A DNA stretch of 64,000 nucleotides from Malacoraja senta (Eukaryota): contig CM075989.1 in NCBI GenBank assembly GCA_038087875.1, positions 13,890,001 through 13,954,000 of the forward strand, written 5' to 3'. A program made the position numbers and the translations under genes. Positions 1-64,000 of the stretch are shown here, one piece after another. Position 1 is the first letter of the stretch, and each line of letters begins with the position of its first letter. The notes beneath the pieces are model-generated. The model was not told the DNA's origin. It saw nothing but the letters and a program-made list of their open reading frames with translations, and did no database searches.

Positions 1-1765
1 ACCCAACACCACTTCCCGACTAACCTGGATTTCACTCAGTTCCTCCATCTCCTTTGACCCGCGGCCCCCTGCTATTTCCGGCAGATTATTTATGTCTTCC
101 TTAGTAAAGACGGAACCAAAGTAGTTATTCAATTGGTCCGCCATATCCTTGTTCCCCATGATCAATTCACCTGTTTCTGACTGCAAGGGACCTACATTTG
201 TTTTAACTAATCTCTTTCTCTTCACATATCTATAAAAACATTTGCAGTCAGTTTTTATGTTCCCTGCCAGTTTCCCTTCATAATCTATTTTCCCTTTCCT
301 AATTAAGCCCTTTGTCCTCCTCTGCTTGTCTCTGAATTTCTCCCAGTCCTCTGGTATGCTGCTTTTTCTGGCTAATTTGTACGCATCATCTTTTGCTTTG
401 ATACTATCCCTGATTTCCCTTGGTATCCACGGATGCACTACCTTCCCTGATTTATTCTTTTGCCAAACTGGGATGAACAATTTTTGTAGTTCATCCATGC
501 AGTCTTTAAATGCCTTCCATTGCATATCCACCGTCAACCCTTTTAGAACTAATTGCCAGTCAATCTTGGCCAATTCACGTCTCATACCCTCAAAGTTACC
601 TTTCTTTAAGTTCAGAACCGTTGTTTCTGAATTAACAATGTCACTCTCCATCCTAATGAAGAACTCAACCATATTATGGTCACTCTTGCCCAAGGGGGCA
701 TGCACAACAAGACTGCTAACTAACCCTTCCTCATTACTCAATACCCAGTCTAGAATAGCCTGCTCTCTCGTTGGTTCCTCTACATGTTGGTTTAGATAAC
801 TATCCCGCATACATTCCAAGAAATCCTCTTCCTCAGCACCCCTGCCAATTTGATTCACCCAATCTATATGTAGATTGATGTCACCCATTATAACTGTTTT
901 GCCTTTGTTGCACGCATTTCTAATTTCCTGTTTGATGCCATCCCCAACTTCACTACTACTGCTAGGTGGCCTGTACACAACACCCACCAGCGTTTTCTGC
1001 CCCTTAGTGTTTCGCAGCTCTACCCATACCGATTCCACATCCTCCAAGCTAATGTCCTTCCTTTCCACTGCGTTAATCTCCTCTCTAACCAGCAACGCTA
1101 CCCCACCTCCTTTTCCTTTCTCTCTATCCCTCCTGAATATTGAATATCCCTGGAAGTTCAGCTCCCAGCCTTGGTCACCCTGGAGCCATGTCTCCGTGAT
1201 CCCAACTATATCATAATCATTAATTGCTATCTGCACGTTCAACTCATCCACCTTATTACGAATGCTCCTTGCATTGAGACACAAAGCCTTCAGGCTTTTT
1301 TTTACAATGCTCTTACCCCTTATACAATTATGTTGAAAAGTGGCTCTTTTTGATTTTTGCCCTGGATTTGTCTGCCTGCCACTTTTACTTTTCACCTTGC
1401 TACCTATTGCTTCTGCCCGCATTTTACACCCCTCTGTTTCTCTGCTCACCCATTTAAGAACCCCACCACCTCTTATTCTCTGTTTATTATTGTTTTCTTC
1501 TTTCCCCCCTACATGTTGGGTCTGAGTGCTTTCCTTCTCTGCCTCCTGCCTCACACACTGTCTAATAGCATTCTCTATTTGAGTCCCTCCCCCCAACCAT
1601 TCTAGTTTAAAGTCTCCACAGTAGCCTTTGCAGATCTCCCCACCAGGATATCGGTCCCCCTCAGGTTCAAGTGCAGCCCATCCTTTTTGTACAGGTCGAA
1701 CCTTCCACAAAAGAGGTCCCAATGATCCAGAAATTTGAATCCCTGCCTTCTGCACCAGTCCTCCC
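1..1765 (-). mobile_element. CR1-clade LINE: C-terminal end of ORF1 (SGNH esterase-like) plus uninterrupted N-terminal part of ORF2 (APE endonuclease and linker), running off the window edge; lies in SHC4 intron 1
   Basis: Manual translation of the minus strand shows no stop from 1611 to 1. It includes LKALCLNARSIRNK, GITETWL, GYSIFRRDR..GGGVALL, VYRPP, MGDIN, PTREQAILDWV and SDHNMVEF. ORF1 end WCRRQGFKFLDHW..DGLHLN..LN* stops at 1602-1604. Confidence 0.93.
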
Positions 1766-2030
1766 AAGGGTTTGACCATCTTACATTTAACATCCCAAAG
1801 TGCAGCACCTCACACTTATTTGAATTAAACACCATCTGCCATTGCTCTGCACATATTTCCAACTGGTCTATATCCACCTGTATTCTTTGACAACCTTCCT
1901 CACTATCTACAACTCTGCCAATTCTTATGTCATCTGCAAGCTTACTAATCAGCCCACCAACATTGTTTTCCTAATACACATCACGCCAAAGAGGTCCCAG
2001 CACCAATTCCTGAGGAACAGGACTGGTCAC
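1766..2030 (-). mobile_element. Older CR1 RT C-terminal fragment
   Basis: Translates to LEICAEQWQMVFNSNKCEVLHFG, a typical CR1 ORF2 C-terminal motif. Confidence 0.7.
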
Positions 2031-3089
2031 ACACCTACCGCCTTATTTTCTTGCAATACAATACTTCTGGAAAATTATTATCAAAAATGTTTGGTGGCAT
2101 TTCAATGAGTCAACTTTATTTTTCAGATATAGATTGTGAAGTTCGCCAATTGCAGATAGCTTTCTTAAATAGTTATTTGTTGGAGAGTCATATTTACCTT
2201 ACTTTTTGTTATGTGGCACATTCTTTAATGACACACCAAATGAAATTTTCATTCGCAACAATGAAATAATGTCAATAAAGCAAAAAAACGGAGTGTGTTA
2301 CAGTGGAGATGATTATCAAGAATTAGATGGTAATGTTATCAAAATTTGCAGTGGGATCTTGATCAGCTGGGCAAGTGGATGGAGGAATGGGAAATGGAGT
2401 TGAATTCAGATAAGTTTGAGGTATTGTGTTTTGCATATCTTCTTCCACCCCACACCCCATCCCATACCCCAGTACAGCGCTCCAAGCACCTACCACTTTG
2501 TAAGATATAATAGTTTCATAAATCTATGCACTCTCCTTCTCTCACCTTAAAGCTACACCCTTTAGTATTTGACATTTCCATCTTTGACATGGTCCCACTC
2601 TCTCAGTAATTAACGATGTGTTTTTAATTAATGTATAAAATGCCTTGCCATTCTCTTTAATTAAATTTGTCAATGACATTTCATGGCCTCTTTTAGCCTC
2701 CTGATTTCTTCTTTAAATTCTCTCCTGCTTCCTTTATATTCCTTAAGGATCCTGTCTTATTTCATCTCCCTAAATCTTACATTTCCCCTTTGACTCGTGT
2801 CCAATACCAAAGGTCATAGGTTTGAGTTGAAGGGTAAGAGTTTCAGATGGGATCCGAGGAAGATTTTTTTCAACAAAAGGGTTCGGGTTTTAGTTGAGTT
2901 TATTTAGTTTGGTTTGGATTAGTTTAGTTTAGAAAAGCTTTTTTGTTGCGTCCTAACCAGTTAGCGAAAAGACTATATGATTACAATCAAGTCGTCCACA
3001 GTGTACAGATACAGGATAAAGGGAATAACGGTTTTGACTAGTGTTGGTGTTACTAATTTGTCGATTTTTTGTTAATTATATATTATCTA

Positions 3090-3222
3090 TGTATGAAGGA
3101 ACTGCAGATGCTGGTTTACACCGAAGATAGACACAGAATACCGGAGTTACTCAGCGGGACAGGCAGCATCTCGGGATATAAGGAATGCCCGAAGTTTCGG
3201 GACGAGACCCTTCTTCAGACTC
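3090..3222 (-). mobile_element. Short copy of Penelope-like element 3' terminus (hammerhead-like core)
   Basis: Matches 38946-39072. The minus strand reads CTGAAGA-AGGGTCTCGTCCC-GAAAC. Confidence 0.7.
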
Positions 3223-3413
3223 TATGTATATTGTGTTTACTGACGGGTTATATTGTTGCAAGTAAGAATATTCGGTATCGGTATTCGAACACCGTTATCG
3301 ATACATATGACAATCGAAGACAAATTCTTGATTGAAAAAAATAAAAACAATTAATACATCTTAATTAAAAGTTAACAATTAGTGTTAAAGTTAGAAATAA
3401 AACGGCGACTTAC

Positions 3414-3989
3414 TCTCACAGTGTAAAGTGTGCCAGAGTTGAGATCATCATCCCGTGTTTGCACCGGTGCCTTGACCGGCCGCTCTGCCGGATGGACGCT
3501 GCTGACCCACTCGCCGCTGGCCGGCTGCATCGTACCCGCGGTCACCTTCAGCGGCTCGGGCTGCGAGGGTGCAGAAAGGCAGCGGGTTAGATCAAGCGCC
3601 GAGGGAGAGGAGAGACCCCGAGTCCGGAGAGAGCTGGTCTCTTTCCTCCTCGGCGTTTCTCTGGTGCCCCGCGGGAAACTCTTGAGACCAAGTAGCCCGG
3701 CCGCCGAGTGGGACAGTTTTAGGTGAGCCATTTTGGGAAGAAAGGTAGACAGACCGGTTGCAATGTCCTCCGCTTCGGATGGAAGCCCATCAGCTGATGA
3801 ACCGGGCGCCAGCGAAGAGGACGGGCTCTTGCCCCTGAGGACGGCATTGGTCGAAGGTTCCTCCAAGGATGACAACGAATCGTTCCTAAAGCGGCTGTAC
3901 TTCGCTCTGTGAAGCATCCCCGGCTGTTGAAAGAGTCTCCCTACATGTGATGGGTGCCCAGCGAGGCGACAGCGAATGCGTTCTCTCAT
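3414..3989 (-). CDS. SHC4: SHC adaptor protein 4 (ShcD/RaLP), first coding exon (CH2 region to start of PTB domain), 192 codons, phase-0 donor
   Basis: MRER...PGMLHRAKYSRFRNDSLSSLEE...PKMAHLKL...LLGLKSF...TRETPR...LYTVR resembles human SHC4 exon 1 (MRER..PGMLHRAKYSRFRNESITSLDE...YCVR). GTAAGT donor at 3413-3408, in-frame TAG two codons upstream of the ATG, and syntenic with SECISBP2L. Confidence 0.93.
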
Positions 3990-4780
3990 AGCCTACCCGC
4001 TGCGGCAACAACTCCTCCACAACCCTCCCTGTCCACCGGCAAAGTTACCAATCGTTGGACCTGGCCTGAACTGGAGATGGTTTCGGCGGTGGGTCTATAA
4101 TATCCTGCTTCTAATGTCCACACAGTGAATACAAAGTGAAAAACTAACGAGTCCGAGGTTTCCTCTCATTCCCCGCGTTGACTCAAACCCAGCAAACTGC
4201 AACAGTGGACTTGCTTCAAACGCGCCGCCACTTGGAGAAAGCGACCGGTGTCTGTGCTCGAAGTCAGATGGGGATGGGGAGGTCTTCAGTCAGCTTGCAA
4301 ACCAGGGGAACTGGCGGCTCCATTGACGAGTAACCCTGCAATGGCCCGGCGTTTCAGAGCTGACGTTAGATGTCCACTCCAGCCCAGCTGTTGTAGTGAG
4401 TGTCCCTGCCCCCCCCCCTCTCTCTCTCTCTCCAGTTGCCGAGGGTGTGATCACACGCCAGTGGCGGCCGATTCCGCAAAGCTCTCTGCCAATGCTCCTT
4501 CCTCTTCAGTCTTCACCGTCCTGTCGAAGATCGCTTATTGCAAAACTCTACACGTTTCCTCAAACAATATCCCCCAACCATTCCTCTGCAGGCGGAGAGC
4601 GAGCGGGGGGGAGGGGGGGGGAAGGGGGGGGAGGTCGCCCCGAATTTTTATGAATGAACTTTTATGAATGAGTTTCCCCCCGAGTGCACACGCTAATAAA
4701 TCTGTGAATGAAGCGGAGCTCGCTGTAATTGACAGCCAATCCCTGGGGTAATCCCCTCGCAACCAATCAGCAAAGCAAGG
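3990..4780 (-). promoter_or_regulatory. SHC4 5'UTR / CpG-rich promoter region
   Basis: CpG-rich, repeat-free sequence immediately upstream of the ATG. CCAAT at 4736-4740 and 4763-4767, TGACGT at 4361-4366, and G-runs at 4605-4634. The TSS cannot be determined. Confidence 0.6.
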
Positions 4781-5355
4781 TTCTGACTCATGTACCATAA
4801 ATACCCTAAACAATGAACGCTGCACATTTTAAAATCCCTGTTTGTAAAAGCACTCTAGAATTCGTGGTCAGAAAGGTGTCTAAGAAAGAAAAGATGACTG
4901 GGAATTTGGATGATAATAATCAACGCTGGAGATTGAAGCCAAAGCCCTGCTTGATTTTCGAGAGTTTCGATTGAATGTTGAGACAACACCAGAAGGTGCG
5001 GTACTGATCCCGTGGGAAGGCATGATGCATCTATCTCCGAGCTTGGAGTTGGAAAAAAAAATTGACTATTGGTTCAATCTCCGGTCTGCTGCAGCTTCCT
5101 GAAGCTATCAAATTTTCTCTGAAGGCATAATGAAAACTGCCAAGCACACAGGAAGTCAGGATTTGAGTGGGAAGATACGGGAAATTAATCTGCTTTTATT
5201 CATTTAACTGTCAAATTCAGTAAAATATTGACTGTAATGAGTGTCACGGGGATATGACCTTGTGGAACGGCGGAGCAGCCGAATGGACAACTCCTGTTTC
5301 TCTTTCTATATCCTTAAATTAACAGAATATTTCACCCCGACCTGTCTTTTCCTGC

Positions 5356-5537
5356 GTAGGAAAGAACTGCAGATGCTGGTTTAAATCGAAGGTAGACACA
5401 AAATGCTGGAGTAACTCAGCGGGACAGGCAGCATCTCCGGAGAGAAGGAATGGGCGACGCTTCGGGTCGAGAAGAAGAGTCTCAACCCGAAACGTCACCC
5501 ATTCATTCTCTCCAGAGATGCTGCCTGTCCCGCTGCC
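5356..5537. mobile_element. Inverted (fold-back) pair of Penelope-like termini
   Basis: CAGCGGGACAGGCAGCATCTC...GAATGGGCGACG is followed by its reverse complement CGTCACCCATTC...GAGATGCTGCCTGTCCCGCTG. Confidence 0.75.
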
Positions 5538-6189
5538 TTTTCCTGGTTTGACTCTTAAATGATGGCGGAATGAGCAATTGTACGGAGAAATCTGATAACA
5601 CGCAGGAGGTTAGAAATGAACAAAAAACCTCGGCCGAATCCCTGCGAGGTGTAGACCAGAGGTGAATGAAGAAGGGAGTCATTGCTTCACTGTTCATTGA
5701 GTTTCGTTCGGAGTCTCGGACATCCACAATGGAAAATAAAATCGCCAGAAATTAATCTTCCTACCTTAATTGGTGGAGTGCTGTGAATTGCAGGTTTACA
5801 ACCCTTGCCTTACAAGATGCTGATTCATGAAAATCGGTCAAAGAAAATCTAGACACAGCAAATGACATTAGACCAGAGACAGAACCAATTATCAACACAA
5901 TGTATCTCCAGCATTCGTCAAGACTCTTGGTGCTTCTATTGGTGAATGAATGGGAGGTTTGGCGGTTGCATCTTGTTCAATGTTGGAATTGCATCCCAAA
6001 AGGCTCATCAGCCTCGATAGAGCTTAGATACTGAATCAGACTTCCTCTGTTTTTGATCCAACTATGCATTAAAACAAACCCTAATAAGGGTCAAGTTTCT
6101 ATTTTCCATAGCAGCCTTGTGGGCTGGAATCGTCAATGAGATCATCCTAATCATGTTGCACCTTTACAGTTGCCAACAATAAATAATAG

Positions 6190-6660
6190 TAGACCTAAAA
6201 AGCTGGAGTAACTCAGTGGGACACAGGCAGCATCTCTCGAGAGAACGAATGGGTGGGAGACGTTTCTTCAGACTGAAGGTCATGGGAAAGGGAAACAAGA
6301 GCTATAGAAGATGATGTAGAGAGATACAGAACAATGAATGAAAGATAGGCAAAAATGTAACGATGATAAAGGAAACAGGCCATTGTTAGCTCTTTGTTGG
6401 ATGAAAATAAGAAGCTGGTGCCACTTGGGTGGGGGAGGGATAGAGAGAAAGGGAATTCCAGGGTTACTTGAAGTTAGAGAAATCAATACTCGTACCGCTC
6501 AAGTAAAATATGAGATGCTGTTCCTTCAATTTGCGTTTAGCCTCACTCTGACAATGGAGGTGACCTACGACAGAAAGGTCAGTGTGAGAATGGGAAGGAG
6601 AATTAAAGTGTTTAGCAACCTGGAGATCAGGTGGGTTCAGGCGGACTGAGCGAAGGTGTT
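6190..6660 (-). mobile_element. Penelope-like element 3' fragment
   Basis: Colinear with 38990-39475 of the Penelope-like element in this window. Confidence 0.75.
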
Positions 6661-6774
6661 ATGCTGTCTCACCAACACGGCCCATGTAAAAACTTAGGTC
6701 CTGAGTTAATTCACTGATGCCGGCCAAGGTTCAGCTGGCAGTAATCTTGCTTGAATTTGAGTTGTGGATTCAGG

Positions 6775-7085
6775 TCCCTATGACTCAGTTGGTGGCGTTC
6801 TCAGCTCTGAGACAGATGGTGATGGTGACTCCAGAGAGTTGAGCGCAGGAAGCTTGGCTGACACTTCAGTGAAGTACTGAAGGATGCAGCGCTGTCTAAA
6901 ACATCATCTTTCAAATAAGATGCTAAATTAAGGACCTGACCATCGTTTCAGATGGAAGCAAATGATTTGATGAATCATTTGAAGATGTGCTGATGCTTTG
7001 TCTAGTATTTACCTTGAAGCTAACAAACCAACAACTGATTGAGTATCATCATTTGCTGCTTGATGTCACATTTCTCACATTACAC
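6775..7085 (+). mobile_element. Old DeuSINE (SacSINE1/AmnSINE1-like)
   Basis: tRNA-like head (GACTCAGTTGGT) followed by GGCTGACACTTCAGTGAAGTACTGAAGG..CTGTC..TCTTTCAAATAAGATGCTAAATTAAGG, resembling the Deu domain. Diverged. Confidence 0.6.
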
Positions 7086-7481
7086 GGAGACAAAGTTCTA
7101 GTTTCCCCATTTACCATTTCTTTTAAATCAGCAGAACATACATAGAACAGTGCCAAACATGATGCTAAGAAACTAATCTCCCCTGCCAGCATGTGATCCA
7201 TATTCTCACATTCACTGCATATCCATGTTTGTCGAAAAGCCTCTTAAACGCCAGTATTGTATCTGCTTCCACCACAACCCGGGAGCGTTCCAGACACCCA
7301 CCACACGGTGTAAAAAAACTTGCCTTGCACATCTCCTTCTCAGGTGACTGGAGGGGAGAGGAGAGATATTTAGATCATCCTTGATTAGAGTTACATGGAA
7401 ATAGGCCCTTCAATCTACTCGTCCATGGCAATTAAGGTGCCTTCCTGAGCTAGTCCAATTTGCCTGCATTTAATCCATATT

Positions 7482-7800
7482 AGAAACATAGAAACATAGA
7501 AACATAGAAATTAGGTGCAGGAGTAGGCCATTCGGCCCTTCGAGCCTGCACCGCCATTCAATATGATCATGGCTGATCATCCAACTCAGTATCCCGTACC
7601 TGCCTTCTCTCCATACCCTCTGATCCCTTTAGCCACAAGGGCCACATCTAGCTCCCTCTTAAATATAGCCAATGAACTGGCCTCGACTACCCTCTGTGGC
7701 AGAGAGTTCCAGATTTTCACCACTCTCTGTGTGAAAAAAGTTCTTCTCATCTCGGTTTTAAAGGATTTCCCCCTTATCCCCCTTATCCTTAAGCTGTGAC
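7482..7800 (-). mobile_element. Young CR1 (HER1-like) 3' end with octamer tail
   Basis: (AGAAACAT)n tail, nearly identical to 25968-26270. Confidence 0.85.
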
Positions 7801-8360
7801 CATCCTATCCATGTACCTGTAAACATTGCAATTGTACCCACCCCACCCACCCCAACCACTTCCTCTGGCTGCTCATTCTATATACCCACAGCCATCGTGT
7901 GTGAAAAAGTCACCCCTCAGGTTCCTTTTAAATCTTCCCCCCCATAACATAAATATACACCCTCTAGTTTTACAACCTTCCCCCCACCCTGAGAAAAACA
8001 AGACCATGTTTATCCACCTTAATTTTTCCCCTAGTGATTTTATAAACCATTATAAGCTCACCACTCAGCCTCCTATGCGTCAATAATAACAGTCCCAGTC
8101 TATCCAGTCTCTCCTTATAACTCATGCCCACCTGTCCCGGTAATATCCTTGCTGTATCCTTTCCAGCATACCCACATCCAATGACAACCAGTACTGCACA
8201 TAGTATTTCAGGTGCAGTTTCACCAACTTCTTGTACAACGGTAACATGACATCCCAACCTTTGTAGTGAAAGCACCGTCCACTGAAGACAAGTTTGCCAA
8301 ATGCCACCTTCATCACCATGTCTACCCTTGTCTGCTTTCAGGAAACTAACTGGGACTTGC
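7801..8360 (-). mobile_element. Degraded CR1 3' fragment
   Basis: Minus strand gives MSYKERLDRLGL..RRLSGELIMVYKI and MLPLYKKLVKLHLKYYVQYW. Confidence 0.75.
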
Positions 8361-9469
8361 AAATGACGGCAAACTGGTGACTCTGTATACTGTCTCAGTG
8401 TACCACTGCTATACACTGTGCCTGAGACACTTATCTGATAAGTATCTAAGTGCTTATGTATAGTGATACTTGTATTGAAGGGTATACATAAATGTATTTC
8501 ACTGTACCTTGGTACATGTGACAAATAAAGTACCTTACCATGTCATACCTATGCAGATGTGTACGTAGCAACTGGGTTATTGTGATTTGGGAAACATCTG
8601 GTGCCTTGCAATTTCTTTGATGACTACACCCTGATATTTTATCTTATATGCTGCCCAATTTGTACAATAATATGGATAGACTAATAAGAATAAATAATCT
8701 ACAAGATATTGTGATTTAATAGCAACTCTGCAGAGATGAAGGGTAGAGATTGCAAAGTGCATTTTGGGTGGCAGGATGAAATCAGAAGACACCTTTGGAC
8801 GAGGAATAATTTCTCTTAAATATACTTGGGGACCTCAAAATCTCATTCTTTCTTCTGTCATTAATTTATAATGTTTTCCTGAAAATACCTCAGATTGAAA
8901 AATCAGGTCACGTTTCACAGTGCACAAAGCAGTAACTGGTTAAAATGATGGCTCATGATATCACTCGGTCGCCACACCTGTGTTGCTTATAGAACAACAG
9001 ATGCCTGAAAATGAGTTTTCAAGGATGTAACACAATCATGGGGTTGAGATGATGTCACTAATTGTGGGTGTGAAGCTGACGTGCTTTGTTACACTCTGCG
9101 ATCAGTTACACCCAGACAGCTGGCGGTTTGTATAATCTGTGCACTTGTGCTATTCTTGAGATGCTTGAAAAGTCTAAAGTCCCTGCATTTCGCAGGTCCT
9201 TGCCTTTCCAACAGCAGTATTATTACAGATATTGAGATTCATGAAATGAAGGTGACCAAGCCTTAAATAAAAGCAAATACCTTCAATGAAATAGGTTGCT
9301 TCTTAAAGCAAATGCTTGGATTTTCATCACTTGTGAATATCGCACAAAAGTTATTCAGTTGTAGCGGTTTTCTTCTTCGGCATTTGGTCTATAGTTAACT
9401 TCTTCATTCCATCAAAGAACATCAGGGAATTTACAGTGGGTTGAATTGTACTGAGTGAATGGAGAGTCT

Positions 9470-9760
9470 TATTCCCAGAGTAGGGGAATCATGAACCAGG
9501 GGACTTGGGTTTAAGGTGAGAGGGAAAAAATGTTAATAGGAAATGAGGGGCAACTTTTTCAAAAAGAGGGTGTTGGGTATATGGAACGAGCTGCCAGAGG
9601 TGGTAGTTGAGGCAGGTACTGTAAAAACAATTAAAAGACATTTGGACAGATACATGGATAGGAAAGGTTAAGGGGCCAAAAATGGGCAGGTGGGAACAGA
9701 TGGGGCATCTTCATCAACATGTACAACTGGGCTGAAGGGCCATTTTCTCTGCTGTTTGAC
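9470..9760 (+). mobile_element. Degraded CR1 3' fragment
   Basis: GGGTATATGGAACGAGCTGCCAGAGG..GACATTTGGACAGATACATGGATAGGAAAGG tail shared with 21570-22010 and 23900-24770. Confidence 0.75.
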
Positions 9761-10789
9761 TCAGTGAGTACTACTGGTGATCCCAATGGTGTTTGGCCAA
9801 GGAAAGAAGTTCTGCATGCCTATACATGTTCACACCCTGGATGTATTGGCATTTTTGGGAGGCTTAAAGTGCCAATCTCCTGCACTGTTGGAGTCCATAC
9901 AGACCAAATGATCAGTCTTGCTGAGATTCCCAGCACGACACTGGGAAACCTCCTCTTGGGTCCTGCACCAGGCCAGAGTCAAAGGAACTATTCAGTTAGC
10001 CGAGGGGAAGTTAAGGTATTATTTTTAAATTGTTTTCCACAATGTTGGACTATTTCTAAGTGTGCTTATATTTAATTTATTTAACTTTCTTAATATCATT
10101 TTAAGGAAAAGTTGGGAAGAACATTTTTGATCGGGTCAGTGGGGAGAATGTGGAAATCACATTCCGGAAAGAGAGAGAACGATAAGCCCCCCTAAATAAC
10201 ACGAAGTGACGTGACCCAGAAAGCCGTGGAAAGAGGATCAGAGGCTCAGCCAGGGCTCATGCAATTTCTTCACCAGTTCCCCGCAGAGTCTTTTGATATA
10301 TATGATCAGACCTGGGGGATTTATCTACATGGAGGACGTTGCCCATCCCCAATGACTCTACACATAAATGAGCACTTTGGTTTCTGAGGAACCCTTTTCT
10401 CTTAAATTACATAAAATCTCTTTGGATTCTTCTTCATCTTATTCGCTAGAGCTATCTCAGGCCATCTGCTTTCTGTCTCAGATATGTTTCTCAATCCCTT
10501 ATACTCCTCCATGGATACAATTGATCCCAGCTCAGCTGCCTATACCTGACCCATGCTTCATTCTTTCTCCTGACCAGAGCCTCAATTTATCTCTTCATCT
10601 AACAGGAACATGCATACCTTGAACTTTCACTATCACATCCGCAAACAATCTATTCCAATCAACTTATGCAAGTTCCTGACTAATACCATCACAAACGGTC
10701 TTGCCACAATTCATCTAGACAATTGAAGAGTATTTCACTTTGAAGTGGAGAGTCTTTGGATGTCAACAAGTTAAGTTACTTTCCGCAGG

Positions 10790-11990
10790 CTCTGATGTGC
10801 TCTTATAGCCAGTTTTTATATGCCCGGCCTTGTTTCTGGCCAAAGGTGACTCCCAGAATGCTGATGGTGGGTTGCCCATGGTTGCATTGCCAATGAAAGT
10901 CAAGAGTAGGTGGGTAAACCATTAGTGATGGTTATATGGTTATTGGATTGTATTTTTGAAGCACAAATGTTACTTGTCCCTTATTAACTCACATCTGAGT
11001 ATTGTCCAGATCTTGCTCCATGCAGGCATGGGCTGCTTCATGTACTGAAGACCTGCACAAGAAATGGAATTGTCATTACTAGACTTCCCTGCTCCTGACC
11101 CGATGATAGACGGAACATCACTGATGCTGCAACTAAAGATGATCAACCTGAGGAATTCTAGTGGTGATGTCATTGAGCGAGGATGATAACCAACAATCAC
11201 AGTTGGTATACTGCCACAATGATTTCAAGGACTGTCATGTGCCCTTTAGAATTCAGCCCTTTGCTCATTACTTGGACCAAAACCTACATAAGGTTTTTCC
11301 ACTGTATCTCAGTGCACATGATAACAATAAACCAATACCAATATCACGAGGTGCCAGCCTAGGGAAGCTGTCACACTGCACTGTTCAGCATTTTAAGATA
11401 AGCCTAGTGCTGCTCCTGGCATCTGTGCTTCAAAAGTGCACTCCAGTGATCGTCTCCAATAAAGGAGAGTCTGCCAACTCTGATTTGCTTTGGTATGCCT
11501 TTCTGGGACCCCCTCATTGACCTAGCTGCCCGCCAGCTTGATCGTACTATTTGGGTGAGAAGTCTGCCAGCCATGAGATTGCAGGTTGTGGTGGTGTACA
11601 TTCCCTTTGCTGTCGATGGGCCACAGAATTTTGTGGATGCCTAACTTGGAGCTGTTGGATATGTTCCAGGGCCTATCCCAACCAACACACTTATAGTATG
11701 GTACACTGGAGGGTGTCCTTGGTATAAATAGCTGACTTTCTCTCCATTAGGGTTTTCATGGTGACTTCTACCAGTGCTGTCATTAATAGATGTGCCTGTC
11801 GCAGTTTGCTTGGTGAGGTCAAGGAGGTCCACCATCAGTAATTGCCTGGTGAGATCCAGTCTGGCAGGTAAGTCCTACAGGACGCAGTTGGCTCCATCAG
11901 TGATGATATACCAACATCTCCTGGTCATAGATATTGAAGAATCCAGAGCTCATTCTGTCCTTCACCTTTTTCATTGCTTCTCCCAACAGC
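10790..11990 (-). mobile_element. Old non-LTR retrotransposon remnant (probably L2-clade)
   Basis: Decayed RT- and endonuclease-like sequence with no intact frame. The clade assignment is tentative. Confidence 0.4.
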
Positions 11991-12432
11991 CTCTGAAAAA
12001 CGTAGGATCCTAGATCTGCTGCATTCCTTGGCGCTCCAGTGCCCAGAGCAGAGGCGGAGCTCTCGGAGTGACACCAGGGACCTCAAGTCTCTTTTCAGGG
12101 ACAGGCAAAAGCACGGGGGAAAATAGCTGATGAAGCACTCCACCTCCCCGGCCCAACCTGCCTTCACCAGCCACCTCAAAATCAACAGTACAGGAGAGAA
12201 AGCGAGTCACCCTCAGCCCTCAGGGACTGCCGAAGGAAGAGTTGTCGTCTTGGTACTAAACACAGTGTGTGTACACAGTTATATTCCCTACATTATAGTG
12301 GTAACTACAATTCAAAGCTCTTCGCAACACCAAGAGATCTTGAACTTGCTAGATGGATCAGTACAAATGAATCAGAAGGATCAGATAGTTTAGGTAAATG
12401 GAGAGAAGGATAGCCAGACATCATATATTAAG

Positions 12433-12499
12433 ACAACCTATTTCCTTCGCTCCATAGATGCTGCTGCACCCGCTGAGTTTCTCCAGCATTTTTGTGTAC
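12433..12499 (+). mobile_element. Short Penelope-terminus copy with 14-bp TSD
   Basis: CATCATATATTAAG at 12419-12432 and 12500-12513 flanks CCTATTTCCTTCGCTCCATAGATGCTGC..GCTGAGTTTCTCCAGCATTTTTG. Confidence 0.8.
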
Positions 12500-15400
12500 C
12501 ATCATATATTAAGTGAAGTTTTATCTTTTGCTCTTTGGACTCAGCCACTAGGTGGAGTGTGAGGGCTCAGGGGCCACCCTACATAATTGCTGATGTATCT
12601 GTGCCCTTTCAGGCTCTGGTTGCACTGTGCAGCGAAATAAGCACCTTCTTACCCCCCAAAACCTATAATGTGAGCTGCATCTGCATTCTCCAACACATAT
12701 TGTTCCCTATTTGTCGTAGAGTGCATTTATAATTTGGTTGTAGTCTTGTAGCAATTTTAAGTGCAGACAAATGACATCAGTAGTTGTCATTACACTCTAT
12801 GTACAACATGACATCTAACTGGGAAGCAGAATTACTGAGTGTTAAATCAAATTACTGGGACTCGTAGTGGAATGAGCATTAATCACAGATAGGCTTTGGC
12901 CATGAATGTATAAATAACTATAAAGATGAAAAACACACCAATCAGCTCATTAGGGACACCTATTTAGGAATTTAGCAATCTTTGTTAGCAATTGTAAACA
13001 GCAAGATCTATTTCATTTTGGCATTTGAAACCAGAAAAAGTGTAGAAGAGCAATGAAAGCTGAGAAATTAACACCGGATCATCCATCCAGCTTTACAGTC
13101 ACATTCTCTGGGCAAAGATTACGGGAACACAATCAGAATCTTTATCCCCAAGGTGGGAGATAGTGCATTTTATGAAGTCAAATTCTGGTATGACATGTAC
13201 AGTAAATGGTAGATTTATTAGGAGTGCTGATGTGCAGTGTGATCTTGGGCTGATAGGCCATTGCTCGTTGAAAATGGCGACCAGATGGATAGGGTAGTGA
13301 AGAAGGCAAGGCGTTGAGTATGTTGGGACTTCATGGAGCTGTACAAAACATTGGTTAGGCCACACTGAGTTTAGTTTACCGCACTAAAGCAAAGATGCAG
13401 CAACTACAAAGAGAATGTAGAAGAGATTCAGCAGGATGTTGCCTGGAATAGATGCCTGTAGTTTTCAAGGAGAGTTAGATAGGCCGGATTTATTATCACT
13501 GGAGCAGAAGAGGCTGAGAGTTCTCTATTAGAACAAGTAGTGCTGGAACAGTGAGCAGCTCCTTTGGAAGTGGATTCCTTTAAATCTTTCCCCTCTCACT
13601 TTAAACCTATGCCCTCCAGCTTTAAACTCCCTGGCACTGGGGAAAAAAAATGTCAATTCATTAGTTTTTTATCTTGGCAAATTCTTCCAATTCTCAGGAA
13701 ATGGACTGATGCAGGACGATGTGTATTTAATCTAATTTTACTGATAGAACTGCCCTAAATGTAAAGGATCTTTATATTTGGGAAAACCCCCCAGCAATTT
13801 TAAGCAAAGATGGCATTTTGCTAAATCGGCTTTTATTTCTTATAAATGGAGTTATTCATGTCAATTTAATAATTTTGTAATTTGATATTGGCATAATCTA
13901 ATTTCATTCAGTATGATACAGCCCTCACTGAAAAGCTGTTTCTGACTGTTTTTGTATTTAATGCTGAATAACTTAAAATTCTCATTGCATTTCAACAATG
14001 TAGAAAAAAAGAAAAGTGAGGCAGGAAGAGCCATAAATTGCAATGGGGTCAGAAAGGCAAAAAGTTAGAATAAAATGTTGCGCTCATTCAGTTGTTACCC
14101 AAAGGAGGCGATTGGTATGCTCTGTATCCAGATCAGTACACTTTGCTGCATTCAGTTTGGAAAATAATTCCCTAAAGCATATGTGGAAACTTTGCCTTCT
14201 GTTTTTTTTTAGCAACTGGCAACTTCCTGAATAGTCAGCAGATAGTCAATTGCTGAGTTTCACACATCTCCCCGATACGGCATTCCTGGTCATGGTAATG
14301 GTTGCAGCTGACTGTAAAAGGTCATCTGAATGTACCTGAACATAACTCGAACTCCAGAGTGAACATATTCACTTGTGCATCTAGACCAACCTTTTCATTC
14401 CCCTCAATTCCCAATCTTACACTGGAGTAAGACCTCTGGAACCTCCTAGCAGCTCCTCTGGAATTGGATCATCGAGAGATGGTGGGAGCTGGCAATTACT
14501 GGGGTGTGACCAGATGACACGAGGGAAACTGTGGCTCAGATGTCACTACCAGTTATTCATTTCAGAACTCTCTACCCCTCCTTATTTCAACATTCTCAAT
14601 CCACACTCTTCCACAGTCCCAACAATTCTTTACACAAATTATTCTCTCTCTTCTTCCTCTTAGTGATGATATTATGCTTGCAGGGTATTGACTAGGAGGC
14701 ATGCATTTTAAAACTATTTTACTAATGAAAAACGTAAATATTTTTGAAACTTTGTCAGGACAATGCTTCAATGATAAGGATTAAATTTTCCTCTTGAATC
14801 TGCTTCAGGGTCATTGATCTGAAATGCTGACGTTTACTCTCTCTCCGTAGATGCTGCCTGACCTGCTGAATATTTTCCTCATTCTCTTGGTTTCTTCAGG
14901 TCCTTGATTTTAATTTCTGCACAAGATATTGACATATCTGGCATTTCTTGGCCATTGCCATTTGTCCCCAAACTGAGGAAGCTGTTGAGAACCAACCACA
15001 TTGACGTGTCTAGAATGACACATGGAGCAGACTGGGTAAGGACAACAGATTTCTTCCCCTGTAGGACATTAGTGAACTTTGTCACTTATTTATAATAATT
15101 CGATGGTTTCATTGTTGGGATTAGCATGAACTTAGTCTCAGGATCAATGCATTAGTGGTTCCAGATGTACCAGTAGTTTAATCATTAGTCATAGAAACAT
15201 ATAGTACCGAAACAAGCCCTACAGTGCAGCTCTTCCTTGACGACCAAGATATCTCATCTAAGGCTAGTCCGTTTTGGCCCATATCCCTCTAAATCTTTAC
15301 TATCCATGTACCTATACAAATGGTTGTTGTACCTGCCTCAAATGTTATGTGGGAATTTGCCGAGGTCGATTGGAAGAGTCTGTTTGCAGGTAAGGGATGG

Positions 15401-18400
15401 CAAACAATGTGGGGCTTTCAAAAGTGAGAGAGGAAGAATGCAGAGGCAGCATGTTCCTGTTAGAGTGAAGGGCAAGGCTGGCTAATTCAGGGAACTTTGG
15501 TTGATGAGAGATGTTGAAGCTCTGGTAATGGAAAAAAAAAGGGAGGCAGACGTCAGATTAAGGCAGTTGGGATCAAGTGAATCCCTCTGCGATATTAAAA
15601 GTGTAGAACAGTTGAGACAACAATTAGAAGGCAAAAAGAGGACATGAAATGGATCTGATAGGCACGGTAAAAGGAAAATCCCAAGATATTCTACAGCCAT
15701 ATGAAGAGTAAAAGAGTGACTAGAGAAAGAACAGGTTCCCTTACAGATCATCATGGCTCTATTTGTGTGGAGCCCCAAGAGAAAAAATGCAATGAAATTT
15801 CGTTCAGATTTGCTTTTGTTGGTGTATTTTTGAATGACAATAAAGTCTTTGATTGATTGATTGATTGAAGAGAGGGGGGAGGTAGCAAATGCATATTTAT
15901 CATCCATTTTTACAGAGAAGATCATGAAAGCTAGGGTATTGAAGCATAAGGGTTGTGATGTCTTAAATCATATACAAAAGGGGAGGTATCAGCGGTTTTA
16001 AAATGCAATAAATCCCCAGGGCCTGACCAAATGAAAAACTCAGACCTTGTGGGAAGCTCAGGAGGAAATCTCCGAGAACCAACTTTGCCCACTCAAGATA
16101 TGTTGTAGCAAAAGACTCATTGACGCAATGAATGAAACCACTTTGTCACAAGAAAGTCACTTTGAAAATGGAAGTTTCAATTTTCTCTTCATGGTCCCTA
16201 TGAATTTAGTATTTCCTTTCCTTTACATTCAGAAGAGTGTGGACCAAGACAAATGCATGGGAGGGTAGTATCAACAATAGTGTAACTGATTACTTACTCT
16301 CTGGTGAAGAGGAGAGTCTCCTGGATGTTAAGAATCAGATGCTTGACAGCTCTGTAATCCCTGTAAAATTCCATGACAATTCTAAAGTGTCAATTCAGTT
16401 TGCAACAAATAATAATGTGATCAACAGCAATGTGGGGCTGCAGCAAAATAAATAGAAGCAGATTTGAAAGTACACATAGGATCCACAATTTCAAGGTTTT
16501 CTGATCAGTAAATCATGGACTGTCGAAGAATATTTCAGATCTGGCTTAATTTGGAATGCAGAGGCTAGATGGAGCTGACATGGACACTGAAATTGTTCAG
16601 CCCTTCTAGTTTCCTCTATGCTGAAGAGCAGTGATTTGATCCATGCGAATGATTCAATCGTAACAGTTTGTTGCACGTAGAAGGTGAAAGTGGGGAAAAA
16701 TGAATGATGGGGTATGTGCAGAGGAAATGAAGAAATCCATGGGCGTTTCCTGGAGAGGCAAGGTTTATATGTGAGAGCCTATGGGGCTGTGATAAAAAGC
16801 TTTAAAACCTAAGAGCGACCACAAACACTCAAAGACCATTCAGCTGCTGATGTAGAGACCATTCAGCTGCTGATGGTCTTCCACCATAGCTTTGAACTCC
16901 CTTACCAACTTGAATCCCATAACCTTCCCAAATATTTTGCCAATGTTATCAACTCATCACTGAAGAGTTTTACTTTTCCCATTTAGTCTCACGGGGCAGG
17001 TTTACACTGAAGTTATTGTTTTACTTATCTTGGTCAGTACAGTCCCACCCTACATGCCGGCTGCTGCTAATGTGGTTCACCCACCATACAGCAGGAAGGC
17101 AGGAGCAATCAACCAAGAGGGAGAGTTTGGAAATGGCATGGTAATGAACGGAAAGCAAGAGAAGCAAGAGAAACAGCTGCAAAAGCACAAAACTCTGCAG
17201 CTATTGAAGCAGGAAGATTTCCATGAAAGTGTATGCCCGAGAGAGTTAGAACGCCTAGCATGATTTAAGTGTAAAATATACAAATTATTTCAATGAAAGT
17301 TGCAAATGGTCATTGCCATTTTCCAGATGCCAGTAATCAGTAGATTGTCAAGCAGAAGGGACGGCACCTTTTGCTTGAAGTATCTGAATGAAACCCACAC
17401 CTCTTTATAAATGGACCTTACAAACGTAGGCTGGCAGAGTTGGGCCTATTGCCAGAATGGCCCCATGTACTGTCCAAACAGTCTGCTTCCATAGACTGCT
17501 AAACTAGTCATCAGTTGTAGCAATCCCTTTCCACAAAAATAGTGACCTCCACTTAAAGCAATTAGGCAGATGTCAGCATACTTACTGAGGCCCTCAAACC
17601 TCTTTTAATGTGTTCAATTTGTCTATGCAACTTTAAAGAAAGAAAATCAGATGCTGGAAACCCAAAATAAAAAGTGAAAACACTGGAAACACTCATCAGG
17701 TCAGGCAGCATATGTTAAAGAGAAATAGCTAACGTTGTAGGTCTCGGAAGTGGAAGAGAGAGAAAAACAGCTGTTCGTTTTCAGGAGCAGACAATGTGGG
17801 AGAAAGCTGGGAAGTACCTCTGATAGGGTGAAACTAAACATGTTACTGGAGAGAGTTACCAATACATTGTTGTACTTATGCTTTACTTGCTTAACATACA
17901 TCACTGTTAGGAGAATCCGAGTCACTGATATATTCTATTCCCATGTTTAAAAAGCAAGTAGCTGAGTAAATTCTAGTCCACATTTGTCATTAACATTACA
18001 GCTGCATAGAGTAACGGATCAGCAAACTATGCTAAACTGTTATTTTTGCAAAACACAAAACATCAGGATGTATTGAAAGCACAGGAAATAATTTGCAAGT
18101 TCAGATACCCTTACAGACCATAAAAAGAACAGCTTCTGCCAAAAATAAATCCACTGTAATGCACACGTAAAAAAGATGTATTATTTTTATAGAACATAGA
18201 GTAGTACAGCACAGGACCAGGCCCTCAGCCCACCATGGCTATGCTGAGCATGATAGAAATCTAAACAAATTCTATCCACTGGCACATGGTCTGTATCCCT
18301 CTATGTGTGTGTCCAAAAGCTTCTTAATCTTTGCTATTACATCTGCTTCTACAACTTTCCTTTCAGCCTGTTCTGGACACCTCCGCTTAAAGAAAACTTG

Positions 18401-19074
18401 CCTCATTAAATCTCCTTTAAACTTTCCACTACTCACCTTAAACCTTCACCCTCTAGTATATGGCACAGTTTTCAAAGTTCAGAGGTTTGAGGGCAGGGTT
18501 TGCTTTGGTCTGCCCTCCACCTTGTTACACTGATTGGAGTACCACTTGTTGCGGTTCCATTCCTACTCATTGATAAAAGTGGGTCTGTCTTTGTTCTGGC
18601 TCTAATTCCAAATGATGCAAAAAAAATCACCCATCACAATGGGTGATTTTCTTGACCTGAAACGTCGCCTATTTCCTTCGCTCCATAGATGCTGCCTCAC
18701 TCGCTGAGTTTTTGTCTACATCACAATTCTTGATAGTTTAGGCAACGAGGCAAAGCGTTCAGAAACAGCAACAGGTCGTGGATAGTGCAAGTCAGTGCCA
18801 GATGGAGTTCAGTGGGGGAGGGGAGAACTGCAAGACTATGCCCTTTGCATGCAAGACAGTCAAGACTGTTTGCTAAATAGAGGAAAGCCGAGACGTCTGG
18901 AAGAGTTAACGGCAAAAGTACATGAAGAAAGAACATAGTTAGCCTTCATCTCAAAGGCACAGCAAGACAAAGGGCCAGAAGTTTCTAAAAGCTCTTGTTT
19001 GCACTCTGCTATAGCTCCAATGTCACACCTTAGAAAGGATACATTGACGTTGGAGGGAGCTACCTGACAATTCA

Positions 19075-19381
19075 TTTTAGTTTGGTTTAGAGATACAGCA
19101 TAGAAACAGGCCCTTCAGTCCACAGAGTCCATGCTGACCAAGGATTACCCGTACACTAGTTCTATCTCACACACATCTTATCTAAGGGACAATTTACAGA
19201 AGCCAGTTAACTTACAAACCTGCATGTCTTTGGAATGCGGAAAGAAACCAGAGCACTCGGCGAACACCCATGTGGTCACAGGGAGAACGTACAAACTCCA
19301 CGCAGACAGCACCCGTAGTCAGGATCGAACAGGGCACTTTGGAGCTAAGGCAGAAACTCTACCGCTGTACCACCGTGGCAC
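19075..19381 (-). mobile_element. tRNA-derived V-SINE (HE1-like)
   Basis: Minus strand has an A/B-box-like head (ACGGTGGTACAGCGGTAGAG..GTTCGATCCTG), a V-domain (GTGGAGTTTGTACGTTCTCCCTGTGACC) and a CR1-like tail. Confidence 0.85.
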
Positions 19382-20134
19382 CAGAATAACCTGGCTAAAA
19401 GTTAGTTTATGAGGAAGGATTGTTCCATAATCTCTATATTGCTTTCAGTATAACTACACAGAGCCTTATGCACTGAAACATGCCACTCGGCCCAACTGAT
19501 CCAGACCGATGGTTAAGCTCCACAGAGCTTCTTCTACCCCTCTATTTCACTCACAACAGCAAAGCTGGTCAGTCCTTTCACCCTGCGGATTATTGAACTG
19601 CACTGCAACTGTATTATTTCACTGTCATTGCAGGTTTCACATTATTTCTCCTGCATCAAAAAGTAGTGGCTATTGCTGGCAAGGAAAGTGTTTACTGCCC
19701 TTCCCTAAAGTAATGTGAACTTCCTTCTTCAATTGTTGTAGTTCTTGTGTTAATTGGGAATTTCTGTATTTGACCCATTAATCATTTCAAAGACTGCTCT
19801 CTGTGTGTGACACGGTGGAGACATCTCATGCACCTCTGCCATTGTCTTTCAGGGTGATTGAGGCACGATGTTTGGGAGGAGATGTAAAACAAGCCCTGCT
19901 CAGTAGCTGCATCTTATAAATGGTACTAACTACAGCCCATTGCTCACATTGTTCCGAGGAATTGCTTTGTGCAGTTACAAATTAACAGGGCCAGTTCTAA
20001 CATGTGAAGGTGGGAAGTTTATTTGTGAAGGCGGTGGGGTGCAGGCATTATAACAAGAAGCTTCCAAATTATTGTCCTAAGGTAGAGGCATTTGATCACA
20101 ACACTGATCGGAGGTTCCCTCCTGATTGAGTTGA

Positions 20135-20445
20135 ACTGAATTGATTGAAAGATATAGCATGGGAACAGGTCCTTCAGCCCACAGAATCCCACCGATCACC
20201 CGTTCCCACTAGTTCTATGTTGTCCCACTTTCTCATCTACTCCCTACACATTAGGGGTAATGTTACAGAGACCAATTAACCTACAAACCCGCATGTCTTT
20301 GGCACGTGGGAGGAAACAGGAGCATCCAGAGGAAACCCATGTGGTTACAAGGAGAACATTCAAACTCCACACAGACAGCACCTGAGGTGAGGATCAATCC
20401 CAGGTCTCCAGCACAGAGACAGCAGCTCTGCCAACTGTGCCACTG
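20135..20445 (-). mobile_element. V-SINE (HE1-like)
   Basis: Same head, V-domain and tail as 19075-19381. Confidence 0.8.
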
Positions 20446-20949
20446 TTGTGTCTGGTTGTCTGCAGGTATTCAGGCATTAAGTTCTCATTCAATGCAAGAG
20501 TTTCACTGTGGTGACCCCATATGTCCTTGATGGCAACAGGGAAATAAACTACTTAATTAATAGACATTAAATACATTATTCTGAGAGTTTGCAACGTATT
20601 ATGTGCCTCATGTTAACTCTCAAGTACTTAGGTGTGTGGAATGATACCACTGAATAAAGGGGGGGGGGGGGGTGGGGGAGGCAGCACTGGAACTTCCCAC
20701 ATGTGTATCGCAAACTGTCCCGGTACTGGTTAAGGGTTCCTTTAAATGACGTTCTTTTAAGGAAACATATTTGAGGAAGTAATGTAACTATAATTGCAGT
20801 CAATCATAAAGTACCAGGAATATGAAAAGTCTTACATATGCAAACTAAAAGGTTTGCATATCCAGTGAACAAAGCCATGTTGGCTGTCTCTAATTAGCCT
20901 CTTCACTTCCAAATGCAAATAAATCCTATCCCTACGCATTCTCTCCAAT

Positions 20950-22010
20950 AGCTTCCCAACCATTGATGTGATGCTCAGAGAGGAACAACACCAGCTGCTC
21001 TCCAGTCCTTCAGGACCTCGATGTGGCTAGTGACCATTCAAAGATCTTCTCTCTTGCCTCCCTCATTAATCTGGGATAGGTTACATCAAGCCCTGGGAGC
21101 TTAATGGCCTTCAAAACGCACAGCACCAACTTAGTGACATTTCTTGGCCCCTTCTGGCCCTTCAAACTCCCTGCTCAAGTTCTTTCTTGCTTTCTTTATA
21201 TTCTTCAAAAGTCCTGCCTGATTTCATCTTCCCTCTATTTACATATGCTTCCTTTTTCTTCTTGGAGAAAAATTACAATCCCTCTCTCTCTCACCATCCA
21301 AAGTCCCCTTATGTTGCCATCCTTGTCCCTCCGCCTTGCTGGAACATGTTGGGCCTGAATTCTGATCAGTTGGTCTATAAACCACTCTCACAAGTCTGAT
21401 GTGGAATTATCCAATAACAGCGGTTCCCAATTTACTCTCGTTAGCTCCTGTAATTAGCTCCTGATAATGTTGTCATTTGCTCTTACAACATTTTAGTGGT
21501 TTCCTCCAAGATCCAGTCTTGTCCTTACATTTTAAGATAGTTATCATTAAGGATTTGTGGTTAAGGAGAGGAGAGGATGCAGAAAAGATGCACAAGGATG
21601 TTGCCTGCATCAGTGGGCGTGCGTTATGAGGCAAGATTGGATAGGCTGAGACTGTTTTCCTTAAAAAGGAAGTTTAGGAGTGACCTTATAGAGGGCTATA
21701 AAATCACGAGAGGGTGGATAAGAGGAATGGTCAGTTTTTTCTCCTCAGAATAAGAGAGACTACAACTAGAGGGCACACGTTTGAAGTGAGAGGGGAAGGT
21801 TTAAAGGAGGTCTGAGCGGCAGAGTGGGTGGAAAGAGCAGCCATAGAAGGTGGTAGAGGCAGGTACAATGTTTAAAAAGACATTTGGACAAGTACATGGA
21901 TAGGAAAGGTTTAGAGGGAAACGGGCTAGATGCATATAGCTTAGGTAGGTACATTGGTTGGCATGGACGAGTTGGGCTGAAGGGCCTCTTTCCATGCTGT
22001 GTGGCTCTGT
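20950..22010. mobile_element. Cluster of degraded CR1 fragments (minus 20950-21540, plus 21570-22010)
   Basis: Decayed CR1 ORF2-like and 3'-tail sequence. Confidence 0.6.
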
Positions 22011-22455
22011 AAATCTATGAGGAAATGCACTTAAAATGTTATTCAACCAAGAAACCAGCTAAATGTTCAGGTGCTAAATAATGGGTTTATGGGGATCTTT
22101 AATACCTAAATGCACAGAGGTATACAGAAATTGGAATACAAAAGCAGCTCCTTCAACCCAACCAATTCACACAATGTTTATGCTCCACTCCAGCCTCTTC
22201 AAAGTCTTCCTCAACTACTATGGTGGATTCACAGTCGGAGTTCTACAACATAGAAACAGGTCCTTCGGCCCACCATATCCATGCTGATCTTTTCACCCAC
22301 CCACATTAACCCCATTTGTCTGTATCCTTCTATACCTTGTCAATTGAAGTATCCGTCTAAATACCTCTCTAACATAGCGTTGCATCCGGCTCCAACGCTG
22401 GCCACACGTTTCAGATATTAACCACTCTGTGAAAATAATTTACTCCTCAGCTAGA

Positions 22456-22740
22456 GGCCGCACAGTGGCGCAGCGGTAGAGTTGCTGCCTTACAACGCCA
22501 GATTCTGACTACGGGTGCTGTCCGTATGGAGTTTGTACGTTCTCCCCTTGACTGCTTAGGTTTTCACTGTGTTCTCTGGTTTCCTCCCACACTTCAAAGA
22601 TGGACAGGTAAGTAGGTTAATTGGCGTTGGTAAGTTGTAAAGATTGTCCCTTGTGTGTGTAGGTTAGTGCACGGGCGATCGTTGGTCGGCGTAGACACAG
22701 TGGGCTGAAAGGCCTGTTTCTGCATTGTATCCCTAAACTC
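22456..22740 (+). mobile_element. V-SINE (HE1-like) inserted in an old CR1 fragment
   Basis: GCACAGTGGCGCAGCGGTAGAGTTGCTGCC head, GGAGTTTGTACGTTCTCCCC V-domain and GGCCTGTTTC..TGTATC tail. Confidence 0.85.
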
Positions 22741-23312
22741 TACAATAAGATCCTCTTTAATACACCATCCTTCACTTTAGACTTGTGCTGTCTTATTTTC
22801 CCAAGCAAACTGAAAAGATTTTGACTATCAACCCTTTCTATGCCTCTCATAATAACGTATACTCAGTCAGTTCACCTCTCAGCCATCTCTTTTTCCAGGG
22901 AAAACGAACCCAGCTGATTCAATCTTGCCCCATAACTAAAGTCCTCCAATCCAGGCAACATTCCCGGTGAATCTCCCCGGCACCCTCTCCAGTGCTTAGA
23001 TTTATTATTGATACATGTGAGAAGCTTTATTTTACATGCTCTTCAAATAGATCAGATATACCACGCATAAATATACTCGTCAAACTCGAGTACAATAGAT
23101 AGATCAAAGGGGACAACACAGTCACATACTTCCTACAATGTGATGATCAGAACGACACATAAAACCCCTGCGGATTAGTTAGTGTTTTGTTCAGGGGATG
23201 CCTCTGAACTTTGAGACAGACTCAACTATCATGCCTGGTTATCCTTAAGAAAGCTTTAAAATTCAGAGCATGGGTCGAGCACAATGTGAAATCATTAAAA
23301 AAATCCTCAATT

Positions 23313-23407
23313 GAGTCTGAAGAAGGTTGCGGCCCAAAACGTTGCCTATTTCCTTCGCTCCATAGATGCTGCCTCACCCGCTGAGTTTCTCCAGCATTTT
23401 TGTCCAC
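23313..23407 (+). mobile_element. Short Penelope-terminus copy with 8-bp TSD
   Basis: CCTCAATT at 23305-23312 and 23408-23415. Begins GAGTCTGAAGAAGG. Confidence 0.75.
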
Positions 23408-23899
23408 CCTCAATTTGTATTAGTCTGCTTGCATTTACTGTGATTCAGATATCCCTATGGCCCTGTGGCTTTAGCTAAAGATCAAGTGCTGTGGCATGAA
23501 GTGAAATGCACTGATCTAGCTGCAGTGAATTTGATAATTTCTCTCTAATCCTAGACCCAGAAAGGTTACAAAGGTTATGAAATGGAACTGGGCACTTACG
23601 CTACGCTGTGGGCACCGTGGCTCTGGTGGAAAGTTGATGGCTTGCGAATGGCTCCTTGTCCCAGTCAATAAATAAACTTCAAAAAACCAAACTTCAGGCT
23701 GTTGATTAGCTTCCTCCTCAAAGGACTGTTTTACATAGATACAGAAATAATCATCCTGTTATGTTAGATATGTGCACTACCACAAACTGAGAGAAAAAGG
23801 GGAACTCAACTGTGTTCAGTAATTAGTTAGTCAGGTATAAATAGAAATAAAGGAAGTGCCTAGAAGTGCCCAGGGAAAAAACTTGAGCACTGTGCTAAT

Positions 23900-24770
23900 T
23901 TGGCACTAAAGTGGGTGGTATTTTAGATAGTGAAGATGGTTTGCAACAGGGTCTTGATATGTTGGGCAGGGGGTCTGAGGAATAGTTGATGGAATTTAAT
24001 GCAGATAAATGAGAGGTGTTGCATTTTGGGAACTCTAACATGGCAGTGAATGGTAGGACTCTGGGAAGTGTTGTGGAGCAGAGGGATCTAGGAGTGCAGG
24101 TACATAGTTCCTTGAAAGGGATTTCACAGGTAGATAGGCTGGTCAAAAAAGCTTTTGGCACGTTGGCCTTCTTCAGTCAGAGTATTGAATATAGAAGTGG
24201 GGAGGTCATGCTGCAGTTATAGAAGACGTTGGCGAGGCCCATTTAAAGCATTGTGTTCCATTTTGGTCACCATGTTATAGGAAAGATGTCATCAAGCTGG
24301 AAAGGGCGCTGAGAAGATTTACAAGGATGTTGCCAGGACTTGAGGGCCTGAGTTATAGAGAGAGATTGAGCAGGCTAGGACTTTATTCCTTGGTGACCAG
24401 GAGGATGTCAGGTAATCTTATAGAGAATTAGAAAATCATGAGAGGACTAGATCCAGTAAATGCACAGACTTTTGCCCAGAGAAAGGGAATCGAGAACCAG
24501 AGGACATGGGTTTAAGCTGAGATGGGAGAGTTTTAATTTGAACCTGAGGGGTACCTTTTAAAAAAAAAGATAAAAGCTAGTGGGTGTCTGGAATGAGCTG
24601 CTGGAAGAGGTAGTTGAGGCAGATACTATCACAATGTTTGAGAAACATTTGGACAAGTACATGGATAGGAAAGGTTTAGAGAGATATGGGTCAAACGTAA
24701 GCAGATGGGACTAGCATAGATGGGGCATGTTGGTTGGTGTGGGCAATTTGGCCCAAAGGGCCTGTTTCCA
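23900..24770 (+). mobile_element. CR1 3' fragment (RT C-terminus and tail)
   Basis: LHFGNSN..EQRDLGVQVHSSLK..QVDRLVKKAFGTLAF..IEYRS.EVMLQL, with frame disruptions. Confidence 0.85.
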
Positions 24771-25734
24771 TAATATATGGCTACCTGCCTTCTGTACACT
24801 CTTCGCGGGTGCTGTGTACACACTGGGGGGACGTGCTTTCTGTTTAGTCCATGGCTATAGTGAGCATTTCTGCAAAATCACTCTTCCCCAGCCTCAGCAA
24901 TTTGCTAGGATAAATGGAACAAATGACTATGGTGAAGCTCCAGTGAGATTGCTCCCCCTTTGTTGAGAGGGCAACGTCAGGGAGACAGCATGGAGTGCAA
25001 AGTGCAAAATGGCTGGGCTCAGATTCCTGCCCGTCACAGCAAGACATTGTTGGAAGGCAAACAAGAGGGGTATGCTCTCAAGATGCATTTTAAATTACTA
25101 GAGTCAGGCAATTGAATCGATTATCCTTCTTGGTCAAGCATGAACTAATTAAATCTGGGTTACTGGGTTTATCCAGCATGGTTGCGAAAATCAATGTTTC
25201 GAAGATCAATAGAACAGACTACAAAAGGATACAGAGAATAAATCAGTTGAGCTGCTAATTCTTGAGTGGATAATGGTATACATTATGATTCTGCCATCAA
25301 CAGAAAGAGAGTTTGGAAGGTTTTCCCTTCAGAAATCCCTCTAATAATAATGTCAGATATTCAGGGGCACTTTGTGAAAATTAGCACCTTGATGCTTTTG
25401 AGAACAGCTGGTCAAAATGTGTGAACATTGGCATCAGCCCCACAAAGAAAGAAAGAAGATATTGGGAGGAAATGTTCAGAAATGTACATTATGCATTTGG
25501 TAAGCCCGTAGTACAGAAGATGCCAACGTGCAGAAAACTCAATCTTACATCAAACAGATACCCATCCATGTCAAAATGCAAATCTATACAAATTAGGTTG
25601 AAAATAACTTATTTCTGATTCTCCAGTGACTCACCGGAGCAGCATTGTGCCAGCACGTAGCATATGAGTTAAGAACATCCTCCCTTTAAGGGGAATGAAC
25701 TTATTTGGGTCCCACATGAAAAATAACGTTTTTT

Positions 25735-25864
25735 CTGAAGAAGGGCCTCGACCCGAAATGTCACCCATTCCTTCTCTCCAGAGATGCTGCCTGTCCCGCT
25801 GAGTTACTCAAGCTTTTTTTTCGTCTATCTACGGTTTAAACCAGCATCTGCAGTTCCTTCCTAC
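25735..25864 (+). mobile_element. Short Penelope-terminus copy
   Basis: CTGAAGAAGGGCCTCGACCCGAAATGTCACCCATTCC...CCAGCATCTGCAGTTCCTTCCTAC. Confidence 0.75.
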
Positions 25865-25967
25865 AAAGGTTTTCGTAAACTGGCTTTTGACATGTTATTT
25901 ATTTTGTAGAGGATATTGCCCAAGATTTTTGTCAACAAAAACAGTCAGAAGAAAATTGGTGGGAATT

Positions 25968-26372
25968 CATAGAAACATAGAAACATAGGAAATAGGTGCA
26001 GGAGTAGGCCATTCGGCCCTTCGAGCCTGCACCGCCATTTGATATGATCATGGCTGATCATCCAACTCAGTATCCCATCCCTGCCTTCTCTCCATACCCC
26101 CTGATCCCTTTAGCCACAAGGGCCACATCTAACTCCCTCTTAAATATAGCCAATGAACTGGCCTCAACTACCTTCTGTGGCAGAGAATTCCACAGATTCA
26201 CCACTCTCTGTGTAAAAAATGATTTCCTCATCTCGGTCCTAAAAGTATTCCCTCTTATCCTTAAACTGTGGCCCCTAGTTCTGGACTTCCCCAACATCGG
26301 GAATAATCTTCCTGCATCTAGCCTGTCCAACCCCTTAAGAATTTTGTAAGTTTCTATAAGATCCCCCCCTCA
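25968..26372 (-). mobile_element. Young CR1 3' end
   Basis: LFPMLGKSRTRGHSLRIRGNTFRTEMRKSFFTQRVVNLWNSLPQKVVEASSLAIFKRELD (CR1 ORF2 C-terminus) plus octamer tail. Confidence 0.9.
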
Positions 26373-27449
26373 ACTCATTCGTGTTGGAGTTCCAATATTT
26401 CCGCTACTCAGTGGAGGAAAATAAAGGTTAAATTGATTAATGAGAGACATGTGCAGTTGTAGCCTCTGGGGATACCTTTGCCTCCTCTTACTAACAGTCA
26501 AATTATTTAGGGAAGGAATTCTGCTGTCCTTACTTTGTGAAAGTCAAAGTCAATTTTATGTTACAGGTTCAAACATCAGTTCCAATAAGATGATCAATAT
26601 CCGTGAGGGTCATCTCCCACTAATGGTCAGAAAATAGCGCCATAATTTAGTCGTCAGCAAATCGCGGCCAGCATTTTGCTGTCAAATCTACTTTCAAGAT
26701 TATAAAATGGCTGATTGGTATCACGAGAGAGTGAATGAAAAGCAGAAGTGAAGCTAAAGTCCCAGCTGGTGGGTCAAAGGATGCCAAGGTGAGATGTACA
26801 TTGATTCTAGAATTGCTGGCAATAACTTATTTGTGTGGACTGCCACCCTCCAGCCCTTCCTCTGATGATCTGTCTCATTTGAGGTTATTTTGCTGAAATA
26901 AGATGATGTTTTCCAACTAAAATCATGGTTTAATAAAGATTAATATTTCAAAAATTATTTTACTGCTTCTAAAGTGTTTTGGGATATGCTGAACCTTTCT
27001 CATATATTCTGTACCCCATAGCCACAAGAACTGCAGGTGTTGGTATCTTGAGTAGAACACAAAGTGCTGAAGCAACTCAGCTGGTCAGGCAGCATCGGTG
27101 GAAGAAATGTGCAGATGATGTTTTGTGACAGGACCCTTCTTCAGACTGAATAATGGTACAGACCCTAAATGTCTGTCCATTCCAGTTGCTCCGGCACTTC
27201 ATATTCTTCATTCTGGTATTTTAATAAGTTATGAATTATATTTCACAAATGGAAGAGTAAGATTTATTTTCACGACCTGCTGTACATATGGATGGCATGA
27301 TTATATTTGTGTCAGGTATGATTTGATGGGACAGCACACATACAAAGTTTTTCAATGTATCGCAGGAGAATAATAAGCCACGTTCTTGGGTGTATACATC
27401 TCCAATAATCTGTCCTGGGCCCCGCACATTGAGGCAATCATAAAATAAA

Positions 27450-27840
27450 GTTCATCAACCTCTCTACTTCCTCAGAAGTTTGAGGAGATTTAGCATGTCA
27501 CCAAATACTCTATCAAACATCTACAACTGCAGAGTGGCGAGCACAATAATAACTGGTTGCATCGTGGCCTAGTTCAGAAACCTGGCTGCTCAAGAACCGA
27601 GGAGGCTGCAAAAAGTGGTGGACAATGCCCAGTCCATCACAGGTATTGACCTCCCTACCCTTGAAGGAATTTACAGGAAGCACTGCCAAAGGAGGCAGTT
27701 AATATCATCAAAGACCCCACACCACCATAGCCATGCTCTTCTCGCTGCTACCATCAGGAAGGTGGTAGAGGAGCCTGAAAACACTTACCTCCAGGTTCAA
27801 GAACACCACCTTCCCATCAACCATCAGCCTTCTGAATAAC
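27450..27840 (+). mobile_element. Rex1/Babar-like LINE 3' fragment
   Basis: LYFLRSLRRF...RRLQKVVDNAQSITG, typical of the Rex1 RT C-terminus. Degraded. Confidence 0.65.
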
Positions 27841-28228
27841 CCTAACCACAATCGTACCTCAACGCTAAACCACTGTGGACTTGGCACTACTGTGGCTGCT
27901 ATGTACTTTGGTCTTTGCATGTCAGGTTTTGGTTTACTGAGAATAACCAATAGTTTATTGTAATTATTGTTGTTGCTGGTGCTCATGTGTCTGTTGAGCT
28001 GCAGCAAGAAGAATGTCATTGTTTTGGTTAAGGTTGGGTTCATATGAGAAACCTACCCTTGATTTGATGCTCGACTTAGGATCCCTTAAGATCTGGAAGT
28101 TTCAGTTAAATCCCTTCTCACTTTAAGCTCCGACATATACAAAGCCAGCCTGTAAAAACCTTTCCCTCATAAGACAACCAGCGTTTTTCAAACATAGATT
28201 TGGTAAACGTTATCAGCTCTTCTTCCAA

Positions 28229-29435
28229 TCTATATTACTAAAAGTCTGATCTTGACCACTTCCTGTTGTTCTGTATATTGATTTTAGAAAAAACGCTGCC
28301 ACTTACGGCTGTGATGTTTGGCCATCTTACTCAGAGCCCCCCTCCGCTGCGCAGGACAAGAGGATTTTTCCCATCGATTAAAAATAAAAGAGTTATTAGT
28401 GTTTAAAAAATGTTGAGATTTTCTCTCCTGAAGGCTACGCCCCTTCCGGAGGGACTATAAAACCCAGACGTGTTGAGTGCCTCAGTCAGTTTCTGCAAGA
28501 TGGGGGAGCGAGAGGGTCACAGCTCTCAGTCTGAGCTGTGAATAACACTGAACACATGTCTACTAAACTGTGAGTGGTTTTACTGACCTGTCAGTGCCCT
28601 TAATGTGGTTTGAAAATATAGTTTGGAAATGCTAAAGCTGTATTGCCTTTGGTTTGGATATGCCAAAGCTGTGTTGCCTAATTAAAGTTGCCTTGCCTAA
28701 TTAAAGTTGCCTTTCCTAATTAAAGTTGCTTTGCCTAATTAAAGTTGCCTTGCCTTCTATATAATTAAAAGTCTAATCTTGACCACTTCCTGTTTGCGCT
28801 TTATATTGATTTTAGAAAAAATGCTACCATGTACGGCTGTGATTTTTGGCTATCTTACTCGGAGTCCCCCTCTGCTCATCAGGTGCCGAGGATTTTTCCC
28901 ATCGATGAAAAATAAAAGTTATTAGTGTTTAAAAAATGTTGCGATTCTCTCTCCTGTCATCACGCCACGCCCCTTCTGGTGGGAGGGGGGAGGGACTATA
29001 AAACCCACAAGTGTGGGCGTGGCTCAGTCTCTACAAGATGGAGGAGGGAGAGGTCATGACTCGCTGTCTTTAGTGGCCTTGCAACCTGCTTGAAATGGTA
29101 TGAAACTGCACTTGAATTTGGTGGCCTTGCACCCTGCTTGAAATGGAATTTCAATGAATAGCCGTGAGTCAACTGCCAGCCCACCAGCCATGAGTGAGCA
29201 AGCACAACGGGCTTGAGTGACTGAGCCGCCAGCCCAAGAATCCATTCGGCCCACAATGTCCATACTAGCCCTCTGGAAACCAGTCCCTTCAGCCCACAAC
29301 ACCCATACTAGCGCTCCAGAAAGCCCCCCCCCTAACTGGCCACCAATATTGGAATTGGTGGAGAGATGGAATATTGCATTGGGGGACCAGCCCTCCCGTG
29401 TGATGCAGGGACCCAACGGGTCCCACTTAGTCTAG
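28229..29435 (+). mobile_element. Non-autonomous Helitron with duplicated 5' module
   Basis: Starts A|TCTATA (28229) and ends CTAG|T (29435). GGGACCC-AAC-GGGTCCC hairpin (29408-29424) ends 11 nt before the 3' end. No TSD. Second TCTATA 5' module at 28756. Confidence 0.85.
28677..28755 (+). repeat. Minisatellite inside Helitron, ~4 x 19 bp CCTAATTAAAGTTGCCTTG
   Basis: Directly visible tandem copies with single substitutions. Confidence 0.9.
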
Positions 29436-30351
29436 TATTTCCTTAAATAAGCAGACCAGCATTCAACACAGGAGTCCAGAGGTGGCTTTACCAATATTCT
29501 GGCACATCTCTCTAGATTTTTGTTAACTCAGTTCCATATTCTGGAAGCATTCATCATTACTCGTTGGGCCAGCAGTGAGTCACATTGCCACATTGTGAAG
29601 CTCCCACACTTACAACATTGTGGGTATCCCCACACCTCAAGGACAGCAGCAGTTCAAGAAAGCAGCTCACCATCAACTTCTCAAGGGCAACTAATGTTGG
29701 CTCAGGCTGAGAAGCCCACATCCCTTCAAGGAACAAAGACAAATAATTTTTAAAATGTGATTTTTTTTCATATTGTTCCATTCCATACGTAGCCATTCTA
29801 ATATCTTAATATCTTCCTATATTTTACTCAATTTGCCAGATCTTTGATCTCTCACTTAGCTATTTTTATCGCTTTGTACCGTTATGTCCTCTTCACAATG
29901 ACTCTCACATCTGCCATGACCAAATTTTGGAACTATACTTGCAGTGCCCTCATCTAAGTCATGTCTGTAAACTGCAGAATGTTGAGCCCCAGCACCAAAC
30001 CCTGCAGCACACTTGTTACAGCTCTGATCAGAAACAGACCCATTTATGCCTGCTTTGTTTCCTGTTAGTCAGTAAATCTTCTATCCATACCAATAAGTTA
30101 CCTCCTACACATAAGCTTTTATCTTCTGCAATAACAGTTGATGGAATACCTTATCAAATGCGTGGTTTGAATTTAAACATCATACGCCCACTTGCTGCCC
30201 TTCATCCACCGCATCATTAAAGAGCTCCATTAAATATTCCACTCGATCGTCAGACAACCTTCTTCGCCATCTGCAAGTCCTCCGATATTTCTGTCTTCTG
30301 AAAACGTACAAATCAGACCTCCTACTTTCTTATCCAAGTAATTCATATATA

Positions 30352-30767
30352 TTCTCTTCTTCGGCCCCCTTCAGTCATGGCTGACCATGGGTGTCTCCAG
30401 GGTGCTATTCCCTATATGGAGGACGCCTCCATATAGGGACTTTGTTTAACATGGGGGTACTGGTGTACAGACAGCCACCCCACGGTCCTTGACAGATCTG
30501 GGTCAGGATCAAATGGCATGGAGACAAGACAACTGGAGACCCTTTTCTGCTGCAGCCTTCATCCGCCTTCCTAGCCGTTGTGACGCTCCACTAGGGTAAG
30601 CCATCATCCTCCGCCTGTTCCACCATTGAGGTCTTGGTTGGATTGCTCTTTGTCAGAGACCTCCCCCTCGACCTTACCACCATGGGTGGCCCTACCAGAC
30701 GGCATCGCTCTCAGGATCTCAGGTCCACACAAGCTTTCCCACCACGACAAGGTGGCAATCCACAGAG
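30352..30767 (-). mobile_element. Non-autonomous RTE-clade-derived element
   Basis: Minus strand starts GGATTGCCACCTTGTCGTGGTGGG..GATCCTGAGAGCGATGCCG..GGTAGGGCCACCCATGG..CTGACAAAGAGC, resembling RTE (Expander/BovB-type) 5' ends. Ends in a GAAGAAGA tail and has an imperfect AAGT..ATATATT flanking duplication. Confidence 0.6.
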
Positions 30768-32865
30768 AAGTTATATATATTACAAACAGCACTATTCCCT
30801 GCAGTACACTGCTTGCAACAGATTTCCAGTCAACAAACACCCTCCACTACAGCAGTTTAATAGTTTGTGGGAAACTAGCCTGGCCAGGTGACTGGGTTTC
30901 AATGGAAGAGCATTTTGGGAAGAGAGATCACAACTGTGATTCTTAGAAACTCCATAAACCCCATTTATACTCTAAATATGAAGCTCATTGCCACCACCTT
31001 GGCCACCACTGCCACCTGACTTCCTCAGTTTATACGTAGATTAAAATCCCCATGATTATCACTGTACCTTTCTGATTGGTTCACATTACTTCTACCACTG
31101 TAACATATCAATCACCAAATCACTTTCAACCCTGTGAAGTGTGTCACTTCTACGTTTTCTCAAAAACAATCTCCATACACACATCAACAGAATCATAGTT
31201 ATAGTTGGCAGAGATGCCCTCTGGTCTGAGCATCGTGCTCTCTGGCTCCCTGTGCTGGAAGTGTGCACTCATCCAGCACTTTGACATTTCTTTGGGAAAT
31301 ATCCAAACAGGAAGAGACTGTAAGGCAGCTGGCTACTCTAAATCAGTACCAGTACCCACCCCCGGCGAGCTCTGATGAAAGATTGCAGACCTGCACCATT
31401 GACAGTTTCTCTTCCCACAGAGGTTGCCTGACCTGCTGAGACTTTCCAGCATTTTCTGTTTTTATTTTAGGCGAGTGATTGGAATTGAGTATTTCCAAGT
31501 AGAAAATGTAATTGCCCAGAAATTCATTTCTGCTTGGTAGAGCTAAACACAAGTTATCCAAATGGCTTGTGGCTCTTGACTTTCTGAAATTCAGTTTGAT
31601 TAATTTAGGAAGCATGCTCTACTGGTCACTTAACCTGATGAGTTTATGAGCAATAATGACCCTACCTCTGCAAATAATGAGCTGATGGTGACCAACGATT
31701 TCTGATAACGGAGTTCACTCTTTATTCCAATTAAACGGAGTCAACAACTGGTGGTGGGTCAGTGCAGGATTACTCAAGTGAATTACCTGCTGAGACAAGC
31801 CCTGCCCAACTCATTGTACATTCAACATATGATCTCTGTGCGCTCATTCAAATAGAGTTTCCGTGAAATGATTGCTCTGTGTTTTGCACTGTAAGTCAGA
31901 TGGAGAGCATAAATAGAGGTATTGTACATGTGCGTGATCACATTTTTGTTGATCTGCATGGACTGCGAATGAAAGCCTTGGAAATGATAAATATGGAACA
32001 CTGTTTCAAATTAAATAATGACCGTGGAACAAGCAAGCACAGTTCAAACTAATGAAAGGAAATTTTGGTCTGATGTCAGGAAGTTTTTTCTTCCTGCAGT
32101 GATCACATGTGGGATTGGCTTGGGTAATGCAGGAAGAAAAAAATCCAGCAAATTGTCTCAGAAACAGATTCTGTGATGGAGAGACAATAGTTTCCTTCAT
32201 GGGTGACACTCATTCAGATTTATTTTTCTAAGTTCAATGCTACTTTGAAGTACAATAAAATTGGTTGCTCTCAGCTCAACCCTGGCAGGAACTGACCAAC
32301 TTGCTGTTGAACATGAGCTTGTCTGTTCAGTTATTTTTATCCAGGTAAAAGGAGGCTCTGATCCATGAACACATCAGGCTGGCGCCTTTTCCAATATCCT
32401 TCCTGCACACACACCCACTTGGCAGATTTTATAAACAGAACATCTTATGAATTAGCCCAAATCTGAATCGATGTAATCTCTGCTACATGACTTAATGAAC
32501 TTTTGGCCAAATAATTAGTCATAAAGTGTTACAGTGCGGAACAGGCCCTTTGGCCCAACGCCCACCCCGGCCAACATGTCCCAGCTACACTAGGTCCACC
32601 TGCATGTGTTTGGTCCACCAAACCTGCCCTATCCATGTACCTGTCTAACTATTTCTTTAAACTGATGACAGTGAAGTGGCTATCAGAGAGGAATAGGAAT
32701 GAAATGTAAGAGGGCTTAATAAATAAAAGTTTGCATTGTCACTTAAAGTCAAAATGAATGATATTAGTGTATAAATATAATTAAGCTATTTTGTCACTTG
32801 CATGACCCTGCAAGATTGAGAGAGAGTGAGAGCAGGTCAGAGAGTGAGGGAGACAGACAGAAAGG

Positions 32866-33176
32866 ACGACAGTGACGCACGCAGTCATAGAACTGCTGCC
32901 TTACAGCGCCAGATACTCGGTTTCAATCCTAACTACGTCCTGTCTGTGCTGAGTTTGAAAGGTCTCCCTGTGACCCCGTGGGTTTTCTCCGGGTGCTCCG
33001 TTTTCCACCCACATTTCAAAAACATGCAGGTTTGTAAGTTAACTTGCATCTGTAAAATGCCGCTGGTGAGTAGGCTGCGAAAATAGGATAACATAGAAAT
33101 AGTGCACGGGTGGTGAAAGGGCAGCGTGCACTCATTAGGCCAAAGGGCCTGTTTCTGTGCTGTATCTCTAAACTAA
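32866..33176 (+). mobile_element. V-SINE (HE1-like)
   Basis: V-domain GTGGGTTTTCTCCGGGTGCTCCGTTTTCC and GGGCCTGTTTCTGTGCTGTATCTCTAAACTAA tail. Confidence 0.8.
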
Positions 33177-33462
33177 GGAGGGAGTGAGGGTGAAAGAACG
33201 TGACAGAATATGTGAGAGGTAGAGGGAGGGAGTGAGAGAGAATGTGAGAGAGCGCGCAAGGGTGGGGGTGTGTGAGTCAAAGAGAGGGTGGTGTTAGATG
33301 GTCATGGGAGGCTGATATTGTCACAGCTGCAGGTGAGGATTAATGTGTTGTAAGCGACTCCTTGCAAGGTATCAGTGGTCACTATCCAAATTCATCTAGC
33401 GTTAGAGAATAAGTGATGTTTAGAATTAAAAGGGCAATTTGTAGTTGAATTCAAAGAAGTGG

Positions 33463-34345
33463 AGAAGGTAGTTGAGGCCACAGAAGGTAGTTGAGGCCAG
33501 TTCATTGGCTATATTTAAGAGGGAGTTAGATGTGACCCTTGTGGCTAAAGGGATCAGGGGGTATGGAGAGAAGGCAGGGATGGGATACTGAGTTGGATGA
33601 TCAGCCATGATCATATCAAATGGCGGTGTGTAACAACACAAGGGCTGGAGACCAGCGAGAGTGGTCCAACAGGTGAGCCATAGATCGTATGAGGTGGAGT
33701 TAGAGTCAGGAGGTGTTCTGAGACAAAATCGTTGCCACCTCAGACACAATCTCACCACGCTCACACCAACACAAAACACACCCACACCAACAGTGACTGA
33801 GGCGGCCATACCGCCAGATGGCCCAGCAGATCACCAAGACACGGTCACCAGGTCAGGTCGACAAGTTGTCAGACCCCGCTACCCGACAGACTATACTCAG
33901 TGATTAGAGTATGGACTATGAGAAAAAAAAAGAAAGAAATGAAAATGTGTTGTTGATGCACTTGCTGGAAAACGGATGTTTTGAACTGTTGTTTTATTAT
34001 TGCTTATGTTGTTAGATCTGTTGTAAATGAGCAGAGCATATGGTACAAGTTTGTTGCACTAGAATACCTAAGGGAAAGAGACTAACTTGAAAAAAGAAAG
34101 AAAGATGTAACAATAGGATTGTTTATTTAAGTACTGTTGTACGGGGGACTGTTTTAGAGGTGACACCGGGCTCGCGGCCCAGTTGGGATGATGGCTGCAC
34201 AAAGACAATAAAGTTCAAGTAAGCAAGACTGCTTTAATCGTCCATTATGTATCGTCCAGATAGACCAAGAACATAATGAAACACGGTGCAGGCTCGAAGG
34301 GCCGAATGGCCTACTCCTGCACCTATTTTCTATGTTTCTATGTTA
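33463..34345 (+). mobile_element. Young CR1 3' end interrupted by an LTR element
   Basis: Reverse complement of the 7482/25968 tails. Split at CGGTG, resumes at 34284, and ends TTTCTATGTTTCTATG. Confidence 0.85.
33629..34283 (+). mobile_element. Internally deleted Gypsy-like LTR retrotransposon (8 bp of 5' LTR, integrase C-terminus, PPT, complete 178-bp 3' LTR)
   Basis: TG...CA ends with CGGTG TSD (33624-33628 and 34284-34288). RSYEVELESGGVLRQNRCHLR...TRSGRQVVRPRYPTDY*. Purine tract ending at 34105, LTR TGTAACAA 34106..ACA 34283, AATAAA at 34207. Confidence 0.85.
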
Positions 34346-35565
34346 AGTGGCAACTTCAACAGAAGGGATTGGATTTACATTCCTTATTGGTTCCCAAGCC
34401 TTGTGGCAAACAGGAGGTAAAACTAAAATGGAACAGCCATTTTCTAATTAATTCAATTTTGCCCACCCCCATTCTGCAGCACACTGGCATGACCAGTGGT
34501 TAGCCAAAGTAAAGCCATCTTCTATTAAGCTAACTTACAGAAATAATACATGACCTATATGTCCCAGACTAATTGCAAGTTATGTCATGTGCAGCAATGA
34601 CTAATTGGCTTTGATTCCAACTGTGATCTCAGTGCCAGCTTTTCCCGTGAGGCTGCAGCTATTGTTTCTTATTTAAGGACAGGAGGAATGCAAGAAGAAA
34701 CATTATTTAACCACATCACTCACCAAAATGTAGTTACCATTCTTCAAAACCACCTTCCAAACCATCACTATGATCATTTTGAGGCACAAACCTTGGGTGT
34801 TTCATCGACTTTACAGTGGCCGTGCGGAAGAAAACAAAATGGATTAAAAAGGACCTAGATAATTGGGCATGAGATACTGCTGGATGCTTAATATTATTGC
34901 TGTCTCATCTCACATTTCTTCCAGTGAATCTTGATAACTATCCACCCCCACAGGCACTATTCACAGATAACATTATATTTAAAACATTGCTGAAATATGA
35001 CAGCATTAGACAGGCACAAATAGAGCTACAGAAGGAAGTGGATCTATTGCAGGCAAATGGGATTATCAAAGTGGGGCAAAAAGACTATAACTAGAATGAA
35101 GTGTTTTCTTTGGGATTCTTAACATTGCATATAATCTATTCTACACATTATTTTTTTCCCTCCAAGATATACATTTCCCAGCTTGCTTGTGAGTTCAATA
35201 ACAACTGGCCACTTTCCTTCTGTGCCACATTGTAAATGGTTAAATGTTGCTGCTGACATCACTGCTGTTGCTGCAAATGCAGTTAACAGCATCAAGGTCA
35301 GCTGCCTCTGCATCAGCACGTATGCCCCATTTAGAATAAATTCCCTAAAAATAATCACTTCACCTTCATGAAATATTTGTCGTCTTTGAATATGTTCACA
35401 AACAACTACAATTATGAAAGTAAACTGCACCAATGCACTTTGATTTCAAGTCTCATGCAAGTTTGGCTTTTGTTTGCCCAAATACAAAGGTTCTGTCCAA
35501 TATGTTTCCATAAAGATGATGCCCCTTTCAGATGCTTGCATATTCAAATAGACATGAGTGTCAAA

Positions 35566-35782
35566 ATGTGTAAGAAGGAACTGCAGATGCTGGTTTACAC
35601 CAAAGATACACATGAAAAGATGGAGTAACTCAGCAGGTCAGGCAGCATCTCTAGAGAAAAGGAATAGGTGACGTCTCGGGTCTGAAGAAGGGTCTCGACT
35701 CAAAACGTCATCTATTCCTTTTCTCCAGAGATTCTGCCTGACCCTCTAAGTTACTCCAGCATTGTGTGTCATCTTTTTGGAA
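35566..35782. mobile_element. Fold-back Penelope-terminus element with 12-bp TSD
   Basis: ATGAGTGTCAAA at 35554-35565 and 35783-35794, with inverted arms around CTGAAGAAGGGTCTCGAC. Confidence 0.8.
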
Positions 35783-36687
35783 ATGAGTGTCAAACTGATA
35801 TACCTGCACTCACAGTAACTGCTGTTTCCTGCAGATTCAGGACTGCAATGAAGAAAGGGCCGTCTGTTATTCTGGGACTAATTGTGTGAATGTGAACGGG
35901 TATATCAGGTACTTTGGACGTTTTCACTTTTCATCTGCTGGTCCCAAATGATAAAATGTTTGGAACCTGTCATGTACTCAAGAACAGAATGCACAGTCTA
36001 GCAGATTGTAAGTTGCAGATATTCAGGTTGAAGTTTCCCAGTCTTTGGAATTAATATAGGAGTAGAGAAAGGTGGAACGGGGTACTAATGTTGAATGGCG
36101 GTGATGACTCGAAGGGCCGAATGGCCTACACCTGCCCCTATTTTTCTATGTTTCTAACACAGATGCAATTTCCACATCACCCTCCTCCTCTATAAGCACA
36201 GCTTCCAGGCACTAATCATTGCCAGCTCAGGTATGGGGGCGAAAAAGTCACAGAATTGTCTGCTCCAAGAAAACCTTCACAAGAACGCAAAATTGGAGCA
36301 GAAGTAGGCCACGGCCCCTCAAGTCTTCAATATGAGGTTCCTGAGGCTTAATTTCCTCCTCTTTGCCAGTTTCCCTCTGCACTAAATCCCGAGTCTGTTA
36401 TCATATGCACAAGGACAGTGAGGTACAGGTAAAATGAAAATAATGCTGGCAGCAGTGTCACATGCACAGACTCAGACAAATACACAAAAATAAATTATAC
36501 ATAATACACAAAACATTTCCAAAAATAAGAAGACTGCAAAAAAACAAGACATTAGTGCGACAACATAATTGTGAAAATAACATGTCCATGCTGGTGCTAA
36601 AGGTGATCTGTAGTGTTCAGTGTCCCAGATAGGATTAGAGTTGCGCAGGTTGGTTTTAGAACTTGATAGATTTTGCCCATCACCATT

Positions 36688-36995
36688 TGGGTAGCATGGT
36701 GGTGGTAGAGTTGCTGCCTTACAGCGCCAGGGACCCAGGTTCAACCCTGACTACGGTGCTGTCTGTATGGAGTTTATAAGTTCTCCCTGTGACCGTGCGG
36801 GTTTCCCCCGGGTGCTTCGGTTTCCTCCCACACTCCAAAGACTTACAGGTTTGTAGGTAAATTGGGTTCTGTAAAAAAGATTGCAAACTGTCCGTAGTGT
36901 GCAGGATAGTGCTAGAGTACGGGGGAAATTGCTGGTCGATGTGGACTCGGTGGCCCGATGGGCCTGTTTCCGTGCTGTATCTCTAAATTAAACCG
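36688..36995 (+). mobile_element. V-SINE (HE1-like)
   Basis: GGTAGAGTTGCTGCCTTACAGCGCCAGGGACCCAGGTTCAACCCTG head (B-box-like), V-domain and tail. Confidence 0.85.
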
Positions 36996-38943
36996 AACTC
37001 AATGGAGCTAGTTTTTCCCATTAACCACTGACCGCCAATAAAATAACCATTTGAATATTCAGTTATCCCATAATTTTACATTCAGTAGTACAAACACAAA
37101 TTGAAACAGACTCGTACAATTTCTTCACCAGTTTGCTTATGTAGCAGAATGGTGCGTCTGGGGGAGAAGAATGAAGTATTCCAATTAGACAGCATCAGGT
37201 AATGATGATAGATTTGCCTTTCCTATAATAACAGCAGATGGAGTTTTAAGCGACAGCCTGTCACCACTGCCAATATCAGCTTTTATTTTCAGATTTGACT
37301 ACATTTAACCTGATAATTAGTTTAACTCAGGCTAAATCTGCGTTTATCATTAACCATCTTACTGCAGACATAATACATTCTCAAAGCATTACATAGTTGG
37401 AAGAAAGTGTGCAGCCTTGTATCCATTCTGGGTGGAAGAATTTCAAATAAAACTATGCTAATTCTGAAGATGGATCTTCCACAAGTAAAGTAAAAACTAG
37501 TACAAAAAGTGGACAAAAGAATGCTTCGAAATTTTCTTTTCAAAGAACTATTTTCATAAACTTTCTTCCAAGGAATAGATATATAGTACAAATAATTAAT
37601 TTGGTAACATGGAGACAAGAGACTGCAGATGATGGAATTTGGAGCAAAAAGCAAAGTGTTGGAACAAACAATTCAGTGGATGAGGCAGCATCTGTGGGGG
37701 AAAGGATCCTGAGAATGGAGAGGGGAGTTAGCTGATATAAAGAGAAGAGGGAGATGGGGGTCAGAAGGTGATAGGTGGACTGAGGAAGGATGAGGCACAG
37801 ATGGAGCCAAGAGGGGGAAGGGGGAGAGCTGGAGTTGGGAATTAGAGACAGGTGTGTGATAAATGGATGCAGATAAAGCAAAAAAAGACAGATGGAGACT
37901 GGGGGAGTGTGGAGGGTGTAGGTGGAGACAGCAGCAGGAGGGGGTAAACAAGAACACAATGGCTGCCAGTGCTGGAATCTGGCTTTACCTTGCAGTAAAC
38001 GTTATTCCCTTATCATGTATCTATACACTGTAAATGGATCAATTGTAATCATGTATCGTCTTTCTGCTGACTGGTTAGACTTAGATTCCTTTTAGACTTA
38101 GAACATAACAAAAGCTTTTCACTGCACCTCGGTACACATGACGATAAGCTAAACTGAACTGAACAAAGAGGAAGGTGATAATGGGAACTATTGACGGAGA
38201 GGTGAACGGCAGATAGAACAGAATTTGATGGGGGGGGGGATCCGGTGGATGGAGTGGGTGGTTTGCGGGTGTATGGAATCAGGAGGTGGAGGATGAGAAC
38301 GGTGATGAGGATAGAAGGGACAGAGTGGGAAAGAGAACAGAAATGAGAGGACAAGAGTTTGATTCAAGGAAGAGGGAAAGAGGATCACAGGAGGGGAGGG
38401 CTACTTGAAGTTGAAAAATTCAACGTTATTACCATTTGATTGTCGACAACCAAGGCAACATTTGAGGTGTTCTTTCTCTAGTTCGCGTTGGGTGTCATTC
38501 TGGCAATGGAGAAGGCAGAGCAGAGATAGGTTGGTGTGGTAACAGGAAGGGGAAGTGAAATGACAAGCAACTGGGTACATGACATGTGGCAACTTGGCAG
38601 CATCATATTTCTTGTGATATAATATGATGCAAATTTCCACAATGAGCAAACAGGACATTTGACACTGTTTTGGAAATGATTAGTGTGACTCAGACAACAG
38701 TTGAAAGATTAAGGAAACAGAAATGGAGTAGAGCATGGAAGTGCAGGATGAATAGATAAGATGGATGGATGAATGAGGGGGAGAGAAAGAGAGCTCTAGG
38801 GAGCAAGTCCCCACAATGTGTGTTTTACTCAAATTCGGACCGATATATCGATGGGAAGCGTTTAGAGGGGTTTGGGCCAAATGCAGGCAAATGGGACTAA
38901 CCCAGAATACCTTGTCAGCATAAATAAGGTAGGCAGAAGTGGG

Positions 38944-41900
38944 TAAGAAGGAACTGCAGATGTTGGTTTAAACCGAAGGTAGACCCAAAATGCTGGAGTA
39001 ACTCAGCGGGACAGGCAGCATCTCTGGAGAGAAGGAATGGGTCACGTTTCGGGTCGAGACCCTTGTTCAGACTGGTTAGTATAAGGGAAACGAGAGATAT
39101 AGACGCTGATGTGGAGAGATAAAGAACAATGAATGAAAGATAAGCAAAAAAGTAACGATGATAGAGGAAACAGGCCATTGTTAGCTGTTCGTAGGGTGAA
39201 AATGAGAAGCTAGTACGACTTGGGCGAGGGAGAGATAGAGAGAAAGGGAATGCCGGGGCTACCTGAAGTGAGATAAATCAATATCCATACCACTGGGCTC
39301 TAAGCTGCCCAAGCGAAATATGAGATAGTGTTCCTCCAATTTGCGTTTAGCCTCACGCTGACAATGGAGGAGACCAAGTACACAAAAGTCTGTGTCGGAA
39401 TGGGAAGTTAGAATTAAAGTGTCCAACAACTGGGGGATCAGGTTGGTTCACGCGTGCTGAGTGAAGGTGTTCCGTGAAACGATTGCCCAGTCTGCGTTTT
39501 GGTCTCGCCGATGTATAAGAGGTTGGAGGAGGTGCAAGTGAATTTCTGCCTAACCTGAAAGGACTGTCGGGGTCCCTGGACAGATTCGAGGGAGGAGGTA
39601 TAGCGACAGTTGTTGTATCTTTTGCAGGGGAAGGTACCTGGGGATGGGGTCGTTTGGGTGGGAAGGGATGAGTTTTTAATAATAATAATCATAATAATAA
39701 TAATAATACATCTTTATTGTCATTGCACAGAGGTACAACGAGATTTGGAATGCAACTTCCATCCGATGTAATAACTTAAATAGCTAAAAATGTAGACACC
39801 CAGAGAAACAAGATTAAAAACCCAGTTAAAGCAGTATAAAGTGCAAATAGGTCTGTGCCGGGTCGACGTGCGACGTGACCATCTGAGGGAGACAGTTCAT
39901 GGGGGGGGGGGGGGGCACTCAGCAGGACCGGTTCAGAGCAGCTATATCTCTGGGGATGAAGCTGTTCCTAAGTCTGGAGGTGCGGGCGTAGAAGGCCTTG
40001 TAACGTCTGCCGGATGGTAGAAGTTCGAACAGACTATTGCAAGGGTGTGAGGAGTTTTTATGAATCCTGGTTAAAGATCCTGGTGAATACCTCAGCCAGC
40101 TGTACAGCAGTCCTTAAGTACCCTTCCTTGGACTCGGTCCGGGCCTGCAGCCTTGCATAGATTGATCCTACGCAGAGCGTACTGTACATCCTGTGTGCTC
40201 AATGTTAAGACCTGTCCCTCCGCCATGGCCGGGGTTATTCCACTCCTGGTGGTGTTGCCAGTTTCGAAGCGGGCAAAGAAGGTGTTTAGCTCGTTGGCCA
40301 GTGTGATATCACTGTGGGGGCAGGCAGGGCTGCTCTTGTAGTCAGTGATGTCCCTGGCACCCTGCCACATGCTTCTGGTGTCCGCGGTATTGAAGTTGTC
40401 TTCCACCCTTTGCCTGTGGATGTCTTTGGCCCTTTTAATACCTTTGTGCAGGTTTGACCTGGCAGCATTGTATGCTGAAGTGTCACCGGATTTAAAGGCA
40501 TTGTTGTGTGCCCTTAGCAGATTCTGTACCTCCTTGTTCATCCAGTTTCCGGTTTGGGAACATCTTTATTTCCTTGTCCACTGTGACAAACTCCACACAG
40601 CAGTTGATGTAGGAGAGCAGAGTGGATGTGTACTCCTCCAAGTCTACCTCTGTATCATAGGTTGCCTGTTGCGCAAACAGGTCCCAGTCGGTGCGATCAA
40701 AGCAGTCCTGGAGTTGTAGGGTGGTGTCCTCGGGCCATATTTTGACAGTCTTTATTGCAGGTTTGGTCTTGCGGATGAGGGGTTTGTATGCAGGCACTAG
40801 AAACAGCGAGAGGTGATCAGATTGTCCCAGGGATGGGCAGGGGAGAGCTCTGTATGCGTCCTTGATGTTGGTGTACACTTTATCCAGCGTGTTTGAGCCC
40901 CTGGTAGGGCACTGCACATGCTGGTGGAATTTGTGGAGTGCAGCTCGTAGGTCGACCTGATTAAAGTCCCCTGCAACAATGAAGGCACTGTCAGGGTGAG
41001 CATCCTGCTGCTTACTGATGGTCAAGTGCAGCTGTGCTAGCGCTAGGTTAGCATTAGCCTGTGGTGGAATGTATACGGCCATGATGATAACCACAGTAAA
41101 CTCCTGAGGCAGAGAAAACGGCCTACATTTAAGCAGTAGGTATTCCAGATCTGGGGAACAGTAGCTCTCTACTGCAGTGTGGTTGGTGCACCAGTCATTG
41201 TTGATATAGATACAGAACCCCCCACCCTTGCTCTTAGGGTCCTTTGTTCTATCAGCAGTGATGCAGCGCGCTGAGCCACGTCTCCGTGAAGATCAGCGCA
41301 CAGCAGTCTTTCAGGGATCGCTGGGTGTTGATCCAGGGCCTTACCTCACCCAGCTTGTTGGTGAGTGACTGGACATTTGCGAGAAAGACGCTTGGTAGGG
41401 ATGGTCTTTGTGGAGCCTTCCACAGCCTGGCCTGCACCCCCGCTAGCCTTCCACGTTTCTGCTTTCTCTCCCGGCGCTTGCTCCGTCTCCTACCCTCCGG
41501 AGTGGTGATCCAGGGGGCTGTTCTGCCTAGCTCCATCGGGATTTTGATGAGGTACTACAAGCCAGTTTCTCGCAGCCACGTCCGATGTTGAGCAGTTCCG
41601 TTCGGCTCCATGTGCGACCCGTCGGGATTTCGGTGCGGGTACTGGATTTTCCTGTACTGGTGGCGAGTTCTTTTCTGGGGTATTTAAGTACCTGGTTTTC
41701 ACAGCCGCGTTCGATACTGGGCTGCTCCGAATTAAATCGGTCTGGAGAGCGCAAAGCCGCTGCGTGTGGACGCGCAGCCCTCCGCAACCAGCGAGTTGCG
41801 GAGGGAACGGTCTCCGCGGAAGGCGGAAAGGGGTGGAGATGGGAAAATGTGGCTATCCGTGGGATCCTTGTTAGAGGTGGAAGGTAAGGACTAGGGGGAC

Positions 41901-42455
41901 TGTCTCTGTCGCGACTAGGGGTAGGGGGAGCAAGGCCAGAGCTGCGGAATACCGAGTAGACATGAGTGAGGGCCTCATCTATGATGGGAGAAGGGAATCC
42001 CCATTCCCTAAAGAATGAGGACATCTCGGATGTTCTAGTATGGAACACCTCATCTTGGGCGCAGATGGAGGAATTGGGAGATGGAGTCTTTGCAGGAAGC
42101 AGGGTGGGAAGAAGTGTAGTCGAGATAGTTGTGCAAGTCAGTGGGTTTGTAATAGACGTCAGTCAATAGTCTATTTCTTGTGATGGAGACTGTGATCAAG
42201 AAAGGGGAGGGAGGTGTCAGATATGGTTCAAGTAAATTAGAGTGCAGGATGAAAATTAGTGGTGATGTTGATGAAGTCCATGAGTTCTGCATGGGTGCAG
42301 GAGGTCGCACCGATGCAGTCATCAATGTAACAGAGATAGAGTTTGGGGATAGGGCCAGTGTACGCCTGGAACAGGGATTGTTCAACATACCCTACAAAGA
42401 GGTAGGCTTAGCTGGGGCCCATGCGGGTGCCCATAGCTATGCCTTGGACGTGGAA
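38944..42455 (-). mobile_element. 5'-truncated Penelope-like element (RT and GIY-YIG remnants), in two parts 38944-39674 and 41786-42455
   Basis: GIAMGTRMGPS*AYLFVG, YIDDCIG, YYKPTDLHNYLDYTSSHPASCKDSI, PGTFPC and YIGETK motifs. The halves rejoin across the insertion (GATGAGTT|AACCAGCGAGTTG). Confidence 0.85.
39675..41785 (-). mobile_element. Rex1/Babar-like LINE, internally deleted, nested in the Penelope-like element
   Basis: LPSVFLANVQSLTNK, IFTETWL, YIPPQAN, AGDFNQ, LGQSDHL and KAAGPD motifs. The RT core is missing after ~40090. AATAAAG plus (TTA)n tail at 39677-39718. Confidence 0.85.
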
Positions 42456-44562
42456 GGTAGGCAGAGGCCTTTTTTCAAGCTGTATAGCTCGATGACTGAG
42501 ATGTAAATAGGTATTGCAGAGAGCTTCAAAGTGTGCAGATATTTGTAGGGTAAACAAAATTAGAGTGAAAGGAGAAAAGGGGAAATGTGATAAGTTGAGT
42601 AGACATTAAATTAGGAAATAAAAAACAAGTTATTCGGAGGCAAAAAAGAGGAAATTAAATTGAGGATTAAAGATTAAGAAATATTCAAATATTCCATGTC
42701 TGCCATTATAGTAGAACACAGAAAACACAAAAGAATCACAGGACCAAATAAATAAACAAGTAATATTACACAAGCAAAACAAGAGGAGAAATGAATAAAA
42801 CATAATGTTAAAGATTGGCTAGATGACCCTTTTAAAAGAGGAAGCTGCAGAAAGAGCAGTTTTGGTTCCCCAGAATTCTTTAGATTCTACAACGGTCGGT
42901 TGATTAGAAGGTGATAAATGTAAGGTCTGCAGTTCATGAAAGAAAGGAAGAAACTATTGCGGAAGATGTTGTAAAAAAATACAGCAAACCATGATGTGGT
43001 TCAGCAGTCATATGGTTCAGTAGTTAGAGACATGAGCAGTTTCCCAGACTTCCCACATCCTGCAGGGGGAACATAGTACCATTCTAACTGCCATCATGAC
43101 TGCACTAAAAAGCGCGAGAAAAACAACAATCACACAAAAGAAACATCTCCTCTAACCTCATCTTTTGTATTCGGTGCTTTCAATGTGTCCTCTGCATCGG
43201 TGAGACCAAGCTTTTCTGAGCACCTGCGTTCTGTCTGCATTGCCACCTGGAGTTCCTGGTTGCAATGCATTTCAATTTCCCTCATTCCAACTCCGAGCTG
43301 TCTGGCCTCGTCCTCTTCCACTGTCAGAGCGAGGCCAAAAGTAGATGAGAGGATCAGCACTTCATTTAACTCGGTAGTCCACAACTCAACCATGACCAGC
43401 AGTGCAAACCAGAACCACAGAGAAAGCTGAATGAAGGGATTGTGCTGTAGCTGCCAGAGATGTCGAGGAATGAAATGCTGGATGAGAAGACTGATGGGGT
43501 GAAAGGTGAGGACCTAGTGGACTTTATCCTTATCTCTCCAGAGGGAGGCAAATACTAAATCTCACGATGCAGGAGGCTCATTGGCATGGATAATGGGAAA
43601 TGGTGGGTATTCACAAGTCGTTTTCATGTTTGCGAATTGAAATAATTGGTTGGTTAATAATAATGATCAGTGCTGATGTCAACTTTTTAAAACAATTTAT
43701 ATGTGACTTAGTTGAAAACAGAAGAATGATCGCCTCGTGTTGGTTGCCTCCTACATATTCCATACTCCTGAAGTACCTCACTATTTTCAATACTCCATAC
43801 CCTTTTATCAAACCTTGACATCTCTTCACATCAGGATTGCCTGAACTTGCCTTCCTTATCTTTCACCTTTATAGAAACACATTGGTCCTGAACTATTTCA
43901 CTTTTGAAAGAGTCGGTTGTGGCTTCTAGTGTTGGGAATGGCCTTCTCCCATTCAAGGCTTTGATTTCAGGTCCACCTTATTCCTTTCCAAAACTTCCTT
44001 GAAACTTAGTTATTGTCTCTATCTCCAAAATTCTCATCCCACAAACAAGATTCCCTGTCTCATTCATGAAAATTAGGTCTAATATTGTCCCTTCTCTCAG
44101 ACTATCAATACTGGCTCAATAAGCTTTCTGGGAAGCATTTTAGAAATTCTGCCCCACTCCAATGTCTACTAAAAATGGTTCCTGATAATATTGAGGAAGT
44201 TGAAATCTGTTGTCATTGTAACCCTATTATTCTATCACCTCTGATATTATTCCAGCAAAGTAATCACATCTCTTTTTCATCTAGGATGTTATATTTGAAG
44301 AACCTTGAGAGACATCCTCATTACTACAATTGCGATCTCCTAAATATTTGCAATGTCTCTTTATTTACTCTTCTATCATGCATGGTGTCACTGTACCATT
44401 GAACATCAAGTTGCCACTGCAGCCGCGCTTTGGAGTTGTAACTCGAGCAGTGCTGGAAGCAGATTCCCTGAATATTTTCCTGAATGGTGAAAGGTACCAT
44501 GAAAAACATAATGTAGAGTCAGCGAGGTGAACTAATCAGGCTTCCAATTCACGTGATGAATG

Positions 44563-47500
44563 TTTAATTTTTTTAATCAACTGAAAAACAAGATATAATA
44601 CTGGTATTTTACTTCCAACGATATAGCATGGATGAAAATTTACAATATACTCGGTCATATTGTAAAACTGAAAATATTTGATTTAATGTTAGAGCATAGT
44701 ATTTCAGGATGAATCCAAATTTACAGAGTTATACATCAATAAATGTACTGTAGGCAAAGTCGTTCAGACTAAATCTTAGACATTAGAACCCATCTTTCAA
44801 TGCTGAAAATGAAAATGAAAATAAAACTAGCAATGAATTACACACTGCAAGGCAAATGTAATAATCAGCAAATTTATTAGTTACAGAAGGGAAATTCTGA
44901 TATTTACATAGTGCAAGTATATCTTTTTAATTATGCAATTATGTACATTAAATGAAATGATATATATGCTGGTCACACAAGCAAAAAATTCATCACCCTT
45001 CATATAACTAATATTCAAATTTCACTTTGCATCTGACTTTCTATTTTGAACTGGATTCCAAATGAAGGTAAGATACAAATCAAACTAATGTCTAGCAAGT
45101 GGCGTATTACTGAATATCACAGCCTGTCTTCTGAGCTTCTTAGGAGAAAACATAACTGTATAATCTAGTTTACAACATTGATTAGGCAACTATTTAAACT
45201 TCCCAAACAGTACACATTTTACTTAGTTGGCCAAATTTGAAATTTCTCCAATGAGTATTAGTAGCCTAATAAATCCTGTACTCACCAGATGCACACGGTC
45301 CTGGGAATGTATCAGAACAGAAACATTCTATCCTTTGCTATTCAAAACAAGAGCAATGTACATGAAAAAAACAACTAGTTCCTATTAATTGAGATAAGCG
45401 TGACAAATCACAAAGCTATTCCCACACTATTAGTACAAATAATGAAGATAAGGGTCAGAAATACAATGGATATTATGTTAGCTTTTTAACCACCAACTTG
45501 ATGGAATATTTTTCTCTTTCTTGAACAGTGTATTAATACAGAATAGTATTTAACCATGTTCAGGACATCTACCGACAATAGAAAGGTGTTAAATTATGAA
45601 CACGGTTAACAAAATCTTTGAAAGTTATTTTGCATAATATATTATTTTTTATCAGAAATTAAATATTAAAGATTTGAAATTTGCCATAATTTGTATGTGA
45701 ATAGTTCTATTTTGGGTAAAAATTTACAAATGGAATTAACTATGAAACAAAAAAGATAAGTATGTCTCCCCTATAAAGATTAAAAATATTTCCTTAAAAG
45801 TGTTTTCAGCACCAGGTGTTGCTACAGATCAAGTTATGCACAACCTACTGGTGCCACAAGGAAGTGCAGATTTCCAAACACCTAAACAATGCATTACTGC
45901 GGAATCATTAACTACCATCTATCAGAAAATTGCCACACACCAGCAGCGTTTTCCCATTTCCACCAAGCAACAGTTTTCATTGTGAAAGGATTTTATTTTT
46001 TGCATATGAGAATAGGTAAAAAATCCTCCAGTGAAAGTTCTGTACCATTTTGAATCAGATGCTTTCTTAAATTCAATTTAGTTTCTATAACCATCTAAAA
46101 AAGCTCATACATATGTGCAACAGTTTTAGTGTTGCATAACTTTTTAAAAAAATTGAGCAAGGCATCAGTTGTAATCAGATTTAAAAATCACAATTGAAAT
46201 ATCAGTAAAGAAACCCTGTGTGTTTAATATACCCGACTCAAATCCTGAAACTGTAATGTAAGAGCAATGTGTGAGAATTTCTTTACAAACACCCTTGCAA
46301 CCAAAATTATTTACTTTGTTAGTGTACAGGTCTGATCTTTTTTTTTTTTTTAAAGACGTATTAAAACTACTTTGTGCATTTAATAGTATAATTCACCCTG
46401 TGAAATTTTGTAACTCCTGCAGTCAGTTTAGTGCCAAACAAATTTCCACAATGATCATGATGCGATTAAAAAATCACAGATGCCATTTGCATTATCAAGT
46501 ATAATGCTAAATACATTTCATCTTGGACGGATCTGTTTCTTTGTCAACTTTGAACATTGTGCCAGTTTTCAACTGTTACAAATATGCAAATGTATCTCAT
46601 TGCCTCTATCACCAAATATTGTAATGAAAATATTATTTACTACTATAAGTGCCAGCACCATAAGTACAGTTTATAACCATACAAATAGTCAAAACTGACT
46701 CATGTAATCCAGAATTGCAAGCTTGATGTAATAAAAATGATCCACAGCCAATTAATGGTCCAATGGAGATTGTTACAGTTGTGTAAACTTGTATTGTACA
46801 ACGTTGCTGAGGAAGATATGAAAAATGTTGCCTGATCATCATCTCAATTAAAATGAACTATTTTCTACTATGTCCCATGCACATACAAGGTCAATTTTCA
46901 CATTTTTGTTTCAGGTTCAAGTTCAAAATTTCTGTTTACAGTGGCAGCAAAATAGTGAATAACAATATAGAAAAGGAGAATGAAGAGCTGTATAACATCC
47001 ATTTGATCAACTTTCTCTGAATACACAATTATACAATGCTGATATAAGCAAATTCCAGACAAAGTCTATTAGGTCCCAGTAATGCTATTTTTTTTTTTAC
47101 AGATAGTAACATTAGATAGGTTTATCATATACAAGTATGGTCACATGCATCCATCAATCTATTGCACAAAACTGGAATTTGAAGATCAAAAGTAATAGTT
47201 TGTACAAGGAATAGATTTTTTTTTATACACCACCATTTTGCTGTTTAAACTTTGTAGAGATCAATTTTGTTTTTTAAAATACCAGTCCAATTAAATTCCG
47301 ATACAAAACTACTGCCACTTAGACTGATTTTTTTTTGTAAACAAAACTGCAGGCTTTTTTCCATCAACGATTTTTACATTTTCTCCAAAGATTCAGAAAG
47401 GGCTTTCATAAACCATCTAGAAAAACATTTTATGATTCACAAAGACACAGATTTGGGTCACTAAAGGATAGATTTTTAAATGACAGAACTCTTTAATGAG

Positions 47501-47963
47501 TGACTTTATGATCTATCCATCCAATGACTAAAATTGAGATGATGTTATAAATAGCAGATTTTTTCTTTATTGTTCCTATACATGTTCCTGAGGTCAGTGA
47601 TGTACTGTTTTGTTTACAGTATCTCTAGGTAGACTCGAATGATTGCTCAAAAATTCTATAGATAGGCATTCAGTATTAAAGGCTATGAAATTTGATTAAA
47701 AGATTGAATTAGTTACCTTGACAAGCAAAAGAATAGCCATTTTGATCCAATTAAGAGATAACAACAGAAAATTGGTAGGAGGGAATATTGGTAGGAGTCC
47801 AAAACAAATTCAGACTTTGCCAAAGGAGATCAAAAGGATAAAATGCTTTTCCCAGTTGCTTGTGTATTATAATGTAAAAATTGACAATGTTTTTTGTAAC
47901 CCCACGAATCTACCCCAAAATAAACTGTGCTCTGAAAGAGAGCTGCTGGTCTGGGGGCTAGAG
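44563..47963 (-). other. SECISBP2L: Probable SECISBP2L 3'UTR (~3.4 kb)
   Basis: AT-rich stretch with no recognisable transposon directly after the stop. Candidate poly(A) signals on the minus strand: ATTAAA 44563-44568 and 44572-44577, AATAAA 44873-44878. The end is inferred. Confidence 0.55.
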
Positions 47964-48586
47964 TTATGAGCAGGTTTGGCTCTCCGATTCTGCAGGCTGA
48001 GAAACTTCGGTCTCTATGGTCGAATCTGTTTGCTCCACCATTTCATGTTCTTCTACATCACATTGCCCATTGCGATCTTCCTCTGTACTATCAGTATTTA
48101 TGCTAAGCTGCAATATTTCCAGTGTTTTTTGTGCTTCACATACCCAATCATCAATTCTACTGCTAAATGTTACCATGACGGCAACAGACTCCGGGATATC
48201 ATCTTCCTCCTCCTCCTCCTCCTCTTCATCATCATCCCCCTCCTCCTCCAGCATGTCTGGTACAAGAGTACTTGTGGTGCTAATCATGGAGGAATTAAGA
48301 ACATCCCTGCAGCTACCATCAAGTGATCCTGTCTCAGTGCTCTGTTGAGAGGCCCACTCAAACATATCATCTGCTTTTCCTTCTCCCTTGTCTGAACCAG
48401 TGAATTTTGGTGTCTGGGCCACAGAGGAGGTAGTGGTTATTCCTAAATTTGTTTTGTTAGTACTGCTTGTGACTGCTGGTAAAGTTATAGACTTCTTCAG
48501 AGCAGCAGTCACACTTGGTGTAGCTTTCTCCGTCTCGGGACATTCCGGAGCATCAGTGGCCTCTACCATATTTCGCCAGTTTGTTT
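47964..48586 (-). CDS. SECISBP2L: SECISBP2L last coding exon
   Basis: (E)TNWRNMVE...EWASQQSTETGSLDGSCRDVLNSS..STTSTLVP.MLEEE acidic tract..SRIDDWV, ending in TAA. AG acceptor at 48588-48587. Confidence 0.93.
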
Positions 48587-48789
48587 CTTAAAAACAAAAT
48601 GCATTACAAAATTACAGATCAACATTTTAGAAGAACAAAAAGTTAAAAATGTAAGACATACCCAATCATTGGGAAACAAAGAATTTTAGAATTAGATCTT
48701 CAGATTGTACAGCCTTGAAGTACATCGCAAATAACAGATAAAGAATGATTTCAACTATACACAAATTTCATGCAAATACACACCTCCAC

Positions 48790-49500
48790 CGGGTGCCGCC
48801 TGTAATGGGCGCCTCGCCAGCAGTCTGTCTCATCCCTTCTCTGTTTTTATTATTTTAAGTATGTCTTGAATATTTGTTTTAATGTCTCTTGGTATGTTTT
48901 ACGTGGGGGATGCAGGGGAGGGGGGAGAAAAAGAATTGGGGGAAACTTTTTCCAGTCACTTACCTCGATGGAGATGCGATTTTTCTCCGTGTCACATCTC
49001 TGTCTCCCCTGTCTCCCTCCCCCCCCCCCCCCCCCCCCATTTGCGGCCTACAACGTGGAGTAGTGCGGCCTTTCCTGGAGACCGGCCCGGAGCTTCAAGC
49101 CGTGGGCATGGCGCGGACTTACCATTGCGGAGCCTGGGATCTTTTGCCGAGGATCGCCAGTGTAGGAGCACCGACCATGGCTAACTCGGGAGTTCTTTCA
49201 CTGGCGATCCTCTGAAAAACTGTTCCGATCCGTCCCGACAAGAGGGATTGAACAGCGGACCGTCGGCAATGGCAAGTGCAGAGGGTTCAGCCCCGACCAC
49301 GGATGAACAAAGGAGGAAGATGACTGAACTTTATTGCCTTCCATCACAGTGAGGAATGTGGATTCCGCTTTGGTGGATGTTTATGATAAATTCTATTTTA
49401 TGCGGCAGAATTGTGTATTGTTGTTTTTCTCACTTAGTATGGCAACTCAAATTTCACTGTACCTTAATTGGTACATGTGACAATTAAATTGAATCTTGAT
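48790..49500 (+). mobile_element. Unclassified non-autonomous, SINE-like repeat in the last intron
   Basis: CpG-rich body ending in ATTTCACTGTACCTTAATTGGTACATGTGACAATTAAA, a tail shared with 8496-8528 and (reverse) 2930-3030. Confidence 0.5.
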
Positions 49501-50014
49501 ACTCCATCAAGCCACCTCAATTTCTAATTGTCCTAGTTCATCCAAAGTACCAATTCAGATACCTACATAAAGTGATTGTAAAGTTAGAGATAAACCCAAA
49601 GCCTGGCAAATATTACAAGATGATAATCAAACCTCAAGTTTTTTTCTCACATCCCAGTGCGATTAAAAAGTAAAATTCAACAATAATGTGTAAACAAATC
49701 AAGGCTTATCCAAATGTACCCATTAAAGTTTTACATGTTACATTGGGGAAAAGATAGAAGTATTTGTATGAAGAAAATTGAAAGACAAGACATTTTTAAA
49801 CAACAAACATCTCTTTGAATATTCCAATCTATATTAAAATACAGAAGACTCTGGGACTTAAGCATTTTTCATTAGTGATTAAGATTAATCAGTCATGTCT
49901 GCCTGAAAGAAATCTAATAGCCATTTAGTCTAGTCAGAGTAATGTGCATTGTACTAGTATTAATCTTGTATTTATAATACATTGGTAAAGTGATCCAAAT
50001 TACTGGTTACTTAC

Positions 50015-50231
50015 CATATTCCTTTTCATTCACTTCAGAAATAGGTTCAGATATCACGCTACAAAATGAAATTGCACTTGCTGCAGAAGGGTTGCGAGAA
50101 TGACCCATGTGGGGAACTTTTCTGGTGTGCTTCAATGCCTCTTCAGCTTGTTCTTGCTCCAAAGCTGTTACCATATCACGATATGCCTTGCGGGCCTCTT
50201 CAGTTAATGCCACCAGTTTATTAAACAAGTT
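50015..50231 (-). CDS. SECISBP2L: SECISBP2L coding exon (217 nt)
   Basis: NLFNKLVALTEEARKAYRDMV...HSRNPSAASAISFCSVISEPISEVNEKEY. tag acceptor, G|GTAAGT donor. Confidence 0.95.
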
Positions 50232-51169
50232 CTAAGGAGAGAAATTACACAATTGCTTATTTGAAATAACATTAACATTACTTATCTGTTAAAGTCTCCT
50301 TCAAAAAGTTGATCAAGGGAAAAAAAATCACAATGCTTGGAGATAGTTTGATAAGCAAGACATACAAAATAAGCTTCCTTCCTGCAGTTATAAAAATTAC
50401 CAGAGTTTGATAGTGTAGTTCGGTGTGCTTCCTGTCGTAGGCTGTGCATGAGGACAAGAATTGGGATGTCACATTGCAGTTCTACGAAATATTGGTTAGA
50501 TGGCATCTGGGGGTTTATAAAATTTGAGGGACATAGATAAGAGCACTTTTCCAAGGGCAGTGGAGTGGCACAGGTTTAAGTTAAGAGGGAAGAAATTTAA
50601 AGGAGATCGGATAAGTTTGCCACACAAGGAGTGGTGAATATCTAGAACGAGATGGGAGGCAGAAACAATTGCAACATTCAAAAGGCATTTCAACAAGTAG
50701 TTAGATAAGAAAGGTATCCGGGAGATATGAGCCTAATGCGGGCAAAAGGAATTAGTGTAGAATGGCATCAGAGTTGACATGGACGAGGTGGGCTAATGGG
50801 ACTAGTTTCTGTGCTGTACAATTCTATCACTTTAAAAATAGATGGCTGATGGACCAACAGTTTGTTCCTGCGCTATACCACTATGACTTGATATTTTAAT
50901 CTGGAGTATAATCTAAAAAAAATTGTAATAACTGACTGATCAATCCAAATCAACCCACGAGGATAAACAAACTTCTTGATGAACAAAATACATTACATTT
51001 AAAGAAAATTCAACTTAATGTATAGCCTGTCAATTAGTTGCAGTAGGAGACCACTGGTGTTTCCCAGTAAATAAAACTTGCTTCTTTATCTACCCAATCA
51101 TTGCACAATTACCAAGGAATAGGCTGCTAATCAATTATGAGAACTGAATTGGTGGATTGTGAGCAAGTG

Positions 51170-51860
51170 TCAGGTGTTGCACTTTGAGAGGTCAAATGCA
51201 AGGGGATTTGATGTACAGAAAGATCCTGGGGTCCAAGTCCATAGCTCCCTGAAAATAGCAATACAAGTAGAGTGATAAAGAAGGCATATGGTATGCTTGC
51301 CTTCAATCAGTCGAATATAAGAGTAAGGAAGTCATGTTGCAGCTTTACAGGACTTCGGATAGGTGGTATTTTAAGCATTGTGTGCAGTTCTGATTGTCCA
51401 ATTCCAGGAAAGATATGGAGGCTTTGGAGATGGAACAGCAAACGTTTATCAGAATGCTGCCTGGATTAAAGGGTATAAGGATAGATTGGACAAACTTAGA
51501 TTGTTTTCTCTGGAGCATTGGACATTGAGTGGAGACCTGACAGTAGTACATAAAATTGAGAGAGGCATTGATAGGGTAAACAGTCATAATCTTTCTCCCG
51601 TGGTGGAAATGTTATAGGATAAAAGTTTAAAGGAGATGGGTCAGGTCTTTTTACAGTGGTGGGTGCCTTGAATGTGCTGCTTGGGGCAGTGGTGGAAACA
51701 GATACAGTGGCATTTAAAAGGCTTTCAGATAAGCAAGTGGATATGCAGGGAATGGTAGGATACAGATTGTGTGCAGGCATGGATTACTTGAAGTTATTTG
51801 GCATGTTTGCTGGACATTGGGGGGCAAGGGGGCTGTTCTTGTGCTGTACTGTTCTATGAA
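51170..51860 (+). mobile_element. Degraded intronic CR1 3' fragment
   Basis: IKKAYGMLAF and GYKDRLDKLRLFSLE..LSGDLTVVHKI motifs. Confidence 0.75.
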
Positions 51861-51918
51861 TTGTACTGTACAGAAGTTGTGCCAGAAATGAAGTGGAGGT
51901 GCAAGTCCAAAAACCTAC

Positions 51919-52073
51919 CTCAGCACCACTGTAGTTGAAAATCCCCACAACACTGACAGGAACAAGTTTATTCACACAACGACCCAGCGCTTTACGTCCA
52001 AGGGCAAAGACAAAAGGAATTTCTTGTTCCCGAGCCATAGCAATCACATTGTATAAAGCTTCATCTAGTCCAC
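51919..52073 (-). CDS. SECISBP2L: SECISBP2L coding exon (155 nt; L7Ae domain C-terminal half)
   Basis: GGLDEALYNVIAMAREQEIPFVFALGRKALGRCVNKLVPVSVVGIFNYSGAE. tag acceptor, GTAGGT donor. Confidence 0.95.
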
Positions 52074-53019
52074 CTAAAAGAATGAAACTATGAATTAATT
52101 AATATGTTGGCCCAGATTAGCAACCTGAAAAAGGGTCTCGACCCGAAACGTTACCCATTCCTTCTCTCTAGAGATGCTGCCCGTCCCACTGAGTTACTCC
52201 TGCTTTGTGTCCATCTTTAGCAGTTTTAATTATGATAAATTGATAGCAAATGCTATCATTACTCAGTGAAAATAATTTTTGACATTGGAATACATGGAAT
52301 GAAATAATCAATAATGAATCAATAATATCCCACTCCATTTACTGCATTGTTGTGGTGTTCACTAATCAACACACTGATCTATTCAGAACGTTATGGTTTT
52401 CATGCATTCTCACTACATTGCTGAATGAGATGCAACTGCATTTTTTTTTAAACAATTATTTCTCAATTATCCTTGTGGCCCAGGATGACTGAATTTTGTG
52501 TGTGAAATCCCTTAGCAAGTTAAGTTCCAGTTGAATTAAAAAATATATTTTACTTTCCTCCAATATGTAGGTTCATTGAAAGCTATTTTAATACTTCAGA
52601 ATTACATTAGTTACATAGTCAGTTTGATGACAAAACCCCACACTCTTCCTCATGGACTCCCACACTTCATTGCAAATCAGATAGAAAAGGGACAGAATTG
52701 TACCACAAAATCCACTTAAACATTCTGGGCAGATTTTGAGTATGCTCGCTGGAAATTCCAGCCCTTTACATCAGCATTAGATTCCTACAATACCAAGTAG
52801 GAAAATACTGAAATAAAAACAAAATGCTGGAAAAGGTCAACATGGCTACAAAAAAGTAAGTTGTTAATTTTTCTGATGCAGGACCCTTCAGAATTGAGAA
52901 ATAAAGAAATTGAGGGAAGCGGGTGGAACAAGGGGAATTTCTTCGAGAGGGTGAAATAATGTGGCATTGAGCTGCAGTTAAAGATCAGATTAAGCTTGTG
53001 TTGATGATGTCTACTGTAC

Positions 53020-53240
53020 CTTTAGACTGAATTTTCTCACAGTTGGGAGAGATGATCACACATTTAATCTTTTTTAATTTCATATGCTTGGTTACTTCAC
53101 GTAGACCCATGACAAGTCTTCTCTTCATTTTAGCTTTGATTGGATCTTTTTGATAAATACGTTCTTGAAAGCGAACAAGTTCTTGCAGTAGCAGTGTCAC
53201 ACATTCATCGATATCTTTGCTTAGCACTTGATTACAATAT
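53020..53240 (-). CDS. SECISBP2L: SECISBP2L coding exon (221 nt; L7Ae RNA-binding domain)
   Basis: YCNQVLSKDIDECV..RRLVMGLREVTKHMKLKKIKCVIISPNCEKIQSK. cag acceptor, GTACAG donor. Confidence 0.95.
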
Positions 53241-54279
53241 CTGGTCGGGAGAAAATTTTAAAAGATGTTAAAAAAAAAACCATATTGCTGAAATTTTACA
53301 TGTTTAAGGCTGATAACAAAGCTCCATGGAAGAGAGATTTTAATGATTATACAATGGTTCATTCTGCAATGCTAAAATTAATAAGTATCTAATATGTGAA
53401 GTGTTCAAACAACTGTCAATAATCTGTGTCAGCATAAATTCTTTGGAAGCAGTTGGCAGTTGAATGCTGAGCCCCAATACCCCTCAGATGCTGGAATCTT
53501 CATTCCAAAAACAAATTGAATCTCAAAAACAAATTGATGGAGGAACAGTGTCAGGCAGCATCTATGGAGGTAAACAGGCAAACAACACTTTGGGCTGGGA
53601 CCCTTCTTGATTGAAGAAGAGCCCCGATCCAAAGCAGCATCTGTTTAATTCTATGCAAAATCCTTTGATAATTTATTGGTCATCAATATCATTTTTTACT
53701 AATTATTTATCCTCACCTTAAATTACCAATGAAAGGACCCTTTACATTTTTTAAAAACATGTACATTTTAATTTGACCTATTGAACTCCAATAAGTATCC
53801 TGCAAGCAAACAGCATGCATCAAATCACTGCTATTGAGCCAACAGCACAAATAATTTGAAAAGGAAAGCATCTTTGCCTATTTCTTTCCATTGGCTTTCT
53901 CATAAATCAAACACTCCACTAAAAAGACCAAGCATTAAATGGTAATTTGTAGTCAAATGTTCCAATTTTTCTTTAAGCAGAATGAGCAGGGTAGTCATGT
54001 CTTCACTGTCTATTTTCAATGTTTCCAAATGAGGGAAAAATCAAGCTCAGTGGATATATATTTACATATACAGTCTGAACACTGTTCAGCTGAGAGGTGT
54101 CAATGAGTTTCCCAGATTAAACATTTTCTGAATTGAGTATATGTGGCTCATTGATAATCCATCTTTAAAAAAGACATGGTGATCACATGATTACTGTTCA
54201 ATTGCCTTCCATGGAATTGAAAGCATTATATTTTGTGTTCTGCATTTGCAAAGAGAAAAAATGAATGTACATATCAATG

Positions 54280-54600
54280 CCGACACCATGATCGAATGAG
54301 TCATGTATGCTATAGACTTTCTTTATCATCCTATCCACTTGCGTGGCCAGTTTCAGGGAGCTATGGATTTGCACTCCATGATTCCTCTGTACATCAATGC
54401 TTGCAAGGATACTGCAATTTAACGTATATTTTCCTCTGACATTTGTGCAGTGCAAGCATCACTTCACACTTGTTTGCACTGAACTCCATCTTCCATTTCT
54501 TTGCGCAAATTTCCAACTGATCTACAATCTGCTGTATCCTTTGACAATGTCTCTTGCAACTTCACCAAATTTCATGTCATCTTCAAACTTGAAGAATTGA
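54280..54600 (-). mobile_element. Degraded CR1 fragment
   Basis: FKFEDDMKFG (KFADDTK-like) and QIHSSLKLATQVDRMIKK. Confidence 0.65.
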
Positions 54601-55154
54601 AGATGCAGGAATAGATGGTGTAAGGCTGCATCGGTTAAATCCCATAGTAGTGTGGGCAAATACCAGCCAACTATAAAACCAGTTACTAAATCAATAAACG
54701 AGATCCATTTGTGATAGACAGATGTTCCCATCAGCACATTGAATAGCTATGTCAATCAAGGAAGTTGGCCAGTTTGTGTATTTGTTCTTTCTTTGCAGAC
54801 TATGTATTGCAGTGTCAACTCCTTCCCCCCTCCCCCCCCCCCCCTCCCTCCCTCTCGTGCTGCAGGATATTTAAAGAAAAACAAGCTCTGGCAATATATC
54901 ATTCCATTTTGTTAGATACAAGGATGGGAAACAAGTAATTCATTATGCAGTGGGAAATCAATTGGATTTGAATAAGCATTTAAAATTGTCAAATTAATTT
55001 TACTTATCTTCCCACCAATGCTGTTAAAAATATTCTATAACTTTATATTCCTGAAAACTAGTGGCAAATCGAAAAGTTTTATGCTGACTAAAGATAATGT
55101 ATTAAATTGAAATTCATCTTTTTACATAATGCTGCTCATAAAATTAAAATCTAG

Positions 55155-55510
55155 ACAAGTCCTCCCCAATTTAGGGCAGGGTTCCATTCCCAAGAACTGT
55201 TTGTCACGAACAGTTCGCAAGTCAGAAATGCAGCCATAAAGAGAGTTCCCACACGGCAGAAGACGCCTGCAGCCGCACAGCACTGGCAAATCTATCCTGC
55301 CTGTCTCCCAAACCGATCTGTGTACAGCCTGTGAATTAGTTGAGCACCCAAAAGCTGGAGAGGACCTGTATATGCTAAGCATACAAAAATAAAGACTTTT
55401 AAAAAGTATCCTCAATTTCAGTTGCACATTGCTTAAAATTCTAATGATCTTAGTTTCCAACAGCAAATTCCGGATTTATACAGATTGCTTGGATAAGAAA
55501 AGATTTTGTA
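55155..55510. mobile_element. Possible old Tigger/pogo-like MITE
   Basis: The left end resembles Tigger-type subterminal sequence (GGGTTCCATTCC..GTTCGCAAGTC.GAAATG). The TIRs are too decayed to confirm. Confidence 0.3.
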
Positions 55511-57422
55511 CACACAAAACAAAACACATTTGCAATTAAACTCAGCTTATCATCAATATACAAAATTCTTTTCAGTTGGTTAAATTACCACGATTGTATG
55601 ATTATATAAGCTGGGCATTTGAAATATGAAAAACGTGGGAGTGAAGTGGGTGAGAGTTTAAAAATTCTTTAACCTGCTTTAATGAAAAACAATTAAATTA
55701 CACTTCTTGCAACAGCTTGTTCTTAAAATACAAAAGCCATAATCATGAATTTTTAAAGAGGTTATATTAGTGGAAAAGACCATTCAGCCCATGATGTTCC
55801 TCGCTTACACTACACAATACCAATCCAATGAGTCCCACTCCATCACCTTCCCTTTCTGCAAATTCCTTCACTTAGTTTTATTTTGAATGCCATAATTGAG
55901 TCTGCCCTCATGGTACCCCAGTATCACGATCCGGATCCAAGCCACTTACTGCATAGAAGTAGTTTTTCTCATGTCACCTTGTTCTTTTGCCAATTACCTG
56001 CATTCCATATCCTCTCGTTCTTAACCCCTCTACCGAGCGGAATACGTTTTCTCCATCTACTGTGCTAGACCCCTCACAATTTTTAAACACCACCACATCA
56101 CCTCATTATCTTCTTTGTCCACAGAACATCTGAAGTTATGCAAATTTGAAGCGACAGGATTTATGTTACTTTGGAAAGATAGGGGACTAGTTAAGGATAA
56201 TTGGCATGGTTTTGTGAGGGAAATCATGTCACACTAATTTCATATTTGAGGAAGTAACAAAGGAGATTAATGAAGACTCCAATTAGTTGCAAAGTTGGGT
56301 GGAGTGATAGCGCATGGAATTTAGATGGTAGAAATATTTTGCTCGTGGCAGGGTTATCAAAATTAAGAGGGCAGAGCTTCAAGTCAAGAGACAGATTTAG
56401 ATCTTGGGGGTTAACTTTTTAAAATCAGAGTCAAGGAAACTCACTGTCAAGGAAAGTAGTGGAATCAGGATCGGTTTTTCTTTTCCTCTCTTTCATTCAG
56501 TCTAATCTGTGTTTGAATAATTTAGGCAGCCATTAAAGCCGACAAGGCATTGAAGGAAAGGGTCCTAATGAAAGCAAATGGGAATAGTGTACATGGGGGA
56601 AAAAGGGCATCATGGTTGTGAAGGAACAAAGGGGCCATTAATCTACAAAAAACATTTTTCAGTCTACATTTACATTCATATCAGGATGGAACGGACTGCC
56701 ACATTAGAAATGGGTGTAGATGCTTTGTTTCAGGAGTCTTCTGCCAGAGTAATTCTGCAAGTAGCTATGGTTCTAAAACAAAACTCTTAGATTTAAGACA
56801 CCAAAAAAGACTTAAATATTTTAAACTAAATTCTGAGATATGCAATTTCAACACCAAAATATACATCAAGCACTTAGTGAACTTGAAAAGGTTCAGGTAC
56901 ATGGATAGGAAAGTTTTGTAGGGATATGGGACAAACGCAGGCAGGTGGGAATAGTGTAGATGAGGCAACCTGGTGGTCATGGGCAAGATGGAGGATTGTT
57001 TCCTTGAATGATGATGGCTCTACAAGAAAGCTCGTGCTCTACCATAGAGTTGATTTTTCCCCCAATGATGGTTTTTTTGTGCAAAATAATAGACATGAGT
57101 GCAGTCTACTTTCTTTTATGAACTTGTGTAAAGTTTATTTTTAATTTATACATAATTTTTGTGTGTTTGTCCAAGTCTATGTGCCTGTAATGCTACTGCA
57201 AGCAAGATTTTTCATTGTACTTGTACCTCATCATACGTACACATATAATACTCTAAATAAAACAATTAAGGTTTTAGATGAAGCATTGAGTTAGATTTTA
57301 CTCCAGAGCCCAGCACATGTAGTCTTATGTGCCTCTATTTCGCTTAGCCACGTTAGAAAAAGCCAAGTTTTCACGATACTTCAAACAAGAGGCAACTTTT
57401 ATAAATTTCCAAATAAGCTTAC

Positions 57423-57585
57423 TCTCTAAAGCGCCTGCTGTGAATTTTTGTGATGGTTGAAGATGCCATTGGACTGCCAACTCCTGAACTGACAGGGGAC
57501 CCTTGCGAAACTGGTGTCATGCTGTATGGGGAATTCTGGCTTGCAGGAGACAGAGAAGTGTCACTGGTAGCACTCAATCCAATAT
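57423..57585 (-). CDS. SECISBP2L: SECISBP2L coding exon (163 nt; includes KIHSRRFRE of the Sec incorporation domain)
   Basis: DIGLSATSDTSLSPASQNSPYSMTPVSQGSP..ITKIHSRRFRE. cag acceptor, GTAAGC donor. Confidence 0.95.
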
Positions 57586-58382
57586 CTGAAAATAAGAACT
57601 GCACGTTACCTATCTTCATTGCAACAATTTAAATCATCAATAACAACAATTCATTCTAGCAATAAGGCATGTTGTGCTGCTTGCTCCATGGGTACTGGAA
57701 TATCCAGATCCAATTTTGAAAATGATCATGCATGTCAAGTTTTTGTCTCATGAGGTTATTTTGACATTAATTTCAGAGATGCCCATATTAAAATATATAA
57801 CTCATCCTTATTTAGGTCTCTCGACTATTACACATTCTATTTAAGCTTTTACTTGCAGATTTATTCTTTAATGGCGGAGACTATATGAGCTACTGCACCT
57901 CAAGTGGTAATATGCAATTAGTTATACCTTTGCCTGGTCATTAAATAAACAATTGCACAATGACATTTTGGACAGTACATTTGTTTCTTAAGGCTGCAAC
58001 TCCCAAGCTGTCTGGCTATCACTTTTGAAGACAGAATGGACGTGTTTTCTTTTTACGTATGTTATCTTTATATGTTTTGTTGCCAAATTCCTAAATTTAT
58101 TGATATTGATAAAAATTAATTATTTATCCTTTTTACTTGTATCTGAAATTGGGCAATTAAGGAGTGATCATAGGACTTTTTTTTAAAAGAAAATAAGAAA
58201 TCAGAGTTAGAACCCAAATTGGAGTTTACAAAAATTCTCAAAATTGAATAAATTACGAGGTTTGGAGAATGAAATGTAATTTTTTTTCTTATTTCATTAA
58301 CCAACTGAAGAAATTGCATGCACAGATGTTATTTTTATTATTATCGGAAAACAGCAAGTTTTTAAAGCCAACTAAATGGATA

Positions 58383-58558
58383 AAGGTAGACACGAAATGC
58401 TGAAGTAACTCAGCGGGTTAGGCAGCATCTCTGGAGAGAAAGAATGGGTGATGTAATCCATTCCTTCTCTCCAGAGATGCTGCCTGACCAGCTGAGTTAC
58501 TCCAGCATTTTGTGTCTACCTTCGATTTAAACCAGCATCTGCAGTTCTTTCCTACACA
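58383..58558. mobile_element. Intronic fold-back Penelope-terminus element
   Basis: Arms at 58383-58447 and 58458-58522 are near reverse complements. Flanking near-duplication TAAA(T/G)GGATAAAGG at 58373-58386 and 58559-58572. Confidence 0.8.
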
Positions 58559-59052
58559 TAAAGGGATAAAGGGTTTTTTCTGGAAAAAAGTAAAATCAGT
58601 TTAGTTTATTTAAAGCTTCCAACAAAATAACGTCAAAACTTAAACAAAAATTCACGTTTAAATGGTGTGACGACTGCTGAAAAAAAAGATTTCCTTCTAT
58701 TCAAAGGCATGTTAAGCAATCAGGCAAGTCCAACATCATTTGTTGATAGGTTTCAATTGCAGATGGACAAATTAGTTATCTGAGGAGAGCTTCAGAAAGA
58801 ATAAAATGCAACTCTGATTTCCTGTTGGCTAGTCATGAGGATTCAATGAAGCAGCATTTCACAATTAAGTTTCTTCTGTTGTCACCTTTGCAAAAAACGT
58901 TGTGCTCCATCACACAAAGAATATTGTGGATGGCGAAATATGAGCGAAATTGTCAATGGTGCACAAAAATATATCAAAAGAGATATTTAACCACAGCTAC
59001 AAAAGAACAAAAAAAAACTAAAATATTAATTCACTCCATGTAGAGCACTTGC

Positions 59053-59191
59053 CTTCCTGAGAAACGACTTCCTGGGTTAATGTCTGCTCCTCCTGAAAGC
59101 TTAGTTGCGCATCACCTTGTTCCTCCGATCCAACAATAGTTGGCTCTATTGAAAATCTATTTTTCTTTTCCTCTCTTTCCTTCAGTATAAT
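59053..59191 (-). CDS. SECISBP2L: SECISBP2L coding exon (139 nt, GC donor); not in the ORF track
   Basis: IILKEREEKKNRFSIEPTIVGSEEQ...QEVVSQE. cag acceptor, AAG|GCAAGT donor in the phase required by the next exon. Confidence 0.9.
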
Positions 59192-59689
59192 CTGTGTAGA
59201 GCAAAAAAGGGTTTTAATGTGCTGTTAGGAACGATAACTAAGGTATAATAATTCTCTATTGTAGTTATCCATATGTTGCATTATATAGGTAACTAAAACA
59301 TTTCAAATCCTTTCTGAATCAGCTGTCTCCTTTCCCTTTTTTTCTATTGAATACTACACATTTGATTGAAAGGAGGATGGATGGCCAAACCTTTGTTTAA
59401 GCTGCAGCTCAGGCAAATAATGGGTTTGGTGAACCTTCCTTAAAAAGGTGGGTTACTTAGTCTCAACAAACCATCTCAACCAAACTCACTGATCAGACAT
59501 CCATATTCAGATTCTACTCAAGGGAATCTTGAGTTGAGTTAGTCATTATTTAAGGATAAATCATAACTTTTCCTCATTAATATCAACGTTTGTCTTTCAT
59601 TTACTACAACCAAGTTATATTAAAACAAATTAAATAAAACTAAATATACCCAGCCATAATTAAGATTGATAATTCTGACCACATTTTAC

Positions 59690-59853
59690 CTTTTTAAGAG
59701 CAGTTGGACGTTTTGCTTTTGGAATCTCCCTTTCCTTCCCTCTTCTTATCCTCAGGACACCAGAATCCAATGGATTATGAAATCCAACAAATTGATTGTG
59801 TAAATGTTTCATGCTCCCACAATCTTTGACAGAAAAAAGCGCTGTTGTACCAA
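59690..59853 (-). CDS. SECISBP2L: SECISBP2L coding exon (164 nt)
   Basis: VGTTA...HNPLDSGVLRIRRGKEREIPKAKRPTALKK. cag acceptor, GTAAAA donor. Confidence 0.93.
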
Positions 59854-60842
59854 CTGGAAAAGGGACAAGAAAACATTTATTGGAACAATATTTCAATGAC
59901 AAAGGTGAACTTAGTACACTGCAACTGACCTCAGGATTCTGAGACCAATGCCTGCAAATGACAAGATATTAAATGAGACTGTTGAGATAAAATGAACTTT
60001 AAACAGTAGAATTTGAGATAACTGGAACATCAGATGGTCTCCTATACATCCTGACCCCTGGCTTTGAATCCAACTAATTTTTCTGTTGGCTGCAATAGCC
60101 CTATCACTCGAGAACACAAACCATTTCCTAATAGAAAGCTAAAATTGATTTAAGATAAGAGACTGATACTGGTTCAATACAACTCAATTTTTGTGGTGGC
60201 AGCTAAGAGACATTGTTAGGGGTTATTCTGGCTCCAATCCATCCAAAGTAGTGAAATTTTATATTCCTTATATAGTATCTCACTTCCAATAGTAGAAAAA
60301 AATAAAAATGGGTCTACTTTACAGGAAAAAATGTGAGATTAAATATTATGTTGTCAAATATTTCCATATGTTTTTTCAAAATAACCATGGACATATCAAA
60401 TTAGAAAAGGGAAAATCTGGACTGTAATTCAGACAAAGCAGGTATCATGTTTCTCAATGGGAAGATATTGAATGCATTCTACATGGTCTTTTTCACCCAC
60501 ATCTCTGACAAGTTACATTTAAATGTTCAAAATCACACGAAGAATGGCAGGTGCCATTCAGGGTGCAAAACCAAACTAAATAGTGGAATCTGCAAAGAAG
60601 AAACAGTTTTGATTACACAGCAGTTCAGGCAGCAATTGTAGAGATCATAGACCAGAAGCATCAACCACTTGCATCTCTACAGATGCTGCCGCACTTACGA
60701 AGCATTTTTAGAATTGCCTCAATATTTCCTTCTGTGCAATTACTTTGATGAATTTGAATTCTTTGGTATTTTAATAGAAACATTAAGAGGAAGTAGTCCA
60801 AGGAAAGAAAATTAGGTACCCAAGTACAACAATGAAATTTAC

Positions 60843-60984
60843 CCGAGTATGACAGTGGTTTTGTATTCGTCATTTGTCTTGCTTTCATGGCTTGCTGCTG
60901 CTTCTCTAGAGCAGCTAACATGTCACCAAGATCCAGTTGTACGGGAGCTTTACTCTTCCTCCCTGCTGCCTTATTCAGAGCCTC
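60843..60984 (-). CDS. SECISBP2L: SECISBP2L coding exon (142 nt)
   Basis: EALNKAAGRKSKAPVQLDLGDMLAALEKQQQAMKARQMTNTKPLSYS. aag acceptor, GTAAAT donor. Confidence 0.93.
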
Positions 60985-61336
60985 CTTGAGAAAATGCAAA
61001 GCATGAAAAAGACCAAGCACAAAGAGCTGCAGGCAACAATGCACTAAATGAATGTTTTGGAACACCTAAGTGTATTTTGTTTAGAAGATAATGAGGGTAT
61101 TTTTTTTTAAATCTATACAATTTTAATGGATATCCATCATAGTGCACAAGTTTACAACCATAGACTTACATTGAGGAATATTAATTTTGTGACTTGCCTT
61201 TACCCTGCTAATCAAATACAACTGCTTTAGGTTTATGGATGCCAAAAGTGACCCAATGTTAAAGATAAACAATGAACTATGAACCATAATATTTGCCAAC
61301 TTTCTAAACTTGGCCTATTACTAAAAAGGTACTCAC

Positions 61337-61504
61337 CTGGAGCTTTTTTTGCTCCATGCTAATTTCTGAATACTCCTGAGCTGTGGCAAGTGCTGCAGCC
61401 AATGCTTTTTTCCTTTGACTTTTAGCACGTTTTGGAATAGCTGTAGTTATTGGAATTGGTGTCTGTACGATGTTGATTGGAGAGGTTTCTGGGAGATCAC
61501 CCAC
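61337..61504 (-). CDS. SECISBP2L: SECISBP2L coding exon (168 nt)
   Basis: VGDLPETSPINIVQTPIPITTAIPKRAKSQRKKALAAALATAQEYSEISMEQKKLQ. tag acceptor, GTGAGT donor. Confidence 0.95.
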
Positions 61505-61650
61505 CTAGGGAAAGGCATAGTAAATCATAACAATGATCAACACAGCCAAATTCCTATATTACTTATTTATCTCAAGAATTAAAATAGAGTTATTCAAATG
61601 TAACATTTTGCTGAATATAATGGGAAACCAAGATCCAAAACCATACTTAC

Positions 61651-61767
61651 CCCCACTGACTTTTTAGGGAGTTGACAAACGGAAGAACATTTAGTCTGAG
61701 TATTATCAAGGCCAACTCTCTTAGAAACCCCTGCTCCACTAATCAATTCCGGAAACTCACTGTCATC
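61651..61767 (-). CDS. SECISBP2L: SECISBP2L coding exon (117 nt); not in the ORF track
   Basis: DDSEFPELISGAG...PKKSVG. tag acceptor, GTAAGT donor, phase 0/0. Confidence 0.85.
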
Positions 61768-62319
61768 CTATTTAGAAAAGATTTACACGTTGTTGAAAGG
61801 CAAGAGCATAAAACGCAGTACTAGTGGCAGTCAATGAACAGTAATAACTTGATAGGTATCTCGTATTTCTATGAAGACTGTTTTGCCATTATTGTCTTGT
61901 CATTGTTCTGGAAACAATATTTGTCTGATATGATGCTATTTAATGGAAAACCTTTATAGCAAGTCAAATATCTGTTCACAGAACAGAGAATTTTGAACTT
62001 GGAATGTTATTACAGTATTGAAATACATTTCTTTTGGATTTAAATGTACCTGATAACAGATTGCCTTAAGACATTAGGAATACATATTTAGAACTCTACA
62101 TCAGTCTGCTTAGCCTAGTCAATGCTCGTTGTTCAAGACTCCAGGGCTTACATCAGCTAATGCAAGCCAGGATAGAGATTAAAATCGCATTTTGCATGCA
62201 CATAGCTGCAGCACACAAAGCTTTACACTTATTAGGTCCCAAACCAGGAATGATCAATCGAAGAAGCAACTAAACAAATTCAAACATTTAATGTGCATTA
62301 GTGTACAAAACTCGAATAC

Positions 62320-62472
62320 CTTAAAATATAACGAATTATTATTTTGTTCAGCTCCGGTCTTTCGCCCATTGGTAAACTGCAGTTTTTCAGGGGACTGTCT
62401 GGCATTCCAATCACGATTCTTCTGTTGGCTTGGTGTTCTGTCTGGGTCTTGCATCCTCCCTCTGAAACAATC
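62320..62472 (-). CDS. SECISBP2L: SECISBP2L coding exon (153 nt)
   Basis: DCFRGR...NNNSLYFK corresponds to the human VGFRCRG...SLYFE exon as recalled. cag acceptor, AAG|GTATTC donor. Confidence 0.75.
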
Positions 62473-63991
62473 CTGCACACCAAAACTGATCAGTTTATAA
62501 ACACCCCAGATCTTCCAAAATGTCATAATCAGTACAATTATTCAAGCCCAAAGATCCAGGAAAATCTCTTACATCATTCATTATTCATGTCAATCTTTCC
62601 CGAGCACTTGCACTGCTCTGCAGTTAGCAACACCATTCATATAATAAACCTTCAAAGCTCATTCTATCCTGGTTTACCTGGACAATTTCTTGTATATTTA
62701 TCGTGTTTTTGCATTTAATGTGCTTGCAAAGCTGCAGCAAGAATTTCATTGTTGTGGTCCCAGTGCATGTGGCAATTAAACACTCTCAACTCTTGTATGC
62801 ATCTCAAAGTAAAAATTAGTTGTCTTGCAAAAGGAAACCAAGCGAGTGTGAAGAGCTTAATATTTTAATAGATAAATTATATCATTTCAACAAGTAACTA
62901 TGAGATGAATATTTAGTTAACAATGCGAAACCCAAAACCAGATTTAAAAGCTTTCTCCAAGAAAGATAATTAAAAAAAAACATTTTTCATCCTGTTTCAA
63001 GTACTAAGTTTTAAACAGCAAGGAAAAATGCTGACAACAGAACATTGCTAGTTGGATCAAGGACATCGGCTATGCAGGCAGCATTTTCTATTAATATCCA
63101 ATATCCATCACAAATCCACACACTCTCTCTGCTTAATGACCTACTTGCAGTTCTACTCTCTGTAAGAAACCACTCATTTTCCCCCAGTTTCTATGGCCTC
63201 TTCATAACTATGCAGAGATTACTCCTACAATCCCAGTCTTTCCACAATGTCTTTCTTTTCCTTTATAGCTTCCTGAGACCAGTTACACAATCCATACCCA
63301 CATAATTCCAAGTTTATTTTCTCCTTTCCTGCATTCTCCTTTCATCTTCTATTTATCTTTCTTGCAGATAGTTAGATATAATTAACAAAACTTCACCCTC
63401 AGCCAGCATCACTGCCATTTATCTCATTGAGAATCTCTTAAAGTCTGCACCTTGTCACCAACGTTTTCACCATAACCTCCCCTTTCGCTACAACTTTAAA
63501 CTTCTTAAATTTCAAACGTTTCCTATTTCTGATAAAAGGTCTTAGACCTGATAGAAGAGTGATTGAAGAAGAGCTCAACATCATGGCAGTCCCAATTTAA
63601 AACCATGTTTTAAACCTGAAATGTTAACTGCTTTCCCTGAGCAGATGCTGTCTGATCTGATGAGTCTTTCCAGCACTTTATAACAAAATGCTGGTCGGCT
63701 CAGTCTTTCCATTTACCACCAGATTTGTACTTGTGGAAGTATTCTTTTAATGCTTTTAATAAGAAAGATGAATAAATCAACACCCAACCTCAATTTACAT
63801 AAACAGAATAACACTTGAAATATTGTTTGTTGTTGTGATGGTGCTGGAGATCCAAGTTTGTTTACTACAACACTTAATGTTGGTACAGAAATGTACTTTG
63901 CAAATTAACTGGAAGGTGTACCATTTTCTGAAATCTTAATATAATTCAAACTTGGATGCAACAAATTCAAAATTTGCGTAAATTTATATAC

Positions 63992-64000
63992 CTGTGTGTT
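63992..64000 (-). CDS. SECISBP2L: Probable 3' end of the next upstream SECISBP2L exon (truncated by the window)
   Basis: AAC ACA CAG|GTATAT, phase 0 as required. ..NTQ resembles the human ..NNSQ exon end, but only 9 nt are visible. Confidence 0.45.

What the first reader, a model, noticed from the sequence alone, without database searches (positions are those of the whole stretch)
1560..1625. In-phase U_UUA_AAC slippery heptamer joins CR1 ORF1 to ORF2 in the -1 frame
Seen: ORF1 ends ACT TTA AAC TAG (heptamer at 1611-1605, stop at 1604-1602). This is an X_XXY_YYZ site in correct phase. The -1 frame (TTT AAA CTA GAA TGG...) stays open without a stop through the APE endonuclease to position 1, and its first ATG after the heptamer is ~190 nt downstream (1422). 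A G-rich tract (GGTTGGGGGGAGGG) starts 6 nt after the heptamer, and its GTTGGG could pair with a downstream CCCAAC. Established: UUUAAAC is the coronavirus -1 frameshift heptamer, and LINE ORF2 is usually thought to be made by re-initiation. Inference: this CR1 family may make an ORF1-ORF2 fusion by programmed -1 frameshifting. Caveat: the linker may be a chimera of two CR1 subfamilies near 1450.
Basis: partly seen in the sequence, partly recalled or inferred. Interest (0 to 1): 0.7.

Follow-up and report, generated by a model that had tools for sequence, protein, structure and literature searches.

The report
Conserved -1 frameshift in CR1 retrotransposons
A very common vertebrate jumping gene (a CR1 LINE) most likely makes its copying enzyme when the ribosome slips back one base at a conserved slippery site at the end of its first gene, as retroviruses do, which offers a testable answer to how these elements express that enzyme.

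Summary
Confirmed. On the minus strand, the esterase-type ORF1 of a 5'-truncated CR1 ends ACT TTA AAC TAG, and the -1 frame is open into the endonuclease. The site is clade-wide. Of 93 ORF1 relatives with an intact end, 56 finish in residues codable as X_XXY_YYZ, against 6% background. The endings are xLN, QGN or SKN, with the preceding residue changing as U_UUA_AAC, G_GGA_AAC and A_AAA_AAC require. In fetched DNA, 8 of 8 esterase loci from one search and 2 of 6 intact junctions from another carry such a heptamer; the other 4 have ORF2 in frame behind UGA. In two esterase families the first in-frame AUG lies inside the endonuclease. Programmed -1 frameshifting is the best reading (about 0.85); it is inferred, not measured. 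The proposed stem is not supported, but a G6 run starts at +11 in three families. One ray family also has a UAAUG stop-start. Nine paper searches found no CR1 report; older primary papers were unavailable. This scan noted similar junctions before on other DNA (e1-7814081, e1-7350016).

The parts
1602..1781 (-). C-terminal ~60 codons of an SGNH-esterase ORF1 (DGLH motif, ends ...ETLN*); the copy is 5'-truncated here
   Evidence: 76% identity to P0033; alignment A1; the A1 profile's only PDB hit is the ORF1-encoded protein 4c1b, E 1e-35
1605..1611 (-). Slippery heptamer U_UUA_AAC in phase with ORF1 (last two codons, Leu-Asn)
   Evidence: conservation
1602..1604 (-). ORF1 stop codon UAG directly after the heptamer
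1589..1594 (-). G6 run starting 11 nt after the heptamer; candidate stimulator motif, role unproven
   Evidence: same start (+11) in L015, L077, L048; G5 at +12 in L007, G4 at +13 in L011, G5 at +7 in L064; no such run in L013 or L025
1294..1605 (-). -1-frame linker of about 104 codons, charged and poorly conserved, stop-free
   Evidence: 0 stops against 9 and 9 in the other frames; family variants 22 non-synonymous, 6 synonymous, 0 stops
1445..1455 (-). In-frame seam between two subfamily linkers; a sister form runs from here straight into the endonuclease
   Evidence: loose ends before 1451 in 12 (X1) and 45 (X5) contigs, read by eye as K-C-[V/A]-Y-F-N-A-R-S-I; the 3' part matches P0203 and P0232
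1420..1422 (-). First in-frame AUG, 61 codons into the linker; kept in close relatives; possible re-initiation site in this subfamily
   Evidence: P0202, P0203, P0232 and P0244 keep this Met
1515..1520 (-).
676..1293 (-). APE endonuclease domain of ORF2 (NARS motif at about 1275)
   Evidence: Pfam PF03372 E 8e-12
1..675 (-). Further ORF2, open to the window edge
   Evidence: 53% identity to P0002 over 1314-4
1785..2030 (-). Reverse-transcriptase fragment of another CR1 copy abutting the truncated 5' end (not part of the junction)
   Evidence: P0002 residues 691-775

Best explanation
This is the ORF1/ORF2 junction of an esterase-type CR1 LINE. Most ribosomes stop at the UAG and release ORF1p ending in Leu-Asn. 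A minority slip back one base with tRNA-Leu and tRNA-Asn on U_UUA_AAC, read CUA GAA UGG..., and make an ORF1p-linker-endonuclease-reverse transcriptase fusion (...ETLN-LEWLGGG...), setting a high ORF1p:ORF2p ratio as gag/gag-pol does. Shown: the anatomy, the -1 register, the open linker, conservation and type-switching of the heptamer across lineages, and the lack of an in-frame AUG before the endonuclease in some families. Inferred: that slippage occurs, at what rate, and that the fusion is the working enzyme. The stimulator is unknown. The adjacent stop codon and a G run at about +11 are the candidates; no conserved local fold was found.
For: (1) 56 of 93 ORF1 representatives with an intact esterase end finish in a tripeptide codable as X_XXY_YYZ, against 57 of 930 upstream tripeptides; 38 of 73 groups after collapsing at 70% identity. 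(2) Covariation: before LN, 1 of 29 groups has a residue whose codon cannot end in U; before GN, 8 of 9 do (Gln, whose CAG ends in G); Fisher p 1.6e-6 (groups are still related). KN follows Ser in 2 of 2. [quoted passage not shown] (3) DNA: 8 of 8 esterase loci have an in-phase canonical heptamer at the last or next-to-last codon pair (three families: U_UUA_AAC twice, U_UUU_UUA once), 7 of 8 with ORF2 in -1. L011 and L007 have G_GGA_AAC then UAG, and L011 is open in -1 into the endonuclease. Background is 4 in-phase heptamers in 2082 ORF1 codons. (4) The first in-frame Met lies after the NARS motif in L015/L077 (56 vs 42 in L015), L048 (51 vs 37) and non-esterase L064 (71 vs 32). (5) Database proteins read in the -1 frame show F-K-L at the junction in P0038, P0207, P0232 (Hypanus) and P0084 (Chrysemys). 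(6) LN, GN, KN and FFx endings are interleaved on the esterase tree.
Against: No measurement of slippage. No conserved downstream fold: z near 0 in the window, L015, L077, L048, L011, L025 and L064; only L013 has a hairpin (z -2.0). 37 of 93 ORF1 ends do not fit at the last codons: one clade uses an in-frame UGA (4 loci), and another clade of 8 has unexplained ends. A Hypanus family reads F-K-L-M at the junction, i.e. heptamer plus UAAUG stop-start (P0232, P0233, P0203). The window's subfamily keeps an AUG at 1422, and L011, L013 and L025 have a Met before the endonuclease. Linker variants show no synonymous bias (22:6). L038 is in +1 (one base shorter than its sister L048). Of 5 non-esterase loci in -1, 3 lack a canonical heptamer. 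The search profile A1 contained the terminal LN columns, a small bias towards LN.
Confidence: 0.85

Rival explanations
1. Termination-reinitiation: ribosomes stop at the ORF1 stop and restart ORF2, at an overlapping UAAUG (SART1-like), at a downstream AUG such as 1422 (L1-like), or at a non-AUG codon. The -1 register is a left-over of a stop-start overlap.
For: Established for SART1 and proposed for L1 (PMC5972666 passages; PMC3894237 parts 1-2). One Hypanus family has UAAUG at exactly this junction, and the AUG at 1422 is kept in close relatives. It may work beside frameshifting in such families.
Against: It does not explain why the seven bases before the stop switch between canonical heptamers. 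UAAUG is absent from the window, P0038, P0207, P0084, L007, L011 and the L015 and L048 families. In L015, L048 and L064 an AUG start would cut off the NARS strand of the endonuclease.
Confidence: 0.09
2. The terminal Leu-Asn is a protein motif of the esterase ORF1p, and the heptamer is a by-product of codon use.
For: LN is invariant at a fixed 26 residues from the DGLH motif in chondrichthyan and sauropsid ORF1s.
Against: L is exchanged for G or K together with the codon before it; tail lengths run from 24 to 39 residues with the ending kept; the DNA always shows the slippery codons; two non-esterase ORF1s also end in canonical heptamers with ORF2 in -1 (L025, L064).
Confidence: 0.03
3. The fusion is made at the RNA level (transcriptional slippage adding one base, or a short splice) and not by the ribosome.
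For: Copies with an in-frame ORF1-ORF2 reading exist (P0207); the junction holds short homopolymer runs; L038 and L048 differ by one base in the G/T run.
Against: The runs are only 3-6 bases long; the conserved pattern is the tRNA-phase X_XXY_YYZ; no indel was listed at 4% share among 13631 and 9239 laid contigs, although an RNA-level change would be copied back into the genome by retrotransposition.
Confidence: 0.03

Closest known systems
Vertebrate esterase-type CR1 LINEs (PMC13343379 section 15; esterase ORF1p structure PDB 4c1b; PMC3905857)
   Same: Esterase ORF1 followed by APE-RT ORF2; nearest named proteins are from Leucoraja erinacea (93%), Hypanus, Mobula and Narcine.
   Different: The papers checked do not mention frameshifting at the ORF1/ORF2 junction (0 occurrences of 'frameshift' in PMC13343379, PMC3905857, PMC4120745, PMC3708506).
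[quoted passage not shown]
   Same: Same heptamers, same phase, structural ORF first and enzyme ORF in -1.
   Different: No pseudoknot or hairpin found downstream and no Rfam hit; the host is a non-LTR element with no protease to cut the fusion.
Dictyostelium TRE5-A and TRE3-A (PMC5911963, figure legend seen)
   Same: APE-type LINEs stated to require a -1 frameshift for ORF2 translation.
   Different: Amoebal tRNA-targeting elements of another lineage; no heptamer or assay is given in the passages seen; primary papers not read.
SART1 UAAUG coupling and L1 re-initiation (PMC5972666; PMC3894237)
   Same: Bicistronic LINE RNA with low ORF2 output; UAAUG gives the same -1 register and occurs in one ray CR1 family.
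   Different: They give a separate ORF2p; most CR1 junctions seen here have no AUG at the stop.
Penelope-like elements with ORF1 separated by a frameshift and pseudoknot (PMC8557442, figure legend); Paramecium LINE groups 1-3 (PMC5405496)
   Same: Recoding proposed between ORF1 and the RT ORF of target-primed retroelements.
   Different: Other element classes; +1 frameshift or readthrough in Paramecium; CR1 not discussed in this respect.

Membership tests
Esterase-type CR1 LINE | SGNH esterase in ORF1 | tested here: met
   (weak Pfam GDSL, E 0.03)
Esterase-type CR1 LINE | APE endonuclease at the start of ORF2 | tested here: met
   PF03372 E 8e-12
Esterase-type CR1 LINE | RT domain placing it in the CR1 clade by phylogeny | tested here: inconclusive
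   The RT lies beyond the window edge; the closest full ORF2s (P0001, P0002, 53-56%) carry PF00078. No RT tree was built; the label CR1 rests on likeness and recall.
Esterase-type CR1 LINE | 3' stem-loop and short tandem-repeat tail | not testable with these tools
   The 3' end of this copy is outside the window and no genome is held; other copies in the window show such tails
Eukaryotic -1 programmed frameshift site | X_XXY_YYZ heptamer in phase with the upstream ORF | tested here: met
Eukaryotic -1 programmed frameshift site | Downstream ORF in -1, open from the heptamer | tested here: met
Eukaryotic -1 programmed frameshift site | Heptamer conserved beyond protein need | tested here: met
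Eukaryotic -1 programmed frameshift site | 3' stimulatory RNA structure 5-9 nt downstream | tested here: not met
   no significant or conserved local fold; pseudoknots were screened only by a simple stem list; a G run is conserved instead
Eukaryotic -1 programmed frameshift site | Measured frameshifting or a transframe peptide | not testable with these tools
   needs a reporter assay, ribosome profiling or mass spectrometry
SART1-type UAAUG stop-start coupling | AUG overlapping the ORF1 stop | tested here: not met
   The window reads UAG AAU; its ATG at 1600 is out of frame and variable. Met only in a Hypanus sister family.

The most novel reading that the evidence does not exclude
Across the esterase CR1 clade, from marine invertebrates to sharks, reptiles and birds, ORF2p is made only as a Gag-Pol-like ORF1p-ORF2p fusion that is built into the particle through ORF1p's own coiled coil, and the slip is stimulated not by an RNA fold but by the adjacent stop plus a G run at +11 read by a protein. 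Sister clades reach the same fusion by stop-codon readthrough.
Probability: 0.35. Interest if true: 0.85.

Novelty: new variant of a known kind. Interest (0 to 1): 0.72.

Why it matters
How LINEs translate ORF2 is described as an open question (PMC3894237), and the models in print are re-initiation or internal entry. CR1 is the dominant retrotransposon of most vertebrates (PMC13343379 abstract). A clade-wide -1 frameshift would mean its enzyme is an ORF1-ORF2 fusion, would correct ORF2 start annotations, would add a very large set of natural frameshift sites in vertebrate genomes, and points to a stimulator without obvious structure. A 100-nt reporter tests it.

Tried and rejected
No genome is held for this window, and no second junction copy lies in it. 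Locus searches that found nothing: window endonuclease in viral contigs; A1 in genome, viral and metagenome contigs; A2, A7 and the esterase DNA pattern in viral contigs; A4 and A5 in genome contigs; plasmids and phages. Alignments A2 and A3 were too diverse for the genome scan. Raw-read runs X21 (2 reads) and X22 (0) gave no test. The GTTGGG/CCCAAC stem was rejected as a stimulator; no Rfam match. Long-range pairing of the G run with the 3' UTR is inconclusive: the best partner lay there in L048, L038, L064 and (tied) L077, but mostly in a stretch that by eye already forms the 3' hairpin, and no shuffle control was run. Selection on the linker by synonymous bias: no signal. The DNA alignment used a wrong range of L011 and was discarded. 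L012 was a false match; L002 and L008 are degenerate; L001, L006 and L009 end before the junction. The PDB search of the endonuclease gave only weak hits to the L1 endonuclease and exonuclease III (E 0.22). In PMC1925062 and PMC4255032 'frameshift' means mutations. PMC7528939 (Kapitonov and Jurka 2003) and PMC1190309 (Kojima 2005) are not held.

Full report
What is in the window. On the minus strand an ORF ends ...GCT ACT GTG GAG ACT TTA AAC TAG, heptamer at 1611-1605 and stop at 1604-1602. Its last 60 codons are the end of an SGNH-esterase ORF1: 76% identical to P0033, with named relatives from Mobula and Narcine, and a profile of six such sequences hits only the ORF1 esterase structure 4c1b in the PDB. 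Upstream of about 1781 lies an RT fragment of another copy, so this copy is 5'-truncated and the mechanism concerns the family. The -1 frame is open from 1809 to the window edge and holds an APE endonuclease. The linker has 0 stops in 104 codons in that frame against 9 and 9 in the others; the first in-frame ATG is at 1422, 61 codons in. The nearest named protein is from Leucoraja erinacea at 93%, so the host is probably a skate or near relative (inference). A heptamer plus stop alone is not rare (8 matches to three such motifs in the window).

Within the family. Contigs of runs X1 and X5 were laid on 1200-1800 (13631 and 9239 contigs; summed word depth mostly 0.2-2.4 million); the two raw-read runs gave no test. 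Of 63 variant positions, 40 were shown; none lies in 1600-1617, and no indel was listed. With about 11% of positions varying, ten quiet positions are consistent but not significant. Loose ends before 1451 (12 and 45 contigs) read by eye as K-C-[V/A]-Y-F-N-A-R-S-I, a sister form that would enter the endonuclease directly in the same frame with no Met since the heptamer. The window's longer form is itself abundant (depth about 430,000-480,000 at 1450), and its 3' half matches the linker of P0203 and P0232. Two low-depth skips in X5 remove a net 147 and 141 bases, both multiples of three. Linker variants are 22 non-synonymous, 6 synonymous and 0 stops (2 and 2 stops in the other frames): the frame is kept, the sequence is not.

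Across the clade, proteins. A profile search of 1.84 billion representatives returned the best 150. 93 had the esterase motif 20-45 residues from their end; 57 (fragments, frameshifted copies, or motif missed) were dropped before counting. 56 of 93 end in a tripeptide codable as X_XXY_YYZ, against 57 of 930 tripeptides just upstream. Of 62 ends in Asn, 56 fit, against 219 of 1192 internal xxN; after collapsing at 70% identity, 38 of 73 groups fit. The endings are xLN (45), xGN (10) and SKN (2). Before LN only 1 of 45 residues has no codon ending in U; before GN 9 of 10 are Gln, which has none but has CAG (1 of 29 against 8 of 9 groups, p 1.6e-6, groups still related). Leu, Gly and Lys share no chemistry but give U_UUA_AAC, G_GGA_AAC and A_AAA_AAC, three of the four heptamers that PMC5009743 names as shiftiest on mammalian ribosomes (passage). 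Named carriers of ...LN include a snake, a lizard, a swallow and a turtle. A quick tree of the esterase core without the tail (96 rows; SH-aLRT only, midpoint root) interleaves LN, GN, KN and FFx endings. 37 of 93 do not fit at the last codons; 9 of these fit 1-3 codons earlier. The rest include a 12-row clade holding the in-frame-UGA loci and an 8-row clade that I cannot explain.

Across the clade, DNA. Loci were found by motifs that do not include the heptamer. An esterase pattern gave 11 metagenome loci. Six reach an intact ORF1 end: L011 (CAG GGA AAC TAG, -1 frame open into the endonuclease) and L007 (GCG GGA AAC TAG, contig ends) are slippery; L003, L004, L005 and L010 end in TGA followed by CAT, CAA, CAA and CTA, with ORF2 in the same frame where the contig reaches it. 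An ORF2 alignment gave 80 loci, read as host DNA inside prokaryotic assemblies; 41 include the endonuclease start and 8 an esterase ORF1. All 8 have an in-phase canonical heptamer: L015, L016, L042, L075, L077 (one family, one assembly; TTT TTA AAC TAG), L048 and L038 (one family; TAT TTA AAC TAG) and L013 (CGT TTT TTA GTG TAA). Seven are in -1; L038 is one base shorter than L048 just downstream and reads +1. Of 13 non-esterase loci with an upstream ORF, 5 are in -1 (L025 A_AAU_UUA UAG and L064 G_GGA_AAC canonical; L020, L030, L052 not), 5 in frame and 3 in +1. Background is 4 in-phase heptamers in 2082 ORF1 codons. With the window, that makes six esterase families with a heptamer at the ORF1 end. 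In L015/L077, L048 and L064 the first in-frame Met lies after the NARS motif, so an AUG start would truncate the endonuclease (that this strand is essential is recalled from L1).

Against. P0232, P0233 and P0203 read F-K-L-M-W-Q-G at the junction, which implies heptamer plus UAAUG in that Hypanus family; Pristiophorus P0205 and P0206 read the same linker from an AUG in another frame, which implies no in-frame AUG there (inference). The window's subfamily keeps the AUG at 1422. Re-initiation thus stays possible in some families. A G6 run starts at exactly +11 in the window, L015, L077 and L048 behind three different spacers, with shorter runs at +12, +13 and +7 in L007, L011 and L064, and none in L013 or L025. 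It is a candidate signal only; it could also reflect a Gly-Gly need in the linker.

Literature. Searches (ten in all; nine aimed at frameshifting or ORF2 translation, at CR1 esterase papers) listed no paper reporting a frameshift at the CR1 junction. Term look-ups found no 'frameshift' in PMC13343379, PMC3905857, PMC4120745 or PMC3708506, and no 'CR1' in the held first 300,000 of 449,034 characters of PMC5009743. PMC11835228 passages describe CR1's two ORFs without it. PMC3894237 (parts 1-2 of 3 read) calls ORF2 initiation an open question and lists stop-start, re-initiation and IRES. Precedents in other elements: TRE5-A and TRE3-A (legend), Penelope-like elements (legend), Paramecium LINEs (passages). 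Earlier notes of this scan describe similar junctions on other DNA; they are unchecked AI notes and no independent support.

Verdict. The mechanism is known from viruses and is asserted for two amoebal LINEs; its clade-wide use in CR1 appears undescribed in the papers searched. New variant of a known kind; interest 0.72.

Noticed in passing
L003 (stop at 2191, -), L004 (113, -), L005 (2185, -), L010 (266, -): Esterase ORF1s of a separate clade (probably fish L2-type; label inferred) end in TGA followed by CAT, CAA, CAA or CTA G with ORF2 in the same frame: candidate stop-codon readthrough. L003 has a strong downstream fold (z -3.8 over 120 nt); in L010 no Met precedes the endonuclease.
   Followed up: partly
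L027:1099-1115, L032:3117-3133, L033:2978-2994, L041:946-962: Four non-esterase CR1-like elements from two assemblies labelled Sedimenticola have ORF1 and ORF2 in frame across TAG GAY NNN TGT/TAT TTT, a shared context suggesting UAG readthrough; L039 has TGA CAA.
   Followed up: partly
L068:585-610, L036:1055-1075, L023:2530-2550: ORF2 in +1 relative to ORF1 (CCC TTT TAG G..., GAG TGA TG..., CAG TAA TG...): possible +1 recoding or single-copy indels.
   Followed up: no
L064:1628-1640 and about 4550-4572: The G-rich stretch after the heptamer is complementary over about 10-13 bases to a stretch at the 3' end of ORF2, 2.9 kb away (-26 kcal/mol, the best match in the element): possible long-range stimulator, single case.
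   Followed up: partly
P0232, P0233, P0203 (Hypanus family): Slippery heptamer and UAAUG stop-start coincide at one junction: a possible switch point between frameshifting and re-initiation.
   Followed up: partly
L013-L092: Near-complete animal CR1-like LINEs sit in many GTDB prokaryotic assemblies (206 confirmed stretches), i.e. host contamination; one assembly labelled Metamycoplasmataceae holds many copies.
   Followed up: no
window 40092-41292 (-): A second, different LINE endonuclease-type ORF2 fragment, broken into two frames.
   Followed up: no
window 3412-3992 (-) and 47964-48587 (+): Long Ser/Pro-rich and acidic open frames that look like host exons; the first ends at a GTAAGT donor-like site.
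   Followed up: no
P0113, P0126, P0141, P0148, P0155, P0156, P0174, P0176: A well-supported esterase ORF1 clade with variable tails and no slippery-compatible ending at the last codons; its ORF2 linkage is unknown.
   Followed up: no
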